DNA of 24,528 nt, taken from the NCBI GenBank assembly GCA_013152165.1, contig JAADGY010000061.1, positions 1 to 24,528 on the forward strand, read 5' to 3'. Of this stretch, positions 1 to 24,528 are shown one piece after another. Origin of the DNA: a bacterium. Lineage in GTDB: Bacteria > Patescibacteriota > Microgenomatia > JAADGY01. Positions within the stretch are counted from its first letter, which is position 1, and every line of letters begins with the position of its first letter. The notes under the pieces are model-generated. The model saw only the letters and a program-made list of their open reading frames with translations, did not search any database and was not told the origin of the DNA. The position numbers and the translations under genes were made by a program.

Positions 1-30
1 TAAATTCTAAATAACAAATACTAAACTTTT

Positions 31-299
31 CACCTGCGGTGGGGGAGAAATTGGGAGAGAGGTAAAAGCAGGTTTTCATCCTCGGACGGTTGATATTTCC
101 TAACAATCCTCGGGTGTAACCCGAGGTTTGTTAGGTATATCATCCTCAGAGGTTGGAAACCAGGAGAGTGAAAAATCCAACCCGATAACCGTTCCCGGAA
201 CGTGATGAAGAAAACTCAAATCTCAACACTCAAATGTCAAATCTTAAACTATCCAATTCCGGGAACGAAAGGAGGGAGTAATCTTTTCAGATCTTCGAT
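31..299. repeat. Composite intergenic repeat, copy A (CCACC-hairpin module + CGTTCCCGGAACG module with AT-rich heptamer core)
   Basis: cacctgcggtgg(g/c)ggagaaattg, gagagtgaaaaa..aaccgttcccggaacg and tccgggaacgaaaggagggagtaat recur in the same order at 24382-24528; partial copy at 19568-19637. Confidence 0.85.
99..135. repeat. REP-like imperfect inverted repeat
   Basis: CCTAACAA-T-CCTCGGGT / GTA / ACCCGAGG-T-TTGTTAGG; arms resemble the 28-nt unit at 480-536. Confidence 0.8.
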
Positions 300-331
300 C
301 CCGGATCGGCATGTATGACGATCCGGGATCG
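296..331. repeat. 13-bp perfect inverted repeat whose arms are themselves palindromic
   Basis: CGATCCCGGATCG (296-308), 10-nt spacer, CGATCCGGGATCG (319-331). Confidence 0.85.
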
Positions 332-370
332 TTAGTGGGAGGGCATGAAAAAAACGTTTTAGCATGTTAA

Positions 371-398
371 CACTATCACACTCTAGAGTGTGATAGTG
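371..398. repeat. 28-bp perfect palindrome with no spacer
   Basis: CACTATCACACTCT|AGAGTGTGATAGTG is its own reverse complement. Confidence 0.9.
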
Positions 399-479
399 CC
401 ATCTTTGTTGGTTTTTTGTTTATTGGGGAAGATAAATCTTTTTTTAACCTACCCCTTTTCCCTTGTTTTTTTAACCTTT

Positions 480-536
480 CCGAGGTTGTATAGGAATAAT
501 CAACCTCGGAGGTTGATTATTCCTATACAACCTCGG
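480..536. repeat. 57-bp palindrome (two 28-bp perfect arms, 1-nt centre)
   Basis: CCGAGGTTGTATAGGAATAATCAACCTC (480-507), G, GAGGTTGATTATTCCTATACAACCTCGG (509-536). Confidence 0.9.
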
Positions 537-626
537 GAGTTTGGGGGGTGGAAAGAGCGGGGAGGGGTTTGGTTTGTGTGTGGTTAGCTTGTGGGGCGAG
601 GGGTTTAGGTTTGTTTTTTTTGGTTT

Positions 627-1322
627 TTAGCTTATTTTGGCTAAGGCGCTGCGGGCGGCGGCTTCCTGGGCGGCTTTTTTATTTTTGCCCTGCCCTATTC
701 CTAAAAGCCTGTCGCCCAGATAAACACCGACGGTAAAATGGTCGGCAGCTTCCTGGTCTTTTTTCTCTTCAATGACTTTGTAGACAGGCGCCTGCTTAAA
801 TTTTTCTTGGAGAAGTTCTTGAAGCAGGGTTTTGGCCGATTTGATGCTGTCAAGATCAGGCAGGTTGGAAAAATCAGCCAGTAGGTGTTTGTGGATGAAA
901 TCAGAGACGGTTTTTAGGCCTTGGTCTAGGTAAATAGCTCCGATGATGGCCTCAAATAAATCAGCCAGCAGGTTGGGGTTGTCCCGGCCGCCGCCTGATT
1001 CTTCGCCCCGGCTAAGTAAAAGGAAGGAGCCAAGGTTAAGCTGTTTGGCTTTTTGGCTTAAGGTTTTGGTGCAGACGATTTTGGATCTTAGGGTGGTTAG
1101 GTTGCCTTCCGGCTGGTCCTTGAAAGTTTTGTAGAGATAATCAGAAACTACAAACTCTAAGATGGCGTCTCCTAAAAACTCCATGCGTTCGTTGGAGCTG
1201 ATGTTTTTGTTGGCTTCGTTTATGAAAGAGCGGTGAGTAAGGGCGGTGAGTAAAAGGTTTTGGTTGCGGAAATGAATGCCAAGGATTTTTTCCAGCTGGT
1301 CAAGATTTGGTTTTTGTTTCAT
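627..1322 (-). CDS. rnc: Ribonuclease III
   Basis: RNase III signature SNERMEFLGDAILE, ADLFEAIIGAIYLDQG, C-terminal dsRBD beginning KTLLQE. Confidence 0.97.
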   Translation of the reverse strand: MKQKPNLDQLEKILGIHFRNQNLLLTALTHRSFINEANKNISSNERMEFLGDAILEFVVSDYLYKTFKDQPEGNLTTLRSKIVCTKTLSQKAKQLNLGSFLLLSRGEESGGGRDNPNLLADLFEAIIGAIYLDQGLKTVSDFIHKHLLADFSNLPDLDSIKSAKTLLQELLQEKFKQAPVYKVIEEKKDQEAADHFTVGVYLGDRLLGIGQGKNKKAAQEAAARSALAKIS

Positions 1323-1698
1323 GAGGAACTGTAATTAATTTTAACTTTTCTTGGCTGACTATCTGGCCTAAGACGCCGTTTATGAAAGCGTGGGATCGGT
1401 CGCTGCCGTATTGTTTGGCGATTTCTACGGCTTCGTCGATGATGACTTTGTAGGGAGCGTGTTGAGTTAAGAGCTCATAGACAGCCAGGCGCAAAATAGC
1501 CAGATCAACTTTATTAATTTTATCCAAAGGCCACTCTGGGGCGTGTTTGGTAATCATCTTATCGATTGTGGTAAAAGATTTGATGATCGGCAGGATGGGC
1601 TGGCTGATTTCCGGGTTGTCTGGCTGGAATGAGTATTGGTATAAAAGCTTGAACATATTCAAGCGCCAGCGATGACGGGGGTCATGTGGAGTCTTCAT
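1300..1698 (-). CDS. nusB: Transcription antitermination factor NusB
   Basis: EWPLDKINKVDLAILRLAVYEL and VIIDEAVEIAKQYG..FINGVLG; start moved to ATG 1698 because the longer ORF overlaps rpmF. Confidence 0.93.
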   Translation of the reverse strand: MKTPHDPRHRWRLNMFKLLYQYSFQPDNPEISQPILPIIKSFTTIDKMITKHAPEWPLDKINKVDLAILRLAVYELLTQHAPYKVIIDEAVEIAKQYGSDRSHAFINGVLGQIVSQEKLKLITVPHETKTKS

Positions 1699-1703
1699 TA
1701 AAG

Positions 1704-1853
1704 TTAGCGGCCGCAAGTGGGACAAGCTTGATGGGTGTGTTTTGGAGATTTGCAGTGTGAGCAGCGAGCGGTTGGCGGCAAGCTGATTTTTAGGGCGGCG
1801 CGGCGCTTACCCTTGCGGCTGGTAGAGTGTTTGCGTTTTGGTACTGGAGGCAT
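1704..1853 (-). CDS. rpmF: 50S ribosomal protein L32 (zinc-ribbon form), 49 aa, not in ORF track
   Basis: Manual translation MPPVPKRKHSTSRKGKRRAALKISLPPTARCSHCKSPKHTHQACPTCGR*: PKRKxS..RR motif and two CxxC pairs; typical position upstream of rnc. Confidence 0.95.
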   Translation of the reverse strand: MPPVPKRKHSTSRKGKRRAALKISLPPTARCSHCKSPKHTHQACPTCGR

Positions 1854-1900
1854 ACAATGTAGCTTTTAATTTGAAATTTTTAATTTGACTAATTAATTCT

Positions 1901-3946
1901 TTAGGTAAAAGAGATGTCTTTAATTTTAACCTGGTTTAGGTAATCTTGCAAGTTGGGATAAGAAGATAGTTGTGGAGCGATTTTTTGAGCATAAAGCTTG
2001 GCTTGGTGGGTAAGTTTGATGTCGTTTAGCAGGGGAAAAAGCTCTTTAGGAAATCCATGTTGAGCCAAGCCGAAAATTTGGCCGGGGCCGCGCAGTTTCA
2101 AATCCCATTCGGCCAGTTGATGACCGGAGTGAATGCGGGTTAAAAGCTTTAAGCGTTTGTAGATACTGGAAGTAAATTTAGTAGGGGCCAGAAGACAGTA
2201 TGATTTTTGGCCCAACCGCCCTACCCGGCCCCGCAGTTGGTGGAGTTGAGCTAGGCCGAAGCGTTCAGCTCCTTCTATTAAAATTATGTTGGCCTGGGGG
2301 ATATCGATGCCGACCTCGATAACAGAAGTACTGATTAAGATTTTAACTTGGCCGGTTTTAAACTGATTGATTATTTGTTCTTTTTCTTTTGGCTTAAGCC
2401 GGCCGTGCAGGAGGCCGAAGTTGGAAAAGGCGGGAAATTTTAAAGTTAGTTGGCGGTAAAGCGAGGTGACGGCCTTGATGTCTTTCATGGTTTCGTGAGC
2501 TGAGTCTTCTATCAGGGGGGTGACGATGAAGGCTCGGCAGTCAAATTGATTGACTTGGTCGATTATCCATTGATAGGCTTTGGCCAAGTGTTCGGGCCTT
2601 AGCAGGTGGGTGGTGGTGTTTTTGATTTGGTCGGGCAAAGGTTCCAGGTAGGAAACATCTAAGTGGCCGAAAAGGGTGAGAACCAGGGTCCGCGGGATAG
2701 GGGTGGCTGACATAGTTAGAACATGCGGAGTAGGATCGGTGTCGATTGACTTGGTGCGCTGTCTAACGCCGAAGCGGTGTTGTTCATCGATGATAACCAG
2801 GCCGACTGTTTTTGGCTGGGACCTAAACAAAAGAGCATGGGTGCCGATGAGGATGTGCCAGTCATCACCCTTTTTCTTGTTGGATTGAGTGTGCAGGCTG
2901 ATGTTTATATCAGATGGCAGGTAGGAGGTGAATTTTTGGTAGGTTTGTTGAGCTAAGACCTCGGTTGGGGTCATAAGGATGGTTTGGTAGCCGGCTAGGT
3001 GGGCGGCGCAAGCGGCCCCGGCGGCGACCAGGGTTTTGCCGGAGCCAACGTCCCCCAGAAGGAGCCTGTTCATAGGTTTTTTAGCCTGCATGCTGGTGAG
3101 AATGGTGGTTAGGTTGTCTTTCTGCGAGGGGGAGAGGGTTAGGCGGCTTGATTTTTGTATTAAGCTTGGCAGTTTGGCGGCGATGCCGGCTGTTAAAGAA
3201 AAGATCGGCCGTTTTTGGCGCCATTGGGCCTGCTTGACGGCGGTGTTTATCTGGTAGACAAGTAAGGTTTCAAACAAAAATCTTTGTTTGGCTTGTTGAG
3301 CTTGGGCGGTTGATGTCGGGGCGTGGAGGTGGAAGAAAGCTTGGGGGTAGGAGGGGTATTTTTGGGCAGTGAGGATAAAGGCCGGCAGAAACTCCGGCGG
3401 CAGTAAAGAGGCGAATTTAGTTAAGTAAAAATTAATGACTCGGCGGATTTGCTTGTTGGTCAGACCCTTGGTTTCAGGGTATATGGGTACGATTTTGAGC
3501 GAGTGGATTAAAGGTTTGCCGTTTTGGATGATTTCATAACCAGCGGCCTCCAGCCGAAAGCCGCTTATGTCTTTGTCGATTTTGCCCCAAAAAACCGCCT
3601 GACTGCCGGGCTTAAGGGTTTTTATAAGATATGGCTGGTTGTAAAAAACAACTTGGACAGGCAGGTTTTGATAAATGATGTGAAGTATTTGCAAAGACAA
3701 GCCCCTTCGGCTGCGGATGGTTTGGGTTGATTGGACGGCTCCTTTGATGGCGACTTTAGTTTGGGGTTGAAGGCGGCTGGGCGGGGTTAGGCGGCGGTCT
3801 TCCCAGCGATTGGGCAAAAGATAAAAGAGGTCCTTAAGGGTGTTTACACCCAGTTTATTAAAGCGCTTGGCTAGAGCCGGCCCGATAAGGTATAAATCTT
3901 TAACAGGGGTATCAAGAGAAGGCTGGGATGGGTTTTTAGAAGCCAT
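1901..3946 (-). CDS. recG: ATP-dependent DNA helicase RecG
   Basis: N-terminal wedge/OB region, Walker A GDVGSGKT, DEQH, SATPIPRT, QLHQLRGRVGR, DLKLRGPG. Confidence 0.96.
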   Translation of the reverse strand: MASKNPSQPSLDTPVKDLYLIGPALAKRFNKLGVNTLKDLFYLLPNRWEDRRLTPPSRLQPQTKVAIKGAVQSTQTIRSRRGLSLQILHIIYQNLPVQVVFYNQPYLIKTLKPGSQAVFWGKIDKDISGFRLEAAGYEIIQNGKPLIHSLKIVPIYPETKGLTNKQIRRVINFYLTKFASLLPPEFLPAFILTAQKYPSYPQAFFHLHAPTSTAQAQQAKQRFLFETLLVYQINTAVKQAQWRQKRPIFSLTAGIAAKLPSLIQKSSRLTLSPSQKDNLTTILTSMQAKKPMNRLLLGDVGSGKTLVAAGAACAAHLAGYQTILMTPTEVLAQQTYQKFTSYLPSDINISLHTQSNKKKGDDWHILIGTHALLFRSQPKTVGLVIIDEQHRFGVRQRTKSIDTDPTPHVLTMSATPIPRTLVLTLFGHLDVSYLEPLPDQIKNTTTHLLRPEHLAKAYQWIIDQVNQFDCRAFIVTPLIEDSAHETMKDIKAVTSLYRQLTLKFPAFSNFGLLHGRLKPKEKEQIINQFKTGQVKILISTSVIEVGIDIPQANIILIEGAERFGLAQLHQLRGRVGRLGQKSYCLLAPTKFTSSIYKRLKLLTRIHSGHQLAEWDLKLRGPGQIFGLAQHGFPKELFPLLNDIKLTHQAKLYAQKIAPQLSSYPNLQDYLNQVKIKDISFT

Positions 3947-4052
3947 TTAAAAAGGGGACGATCGAGGCTATTACTAATGAAAGGATCATGAGGATAGCGG
4001 TTAAAAGGACGAAGGTTTTGATGATGGCTTTTCTTTTGATTTTAAGCTTCAT
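3936..4052 (-). CDS. Small single-pass membrane protein, 38 aa, not in ORF track
   Basis: MKLKIKRKAIIKTFVLLTAILMILSLVIASIVPFLNGF*: basic N-terminus plus hydrophobic helix; start overlaps the tyrS stop and stop overlaps the recG start. Confidence 0.7.
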   Translation of the reverse strand: MKLKIKRKAIIKTFVLLTAILMILSLVIASIVPFLNGF

Positions 4053-5262
4053 GGGTGGTTTTGATTTGGAAAAAAAGCAGTTTGCCAAGCCGGACGACGA
4101 TCGGAGCGGCAGTTTTGTCCAAGGTAATGACTTGGTTGGGGTTGGTAACCGGTTGCTGATTTATTTTAACAGCTTTTTGGCTTATCAGGTTTTTAATCTG
4201 GCGGGAGGATAAATTGGATGGCAGTTTTTTGAGCAGGTTGATAAGGCTGTATCGGCCGGGGGGCAGTTTAACAACGGTTAGGTTTTGGGGCAGTTGGTTT
4301 TTTTGGAAGACTTGTTCGAACTCCAGCTGGGCCCTTTCAGCTTCGTCTTGGCCATGCAGCCAAGCAGTGAGGTCAAAGGCTAAGCGTTTTTTGGCTTCCA
4401 TGGGGTTTAGCCGGCCGGATTTGATGTCGCTGTCAAGTTGATCGAGTTGGGATTGGGGCAGGTTAGTTAAAAGCTCGAACCAGCTAATGATTAGTTCATC
4501 GTTAAGGCGCATGGTTTTGCCGTAAACGTCCTTTGGTGAATCGGTTAGGGAGATGTAGTTTTGGCAAGTTTTGCTCATTTTACGGCCGTCCAAACCAAGA
4601 AGCAGGGGTATGGTAAGGACGTATTTTTGTTTGTTTTTGAGTTTTTTCATAAGAGTTCGGCCGGCCAGCATATTAAAGGTTTGGTCGGTGCCGCCGATTT
4701 CTAGGTCAACATCCATAGCTACCGAGTCATAGCCTTGCATTAAAGGATAGAAGAATTCATGAAGGTGAATCGGCTTGTTGGCTTTGAGGCGCTGTTGGAA
4801 CATGTCCCTTTCTATCATCTGCTGAACGGTGAAATGACTGGCCAGTTTAACGACGTCTTCGAAGTTTAGTTTAGCCAGCCAAGTGTGGTTGTATTTGATT
4901 TTGACTTTAGAAAAATCAAGGATTTTGCCGGCTTGGCGTTTGTAGTCGGCCATGTTTTGTTTGATTTGATCGAAGGTTAGCGGCTGTCTGGCTTGGTCTT
5001 TGCCGGTCGGATCGCCGATCATGCCGGTAAAGGTGCCCAAAAGAAGGATGACTTCATGGCCTAGGTCGGCGAATTGTTGGAGTTTGCGCAAGGCTAGGCT
5101 GTGGCCTAGGTGGAGTTCGAAACCGGTTGGATCAACGCCTAGATAAAGCCGGATTTTTTTACCGGAGGCAAGCAGTTTTTTTAGTTCTTCTTTTGAAGGC
5201 AGAACTTCGGCCACGCCTCTGTTTAGGACTTGATCGATGGTTTTTTCATCGGTGGCAACCAT
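4042..5262 (-). CDS. tyrS: Tyrosine--tRNA ligase
   Basis: YLGVDPTGFELHLGH (HIGH), QGYDSVAM..GGTDQTFN, KMSKT, C-terminal S4-like domain. Confidence 0.97.
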   Translation of the reverse strand: MVATDEKTIDQVLNRGVAEVLPSKEELKKLLASGKKIRLYLGVDPTGFELHLGHSLALRKLQQFADLGHEVILLLGTFTGMIGDPTGKDQARQPLTFDQIKQNMADYKRQAGKILDFSKVKIKYNHTWLAKLNFEDVVKLASHFTVQQMIERDMFQQRLKANKPIHLHEFFYPLMQGYDSVAMDVDLEIGGTDQTFNMLAGRTLMKKLKNKQKYVLTIPLLLGLDGRKMSKTCQNYISLTDSPKDVYGKTMRLNDELIISWFELLTNLPQSQLDQLDSDIKSGRLNPMEAKKRLAFDLTAWLHGQDEAERAQLEFEQVFQKNQLPQNLTVVKLPPGRYSLINLLKKLPSNLSSRQIKNLISQKAVKINQQPVTNPNQVITLDKTAAPIVVRLGKLLFFQIKTTHEA

Positions 5263-5268
5263 AGAGTT

Positions 5269-5297
5269 ATTATAAAGCCAAAGCTGCCAATAGACAA
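5269..5297 (-). promoter_or_regulatory. Sigma70-type promoter of tyrS, leaderless geometry
   Basis: TTGTCT (5297-5292), 17 nt, TATAAT (5274-5269), 6 nt, ATG. Confidence 0.65.
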
Positions 5298-5365
5298 TCC
5301 TTAGTGCCTTTTTATAAGCAAGTGTTTTATAGGCGAAGTAAGCTGGTTTGATAGAATAAATGGTT

Positions 5366-6736
5366 ATGAGAGAGCAAAAAACAGTGTCGATTATTGGGTT
5401 TGGGCGGTTTGGGCAAACGCTTTATCGTTTGATTAAGGATGATTTTGAGGAGATTATTGTCTACCGGCGCAGTGGGATAAGAAAAAGAGAGTTTAGTTTG
5501 GGCTCCCATGTCAAAGTAGCCAGGGATGTTAAAGAGGTGTTTAAGAGCAGGTTTGAGGGCGGGTTCCATACGCTGTTTTACTGCACGCCGATTTCAACTT
5601 TCGGCCAGGTGATTAAAGAGCATATGAAGTATTTTGATGACAGGCATGTCATTATGGACGTGTTGTCGGTGAAAAAATGGCCTGAGGAGGTGTTGAGCAA
5701 GCATTTAAAGGATGGCCGAGTTCAAGCCATATTAAACCATCCGATGTTTGGGCCGGACAGCAGCAAGGATGGTTTTAGAGGCTTGCCGTGGGTGATGGAC
5801 AGGTTTAGGTCTAAAGATCAAGCGTATCGATTTTGGAAAAGTTATTTTGAGTCGAAAGGTTTGCGGGTGGTGGAGCTGACGGCCAAGGAGCATGATCGTT
5901 TAGCGGCTTTTTCACAGGGGGTGGCCCATTTTGTTGGGCGGTTATTAGCTGAGTTTGGAATGGAGCCGACGGTGATTGACACGGTGGGAGCCCGAAAATT
6001 AAGGGAGGTGATGGAACAAACGGTGAACGACAGCTGGCAGTTGTTTCTAGATTTGCAGAGATTTAACCCTTATACCAAGCAGATGCGGATTAAGTTGGGA
6101 GAAGCGTACGATAAACTGTTTCATCAGTTGCTGCCTGAGCAAGTTAAGCCGGGAGAGGTTGTGTTTGGGATTCAAGGCGGTCGGGGAAGCTTTAACGAGG
6201 AGGCCTTGATGGATTATATCCGGCGGCATGGAGTTGGCAGCTGGGGCGTGAAGTATTTGTACACAACTGAAAGAGTCTTGAAGGCTTTATGGGAGGGAGA
6301 GGTGGATTACGGCTTGTTTGCGATCCAGAACGCCAACGGCGGGGTGGTGGAAGAGTCGATAACAGCGATGGCCAAATACAAGTTTCGGATAAAGGAAAGA
6401 TTTGGAATTCAGATTAGGCATTTTTTAATGAAAAGGCCGGAGGTGGAGGCAAGCAAAATAAAAGCGGTTATGGCCCATCCCCAGGTTTTTAAGCAGTGCC
6501 GGAAAAACTTAAGTTTGAAATATCCGCGATTAAAGCAGATTGCAGGCAGGGGGGAGTTAATTGATACAGCCAAGGCCGCGGAGGCTTTGGCGGGGGGCAA
6601 GATCGATGCAGATACCGCCATTTTGGGGCCAAAAGTTTTAAGCGATTTGTATGATTTAGGGATAATTGAGGGAAATTTACAAGATAGTGATGATAATGTA
6701 ACTGATTTTTTGATGGTAGAGCGCTTGTTTAGGTAA
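5366..6736 (+). CDS. TyrA-family (prephenate/arogenate) dehydrogenase fused to a prephenate/arogenate dehydratase catalytic domain without ACT
   Basis: N-domain IIGFGRFG, NHPMFGP, EHDRLAAFSQ; C-domain GIQGGRGSFNEEA, IQNANGGVV, HPQVFKQC, NVTDF. Start 5366 preferred (8 nt after TAGAAT); 5360 is the alternative. Confidence 0.85.
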   Translation: MREQKTVSIIGFGRFGQTLYRLIKDDFEEIIVYRRSGIRKREFSLGSHVKVARDVKEVFKSRFEGGFHTLFYCTPISTFGQVIKEHMKYFDDRHVIMDVLSVKKWPEEVLSKHLKDGRVQAILNHPMFGPDSSKDGFRGLPWVMDRFRSKDQAYRFWKSYFESKGLRVVELTAKEHDRLAAFSQGVAHFVGRLLAEFGMEPTVIDTVGARKLREVMEQTVNDSWQLFLDLQRFNPYTKQMRIKLGEAYDKLFHQLLPEQVKPGEVVFGIQGGRGSFNEEALMDYIRRHGVGSWGVKYLYTTERVLKALWEGEVDYGLFAIQNANGGVVEESITAMAKYKFRIKERFGIQIRHFLMKRPEVEASKIKAVMAHPQVFKQCRKNLSLKYPRLKQIAGRGELIDTAKAAEALAGGKIDADTAILGPKVLSDLYDLGIIEGNLQDSDDNVTDFLMVERLFR

Positions 6737-7081
6737 TTAAACTTGGCCTCGGACAATATGGTGGAGGGTAATGCTTTTAGGTTTGAATATTTGTTTAAGG
6801 CGATTGAAGATGGGTTTAATGTCAAAGTTGGGAGTGCAGGTGTAGATGTCAAAGGAGATAAAGTTGTGCTCTGGCCAAGTATGAACGGCGAAATGAGACT
6901 CCTTTAGGATGGCCACGATTGATTCACCATGAGGAGCGAAGCGGCAGCCGGTCATTTTAATAATCGTCAATCCTTCTGCGTGGCAGGTTTGTTTGATGAT
7001 TTGCCGAAGCCGGCGGTAGGTTAGGTTGTGCTTAATTTGATAGAAGTCTAGGGTGAAGAGCTGGCCAAGTTGTTTTTTCAT
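6737..7081 (-). CDS. speD: Pyruvoyl-dependent S-adenosylmethionine decarboxylase proenzyme family (class 1b)
   Basis: Self-cleavage motif E|SH followed by HTWPE and DIYTC; 114 aa; substrate not certain. Confidence 0.85.
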   Translation of the reverse strand: MKKQLGQLFTLDFYQIKHNLTYRRLRQIIKQTCHAEGLTIIKMTGCRFAPHGESIVAILKESHFAVHTWPEHNFISFDIYTCTPNFDIKPIFNRLKQIFKPKSITLHHIVRGQV

Positions 7082-7147
7082 AGCGGGCAGATACAGGTGA
7101 AAGTTAGTAATGATGATAGCTGTGATAATTATATCAAGACAGCTGAT

Positions 7148-7177
7148 TTGACAAAAGCGGTGGAGTTGATATAGATT
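7148..7177 (+). promoter_or_regulatory. Sigma70-type promoter of the 7184 ORF
   Basis: TTGACA (7148-7153), 18 nt, TAGATT (7172-7177), 6 nt, ATG. Confidence 0.55.
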
Positions 7178-7183
7178 TAAAAC

Positions 7184-8674
7184 ATGGATAGTTTGGTTGA
7201 TTTTAAGGGTTTGCGGAGAGTTTTTGTGGTTATCAGCGCAGTCGGGGTGATTGGTTTGGTTGGCTGGGGGGTGTGGCAGAAATTGATTGTTAAGAGACCA
7301 TCTGTTTTTGTTGTTTCTAGGGGTTCACGGGGCGGGGGAGCTGGAAGCGCTTCACAGGCTCGGCAGTTGTTGGGAAAGAAAGTAACCGCTTTTGCTAGTT
7401 TCCCCGGAGGATCCGGAAGCTGGTTTATCGGAACAGAGGATGGGCTGTATGTGCGCCGATGGAACAACAAGGTAGAAAAAATAGCCTTAATCCCGATGAA
7501 GGGCAAGGTGCGGGTTGAAAAAATTAAGATATTAAACGGCGATAAACCGGTGGTGTTTGTTTCTTTTAAAGAAAATGTCAAGATCGATCCTAATGCCAGG
7601 ATAGGAGGCCCTGGGCCCAGTTGGCTGCCGTCGCGGCTGCTTTACAGCTATAATGAGGGCTATACCTGGACGGTGCCGGTTCCCAATCTATCGACGATGT
7701 ATGTTAGGGACGTGGTGATTGACAGGCAAAATAAAGGAGTGATGGTGGTGTCTGATTATGGGGCCTTGATAAGCACTAATAGAGGGGGGAGATGGAAAAG
7801 CTTAGTGGGACTGCCCCGCAGTTCTCATAAGAGCGCCTTTTTAACAAGCGGATACTTAGATATTGGCAATAAAACCGTTTGGCTGGGGGGTGTTGGCAGT
7901 TACTTTTTAGGCAGAAGGGTTGACACTGACTGGTCGCAGGATGATTACCGGAGATTTAAGTGGAGGTGGTTTTCGTACAAAGATTTTGTGGTAAGGCTGG
8001 CCGGGGTTGACTGCAAAAGAGAGGTTTTGCCGAATAATGAAAGTTTATGCCGATATTATTATGTCAGGTCTATAGGAATTGATCCGAATAATTCAGGCCA
8101 CATAATGGTTAATGTGGGCAATTATGCCAGCAGCGGACGGGGCATTGGCTTTTATGAGAGCAAGGATAACGGAGCTAGCTGGCGCTATGTAGGCGAGGTG
8201 GTAAATGATGTCTTTAAGTATATGTTCGGCGGCAATGAGAGCATGTCGAATGTTTACCCTGGGAAGGTGGTCCCAGCTTCACCGGCGCCGACGCGAGCAA
8301 AAAAACCAACTCCGACTTTGACTCCGGTCCCGACCCGGGTGGTTAGAAGGCCGACCCCTACCCCGCCCAGGCGAGGTTTTTATTTTATCGGCCGTCCAAG
8401 CTGCCGCTTTATTAAACGCGGCGGCGGCTATTACCAAGCTAGGGTGGTTTTTAGGACTAGCCAGTGGAACCCGACTTATGTAATAAAGGCAAGCGGCAGG
8501 GGGCGCTTGTATCGATTAGGGTCTATTTATTGGCGAAACCGGTCTTTGAATAGGGTGAGTTTTTCAAGAGGGGTGAGGTTAGCCGGCCCCGGTTGGTATT
8601 CTGTTTGGGTAGAGGCTTGGAATCGGGGCAGAAGAGTTAAAACAAGCGCTAGGGTAAGCTGTTTTGCCCGCTAA
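7184..8674 (+). CDS. Membrane-anchored surface protein: Asp-box/BNR beta-propeller-like region, Pro/Thr linker, Arg-rich C-terminal domain
   Basis: N-terminal hydrophobic helix; Asp-box-like SYNEGYTW, STNRGGRW, SKDNGASW; linker PTPTLTPVPT..PTPTPP. Confidence 0.75.
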   Translation: MDSLVDFKGLRRVFVVISAVGVIGLVGWGVWQKLIVKRPSVFVVSRGSRGGGAGSASQARQLLGKKVTAFASFPGGSGSWFIGTEDGLYVRRWNNKVEKIALIPMKGKVRVEKIKILNGDKPVVFVSFKENVKIDPNARIGGPGPSWLPSRLLYSYNEGYTWTVPVPNLSTMYVRDVVIDRQNKGVMVVSDYGALISTNRGGRWKSLVGLPRSSHKSAFLTSGYLDIGNKTVWLGGVGSYFLGRRVDTDWSQDDYRRFKWRWFSYKDFVVRLAGVDCKREVLPNNESLCRYYYVRSIGIDPNNSGHIMVNVGNYASSGRGIGFYESKDNGASWRYVGEVVNDVFKYMFGGNESMSNVYPGKVVPASPAPTRAKKPTPTLTPVPTRVVRRPTPTPPRRGFYFIGRPSCRFIKRGGGYYQARVVFRTSQWNPTYVIKASGRGRLYRLGSIYWRNRSLNRVSFSRGVRLAGPGWYSVWVEAWNRGRRVKTSARVSCFAR

Positions 8675-8721
8675 GGTTTTGGGACTGGATTAATCAAGCG
8701 ATTGGTTGGTAAAATGATTGT

Positions 8722-11379
8722 ATGTATGTCAGTTATGATTGGAACCGCGAGTCGCTTAAAAAAAGCAAAAAGAGGCGAAGCTTAAGGCGCCGGCGAAGAA
8801 GCAAGCTGAGTTTGCCAAGGCTAAGGTGGTCGCAGGTCTTGTTAATCTTTTTATCCTTAAGTCTGGTTGGCGTTTTATTGGGGTTTTTGGGAATTTCGGC
8901 CCTGTTTGCTTATTATGCCAAAGACTTGCCTAATCCCAACAAAGTCCAACGCCGAGAAGGCTACTCGACGCAGATATTTGATCGGAACGGGGTGCTTTTG
9001 TACAGTTTGTACGCCGATGAGAATCGGGAGCCGGTTCGATTGGACGAGGTGCCGCTGTTTTTGCGCCAAGCGACGATAGCCACCGAAGATCAGAATTTCT
9101 ATAAACATCCAGGGTTTGATTTGAAAGGGATTGTTCGGGCCTTTGTCAAAACAGTTTTTTTCGGCCAGGTTCAGGGAGGATCGACTTTGACTCAGCAGCT
9201 GGTTAAAAATGTTTTACTGTCTTCAGAAAGAACGCTGCCGCGCAAGATTAAAGAGCTGATACTAACGGTTCAGATAGAAAAAAAATACAGCAAGGATGAG
9301 ATACTCCAGATGTATTTAAACGAGGCGCCGTATGGAGGGCAGGCTTGGGGAGTCAAGGCGGCGGCTTATCAGTATTTTGGCAAAGAGGTTAAGGATTTAA
9401 ACTTGGCCGAGAGTACGATTTTAGCCGGTCTGCCCCAGTCACCGACTAGATACTCGCAGAATTTTAAGCTGCTAAAAGCCAGACAAAAGCACGTGCTAAA
9501 ACGGATGGTCGAGGATGGTTATATAACTAAAGATCAAGCTAAAAAGGCTTATGATCAGGAAGTTGGATTTAAGATTAGGGGCAATGTTTTAAGGGCGCCC
9601 CACTTTGTTATGTATGTGCGGGAGCTGTTGGCCAAAAAATACGGCGAGGAAAGGGTTTTAAAAGGCGGCTTTAGGGTGACGACGACGTTGGATTATAAAC
9701 TGCAGGAGTTTGCCGAGAAAGCGGTTAAGGATGAGATAGAAAAGGTTCGCAGATTCAATATCACCAACGCCGGAGTGGTGGTGGTTGATCCTGAAACCGG
9801 GGAGGTTTTAGCTATGGTTGGCTCTTATGACTATTTTGCTGATGATTATGACGGCCAGTATAATGTAACGCTAGCCTTAAGGCAGCCCGGTTCGGCGATA
9901 AAGCCGGTAACTTATGCGACGGCGTTTAGGCAGGGAATGTACCCATCAAAAATGATCGTTGATGCGCCGACGGTGTTTGTGTCGGAAGGGGGCAAGGATT
10001 ACAAACCGGTTAATTATGACGGCAAATTTCATGGCCCGGTGTCTTTAAGAACCGCTTTGGGCAGCTCGTTGAATATACCGGCGGTGAAGCTGTTGGCTAG
10101 AGTGGGAATAAAAGAAATGCTGAATACGGCGGCTGATTTGGGCCTGGCAACGCTGGCGCCGACGACTAAGAATTTGAAAAGATTTGGCTTGTCAGTAACA
10201 TTGGGCGGCGGCGAGGTCAGGCTTTTGGATTTGGCCGAGGCCTATAGCGTGTTTGCTAACGGCGGATACAAGGTGAAACCGCAGGCGGTTTTAGAGATTA
10301 AGGATGTCAATGGGCAGGTGGTCGAGCGGTTTAAGCCAGAGAAGCGGCAGCGGGTGATTTCGGCCGGAGTGGCTTTTTTGATAAACTCGATTTTATCTGA
10401 TAATACAGCTAGATTATTAACCTTTGGCCGGCGGAGCGCCATATATATTGCCAAACACCAGGTGGCGGTTAAGACTGGGACGACTAATGACAAGCGGGAT
10501 AACTGGACGATCGGTTGGACGCCTAAGGTGTTGGTTGGGGTTTGGGTAGGAAACAATGACAACTCATCGATGAAGCGGATAGCCTCTGGGGTGACCGGGG
10601 CGGCGCCGATTTGGCGGAGGATTATTTTGGAAAAGTTAAAGGACTTGCCGGTTCAGCAGTTTGAAAAACCGGATGAAGTGGTCGAAAAAGAAGTGGATGT
10701 TATATCCGGCTATCCAGCCCATGATGGCTTTTTGTCAAGAAAGGATTATTTTATTAAAGGTACGGAACCGATAGGCAAAGACCCGATCCATACAAGGATT
10801 AAGGTGTGCAAAGGCGATCCCAACAAACTGGCCGGCGAGGCGCTGGTGGCGGCCGGCGAGTATGTAGAAAAAGAAGCGGTTATTTTAAGGGAAAGCGATC
10901 CGCTGAGCAAGGATGGCAAGAATAGATGGCAGGAGGGGATTGATGCTTGGATTGCTTCCCAGACTGATGAGAGGTACAAGGTGCCAAAAGAGTACTGCGA
11001 CGATAAAGTGCTTATTAATTTTGATGAGTATTCTGATAAGCAAAGGATTGACCAGAATGATATTAACTTAAAGTTTAAGGTGCTAACGTCAAGGGGGATT
11101 GAGAGAGTTAGGCTGTTGGTTGATGGTGATCAGCGGAAAGAGTGGCAGGAGGATAAAAAAAGGTACGAGGCTGATTTGTATTTAGCCGACGGCCGGAGGC
11201 AGATAAAGATCGAGGTCGAGTTAAAAGGCGGCGGCCGGGCTGAAAATTATCTGCGTTTGGCGGTTAAGCGGGATTGGGACGAGCCGACCCCAACGCCAAA
11301 ACCGACAGATACCCCGACGCCGACGCCGACTGCGGTATTAACTCCCACCCCGACTGCCACGGTGACACCGACACCGTAG
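8722..11379 (+). CDS. Class A (PBP1A-family) bifunctional transglycosylase/transpeptidase with C-terminal extension and PT tail
   Basis: TG motifs EDQNFYKHPG, GGSTLTQQLVKN, RKIKE, KDEILQMYLN; TP motifs SAIK, SLN, KTG; terminal (PT)n. Confidence 0.95.
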   Translation: MYVSYDWNRESLKKSKKRRSLRRRRRSKLSLPRLRWSQVLLIFLSLSLVGVLLGFLGISALFAYYAKDLPNPNKVQRREGYSTQIFDRNGVLLYSLYADENREPVRLDEVPLFLRQATIATEDQNFYKHPGFDLKGIVRAFVKTVFFGQVQGGSTLTQQLVKNVLLSSERTLPRKIKELILTVQIEKKYSKDEILQMYLNEAPYGGQAWGVKAAAYQYFGKEVKDLNLAESTILAGLPQSPTRYSQNFKLLKARQKHVLKRMVEDGYITKDQAKKAYDQEVGFKIRGNVLRAPHFVMYVRELLAKKYGEERVLKGGFRVTTTLDYKLQEFAEKAVKDEIEKVRRFNITNAGVVVVDPETGEVLAMVGSYDYFADDYDGQYNVTLALRQPGSAIKPVTYATAFRQGMYPSKMIVDAPTVFVSEGGKDYKPVNYDGKFHGPVSLRTALGSSLNIPAVKLLARVGIKEMLNTAADLGLATLAPTTKNLKRFGLSVTLGGGEVRLLDLAEAYSVFANGGYKVKPQAVLEIKDVNGQVVERFKPEKRQRVISAGVAFLINSILSDNTARLLTFGRRSAIYIAKHQVAVKTGTTNDKRDNWTIGWTPKVLVGVWVGNNDNSSMKRIASGVTGAAPIWRRIILEKLKDLPVQQFEKPDEVVEKEVDVISGYPAHDGFLSRKDYFIKGTEPIGKDPIHTRIKVCKGDPNKLAGEALVAAGEYVEKEAVILRESDPLSKDGKNRWQEGIDAWIASQTDERYKVPKEYCDDKVLINFDEYSDKQRIDQNDINLKFKVLTSRGIERVRLLVDGDQRKEWQEDKKRYEADLYLADGRRQIKIEVELKGGGRAENYLRLAVKRDWDEPTPTPKPTDTPTPTPTAVLTPTPTATVTPTP

Positions 11380-11405
11380 TGGAAAATTCGAATACCAAAT
11401 ATCGC

Positions 11406-11475
11406 CCGCCAGAGGCGGTTCCGCCTTTGGCAAGATACACCCGCCTTCGGCGAGGTTATATCCGCCTGTGGCGGA
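11406..11475. repeat. Cluster of four CCGCC-NNN-GGCGG mini-palindromes
   Basis: CCGCCAGAGGCGG 11406, CCGCCTTTGGC 11421, CCGCCTTCGGCG 11441, TCCGCCTGTGGCGGA 11461. Confidence 0.8.
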
Positions 11476-11614
11476 AAATTCGCATGATCAAATGACAAAA
11501 ACACCATTCCTGAGAGGTAAGTTCTAATTTCAACCCTGAACCAGAACCAAGAATGTATCGCGACCTGAGCATTTGGCGGTGGGGATTAGAAGCACTTTGT
11601 TAATATATTGATAT

Positions 11615-12100
11615 ATGATAGATCAACTTAGACAGGTTGATGGAGAGCAAAGAGAGCGGCAAATATTATTGCAACAGTTTATTGAGCAGGTGTGGGAAGG
11701 ATTGCCGAAGATGTTGTTGTCATTACCTTTGTGTGAGAGATGGTGTGTGGTAAAAAAATTACATGCGCCAAGATTGGCGGTGTTTGGGAAAAGGTTAGCT
11801 TTTAATCAGTGGATCAGGCAAGCAGTGGAGTAGGCACAACAGGCGGTTCCTTCCCGCGAAATTAATGAGGCGATGGCGAGGGTAGAGATAACAAATTTGG
11901 TTTTGTGGGAGGTGTTAAAGCGGAAAGGATTGGTGGGGTTAGGTGAGGGAGGTAGATACGTGATAGATGAACAGGTGCAAAGTTTAGTTGAAATAATGAG
12001 TGTATTAAATAATTTTATTCCATGGAGATATGGAGTCAGGCCAGAAGATGTGAGAGTGGAAGTTTTTAGAAAAGCTTTGGAGGAATTAGAGACCCTGTAA
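11615..12100 (+). pseudogene. Hypothetical 161-codon frame interrupted by one in-frame TAG (11831-11833)
   Basis: ORFs 11615-11833 and 11873-12100 share a frame and are joined by 13 sense codons; no family recognised. Confidence 0.45.
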
Positions 12101-12161
12101 GCCTTTGGTGTATTAAACCTATCGGGAGCTGATAGTGATTTGGGAGAAAGGTAAGAAAGAG

Positions 12162-12515
12162 TTATTTGTGGGCAGTGATGCTTTGGACTAGTTTTTTGAA
12201 AGCTTCGGGTTGGTTTACGGCCATTTCAGATAAGGTTTTGCGGTTTAAGTTGATGTTTTGTTTTTTTAGCTTGTTAATAAATTCAGAGTATTTAGTGCCG
12301 ACTTGACGCAGAGCGATGTTTAATCGAGTAATCCATAAGCGCCTAAATTGGCGTTTGCGAAGCTTGCGGCCGGCAAAGGCATATTGTCCGGCGTGCAAAA
12401 CAGCCTCGTGGGCGACTTTGTAAAGCCGATGGCGAGTCATGCGGTAGCCTTTGGCGGCTTTCAAGATTTTTTTGTGACGGCGCCGCCTGATGATTCCGGT
12501 TTTAACACGAGTCAT
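12162..12515 (-). CDS. rplT: 50S ribosomal protein L20
   Basis: MTRVKTG..RRRHKKILKAAKGY; RKRQFRRLWITRLN; follows rpmI. Confidence 0.97.
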   Translation of the reverse strand: MTRVKTGIIRRRRHKKILKAAKGYRMTRHRLYKVAHEAVLHAGQYAFAGRKLRKRQFRRLWITRLNIALRQVGTKYSEFINKLKKQNINLNRKTLSEMAVNQPEAFKKLVQSITAHK

Positions 12516-12520
12516 TGTAG

Positions 12521-12730
12521 TTAAACTCCTAAATACTTTATTACCTTTTTAGCCCAAACACCTTTAAGCAGGGCTAGTTTTTTGTAGCGCCTTTTTTGGC
12601 TTTTGGATTTTTTACGCATTAAGTGATTGCCAAAAGCAACTCGGTGAAGAACTTTGCCGGTTTTGGTCACCTTAAAGCGCTTCAAAAATGATTTTTTTGA
12701 TTTTAGTTTGGTTTTGGTTGGTGTCTTCAT
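12521..12730 (-). CDS. rpmI: 50S ribosomal protein L35
   Basis: KLKSKKSFLKRFKVTKTGKV..HLMRKKS; ATGA overlap with the infC stop. Confidence 0.93.
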   Translation of the reverse strand: MKTPTKTKLKSKKSFLKRFKVTKTGKVLHRVAFGNHLMRKKSKSQKRRYKKLALLKGVWAKKVIKYLGV

Positions 12731-13239
12731 TTCTTTTTTGGCCCCAGGGTGGTTATTAGCCGGCGGCCGATTAATTTGGCCGGCTGTTCCACCACGGCCG
12801 TATCTTGTAAATTTTCAAGAACCTTTTGCAAGGTTTTATGGCCGAAATCTTTATAGTTAATAGTTCGACCTGTAAATTTTACCACAACTTTAACTTTATG
12901 TCCCTCTTCCATAAACTCAGCCGCCCGCTGGCAAAGCCGATTAAGGTCGTTTTGGCCAATAAATGGGGTTAATCTAATTTCTTTTAGGTCTTTTGATTTG
13001 ACCTTGGATTTCTTGTGTTTTTTAGCTTCTAGGTATTTGAACTTGGCGTAGTCTATGAGTTTACAGACTGGGGGTTTGGCTTTGGAAGTAATCTCGACCA
13101 GATCAACGTTTTGTTGCTGGGCTAGTTTGAGGGCTTCGGGCAATGACAAGATTCCGATTTGCTTGCCCTCGGCGTCGATAACTCTTACCTGATTGGCTTT
13201 AATTTGATGATTGATGCGGTGGTAAAGGCGTTTATTCAT
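12727..13239 (-). CDS. infC: Translation initiation factor IF-3
   Basis: INHQIKANQVRVIDAEG, DLVEI..PPVCKLIDY, KEIRL..KVKV; thrS-infC-rpmI-rplT order. Confidence 0.96.
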   Translation of the reverse strand: MNKRLYHRINHQIKANQVRVIDAEGKQIGILSLPEALKLAQQQNVDLVEITSKAKPPVCKLIDYAKFKYLEAKKHKKSKVKSKDLKEIRLTPFIGQNDLNRLCQRAAEFMEEGHKVKVVVKFTGRTINYKDFGHKTLQKVLENLQDTAVVEQPAKLIGRRLITTLGPKKK

Positions 13240-13245
13240 TAGGGT

Positions 13246-14988
13246 TTAACAGCTTAACTTGGCTGATTTGCGGTCGATTTCGGCTTGGAGGTCTGCAAGA
13301 AAAGATTCAAGGTTTATGTTATTAAGTTGCTTTCCCTGGCGGGTGCGGATTGATATTTGTTGATTTTCCATTTCTTTGTCGCCTATTATTATAGCATAGG
13401 GAATTTTGGCTTCTTGGAAGAAACGAAGCCGGCGGTTAAGCGAGCCTTCGGTTTTTAAGACTGAGCGGATGGAGCGGGATTGGAGTTGATCAAAGATGTT
13501 ATCGGCGTATTGATTGTGCTTGTCGCTTATCGGCAGGACCCAGACCTGTTCAGGAGACAGCCAGGTGGGGAAGGCACCGGCGAAGTGTTCGATAAGGATG
13601 CCGATAAACCTTTCGATCGAGCCCATGATGGCGGCATGAATCATAACCACCCTTTCCTTTTCACCTTTTTCATTGATGCAGAAAAGGTCGAATCTTTCGG
13701 GCATATTGATGTCAAGCTGAATGGTAGCTACCTGCCATTGGCGGTTGAGCGAATCGCGGGAGATGAAATCGATTTTAGGGCCGTAAAAAGCGGCTTCACC
13801 GGCGGCTATCGAAAAATCCTGGGTGTTTTTTTGGGCGATTTGGCGGATGATTTTTTCGGCTTGTTGCCAAAGTTGAGGGGTGCCAAGGTAGTTATCGAAG
13901 CTTTTAGGATCATGGAAAGAAAGCCTAACCTGAAGCGGGAAGTCAAAAGTTTTGTAAAAAGTGTTGACGACGTCCCAGATTGAAGAGATCTCTGACTCTA
14001 TTTGATTAAAACGGCAAAAGACATGAGCATCATCTTGAGTAATGGATCTAACTCGGGTTAAGCCGCCAAGCTCGCCGGTTTGTTCGTCGCGATAGACCAT
14101 GGTAGTTTCGGCGTAGCGTTGGGGCAGTTCTTTATAGCTTCTTTGGCGGCTGGCGTAAATTTGGGTGTGGTGGGGGCAGTTCATGGGCTTTAAGGCCAGC
14201 AGGTGGCCTTCGCGGGTTTTGATTTTAAACAATTCATCGGCAAATTTTTGCCAGTGGCCGCTTTTTTCATAGAGGTCTTTTTTGGTAATGTGGGGAATAA
14301 CGACTTTTTGGTAGCCTTTTTGGGATCGAAGTTGCCAGACAAAGTTGTCCAGGAGGCTGCGGATAAGGGTGCCTTTGGGCGTCCAAAGCGGCAGGCCGGG
14401 GCCGACAAGGGAGGAAAAGGTAAATAAATCTAGCTGGGGCCCAAGTTTTTTATGGTCCCGTTTTTTAGCCTCTTCAAGCTGGGCAAGGTAGCGGTCGAGT
14501 TCTTCTTGAGTAAAAAAGCAGGTGCCGTAGATGCGGGTTAGCATTTTGTTTTTTTGATCGCCGCGCCAGTAAGCGCCGGCAACTGAAAGAAGCTTGAAGT
14601 GCTTGATTGCTTTGTTGGGCTTATCTATGTGTCCGCCTCGGCACAGATCGATAAAATCACCTGATTTGTAGACGGTGATGGGCTGGTTGTCTTTTTGAAG
14701 CTCATCGATTAGTTCAAGTTTGAAGGGATTGTTTTTAAAAAGCTGGCGGGCCTTTTGGCAGGAAAGTTGCTGCTTTTCAAACTTGGACCAGTTTTTGACG
14801 ATTTTTTTCATGCGCTTTTCGATTTTTGGCAGGTCTGCTTGCGAGATCGGCTGAGGCAAATCAAAATCATAGTAAAAACCATCGTCGATTACCGGTCCGA
14901 TGGTTGGTTTGGCATCAGGCCACAAAGAAACCACGGCGGCGGCTAAAAGATGGGCGCATGAATGGCGAAGTTTGTCTAAATCGTTCAT
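13246..14988 (-). CDS. thrS: Threonine--tRNA ligase (lacks the N-terminal TGS domain)
   Basis: Editing domain RHSCAHLLA/DLCRGGH, KPMNCPHH, motif 2 YRDEQTGELGGLTRVR, AAFYGPKID, HAAIMGSIERF; start 14988 because the longer ORF runs through the terminator. Confidence 0.97.
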   Translation of the reverse strand: MNDLDKLRHSCAHLLAAAVVSLWPDAKPTIGPVIDDGFYYDFDLPQPISQADLPKIEKRMKKIVKNWSKFEKQQLSCQKARQLFKNNPFKLELIDELQKDNQPITVYKSGDFIDLCRGGHIDKPNKAIKHFKLLSVAGAYWRGDQKNKMLTRIYGTCFFTQEELDRYLAQLEEAKKRDHKKLGPQLDLFTFSSLVGPGLPLWTPKGTLIRSLLDNFVWQLRSQKGYQKVVIPHITKKDLYEKSGHWQKFADELFKIKTREGHLLALKPMNCPHHTQIYASRQRSYKELPQRYAETTMVYRDEQTGELGGLTRVRSITQDDAHVFCRFNQIESEISSIWDVVNTFYKTFDFPLQVRLSFHDPKSFDNYLGTPQLWQQAEKIIRQIAQKNTQDFSIAAGEAAFYGPKIDFISRDSLNRQWQVATIQLDINMPERFDLFCINEKGEKERVVMIHAAIMGSIERFIGILIEHFAGAFPTWLSPEQVWVLPISDKHNQYADNIFDQLQSRSIRSVLKTEGSLNRRLRFFQEAKIPYAIIIGDKEMENQQISIRTRQGKQLNNINLESFLADLQAEIDRKSAKLSC

Positions 14989-14999
14989 TTTGTATTTAT

Positions 15000-15022
15000 A
15001 AAAAAACCTCCCGGTGGGGAGG
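15000..15022 (-). terminator. Intrinsic terminator (attenuator 3:4 helix) 11 nt upstream of the thrS ATG
   Basis: Minus strand CCTCCC-CACC-GGGAGG followed by T7. Confidence 0.85.
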
Positions 15023-15048
15023 GTGGATGTCAACCACTACCCTACCCC
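15016..15048 (-). promoter_or_regulatory. Antiterminator (2:3 helix) of the thrS attenuator
   Basis: GGGG-T-AGGGT (15048-15039) pairs with ACCCT-CCCC (15024-15016), sequestering the terminator left arm. Confidence 0.7.
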
Positions 15049-15055
15049 GCTTGTT

Positions 15056-15103
15056 TTAAGCGGTGGTAAATAAGATAGTGGTGTGGTTGGCTGTAGACAG
15101 CAT
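15056..15103 (-). CDS. Thr-rich leader peptide of thrS (MLSTANHTTILFTTA), not in ORF track
   Basis: ATG CTG TCT ACA GCC AAC CAC ACC ACT ATC TTA TTT ACC ACC GCT TAA: 5 Thr in 15 codons including two tandem pairs, upstream of a terminator and thrS. Confidence 0.8.
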   Translation of the reverse strand: MLSTANHTTILFTTA

Positions 15104-15110
15104 TAATTGT

Positions 15111-15138
15111 ATTTTAAAGCAGGAGGAGTTAATGTCAA
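15111..15138 (-). promoter_or_regulatory. Sigma70-type promoter of the thrS leader
   Basis: TTGACA (15138-15133), 16 nt, TAAAAT (15116-15111), 7 nt, leader ATG. Confidence 0.7.
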
Positions 15139-15230
15139 GGGCCGGCAAGGTTGTTTAGGCTTGGGCTTGGGGTTGTGAATTTTAATCAACAGGCGGCTGG
15201 CTTAAGCTGGCGGTGTGGCATAATTGTAGT

Positions 15231-16532
15231 ATGGCGAAGCAGATGGAGTTAACCAACACAGCCGGTGCCGGAGAGGAAGTGTTTCAAGTAAGCGAGTTTA
15301 ATCAGTTTATCAATAATTTGATTTCACTGCGCCAGTTTAAGGTTGAAGGCGAGATAAGCGAGATAAACATCAGACAAAACAGGTGGGTGTTTATTACCTT
15401 GAAAGATCCGGAAAAAGAAGAGGTTTTGAAAGTGTTTTCGACCTTTTATCAAGTGAGGGAAAATCTGGAGTTTTTGCAGGTGGGAGCCCTGGTGCAGGTG
15501 TGCGGCTATCCAAAGTTGTATGGCAAAAGCGGCCGGTTCAGCCTGTCGGCTTATAAAATCCTGCCGGTGGGGGACGGCAAATTGCAAAGAGCCTTTTTAG
15601 AGTTAAAGGCCAAACTGCAAGCCGAAGGCTTGTTTGATGAATCGCGGAAACGGCGATTGCCGGGGTATCCAAGGGCGGTTTTTTTATTAACAGCGCCGGA
15701 GTCAAGGGCTTATTCTGATTTTATCAAGGTTACCCAGGAAAGGGGGTTTGGGGTTATAAAAATCAAACATGTACCAATCAGTGCCCAAGGAGCTGAGGCG
15801 GTGCCGTCGATCCTGCGGGCTTTTCGGTTGGTAAGGGCCCAGGCTGACGAGGCTGATTTGGCGGTTATAACCCGGGGAGGCGGCAGTTTAGAGGATTTGC
15901 AGGCGTTTAACGATGAGGAGGTAGTGCGGGCGGCGTTTGGACTGCCGATTCCGCTGGTGAGTGCGATTGGGCATGAAGCCGATGTTTCGCTTATAGACTA
16001 TGTGGCGGATGTGCGGGCTTCGACCCCGTCTAATGCGGCCGAGATTATTTTTCCGTCGCTGGCCGAGGTAGGCCAGGAAGTGGAGCTGTTAAGCCGAAGC
16101 TTGGCCCATTATATGAACCAAAAGCTGGAAGCGGCTTGGTATAGATTTATGATGTTAAAAAAGAGCTTGGCCGGTTCGTTTACGGCGCCGATGGAAAGGT
16201 TAAGCAACTTAGAAACGCGGCTGAAGTCATTACTGGTTCATTATCATCAGCGTTTGGGCTGGCTGGAGGGGCAGCTGCCGGTTTTGTCTGCCCGGCTTGT
16301 AGAAAATCAAGCTCAAGCGTTAAGGTTGGGTTGGCAAAGGTATCGGCAGTATAAAAGCTTGGTGATATCGTTTGACCCGCGGGCGGTTTTGAAGCGGGGG
16401 TATTCAATCACAACCGATGCTTCCGGCCGGTTGATCAAAGACGCCGGACAGATTCAAATCAACAAGGTGTTGATGACCTACTTAAGAAAGGGTAAAATAA
16501 AATCACAAGTAAAGGAGGTTTATGAAAAATAA
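15231..16532 (+). CDS. xseA: Exodeoxyribonuclease VII large subunit
   Basis: OB-fold VEGEISE, RGGGSLEDLQAFNDEEVVRA, SAIGHEADVSLIDYVADVRASTPSNAAE, VLKRGYSI; start moved to ATG 15231 (6 nt after TG-G-CATAAT). Confidence 0.95.
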   Translation: MAKQMELTNTAGAGEEVFQVSEFNQFINNLISLRQFKVEGEISEINIRQNRWVFITLKDPEKEEVLKVFSTFYQVRENLEFLQVGALVQVCGYPKLYGKSGRFSLSAYKILPVGDGKLQRAFLELKAKLQAEGLFDESRKRRLPGYPRAVFLLTAPESRAYSDFIKVTQERGFGVIKIKHVPISAQGAEAVPSILRAFRLVRAQADEADLAVITRGGGSLEDLQAFNDEEVVRAAFGLPIPLVSAIGHEADVSLIDYVADVRASTPSNAAEIIFPSLAEVGQEVELLSRSLAHYMNQKLEAAWYRFMMLKKSLAGSFTAPMERLSNLETRLKSLLVHYHQRLGWLEGQLPVLSARLVENQAQALRLGWQRYRQYKSLVISFDPRAVLKRGYSITTDASGRLIKDAGQIQINKVLMTYLRKGKIKSQVKEVYEK

Positions 16533-16737
16533 GAAAGCGGGCAGTATTAATGATGACTTCAAGCTGTTGGAGGAGTTGGTGTCTAAACTATCAAGCGAGC
16601 AGGATAATTTGGAGGAGTCGATAGGCTTGTTTAAACAGGGAGTTGAGGTGGTCAAACGACTAAAAACCAAACTGACTAAAGCCAAGGTAGAGGTGGAGCA
16701 GATTCAGGAAGAGTTGGAGACGGCGGTCAAAGAATAG
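16522..16737 (+). CDS. xseB: Exodeoxyribonuclease VII small subunit
   Basis: LEELVSKL..LEESIGLFKQG pattern; overlaps the xseA end; AGGAGG upstream. Confidence 0.9.
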   Translation: MKNKKAGSINDDFKLLEELVSKLSSEQDNLEESIGLFKQGVEVVKRLKTKLTKAKVEVEQIQEELETAVKE

Positions 16738-16743
16738 CCCAAA

Positions 16744-17655
16744 CTAGCTTTTCAGCCAATCATCAGAGCCAAAGAAGAAGTCTAAAAGCTGTTTGATTCC
16801 CTTGTTTGTTTCGAGGGGGTTGCCGTTTAATTGAATGGTTACCAAGGTGCGGTTGGTGGTTCTTTTGAGTTTGACTTTAAGTTTTTTGGCGTTTTTGCCT
16901 TTGAGGTTGAGTTTTTGGCTAAAAAACTGGTGCAGTTTTTTTTCGATAGCCGGCAGTTTGTTTTGGGAAATGTAGCCGGCTTCGTCGATGTCAGGCAGTT
17001 GGTCTTTGTTGGTGGATTTAATTGAGCGGATGCCAAGCAGCATTTCTTTGTAGCGGCGGGCGATTTCTTCGGTTCGGCGAACCGAAGCTGATTCTTTGAG
17101 AACTTGTTTGTAAGCTTGGATCATGGCCTGCTGGTCGGGAATGCCGACTAAGGCGCGGGCGTGCCCTTCGGAGATAAGGCCGGCGATAAGCCCGTCTTTT
17201 AGAGCGTCAGGCAGCTGAAGCAGTCGGAGAGTGTTGACCACGTAAGGCAGGCTTTTGCTGATTTGTTCAGAGATTTCTTTTTCGGAAAGGCCGAATTCCT
17301 GGACCAGACGCTGGAAGGCAATGGCTCTTTCGATGGGGTTTAAGTTTTCCCGCTGGACGTTTTCCACGATCGCCATTTCAAGCATTTTTTGAGGAGTGGT
17401 TTCTTTGACGATGGCCGGGACTTGTTGGAAGCCGGCTAGTTTAGCGGCCCGCCAGCGGCGTTCGCCGGCGATGATCTGATAACCGGCTGGGGTATGGGCG
17501 ACAACTAAAGGTTCAAGAACGCCGTGTTTTTTGATGGAGCTGACTAAATCAGATAAGCTGTTGTCGTCGAAGTGGCCTCTTGGCTGAAGGGGGTTGGGTT
17601 GAAGGATGTCGATGTCAAGCAAAACAATTGCCTGAGATGATGATGTCTGAGTCAT
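16744..17655 (-). CDS. parB: ParB/Spo0J-family partition protein
   Basis: PNPLQPR, GVLEPLVV, YQIIAGERRWRAA, ENVQRENLNPIERA, HTH region, LISEGHARAL. Confidence 0.93.
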   Translation of the reverse strand: MTQTSSSQAIVLLDIDILQPNPLQPRGHFDDNSLSDLVSSIKKHGVLEPLVVAHTPAGYQIIAGERRWRAAKLAGFQQVPAIVKETTPQKMLEMAIVENVQRENLNPIERAIAFQRLVQEFGLSEKEISEQISKSLPYVVNTLRLLQLPDALKDGLIAGLISEGHARALVGIPDQQAMIQAYKQVLKESASVRRTEEIARRYKEMLLGIRSIKSTNKDQLPDIDEAGYISQNKLPAIEKKLHQFFSQKLNLKGKNAKKLKVKLKRTTNRTLVTIQLNGNPLETNKGIKQLLDFFFGSDDWLKS

Positions 17656-17656
17656 G

Positions 17657-17914
17657 TTAGTTTTGACTTATAATGTCGACGAATTTTTTACCCCATTTCT
17701 GGCGGAAAGCGACGATGCCGTCTTTGATGGCGTACAGGGTAAAGTCGCGGCCTTTTTTAACGTTTTTGCCGGGGTGGAATTTAGTGCCGTGCTGACGGAC
17801 TAAAATATTGCCGACCTTTACTGTTTGACCGCCGAAGAGTTTGACTCCTAGTCTTTTGCCTTTGCGGCGGGAACCTTGTCTAGCTTTACTGCCGGTGGCT
17901 TTTGATTTGGCCAT
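17657..17914 (-). CDS. rpmA: 50S ribosomal protein L27
   Basis: [41 protein letters not shown]. Confidence 0.96.
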
Positions 17915-17920
17915 AGTATC

Positions 17921-19135
17921 TTATTTCCTAATTAGAATATAAATCTGTCTTCTAATAACTAAATCCCTTTGACTTTTGATAGTAAAAGGACCTTTGTAGA
18001 GAGTATAATCGAAGACACCCCACTTGTCAATTAGATTTAAACTGTAAAAACGGTTGTGAAAATGAAAAGTGGGCAGAATAACAACCAGTCTGGTTTTGGA
18101 TTTAGGCTTGAGGATTTTAAGCTGGTTTTTTAACCATTTTGAATAAAGCTTGGTTAGATTAAAAATCATTCGTTCGATGGCTTGGTGAGTGAGGGGTGTG
18201 TTGGGTTGGCTGGCGGTGACGTAGTATTGCTTCCCGGCTCGGTTGGTTTTGGTCCTAAAGGATGGGCCAAGATATGGTTCGGTAGCAACGGCGATGATGG
18301 TTTTTTCTTCGATAATCTTGTTAAGTTTAGTGGAGTCGCCTGGGTATAAGATAGCTTTGTTGGTTAGGTTATGGTGGCTAATAAAATGGTCGATGTTTTG
18401 CTTAAGCCCAGCAAATGAAGTGGGGTGTTTCTCGATACCGATAACCGATAGGCCCAGGTCAAGGGCTTCGATAAGAATGGTGCCGCTGCCGGCGAATGGA
18501 TCAAGCAGATATTGGTCAGTTAAGTAAAGATTAGGAGGCTGATTAAGGCTAAGGTTGACCATTATACGGGCGATTTTGTGAGGCACCATGCCTTCAGCCG
18601 GCTGAACAAAAGGTTTATGCTTGTCTTTTCTCATGTAGGCTTCCCATGGGTAGTACCAGGTCAGCTTCAGCAGGTAAAAGGTGTTTTTAAGATGGACGAT
18701 GATAAAAACCAGGGTGTGCTTTAGCTGCCGGGAGTTGAGCCTGGGCCGTTTGAGGTTAATATATGAGAGCTTGATGGTTTGTTTGAGTTGCTGAGTTAGC
18801 TGTTGGGATAGATCAGGTTGGTAATGGTCGTTGGCGTAGGCAAAGATGCCGAATTTTTTGATGGAGGGGTCGGCAAGTTTTTTAAAATGGGTTTGGATAA
18901 GCCGAGGGATTGCGTCTGCGGTGTGGGCGGTGTCGATTTGCTCGGCGGTCCAAACTGTGCCGCCAAGCCGGTTGATGGTAACGGCGGGTATAGGTTGATC
19001 GGTTTCGATGATAAAGTTGGAAAAATGAAGTATGGGGTTGGTTATTTTTATCTTGTGCTGAAGCAAGACTTCTTCAACCTCGGTTTGGGCGAGCGGAATA
19101 GAGGTGGGTGAGAGATGAAACCAGGTTTTAATCAC
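17921..19135 (-). CDS. Class I SAM-dependent amino-methyltransferase, Trm11/Trm14(UPF0020)-like; GTG start
   Basis: Motif I LLDPFAGSGTILIEA, motif IV-like TEPYLGP, GMVPHKIARIMVNL preceding the Rossmann fold; substrate unknown. Confidence 0.75.
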   Translation of the reverse strand: MIKTWFHLSPTSIPLAQTEVEEVLLQHKIKITNPILHFSNFIIETDQPIPAVTINRLGGTVWTAEQIDTAHTADAIPRLIQTHFKKLADPSIKKFGIFAYANDHYQPDLSQQLTQQLKQTIKLSYINLKRPRLNSRQLKHTLVFIIVHLKNTFYLLKLTWYYPWEAYMRKDKHKPFVQPAEGMVPHKIARIMVNLSLNQPPNLYLTDQYLLDPFAGSGTILIEALDLGLSVIGIEKHPTSFAGLKQNIDHFISHHNLTNKAILYPGDSTKLNKIIEEKTIIAVATEPYLGPSFRTKTNRAGKQYYVTASQPNTPLTHQAIERMIFNLTKLYSKWLKNQLKILKPKSKTRLVVILPTFHFHNRFYSLNLIDKWGVFDYTLYKGPFTIKSQRDLVIRRQIYILIRK

Positions 19136-19147
19136 GGGACCTTTGTC

Positions 19148-19480
19148 TTATTTAGTTTTAGTTTGGATTTGAGTAATTTCTAAGCGGGTAAATTGTTGCC
19201 TGAAGCCGACGCGCCGGCGATAACGGGATTTGGCTTTGTAGTGGATTTCGGTTGTTTTTGGCCCTTTATGGTGTTTAATGACTTTGGCTTTGACGGTGAT
19301 GTTGCCAAGGTGCGGCCGGCCGGCTGTGATGTTGTTTTCAGGGTCGATAACAGCCAGGACATTGGGCAGAGTAACAACCTTGCCCTCTTCAAACTGTTTT
19401 TGGAGGGGAACGTCGATGATCGAGCCTTGAGAAACTTGGTACTGATGATTGGCTATATCAATGATAATAGTTGAAGTCAT
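19148..19480 (-). CDS. rplU: 50S ribosomal protein L21
   Basis: HQYQVSQG, HYKAKSRYRRRVGFRQQFTRLEI; start moved to ATG 19480 (TTGAAC-17-TATAAT-7-ATG). Confidence 0.93.
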   Translation of the reverse strand: MTSTIIIDIANHQYQVSQGSIIDVPLQKQFEEGKVVTLPNVLAVIDPENNITAGRPHLGNITVKAKVIKHHKGPKTTEIHYKAKSRYRRRVGFRQQFTRLEITQIQTKTK

Positions 19481-19534
19481 GGTTTCGATTATAGCAAAAC
19501 AATGGAATAAGTTCAAAATATCCACCCTTAGGGA

Positions 19535-19637
19535 CAAATCCGAAATTCGAATAACAAGCACGAATCACGTTCCCGGAACGCGGGGAGAAGTAATAACTAA
19601 TAAGTAATAGGTAATAAGATAAAAGAATCCGGGAGCG
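19535..19637. repeat. Composite intergenic repeat, copy B (partial), with heptamer tracts
   Basis: CAAATCC GAAATTC GAATAAC; CGTTCCCGGAACG 19568-19580; TAATAAC TAATAAG TAATAGG TAATAAG 19591-19618; gataaaagaatccggga shared with 24477-24493. Confidence 0.8.
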
Positions 19638-19667
19638 AGGGGGGATTAGAAAGGGCGCTGAGGCTGG

Positions 19668-20783
19668 CTAGGCTTGCTTTAACAAGGGGCGAGTTGGCGT
19701 TGGCGAGAGTTTGGGGCGAGACCGGCTGGTGTGTGAAAAATGATACGGCCGGTTAAGGCGGGCCATAAGCAGGCCGACCAAAGCGAAGGATGTCAACAAA
19801 GAGGATCTGCCGTATGAGATAAACGGCAAAGGCAGTCCGGTAACCGGCAGGATGCCAAGGTTGATGCCGATGTGAAAGAAAGCTTGTAGAACAACAAAGC
19901 CGATGATCATAATAAGGGGCGCGGTTTCGAAAGGCTTAAGGTGTTTTTTGGTTTTGTAAATGGCGAAAAGAAGGTAGAGATAAAGGGCGATAAGAGCCAG
20001 GCCGCCGATTAAGCCGGTGTCCTCGACCCAAACAGCAAAGATGAAATCGGTGTGTGACTCCGGCAGGCTGTGTTGATACAAAGCCGGTTGGTTAAGACTG
20101 CCGAAAATTCGACCGTTTTGAATAGCCAGCCTGGCTTTGATGATGTTGTAGCCGGCTCTTTGGGGATCAGAAAAGGGGTCAAGAAAGGTGACCAGGCGCT
20201 GTTTTTGATAAGGTTTAAGTTGGTACCAAGTAAAAGGAGCGAAACTGATTAGGATAAGACTTAAAAAGATTAGACGTTTGGGGGTGATAAAAACCGGCAG
20301 CCAGGCTAGGATGATGACGAAGGCGATAAACAGAAAGGTGCCAAGATCCGGTTGAAAGAGGATTAAGACTAAAGGCAAGCTGAAAACTGAAGCGATTAAG
20401 GCCAGCGATTTTAGGTTTTTAAGCCTGGCCAAGGGGAATTTAACGACCAGCCACCAGGATAAGAGAGTAAGGGAAAGTTTTATGATTTCCGAGGGTTGAA
20501 GGTGGAGCGGCCCTAAAAAAAGCCAGCGGTGGGCGCCTCTGATGTTGGGGGAAAAAAGAGTCAGAAGCAGAAGAACAAGGCTGAACAGGTAGAAAAAAGG
20601 GGCAAAGTTGATGATGATTGGAAAAGGGAGCAGAGGCAGCAAGCTGATGATGATGAGACCAGCTAGAAAGGCGATTAGCTGGGCTGGGAAAAGTCCGGGT
20701 TTAATGGAGTAAATAATGAAAAGGCCGATAATGGACAGACAGATGATTAAAACCGGCAGGAAAAAATGCTTAGTAAGAGGCAT
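19668..20783 (-). CDS. SEDS-family peptidoglycan polymerase (RodA/FtsW)
   Basis: RWLFLGPLHLQPSEIIK, QPDLGT, PESHTDFIFA, GLPLPFISYG; multiple hydrophobic helices; rodA versus ftsW not resolvable here. Confidence 0.93.
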   Translation of the reverse strand: MPLTKHFFLPVLIICLSIIGLFIIYSIKPGLFPAQLIAFLAGLIIISLLPLLPFPIIINFAPFFYLFSLVLLLLTLFSPNIRGAHRWLFLGPLHLQPSEIIKLSLTLLSWWLVVKFPLARLKNLKSLALIASVFSLPLVLILFQPDLGTFLFIAFVIILAWLPVFITPKRLIFLSLILISFAPFTWYQLKPYQKQRLVTFLDPFSDPQRAGYNIIKARLAIQNGRIFGSLNQPALYQHSLPESHTDFIFAVWVEDTGLIGGLALIALYLYLLFAIYKTKKHLKPFETAPLIMIIGFVVLQAFFHIGINLGILPVTGLPLPFISYGRSSLLTSFALVGLLMARLNRPYHFSHTSRSRPKLSPTPTRPLLKQA

Positions 20784-20806
20784 GAGTACAGTATATAAAT
20801 AAAATG

Positions 20807-21048
20807 TTAAAACTCAAATGTCAAATCTCAAAAATAACTAATAACTAATATGTAATAAGGAATAAGATGAAAAAATGTCAAAGGGCAAAAGCACAAGTTA
20901 AAAGTAAAAAGTAATAAGAAGTAAGAGGATAAAAAAACTTAAACTTCAAGTCTTGAGTAGAAGAACCCTGGGGGCTGCCAAGTTTAACTAATAAGTAAGA
21001 AGGAATAAGATTAAAATAAGTCAAAGGGCAAAGGGCAAAGGGCAAAAG
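20807..21048. repeat. Patchwork of degenerate 7-nt tandem repeats
   Basis: TTAAAAC TCAAATG TCAAATC TCAAAAA; TAATAAC TAATATG TAATAAG; TCAAAGG GCAAAGG GCAAAGG GCAAAAG (21021-21048). Confidence 0.8.
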
Positions 21049-21236
21049 CGAATTGAGTTTGTCAAGTTAGAAAGTTTGTAAAGATGAAAGCAATGGGTGA
21101 GAAATTCCAATGACCAAACTCCGAGAAACAAATGTGGGATCTGGAGTGGGTGGGAGTATGGTAAAAACCGCCAAGAGGTGGTTTATGTGGTGTTTGGGGA
21201 ACTAAAGAAGGATTAGATGTGGTTGTTTTTGGGAGG

Positions 21237-24056
21237 TTAGTTGATTGGTTTAACGGAGAATGGTCCACGGGTAAGGTTGACAGCCAGGGTTTTGGTTTTG
21301 ATAAGTTCGGTGAATTCTTCTGGCCATTCGGGCAATGAAACTTGAATGCGGGCGGTTGGTTGAAGTTTCAATTGGCGGCGCTTGTTTTGAATCTGGCGGA
21401 TAATATCCCTTGCCCTACCCTCTTTTTCAAGTTCGGGAGTGATGTGAGCATCGATGCTGACAGAGAGTTTGTCGGATTTTTTAAGGATTGCCTTTTTAAT
21501 GTTAAGCTCATCAAGAATAATTTGTTGGATGTCCTTTGATAACGATTGGGGAGATTGGATGGTGATTGAGTTAAGCGGCTGCCGGACTTTTAAGTTGGCT
21601 GATTTTCTTTGAGCATGGCCAAGGGAGACGATTTGGCGGGCATGCTCCATCTGAAGGCGGAGCTGTTGGTTTTGCCAGCTGGACGGCAGATCTGGCCAGT
21701 TGGTAAGATGGACTGATTCCTGAGAAGTAAGCAGCTGGTAGATATATTCACTGATAAAAGGAATAAAAGGGGCGACGATTTGAGAGTAAACGGCCAGGGT
21801 GTGGTAGAGAGTGTTTAGGGTTTCAGAAGTTTTGGCCTTGTCTTTCTGCCAAATAGCCACATCGTCACGGATGCGGCGGATGTACCATTGGGATAGATCG
21901 ATAGTAAAGTCAAGGATGGCTTGGGTGGCTTTGTAGAGTTTGTAGCTTTCCATAGCTTGGTCGACCCGTTGTTTCAGCAAGTACGTTTGAGACAGTATCC
22001 ATTGGTTCATAGTTGATAAAGATGAGTAATCCGGCAGTTTTTGGCTGGGGGTGAAGTTGTGGAGGTCGGCGTAGGTTAGGTAGAATTTAAAACTGTTCCA
22101 GTAGGTGGTGATAAGTTTTTCTTTGATTTCATTTAGGTCCTTATCGTTAAAGCGAAGATCATTGCCTTTTACTAAAGGAGAGTTAACCAAGTAAAAGCGC
22201 AGGGCATCAGCGCCGTATTTTTGGACGGTTTTCATTGGGTCTGGGTAGTTTTTCTTGGATTTGCTCATCTTTTGACCGTCGGCGGCCAGGACGATACCGG
22301 TGGTAATACAGTTTTTGAAAGCCGGTTTTTTAAATAAAGCGTTGGCTAAGACATGGAGAGTGTAAAACCAGCCTCTGGTTTGGTCGATAGCTTCGGCGAT
22401 GAAGTCAGCTGGGAAGTGGGATTCGAACCTTTGTTTGTTTTCAAATGGGTAATGAAAAGAGGCGTAAGGCATGGAGCCGGATTCGAACCAGCAGTCAAGG
22501 ACATCGCCGGCCAGGCGCATCGTTTCGCCGGTGTCTTTATCCTGCCAAGTAATGTTTTTAATTTTATGAAGGTGAAGATCGGTGATTTTTTGACCGGTTA
22601 AGTTTTGGAGCTCTTGGCGGGAGCCGACCACCGTGGTTTTGCCGGTTTTTTCACCTTGCCAGACAGGTAAAGGCGTGCCCCAGAAACGGCTGCGGGAGAT
22701 AGACCAATCGCGGACGTTTTCCAGCCACTTGCCGAATCGGCCGTTTTTAATATGGGCCGGCACCCAATGAATTTGTTGATTAGTTTTTATAAGATTGTCT
22801 TTTATTTGAGTGACTTTAACAAACCATGATTTGGCGGCGAAGTTTAACAAAGGCGTGTCGCAACGCCAGCAATGCGGGTATGAGTGGGTAATAACTTCTT
22901 GTTTAAAGACGAGTTGGCGAGAGTTAAGTTTATTTAGGATAAGATCGTTTAATTGGAAGACGTCGGTGTTTTGCCATTGAGGGTAGAGGCTGCTGTCTGC
23001 TTGACCGGTGATGGTGATGTGTTGGAGGATCGGCAGGTTGAGTGATTGGCCCAGGTAAAAGTCGTCTTCACCAAAGGCAGGAGCGATGTGGACGATGCCG
23101 GTGCCTTCTTCCAGAGAAACAAAGTCAGCGGTGACTACTTGATAAGCTTTGGATGATGGATCAAAGTTTTGAGGAGTGAAAAGCGGTTGGTATTTAAGAT
23201 TGACTAATTCTTGGCTGTTTAGGCCTTTAATAACTTGGTAATCGGTATCTTGGAAAACTGCTTCAAGGCGGGATTTGGCAAGGATGTAATAAGCATGGCC
23301 GGATTTGACTTTCACATAAGGAGTGTTGGGAGCGACCGCTAGCAGCATATTGCCCGGTAGAGTCCAAGGAGTGGTGGTCCAGGCCAAAAGATAGGTGTCG
23401 GCTTGGCCTTTAACGGGGAATTTGACAAAAACAGAAATATCTTGTTTGTCTTTGTAGGCTAAAGAGACTTCAAAGTTGGATAAAGGCGTGGCACAGCGGG
23501 GGCAGATATGAGCCGGCCGGTGGCCTTGGTAGATCAAACCTTTTTCATATAAGGTTTTGAAAACCCACCAGATTGATTCCATATAGTTGGGATCCATGGT
23601 TTTGTAGTCATTAACGAAGTCAACCCAGCGGCCAAGGCGGGGGATGATTTTTTGCCACTCGGTGACGTAACGGGTGACGATGCTGCGGCAGGCTTCGTTA
23701 AAGTTGTCTACACCCCATTCCAGGATTTGTTGGCGGTTTTTGATGTTTTTTTCCTTTTCTAGCTCGTATTCGACCGGCAGACCGTGACAGTCCCAGCCGA
23801 AGCGGCGTTCGACGCGGTAACCGCGCATGGTAAAGTAGCGGGGAACGATGTCCTTGATAGTGCTTTGAACTATATGGCCGTAATGAGGCAAGCCGGTGGC
23901 GAACGGCGGCCCGTCGTAAAAAACGTATTCTTTGTCCGGCGAGCGCTGGTCGATGCTTTTTTGAAAGGTGCGATGTTTTTGCCAAAATTTAAGAATTTCG
24001 GTTTCGATTTTGTCGACCTGGGGCCGGGGTGGAAGCTGAACTGGTTTTTTAGCCAT
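21237..24056 (-). CDS. ileS: Isoleucine--tRNA ligase, type 2 (IleRS2)
   Basis: DGPPFATGLPHYGH, GWDCHGLPVE, WSISRSRFWGTPLP, KMSKS; no C-terminal Zn finger; start moved to ATG 24056 (TTGAGT-17-TATAAT-6-ATG). Confidence 0.97.
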   Translation of the reverse strand: MAKKPVQLPPRPQVDKIETEILKFWQKHRTFQKSIDQRSPDKEYVFYDGPPFATGLPHYGHIVQSTIKDIVPRYFTMRGYRVERRFGWDCHGLPVEYELEKEKNIKNRQQILEWGVDNFNEACRSIVTRYVTEWQKIIPRLGRWVDFVNDYKTMDPNYMESIWWVFKTLYEKGLIYQGHRPAHICPRCATPLSNFEVSLAYKDKQDISVFVKFPVKGQADTYLLAWTTTPWTLPGNMLLAVAPNTPYVKVKSGHAYYILAKSRLEAVFQDTDYQVIKGLNSQELVNLKYQPLFTPQNFDPSSKAYQVVTADFVSLEEGTGIVHIAPAFGEDDFYLGQSLNLPILQHITITGQADSSLYPQWQNTDVFQLNDLILNKLNSRQLVFKQEVITHSYPHCWRCDTPLLNFAAKSWFVKVTQIKDNLIKTNQQIHWVPAHIKNGRFGKWLENVRDWSISRSRFWGTPLPVWQGEKTGKTTVVGSRQELQNLTGQKITDLHLHKIKNITWQDKDTGETMRLAGDVLDCWFESGSMPYASFHYPFENKQRFESHFPADFIAEAIDQTRGWFYTLHVLANALFKKPAFKNCITTGIVLAADGQKMSKSKKNYPDPMKTVQKYGADALRFYLVNSPLVKGNDLRFNDKDLNEIKEKLITTYWNSFKFYLTYADLHNFTPSQKLPDYSSLSTMNQWILSQTYLLKQRVDQAMESYKLYKATQAILDFTIDLSQWYIRRIRDDVAIWQKDKAKTSETLNTLYHTLAVYSQIVAPFIPFISEYIYQLLTSQESVHLTNWPDLPSSWQNQQLRLQMEHARQIVSLGHAQRKSANLKVRQPLNSITIQSPQSLSKDIQQIILDELNIKKAILKKSDKLSVSIDAHITPELEKEGRARDIIRQIQNKRRQLKLQPTARIQVSLPEWPEEFTELIKTKTLAVNLTRGPFSVKPIN

Positions 24057-24126
24057 GGTGATATTATACAAACTTAAAACTTAAAACTCAAAAAGTTGCT
24101 GGTTATGCGGAGTGGATATGAACGAC

Positions 24127-24203
24127 TGGTGGACCTGGGGGGAGTCGAACCCCCGACCTCTCCGATGCGAACGGAGTGCTCTAGCCAACTGAGCTACAGG
24201 CCC
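24127..24203 (-). tRNA. tRNA-Ala (anticodon CGC), CCA encoded
   Basis: GGGCCTG..CAGGTCC acceptor stem with G3:U70, A73, anticodon arm CTCCG-TTCGCAT-CGGAG, T-arm GGGGG-TTCGACT-CCCCC; 77 nt. Confidence 0.97.
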
Positions 24204-24270
24204 GATATGCAATGCAAAACTGCAATGTAAAGTTGAACTTTGGTTTTGAGTGGTGAATGTATTATATAAG

Positions 24271-24528
24271 TCAAAGGTCAAAAGGCAAAGGGCAGAAATA
24301 AGTAATAAGATAAAAATCCTAAATTCTAAATTCGAAGCTCCAAATAAACTCGAAATACTAAATCACAAATTTTAAATAATCCACCTGCGGTGGCGGAGAA
24401 ATTGAGAGAGAGTGAAAAACCCAATCCAACAACCGTTCCCGGAACGCGGGGATAAGTTGTAATAAGTAAAAAGAAAGATAAAAGAATCCGGGAACGAAAG
24501 GAGGGAGTAATTTTTCCAGATTTTCGAT
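24271..24528. repeat. Heptamer tracts plus composite intergenic repeat, copy C (runs off the window end)
   Basis: TCAAAGG TCAAAAG GCAAAGG; CTAAATT CTAAATT; CCACCTGCGGTGG 24381; CGTTCCCGGAACG 24434-24446; tccgggaacgaaaggagggagtaat..ttcgat as at 258-299. Confidence 0.85.

Follow-up and report, generated by a model that had tools for sequence, protein, structure and literature searches.

The window analysed here, a bacterial contig of 24,528 bp (JAADGY010000061.1), belongs to a genome of 0.75 Mb that is 92% complete and assembled in 100 contigs. At this locus a gene encoding a TyrA-like dehydrogenase fused to a prephenate dehydratase (PDT) domain stands alone between tyrS and speD, with housekeeping genes around it and flanks of 5 kb and 18 kb. 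The features at its 5' side are the following:

4042..5262, minus strand: tyrS, tyrosyl-tRNA synthetase (Pfam tRNA-synt_1b and S4), divergent from the fusion gene across a 97-bp spacer
5352..5357, plus strand: TAGAAT, a -10-like hexamer read directly from the sequence, 2 nt before the ATG at 5360 and 8 nt before the ATG at 5366
5360..6736, plus strand: TyrA-PDT fusion gene (ORF list; Pfam PDH_N and PDT), 458 aa, with the stop codon after residue 458

The open frame from 5360 to 6736 runs without a stop or a frameshift. The ATG at 5366 is probably the true start, rather than that at 5360, because the database gene call for this contig (P0001) is a protein of 456 aa; the spacing of the TAGAAT hexamer would fit a leaderless transcript starting at 5366. 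As the first-pass annotation had proposed, one polypeptide holds the domains of both the tyrosine and the phenylalanine branch, and Pfam recognized PDH_N and PDT within the single ORF. The possibility that a frameshift concealed two genes is excluded by the uninterrupted frame, together with an architecture common to hundreds of orthologues. The AF2 model of the protein showed a mean pLDDT of 92.8 and a pTM of 0.79.

The N-terminal half contains the elements expected of a plant-type TyrA enzyme:

5369..6136, plus strand: plant-type arogenate/prephenate dehydrogenase (TyrA) domain, residues 4-259 (phmmer, Foldseek)
5396..5413, plus strand: Rossmann dinucleotide-binding motif G13-F-G-R-F-G18, with G13, G15, R16, F17 and G18 invariant in alignment A1
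5459..5473, plus strand: end of beta-2, V34-Y-R-R-S38, lacking an acidic residue in the alignment to 5T95
5666..5668, plus strand: Ser103 in DVLSVK, aligned to the conserved Ser of soybean PDH1; Ser in 147 of 149 family members
5738..5740, plus strand: His127 in HPMFGPDS, conserved TyrA active-site histidine, aligned to soybean HPMFGP; His in 148 of 149
6029..6031, plus strand: Asp224, equivalent of soybean position 222, the arogenate-specificity determinant (alignment); Asp in 148 of 149

Pfam PDH_N (PF02153) matched residues 70-171 (E 2e-11, 44 bits vs a cut-off of 26.5), and homologues of the fusion bear a precomputed match to PF26213 (TYRAAT1_C). The plant-type character noticed at first reading was upheld by structure, as soybean PDH1 (5T95/5T9E) was the best PDB match (phmmer E 1e-29, residues 8-259), with a Foldseek TM score of 0.92 on the target and an rmsd of 2.0 A. 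The strings on which that reading relied, IIGFGRFGQ (11-19), VYRRS (34-38), HPMFGPDSSKDGFRGLPWV (127-145), EHDRLAAFSQ (177-186), QTVNDSWQLF (220-229) and NPY (236-238), were all found where expected, as was NVTDF (446-450) in the second domain. The fold, the Rossmann motif and the conserved Ser and His are thus shared with soybean PDH1, the plant TyrAa enzymes and their bacterial clade-I relatives, even though identity to soybean PDH1 is only 28-29% and, unlike plant-type TyrAa, the protein carries a dehydratase at its C-terminus. The dinucleotide motif (G13-G18), Ser103, which we take to be the catalytic Ser of TyrA enzymes, and His127 are all present and at least 98% conserved in the family.

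With respect to the cofactor, the "RRS" of the fusion aligns with the soybean "SRS" after beta-2, placing R37-S38 on the soybean R-S found in NADP+-using plant enzymes, and residue 36 is variable across the family (Asn in 60, Asp in 46 and Arg in 8 of 149 members). Because the end of beta-2 lacks an acidic residue and the R-S pair is kept, the alignment suggests a preference for NADP+, in agreement with the NADP-type appearance described in the first-pass annotation. A second likeness to plant TyrAa is the acidic residue at position 222: alignment to both the wild-type and the N222D/M219T mutant soybean PDH1 placed Asp224 on position 222, as had been anticipated, and Thr221 on position 219. 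In TyrAs of plants and bacteria, an acidic residue at position 222 makes the enzyme specific for arogenate (PMC5681985).

The C-terminal half comprises two features:

6155..6733, plus strand: ACT-less prephenate/arogenate dehydratase (PDT) catalytic domain, residues 266-458 (Pfam, phmmer, Foldseek)
6701..6709, plus strand: T448-D449-F450, counterpart of the "TRF" triad with Asp for Arg, aligned to NVTRF/NITRF/AVTRF of 6VH5, 2QMX and 3MWB

Pfam PDT (PF00800) covered residues 270-455 (E 4e-33, 115 bits vs a cut-off of 25.2, profile positions 2-178 of 181), and the solved PDTs 6VH5, 2QMX and 3MWB were recovered by both phmmer and Foldseek. The protein ends 8 residues past NVTDF, and the Pfam scan of the whole polypeptide returned neither ACT nor CM_2; the domain is therefore a PDT without ACT, as first described. 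It has the same catalytic fold as these PheA/ADT enzymes and shares with them the Thr and Phe of the triad and many further motifs, among them GSF-N, N-GG-V-ES, H-Q-QC and QD-N. In contrast, PheA/ADT enzymes typically have a C-terminal ACT domain, which is regulatory and not catalytic, and they keep TRF. In our tree the domain fell in an ACT-less clade (SH-aLRT 98), apart from the ACT-bearing PDTs.

The first-pass annotation had noted that the conserved TRF reads TDF. The alignment confirmed that T-D-F falls on T-R-F; however, this is no private oddity, since the Arg is missing throughout the ACT-less clade, most members of which have Ser or Thr at this position, and TDF is a minor variant. 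Among 149 family members the Thr and the Phe are each present in 148, while the middle residue is Ser in 74, Thr in 52, Asp in 7, Asn in 4 and Arg in none. In PDT, the TRF Arg is reported to be critical both to catalysis and to the binding of the substrate (PMC10845154).

Both domain families are well known, being textbook enzymes, and their fusion is widespread rather than a curiosity of this lineage. Homologues number more than 1000, with identities of 53-76% and coverage of 98-100%, and the family comprises more than 1000 clusters at 90% identity; similarity is collinear over the full length, with the architecture PDH_N - TYRAAT1_C - PDT. At least 584 species genomes across several phyla encode a relative, including many Patescibacteria, Dormibacterota, Melainabacteria and the cultured Elusimicrobium posterum. 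The first-pass annotation had considered that such a fusion might prove to be common and already characterized; common it is, but our literature search identified no paper describing or characterizing this family. Its usual context is a complete shikimate operon, DAHPS-aroB-aroA-aroK-aroE-aroD-aroC-CM_2-aminotransferase-fusion-tyrS, where the aminotransferase gene and the fusion overlap by 4 bp; elsewhere, a class-Ib AspAT-like or BCAT-like aminotransferase adjoins the fusion. In the complete-pathway genomes G205, G420, G416 and that of Elusimicrobium posterum, the fusion is accompanied by no other PF00800 gene, and by no other PF02153 gene that passes the curated cut-off. As the same domain is the sole PDT homologue in these genomes, the earlier suggestion that it was repurposed as a sensor is unlikely.

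Other aromatic branch-point fusions are known, such as the four-domain TyrA-AroQ-PheA-ACT protein of Archaeoglobus fulgidus and the P- and T-proteins of E. coli (PMC1173090; PMC11237513). The A. fulgidus protein also unites TyrA with PheA. However, these proteins contain chorismate mutase and their PheA part carries ACT, whereas the fusion lacks both and has a TyrA of the plant/arogenate type.

The unusual aspect of the present copy is its setting, as an orphan in a tiny genome devoid of the rest of the pathway. Contrary to the norm of the family, the gene does not close a shikimate operon. The absence of a chorismate mutase gene, first noticed for the window, extends to the whole assembly. 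A Pfam search of the genome detected no aroC, CM_2, Aminotran_1_2, Aminotran_4 or ACT, and tblastn with 30 aro, trp, aminotransferase and chorismate mutase proteins from related operons gave no matches; altogether, none of the about 12 pathway and aminotransferase families sought was found. The order rnc-nusB-rpmF-recG-tyrS-fusion ... rplT-infC-thrS-xseA is common to the related loci L039, L047 and L048, and relatives as distant as 64% identity share the detached arrangement. This synteny, together with a GC content equal to that of the rest of the window, excluded a recent horizontal acquisition of the fusion. The orphan state is not restricted to this genome, since aroC is entirely absent in 17 of 27 further small fusion-carrying genomes, a distribution requiring 17 changes on the fusion gene tree, and orphan fusions are likewise present in genomes whose listed completeness is 98-100% (G213, G043).

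One explanation for an enzyme without its pathway is decay: the upstream genes were lost and the fusion, now functionless, has merely not yet been inactivated or deleted. In line with this idea, relatives have a DAHPS-like gene between tyrS and the fusion that the source genome has already lost, and in three near relatives of the same TyrRS clade the fusion itself is missing at the syntenic rplT-tyrS locus, so that some lineages can do without it. The sequence, however, does not behave as a relic. The ORF is intact, and all columns at least 95% conserved in the family, including every family-invariant residue, are retained. As synonymous sites were saturated in every pair, only pN and pS, and not dN/dS, are given. 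Against the closest orthologue pN was 0.147 despite a saturated pS of 0.77, although part of this constraint could predate the loss of the pathway, which that relative (P0002; L039, GCA_054030155.1) might retain. For the same genome pair, identity was 0.758 for the fusion vs 0.751 for the neighboring, essential TyrRS, and identity to the outgroup P0005 was 0.636 for the source-genome copy vs 0.635-0.639 for its sisters; the fusion evolves as slowly as TyrRS and no faster than in sister lineages. Apparently, then, purifying selection has maintained it after pathway loss, and this, along with the recurrence of the orphan state in 17 or more further genomes spread across the gene tree, makes decay an unlikely explanation.

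Equally improbable in our judgment is that the protein was repurposed, so that the PDT-fold domain has ceased to make phenylalanine and the TyrA domain, perhaps, tyrosine. Candidate activities would be a BacA-like non-aromatizing decarboxylation of prephenate, a GqqA-like acylase activity or a ligand-binding role. BacA, AerD and SalX are short, ACT-less, PDT-like prephenate decarboxylases; the fusion belongs to a clade without ACT and with T-S/T/D-F in place of TRF, the PDT-fold acylase GqqA (7AM0) appeared among its fold matches, and the genome encodes no source of substrate. On the other hand, the operons of the fusion family point to ordinary phenylalanine and tyrosine synthesis and not to a secondary-metabolite cluster, and there the same domain type, directly after chorismate mutase and aminotransferase, is the only PDT homologue. 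The source copy differs from pathway-embedded copies at none of the columns at least 95% conserved, the match to GqqA in sequence was weak (E 0.0036), and NCBIfam and Pfam yielded only PDT and PDH families for the fusion; NCBIfam, run on the C-domain and on four ACT-less PDTs that stand alone, gave PDT families only. Finally, that the shikimate operon lies in the missing ~8% of this 100-contig assembly, the fusion serving ordinary biosynthesis, is very unlikely given that pathway operons directly adjoin the fusion whereas here tyrS and speD flank it on 5 kb and 18 kb of sequence, in an arrangement shared with relatives, with no pathway family detected and with orphans known in practically complete genomes.

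We favor, with a probability of roughly 0.6, that the fusion is a bifunctional arogenate dehydrogenase/dehydratase turning an acquired intermediate into tyrosine and phenylalanine. With the upstream pathway gone and the fusion apparently under purifying selection, the use of an outside intermediate would be its most likely role; the scavenging of prephenate or arogenate, raised at first reading, is thus the leading interpretation in a genome lacking chorismate mutase and every shikimate gene sought. The protein would act as a branch-point enzyme with two catalytic halves and no feedback domain. Its TyrA half would carry out the oxidative decarboxylation of arogenate to tyrosine, probably with NADP+, and its PDT-fold half would produce phenylalanine (or phenylpyruvate) from arogenate (or prephenate), completing the synthesis of both amino acids from an intermediate presumably supplied by a host or neighbor. 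Arogenate is the best candidate for this intermediate, because both products are then already amino acids and an aminotransferase is unnecessary. Points against this reading are the missing Arg of the triad, the loss of the gene in three near relatives, a genome that is only 92% complete, and the fact that neither arogenate nor prephenate has, to our knowledge, a known transporter or supplier.

A broader proposal, which we put forward tentatively and consider somewhat less probable than its opposite, is that small-genome Patescibacteria repeatedly drop chorismate synthesis yet keep the fusion to turn labile, host-derived arogenate into tyrosine and phenylalanine with no need of an aminotransferase, the Arg-less T-S/T/D-F domain being a dedicated arogenate dehydratase. 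If so, orphan copies of the fusion would mark a previously unrecognized metabolic hand-off. An orphan terminal enzyme under selection predicts that arogenate or prephenate is taken up and used, which bears on what ultra-small symbionts obtain from their hosts. This plant-type, ACT-less and Arg-less fusion with the arogenate signature is the only candidate tyrosine/phenylalanine branch enzyme in hundreds of species, the cultured Elusimicrobium included. The family is also relevant to the spread of the "plant-like" arogenate route among bacteria and to whether the TRF arginine is truly essential for dehydratase activity.

In addition to the family described above, we found proteins in which the same two catalytic families are joined in differing domain orders, namely TyrA-PDT-ACT (P0267), PDT-ACT-TyrA (P0205), PDT-TyrA-aminotransferase (P0183) and CM-TyrA-PDT-ACT (P0255). 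Three of these four have an ACT match; TRF is retained in P0183, P0205 and P0255 and reads TVF in P0267. Outside the ACT-less clade fall P0255, P0267 and the long proteins that begin with PDT. It is also worth mentioning that tyrS adjoins the fusion or its operon in five related loci (L039, L041, L045, L046 and L048).

The TyrA-PDT fusion, a plant-type dehydrogenase domain (TyrA) joined to a prephenate/arogenate dehydratase domain (PDT), is an orphan in its own genome, as Pfam and tblastn searches revealed no genes of the upstream shikimate pathway and its neighbours are tyrS and a speD-like gene. The assembly (745.8 kb, 100 contigs, 92% complete) contained no Pfam match to chorismate synthase (AroC), chorismate mutase (CM_2), class I/II or class IV aminotransferases or ACT. 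It was also searched by tblastn with 34 proteins out of four related operons (DAHP synthase (DAHPS), ADH synthase, DHQS-II, aroB/D/E/K/A/C, CM, AspAT, BCAT-like, trpA-G, tkt and tal). Of these, 30 were queries for the pathway, aminotransferases and CM, and none of them matched a pathway gene; a trpG-like glutamine amidotransferase on C15 was matched weakly, and strong matches were limited to the fusion itself and tyrS. The lack of a chorismate mutase, noted in the first-pass annotation for the window, thus extends to the assembly, and the genome-wide search it proposed for aro genes, chorismate mutase and aminotransferases found none. Since an aminotransferase is absent, the amino acids could be obtained directly from arogenate only.

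The gene lies among housekeeping genes, with tyrS divergent across a 97-bp spacer on one side and the speD-like gene convergent on the other:

5360-6736, plus strand: fusion ORF, 458 aa, a single open frame with zero internal stops
5352-5357, plus strand: TAGAAT hexamer, 8 nt ahead of ATG 5366

The frame is uninterrupted, so this is not a split gene, and all peptide strings originally quoted were found in its product. The alternative ATG at 5366 is the more probable start, because the database gene call for the contig (456 aa) matches it and the hexamer precedes it. The speD-like AdoMet decarboxylase gene (6737-7081, minus strand) has its stop codon abutting that of the fusion with zero spacer, which leaves no space for a terminator between them. 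The GC skew of the window (1-24528) was 0.16 to 0.37, positive in each 1-kb window independently of gene direction, and far above usual.

Pfam assigned PDH_N to residues 70-171 and PDT to residues 270-455 (115 bits; cut-off 25.2), and detected neither an ACT nor a chorismate mutase domain in the protein, in agreement with the layout first proposed. All NCBIfam matches were to models of either prephenate dehydrogenase or prephenate dehydratase and scored under the full-length equivalog cut-offs, as expected because the protein is a fusion. The closest match of the N-terminal half was soybean PDH1 (5T95/5T9E; E 1e-29, residues 8-259), to which R37-S38 aligned as the R-S after beta-2, Thr221 as position 219 and Asp224 as position 222, placing the T-x-x-D-S motif where it had been predicted to fall. 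In TyrAs of plants and bacteria, an acidic residue at 222 touches the arogenate amine and makes the enzyme specific for arogenate; replacing D by N at this position brings prephenate activity (PMC5681985). The C-terminal half was alignable to the solved PDTs 6VH5, 2QMX and 3MWB, with T448-D449-F450 over their T-R-F triad, and the protein ends 8 residues beyond it, which bears out the ACT-less end and the TDF variant read from the sequence alone. An AlphaFold2 model (47 homologues as input) was confident (pLDDT 92.8, pTM 0.79), matched soybean PDH1 with a TM of 0.92 and an rmsd of 2.0 A, and also matched the catalytic part of PDTs. Truncations of the E. coli P-protein show that an isolated PDT domain can be active without ACT.

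On long contigs of relatives the fusion terminates a complete operon (DAHP synthase, aroB, aroA, aroK, aroE, aroD, aroC, CM_2, aminotransferase, fusion, often tyrS), where the class I/II aminotransferase gene and the fusion share a 4-bp overlap; among the 80 best species loci, about 30 have the full operon within 10 kb. At loci L041 and L042 a class IV aminotransferase heading the operon replaces the class I/II one. In genomes G205 and G133 (loci L032 and L033) an archaeal-type entry, ADH synthase plus DHQ synthase II, takes the place of DAHPS/aroB, and a class-Ib-like aspartate aminotransferase adjoins the fusion; the ADH synthase of these loci, both from Patescibacteria, is a 2-amino-3,7-dideoxy-D-threo-hept-6-ulosonate synthase. 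The aminotransferase classes involved reportedly include prephenate aminotransferases known from the work of Graindorge et al. 2014 and Dornfeld et al. 2014. Furthermore, the fusion is the sole PF00800 gene and the sole PF02153 gene above cut-off in G205, G420, G416 and Elusimicrobium posterum. Because CM and the aminotransferase directly precede the fusion, position 222 is Asp and there is no second TyrA or PDT gene, our data suggest that in complete-pathway genomes the fusion carries out both final steps, and the route would run from chorismate through prephenate and arogenate to Tyr and Phe.

More than 1000 clusters (90% identity) share this architecture, at 53-76% identity over 98-100% of the query, and scanning by pattern, with each species represented by one genome, turned up relatives in at least 584 species. 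According to record titles, these include Levy-, Roizman-, Davies-, Woese-, Dojkabacteria, Saccharimonadales, Gracili- and Peribacteria among the Patescibacteria and, outside them, Dormibacterota, Melainabacteria/Obscuribacterales and the cultured E. posterum Dip510; the Asp, the T-S-F and the short tail are also present in the non-Patescibacteria members. In databases, family members are labelled 'prephenate/arogenate dehydrogenase family protein' or 'hypothetical'. Patescibacteria-type operons also appeared under the titles 'uncultured Gammaproteobacteria', 'Woesearchaeota archaeon', 'Methylomirabilota', 'Acidiferrales' and 'Kofleriaceae' (L052, L054, L056, L073, L080, L096 and others), which are probably mislabelled bins. 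Near-invariant among 149 full-length members were S103, H127, D179, R194 and D224 in TyrA, and GIQGG-GSFN, N324, GG-V-ES, H373, Q379-C380, D402, Q441-D442, N446, T448 and F450 in PDT; the middle residue of the triad was S in 74, T in 52, D in 7, N in 4 and R in none. Stand-alone ACT-less PDTs (~190-215 aa) have T-S/T-F in nearly all cases, the sole exception found being a 204-aa protein (G091, L024) that retains R. Fusions and stand-alone ACT-less PDTs form one clade (SH-aLRT 98), separate from ACT-bearing TRF/TKF PDTs.

The closest orthologue, P0002, is encoded on a contig syntenic with the window and is 76% identical to the fusion, with a pN of 0.147 and a saturated pS of 0.77; between the same two genomes, identity was 0.758 for the fusion and 0.751 for TyrRS. 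Identity to the outgroup P0005 was 0.636, against 0.635-0.639 for three sisters, a comparison that gave no sign of acceleration, and every column at least 95% conserved in the family is kept. Within the TyrRS clade of these genomes, a further three members have no fusion at the syntenic locus. Judging from these sequence comparisons, the fusion appears constrained wherever it is retained, yet dispensable to some relatives. The P0002 and P0005 lineages carry, between tyrS and the fusion, a very divergent gene that is deleted in the window:

L039:8544-9386 and L048:1385-2212, minus strand: DAHPS-like gene, 275-280 aa, ~106-110 bits against a TIGR01361 cut-off of 268

This deletion and the absence of the fusion from three relatives are signs of reduction still ongoing. 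The DAHPS-like gene is intact in two lineages 64% apart, among the closest relatives. Where the fusion is missing (L049:6464-6994, L051:6464-6994), a LOG/LDcluster4-like gene lies immediately upstream of tyrS, the fusion's place in the window.

It is the recurring orphan state that merits testing. Among 400 sampled genomes of the phylum, 31 have aroC; of the nine with a full-length fusion, five (the window's included) lack it, and the same five lack aroB (G000, apparently the window's own genome, by tblastn; G021, G213, G043 and G025 by PF01761). CM_2 is retained in G043 and G025, and a BCAT-like gene abuts the fusion in G025. A further 27 small genomes, mostly MAGs without completeness figures, were chosen as having the fusion without aroC nearby, and in 17 aroC is absent from the entire assembly; the controls E. 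posterum, one Obscuribacterales and one Dormibacterota have aroC. The aroC-less state requires 17 changes on the fusion tree, which is a gene tree. In the same 400-genome sample, 39 genomes have a TyrA or PDT homologue of any kind and 23 of these are without aroC, among them genomes with ordinary ACT-bearing PDTs (e.g. G356, G247, G317) and genomes with stand-alone ACT-less ones (G337, G143); orphan Phe/Tyr branch enzymes therefore seem widespread enough to count as a trait of the phylum in general. At four loci (L059, L060, L072, L124) from genomes without any chorismate synthase, DAHPS, chorismate mutase, an aminotransferase and the fusion (plus tyrS) form a recurring module. The pathway's first and last steps are retained there and its middle ones are not; in G043 (L035:9298-12128) the order is fusion, DAHPS, CM, and an aminotransferase was not detected.

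The best-supported reading is that the fusion would be an active, unregulated arogenate dehydrogenase/dehydratase which, in the window's genome, would salvage an intermediate from an outside source, processing it to Tyr and Phe. The constraint on the gene, its status as the sole such enzyme in complete genomes and its conserved synteny detached from the pathway together weaken three alternatives: that the pathway is missing through incomplete assembly, that a domain was repurposed (for BacA-like or GqqA-like chemistry, or as a sensor), and that the gene is a decaying relic.

The possibility, raised at first, that the fusion is common and already characterised held for the former only: it is ordinary in distribution and uncharacterised in the literature searched, which yielded no article about a TyrA-PDT fusion lacking ACT, about arogenate in bacteria of the candidate phyla or about a clade of PDTs without the Arg. 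TyrA/PheA fusions in the searchable literature comprise the P- and T-proteins and the TyrA-AroQ-PheA-ACT protein of A. fulgidus/Huberarchaea; the latter carries AroQ and ACT, whereas the window's fusion has neither domain. Other architectures encountered were PDT-TyrA-aminotransferase (P0183, 1040 aa), PDT-ACT-TyrA (P0205), CM-TyrA-PDT-ACT (P0255) and TyrA-PDT-ACT (P0267), and in P0262 a proline dehydrogenase is joined to an ACT-less PDT.

Follow-up and report, generated by a model that had tools for sequence, protein, structure and literature searches.

A probable leaderless threonine leader-peptide attenuator ahead of thrS in a Patescibacteria genome

Introduction

In Escherichia coli, leader-peptide attenuation governs pheM-pheST and thrL-thrABC, whereas thrS is controlled by a translational operator bound by its own product, threonyl-tRNA synthetase (ThrRS), and in Firmicutes thrS is controlled by a T-box. 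Almost nothing is, to our knowledge, known about gene regulation in Patescibacteria (Candidate Phyla Radiation), a group with few regulators whose members are unable to make most amino acids.

Attenuators on synthetase genes are documented in several other bacteria: Streptomyces has classical ones on trpS and leuS (PMC1262725), and bacilli have them on hisS paralogues (PMC2965389). In Deinococcus deserti, whose genome is dominated by leaderless mRNAs, 14 leaderless leader peptides have been reported ahead of amino-acid genes and of synthetase genes such as cysS (PMC4007540). RNA-seq of Streptomyces lividans further revealed a leaderless thrL ahead of thrS, proposed to act in a Thr-dependent manner (PMC8079986, Table 4), with only two Thr in the peptide and no clear U-rich terminator found (PMC8079986). 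Given this report, the view taken in the sequence-only reading that preceded this work, namely that thrS is controlled by an operator or a T-box, is too narrow. Its other statement on precedent, that no such element had been described in this lineage, stands within the searchable literature, in which no paper that we found connected attenuators, T-boxes or leaderless mRNAs to Patescibacteria. Here we describe a leader ahead of thrS that, judged from its sequence, is very probably a Thr leader attenuator (that is, a known mechanism in a lineage for which we found no description of it).

The thrS operon

The window (that is, the whole stretch of 24,528 nt that was analysed) belongs to a 0.75-Mb genome assembled in 100 contigs and carries a compact series of translation genes on its minus strand:

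13246-14988, minus strand: thrS, threonyl-tRNA synthetase, 580 aa (Pfam tRNA_SAD, tRNA-synt_2b and HGTP_anticodon)
12727-13239, minus strand: infC, encoding IF3 (Pfam IF3_N and IF3_C), 6 nt past thrS
12521-12730, minus strand: rpmI, encoding L35 (Pfam Ribosomal_L35p), with a 4-nt overlap with the end of infC
12162-12515, minus strand: rplT, encoding L20 (Pfam Ribosomal_L20), which closes the presumed operon

The order thrS-infC-rpmI-rplT is common to the window and E. coli, where it forms part of the thrS-infC-rpmI-rplT-pheMST cluster. With spacings of 6, -4 and 5 nt between successive genes, attenuator control of thrS would by extension reach the whole of this tightly packed operon. The thrS start codon lies at 14988, a correction of one position to the sequence-only reading (14987), and ThrRS homologues align from residue 1. 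By Pfam, the enzyme consists of the tRNA_SAD, class II core and anticodon-binding domains, without an N-terminal TGS domain. On the plus strand, xseA (Pfam Exonuc_VII_L) starts with an ATG at 15231 and is separated from thrS by a 242-bp divergent spacer; as xseA runs the opposite way, a terminator within this spacer cannot belong to an upstream gene.

Homoserine dehydrogenase (PF00742) and threonine synthase (TIGR00260), both present in 14 of 14 control genomes, were not found in the 92%-complete assembly, on which basis the organism is probably a Thr auxotroph. Given that neither of these two genes was found, thrS is the only obvious Thr-responsive target.

Anatomy of the leader

The spacer contains, in the direction of thrS, a complete series of candidate regulatory parts:

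15133-15138, minus strand: -35 hexamer TTGACA of the leader promoter, read directly and invariant in four of four family members
15111-15116, minus strand: -10 hexamer TAAAAT, 16 nt past the -35 hexamer and 7 nt ahead of the leader ATG
15056-15103, minus strand: leader short open reading frame (sORF) MLSTANHTTILFTTA*, 15 codons plus TAA, with the ATG at 15103
15058-15085, minus strand: segment 1, the 5' arm of helix 1:2 (transcript nt 19-46) in the minimum-free-energy (MFE) structures
15031-15052, minus strand: segment 2, AAGCGGGGUAGGGUAGUGGUUG, the G/U-rich 3' arm of helix 1:2 (nt 52-73) in the folds
15048-15039, minus strand: GGGGUAGGGU, the part of segment 2 that serves as 5' arm of the antiterminator in masked folds
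15016-15024, minus strand: segment 3, ACCCUCCCC, the 3' arm of antiterminator 2:3 in masked folds
15000-15022, minus strand: predicted intrinsic terminator 3:4, CCUCCC-CACC-GGGAGG (15022-15007) followed by U7 (15006-15000)

Direct reading confirmed the promoter, its distance to the ATG and the Thr content (5 of 15 residues) noted in the sequence-only reading, as it did the 7 nt between the leader stop codon and the start of GGGGUAGGGU and the 11 nt between the end of the U7 tract and the thrS ATG. The promoter match TTGACA-16-TAAAAT is the best within 12000-18000 (score 11/12). The sORF reads ATG CTG TCT ACA GCC AAC CAC ACC ACT ATC TTA TTT ACC ACC GCT TAA and so includes five Thr codons (ACA4, ACC8, ACT9, ACC13 and ACC14); with Thr at 5.1% of codons genome-wide, the probability of at least 5 in 14 is 4.8e-4. 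Segment 1 sits within the sORF and spans Thr8, 9, 13 and 14, and segment 3 overlaps the 5' arm of terminator 3:4. The leader thus has the constituents of a classical attenuator, namely a Thr-enriched sORF, a terminator ahead of the gene, an antiterminator that excludes it and a 1:2 arm that lies in the sORF.

Leaderless starts and terminators in the genome

The start geometry of the genome as a whole bears on whether such a leader could be translated. Of 564 long ORFs in the window genome, 101 have a TANNNT box that ends exactly 6 nt ahead of their first ATG and a further 85 have one that ends 5 or 7 nt ahead of it, over a background of approximately 18 per position; SD-like motifs are found at approximately 100 genes. 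Read from promoter spacing, the leaderless start is the normal and dominant geometry for first genes of this genome, which supports translation of the sORF and simultaneously makes a leaderless leader locally unremarkable. The leaderless arrangement proposed in the sequence-only reading is therefore upheld as geometry, but not as a peculiarity.

Under a strict definition (a perfect stem of 6 bp or more, 4 or more G-C pairs and a T-run of 6 or longer), the 0.75-Mb genome has 13 terminators, and the leader terminator is among the 7 that are intergenic; such terminators are rare, yet approximately 4-fold enriched in intergenic DNA. Loose hairpin plus T-run patterns in the window genome, however, were not enriched after genes compared with inside genes, and we counted the scarcity of canonical terminators against the attenuator reading.

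One of the 7 intergenic terminators follows a GGM-rich frame, taken as the groEL 3' end (contig C9). On contig C48 (approximately 2090-2200, plus strand), TTGACT-17-TATAAT is followed after 5 nt by an ATG and immediately thereafter by a strong terminator (GCCGGT-CATGGC-ACCGGT + A + T8) located 43 nt ahead of the rpoB start; this element may be an attenuator of rpoB.

A scan of the window genome for other sORFs that are enriched in one residue and have a terminator behind them left the thrS module as the only convincing case. A Tyr-rich sORF on contig C71, with no synthetase gene behind it, was dropped, and a GGM-rich match was taken as the GroEL C-terminus.

Folding and switch logic

The unconstrained MFE fold of 15110-14985 contains helix 1:2 and the terminator at -42.1 kcal/mol (z = -4.8; 0 of 200 shuffles equally stable). 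Helix 1:2 is composed of ACCACUAUCU/GGGUAGUGGU + UACC/GGUA + CCGCUU/AAGCGG, and antiterminator 2:3 (GGGG-U-AGGGU/ACCCU-CCCC) forms once segment 1 is masked. The three mutually exclusive helices that had been paired by hand in the sequence-only reading are thus recovered by folding, with helix 1:2 slightly longer.

Ribosome positions were modelled by masking the RNA that a ribosome would cover, with the mask reaching from the 5' end to a point 12 nt beyond the start of the A-site codon (counted from its first base), and the remainder was refolded. In this series, the free leader RNA adopts helix 1:2 and the terminator, and a modelled ribosome at UAA likewise leaves the terminator to form (-15.1 kcal/mol), in agreement with the earlier expectation that a ribosome at the stop codon would lead to termination. 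When ACC13 or ACC14 is placed in the A site, the modelled stall instead favours the antiterminator (-19.8 versus -15.1 kcal/mol with the terminator forced). With the stall placed at Thr8 or Thr9, the terminator is still preferred (by 7 and 4 kcal/mol, respectively), as the apical part of helix 1:2 (UACC.ACCGCUU/AAGCGGGGUA) persists and sequesters GGGGUA. The proposal that stalling on Thr codons gives read-through therefore holds in the constrained folds for Thr13/14 and fails for Thr8/9. Given that only the Thr13/14 stall flips the modelled fold, the 3' tandem ACC ACC is the likely control point in the window genome.

How far such folds can be trusted was gauged by shuffling segment 2 with its composition kept: 7% of the shuffles for the window leader, and 0-61% of those for other leaders, still returned the full three-state logic. 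Much of the effect evidently stems from the G/U-rich composition, and the fold logic by itself is weak evidence.

Conservation in the close family

The same module lies directly ahead of thrS in all three other genomes of the close family, which belong to two other genera and have ThrRS proteins 72-73% identical to that of the window. Each member has a promoter of the form TTGACA-16/17-TAAAAT-7/8-ATG, and Thr-rich sORFs of 15-16 codons stand at the matching place in L002, L003 and L004. In these three sORFs (MIELINATTQLITTP, MIELITTTTKLVTTP and MQLNYRPTTTLSTATV) the Thr residues are retained and the remaining residues diverge. GGGGTAGGGTAGTGGT in segment 2 is invariant across the four sequences, antiterminator and terminator are present in the folds of every member, and the leader is single-copy and found solely ahead of thrS in four of four genomes. 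A metagenome scan with ThrRS returned no further member of the close family, with all matches at most 66% identical.

Helix differences within the family are mostly one-sided changes from G-C to G-U, together with a paired insertion that gives the window leader its longer apical helix. Segment 1 was off register by one codon between genera in the MAFFT alignments (A1 and A2); helices were compared by hand from the folds, and pair counts on these alignments were left out. The sequence-only reading had proposed that related genomes be checked for a conserved Thr-rich sORF and covarying helices: the sORF and the helices are indeed conserved, but four sequences with an invariant segment 2 are consistent with the structure and provide no statistical covariation. 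Furthermore, the Thr codons ACC and ACU complement the G/U-rich segment 2, and codon conservation within the family is hence confounded with RNA structure.

The family data also bear on the idea that the leader is an independent small gene (that is, an approximately 100-nt transcript that yields a 15-aa micropeptide or a trans-acting sRNA, with thrS expressed by constitutive read-through and no sensing of Thr). The unit from promoter to terminator is complete on its own, and trans-acting sRNAs derived from attenuators are known (for example, rnTrpL (PMC6614838)). However, the peptide is unconserved except for Thr and the unit is always linked to thrS. The antiterminator, moreover, overlaps the 5' arm of the terminator in 10 of the 10 leaders folded, and the U-tract ends just ahead of thrS, which has no other promoter, so that an essential gene relies on read-through. 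We regard an independent small gene as quite improbable.

Leaders ahead of thrS in other Patescibacteria

Beyond the close family, at least six other Patescibacteria lineages have, ahead of thrS, Thr leaders of unrelated sequence but with a matching three-state fold:

L005: Thr-rich sORF MKSLIVITTNTTTL ahead of thrS
L010: Thr-rich sORF MKSGFLTITTSIN ahead of thrS
L013: Thr-rich sORF MIAVLTVTTTTSV ahead of thrS
L065: Thr-rich sORF MLIRLSLAATTTTR ahead of thrS
L109: Thr-rich sORF MIRLSTTTTTTNP ahead of thrS
L052: sORF with seven consecutive Thr ahead of thrS
L048:740-1190, plus strand: Thr leader MNSFSTTTTRILNLS with a GTG start, a terminator and a 61-codon ORF, then thrS

A -10 box lies 6-9 nt ahead of the start codon in L005, L013, L065, L109 and L052, is ambiguous in L010 and is located farther upstream in L048. 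The last of these loci departs from the usual layout, with an additional small gene of unassigned function placed between attenuator and thrS. Across ten leaders, 40 of 50 Thr codons are ACY, read by the sole assembled tRNA-Thr (GGU); this share equals genomic usage and indicates no special codon bias.

When 133 non-redundant regions upstream of thrS were scanned without bias for a sORF enriched in any residue and followed by a terminator, there were nine matches for Thr and one each for Ser, Gly and Ile, with one match in the reverse-complement control. This result weighs on the notion that a short ORF, hairpins and a T-run merely co-occur ahead of thrS by chance, a notion that can draw on the 7% of segment 2 shuffles that yield switch-like folds and on loose terminator-like patterns being equally common inside and outside genes. 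Against it stand the Thr specificity of the scan, the Thr count of the leader and the z-score of its fold, a terminator that is one of only seven of high quality in intergenic DNA and the retention of the module in three sister genomes. The comparative data effectively refute chance co-occurrence, to which we give hardly any credence.

Other Patescibacteria have a different solution at the same place. Reduced T-box-like leaders, with a TGGNACC motif, an ACC specifier and a truncated Stem I, stand ahead of thrS in sister families (L018:1261-1427, L009:1331-1465, L006, L007, L008, L015 and L017), with Rfam T-box scores (33.6 bits for L018, and 27.6 bits) far under the gathering score of 93. On the ThrRS tree, lineages with Thr leaders interleave with those that have T-box-like leaders and those with neither, and the leader label requires at least 5-6 changes. 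The count of lineages with neither is inflated, because in 33 of 152 scored ThrRS loci (about a fifth of the sampled Patescibacteria homologues) the reading frame stays open for more than 40 aa at the N-terminal side, an extension by which the true start is displaced.

Phe-rich leaders provide a parallel. One, MSRANKFFFFFFNLAQAGDGSVV, with a terminator, lies in the rplT-pheS gap of G015:C3 (L178), and another, MINQVQFFAFNFTSL, also with a terminator, lies in the corresponding gap of G029:C5 (L179); both are just upstream of pheS. These two leaders constitute a pheM-like arrangement in Patescibacteria and indicate that the device serves another synthetase in this class. In the window genome itself, pheS (contig C91) is preceded by a plain leaderless promoter, with no Phe leader. 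In G025 (minus strand of L010), a Phe-rich sORF, MQIPTKTWRAKKVNFFFFA, with a terminator lies approximately 1.1 kb downstream of thrS. Upstream of the pheS promoter on contig C91 (60-225, plus strand) there are three tandem near-perfect palindromes of approximately 30 nt (GGCACTATCACACTCTAGAGTGTGATAGTG-like).

Taking the Thr and Phe leaders together, we lean, by a modest measure, towards the view that leader-peptide attenuators without a 5' UTR are a recurrent Patescibacteria device that tunes thrS and pheS to tRNA charging, with five or more gains or losses and with reduced T-box-like leaders as their alternates at the same locus.

Relation to known regulatory classes

Like E. coli pheM-pheST and thrL-thrABC, the window leader combines a short ORF rich in the cognate codon, 1:2/2:3/3:4 logic and a terminator just before the gene, and as in pheM the target is a synthetase gene. 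It differs from the E. coli attenuators in that the target is thrS itself and in having neither a predicted 5' UTR nor a Shine-Dalgarno sequence. The resemblance is one of architecture: at the gathering score, tRNA is the sole Rfam match in the window; Thr_leader (RF00506) has no match at E <= 10 in 14700-15400; and Phe_leader (RF01859) reaches 16.2 bits (E = 7.4) compared with a gathering score of 55, a weak match to the terminator that does not place the leader in that family. Compared with S. lividans thrL, the window leader has a canonical terminator and an antiterminator, more Thr codons and an unrelated sequence, and belongs to another phylum. The D. deserti leaders, again from another phylum, have mapped start sites, whereas the start site used here is predicted from the promoter.

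A T-box on thrS would share with the window leader the gene, the signal (that is, tRNA-Thr charging) and the output (terminator versus antiterminator); the proposed sensor here is the translating ribosome, whereas a T-box binds the tRNA directly. This similarity makes it necessary to consider a factor-dependent riboregulator, in which ThrRS or uncharged tRNA-Thr (in the manner of a degenerate T-box) binds the G/U-rich segment and decides between terminator and antiterminator, with the sORF being incidental. The thrS genes of E. coli and Firmicutes are controlled in such ways, T-box-like leaders precede thrS in sister Patescibacteria and the family-invariant GGGGTAGGGTAGTGGT could mark a binding site. 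However, the T-box model (RF00230) has no match at E <= 10 in 14700-15400, and the leader lacks both a specifier loop and the TGGNACC motif. Nor is an operator of the E. coli type discernible: sequence reading found no 7-nt anticodon-like loop, the hairpin loops (AAAAC and CACC) do not resemble an anticodon and next to the thrS ATG stands a terminator and its U7 tract rather than an anticodon-arm mimic. In addition, the in-frame ATG at leaderless distance from a -10 box and the run of Thr recur with otherwise unrelated leader sequences, a pattern not expected of a site that binds protein or tRNA. A binding-dependent switch therefore appears very unlikely, if marginally less so than an independent small gene.

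Proposed mechanism

On the basis of leader anatomy, constrained folding, conservation in the family and recurrence in other Patescibacteria, all of which support the Thr attenuator on thrS put forward in the sequence-only reading, we consider it highly likely that the element is a classical, ribosome-mediated leader-peptide attenuator of transcription through which thrS responds to charged tRNA-Thr. Several of its steps are inferred from sequence and modelled folds, namely where transcription starts, that the sORF is translated, that transcripts end at the U-tract and that the switch answers to Thr-tRNA; they can be envisioned as follows. Transcription would start approximately 7 nt past TAAAAT, either on the A of the leader AUG or on a neighbouring nucleotide, and translation would thus be leaderless. 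With ample Thr-tRNA, the ribosome would reach UAA and cover the first G residues of segment 2, whereupon segment 3 would be left to pair with segment 4 (that is, the 3' arm of the terminator) and the CCUCCC/GGGAGG-U7 terminator would end transcription shortly before thrS. With zero translation, helix 1:2 would form and termination would be expected as well. With scarce Thr-tRNA, the ribosome would stall when its A site reaches ACC13 or ACC14 and would hold segment 1, freeing GGGGUAGGGU to pair with ACCCUCCCC as helix 2:3; the terminator would consequently lose its 5' arm, and RNA polymerase would read into thrS.

Implications

As the mechanism is a textbook one and has precedents in Deinococcus and Streptomyces, the value of this finding lies in extension and annotation rather than in a new principle. 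If the proposed mechanism is true, Patescibacteria monitor tRNA charging directly and couple transcription to translation, and would do so on leaderless transcripts, a geometry used for roughly a quarter of the genes of the window genome. The synthesis of IF3, L35 and L20 would likewise be tied to the supply of Thr-tRNA. The patchy distribution of Thr leader, T-box-like leader or none at one locus represents a clean case of regulatory turnover, and the leader would, if it operates as suggested, provide a natural system in which to study how transcription is coupled to translation when initiation is leaderless (70S-type), in ultra-small bacteria that are auxotrophic for amino acids.
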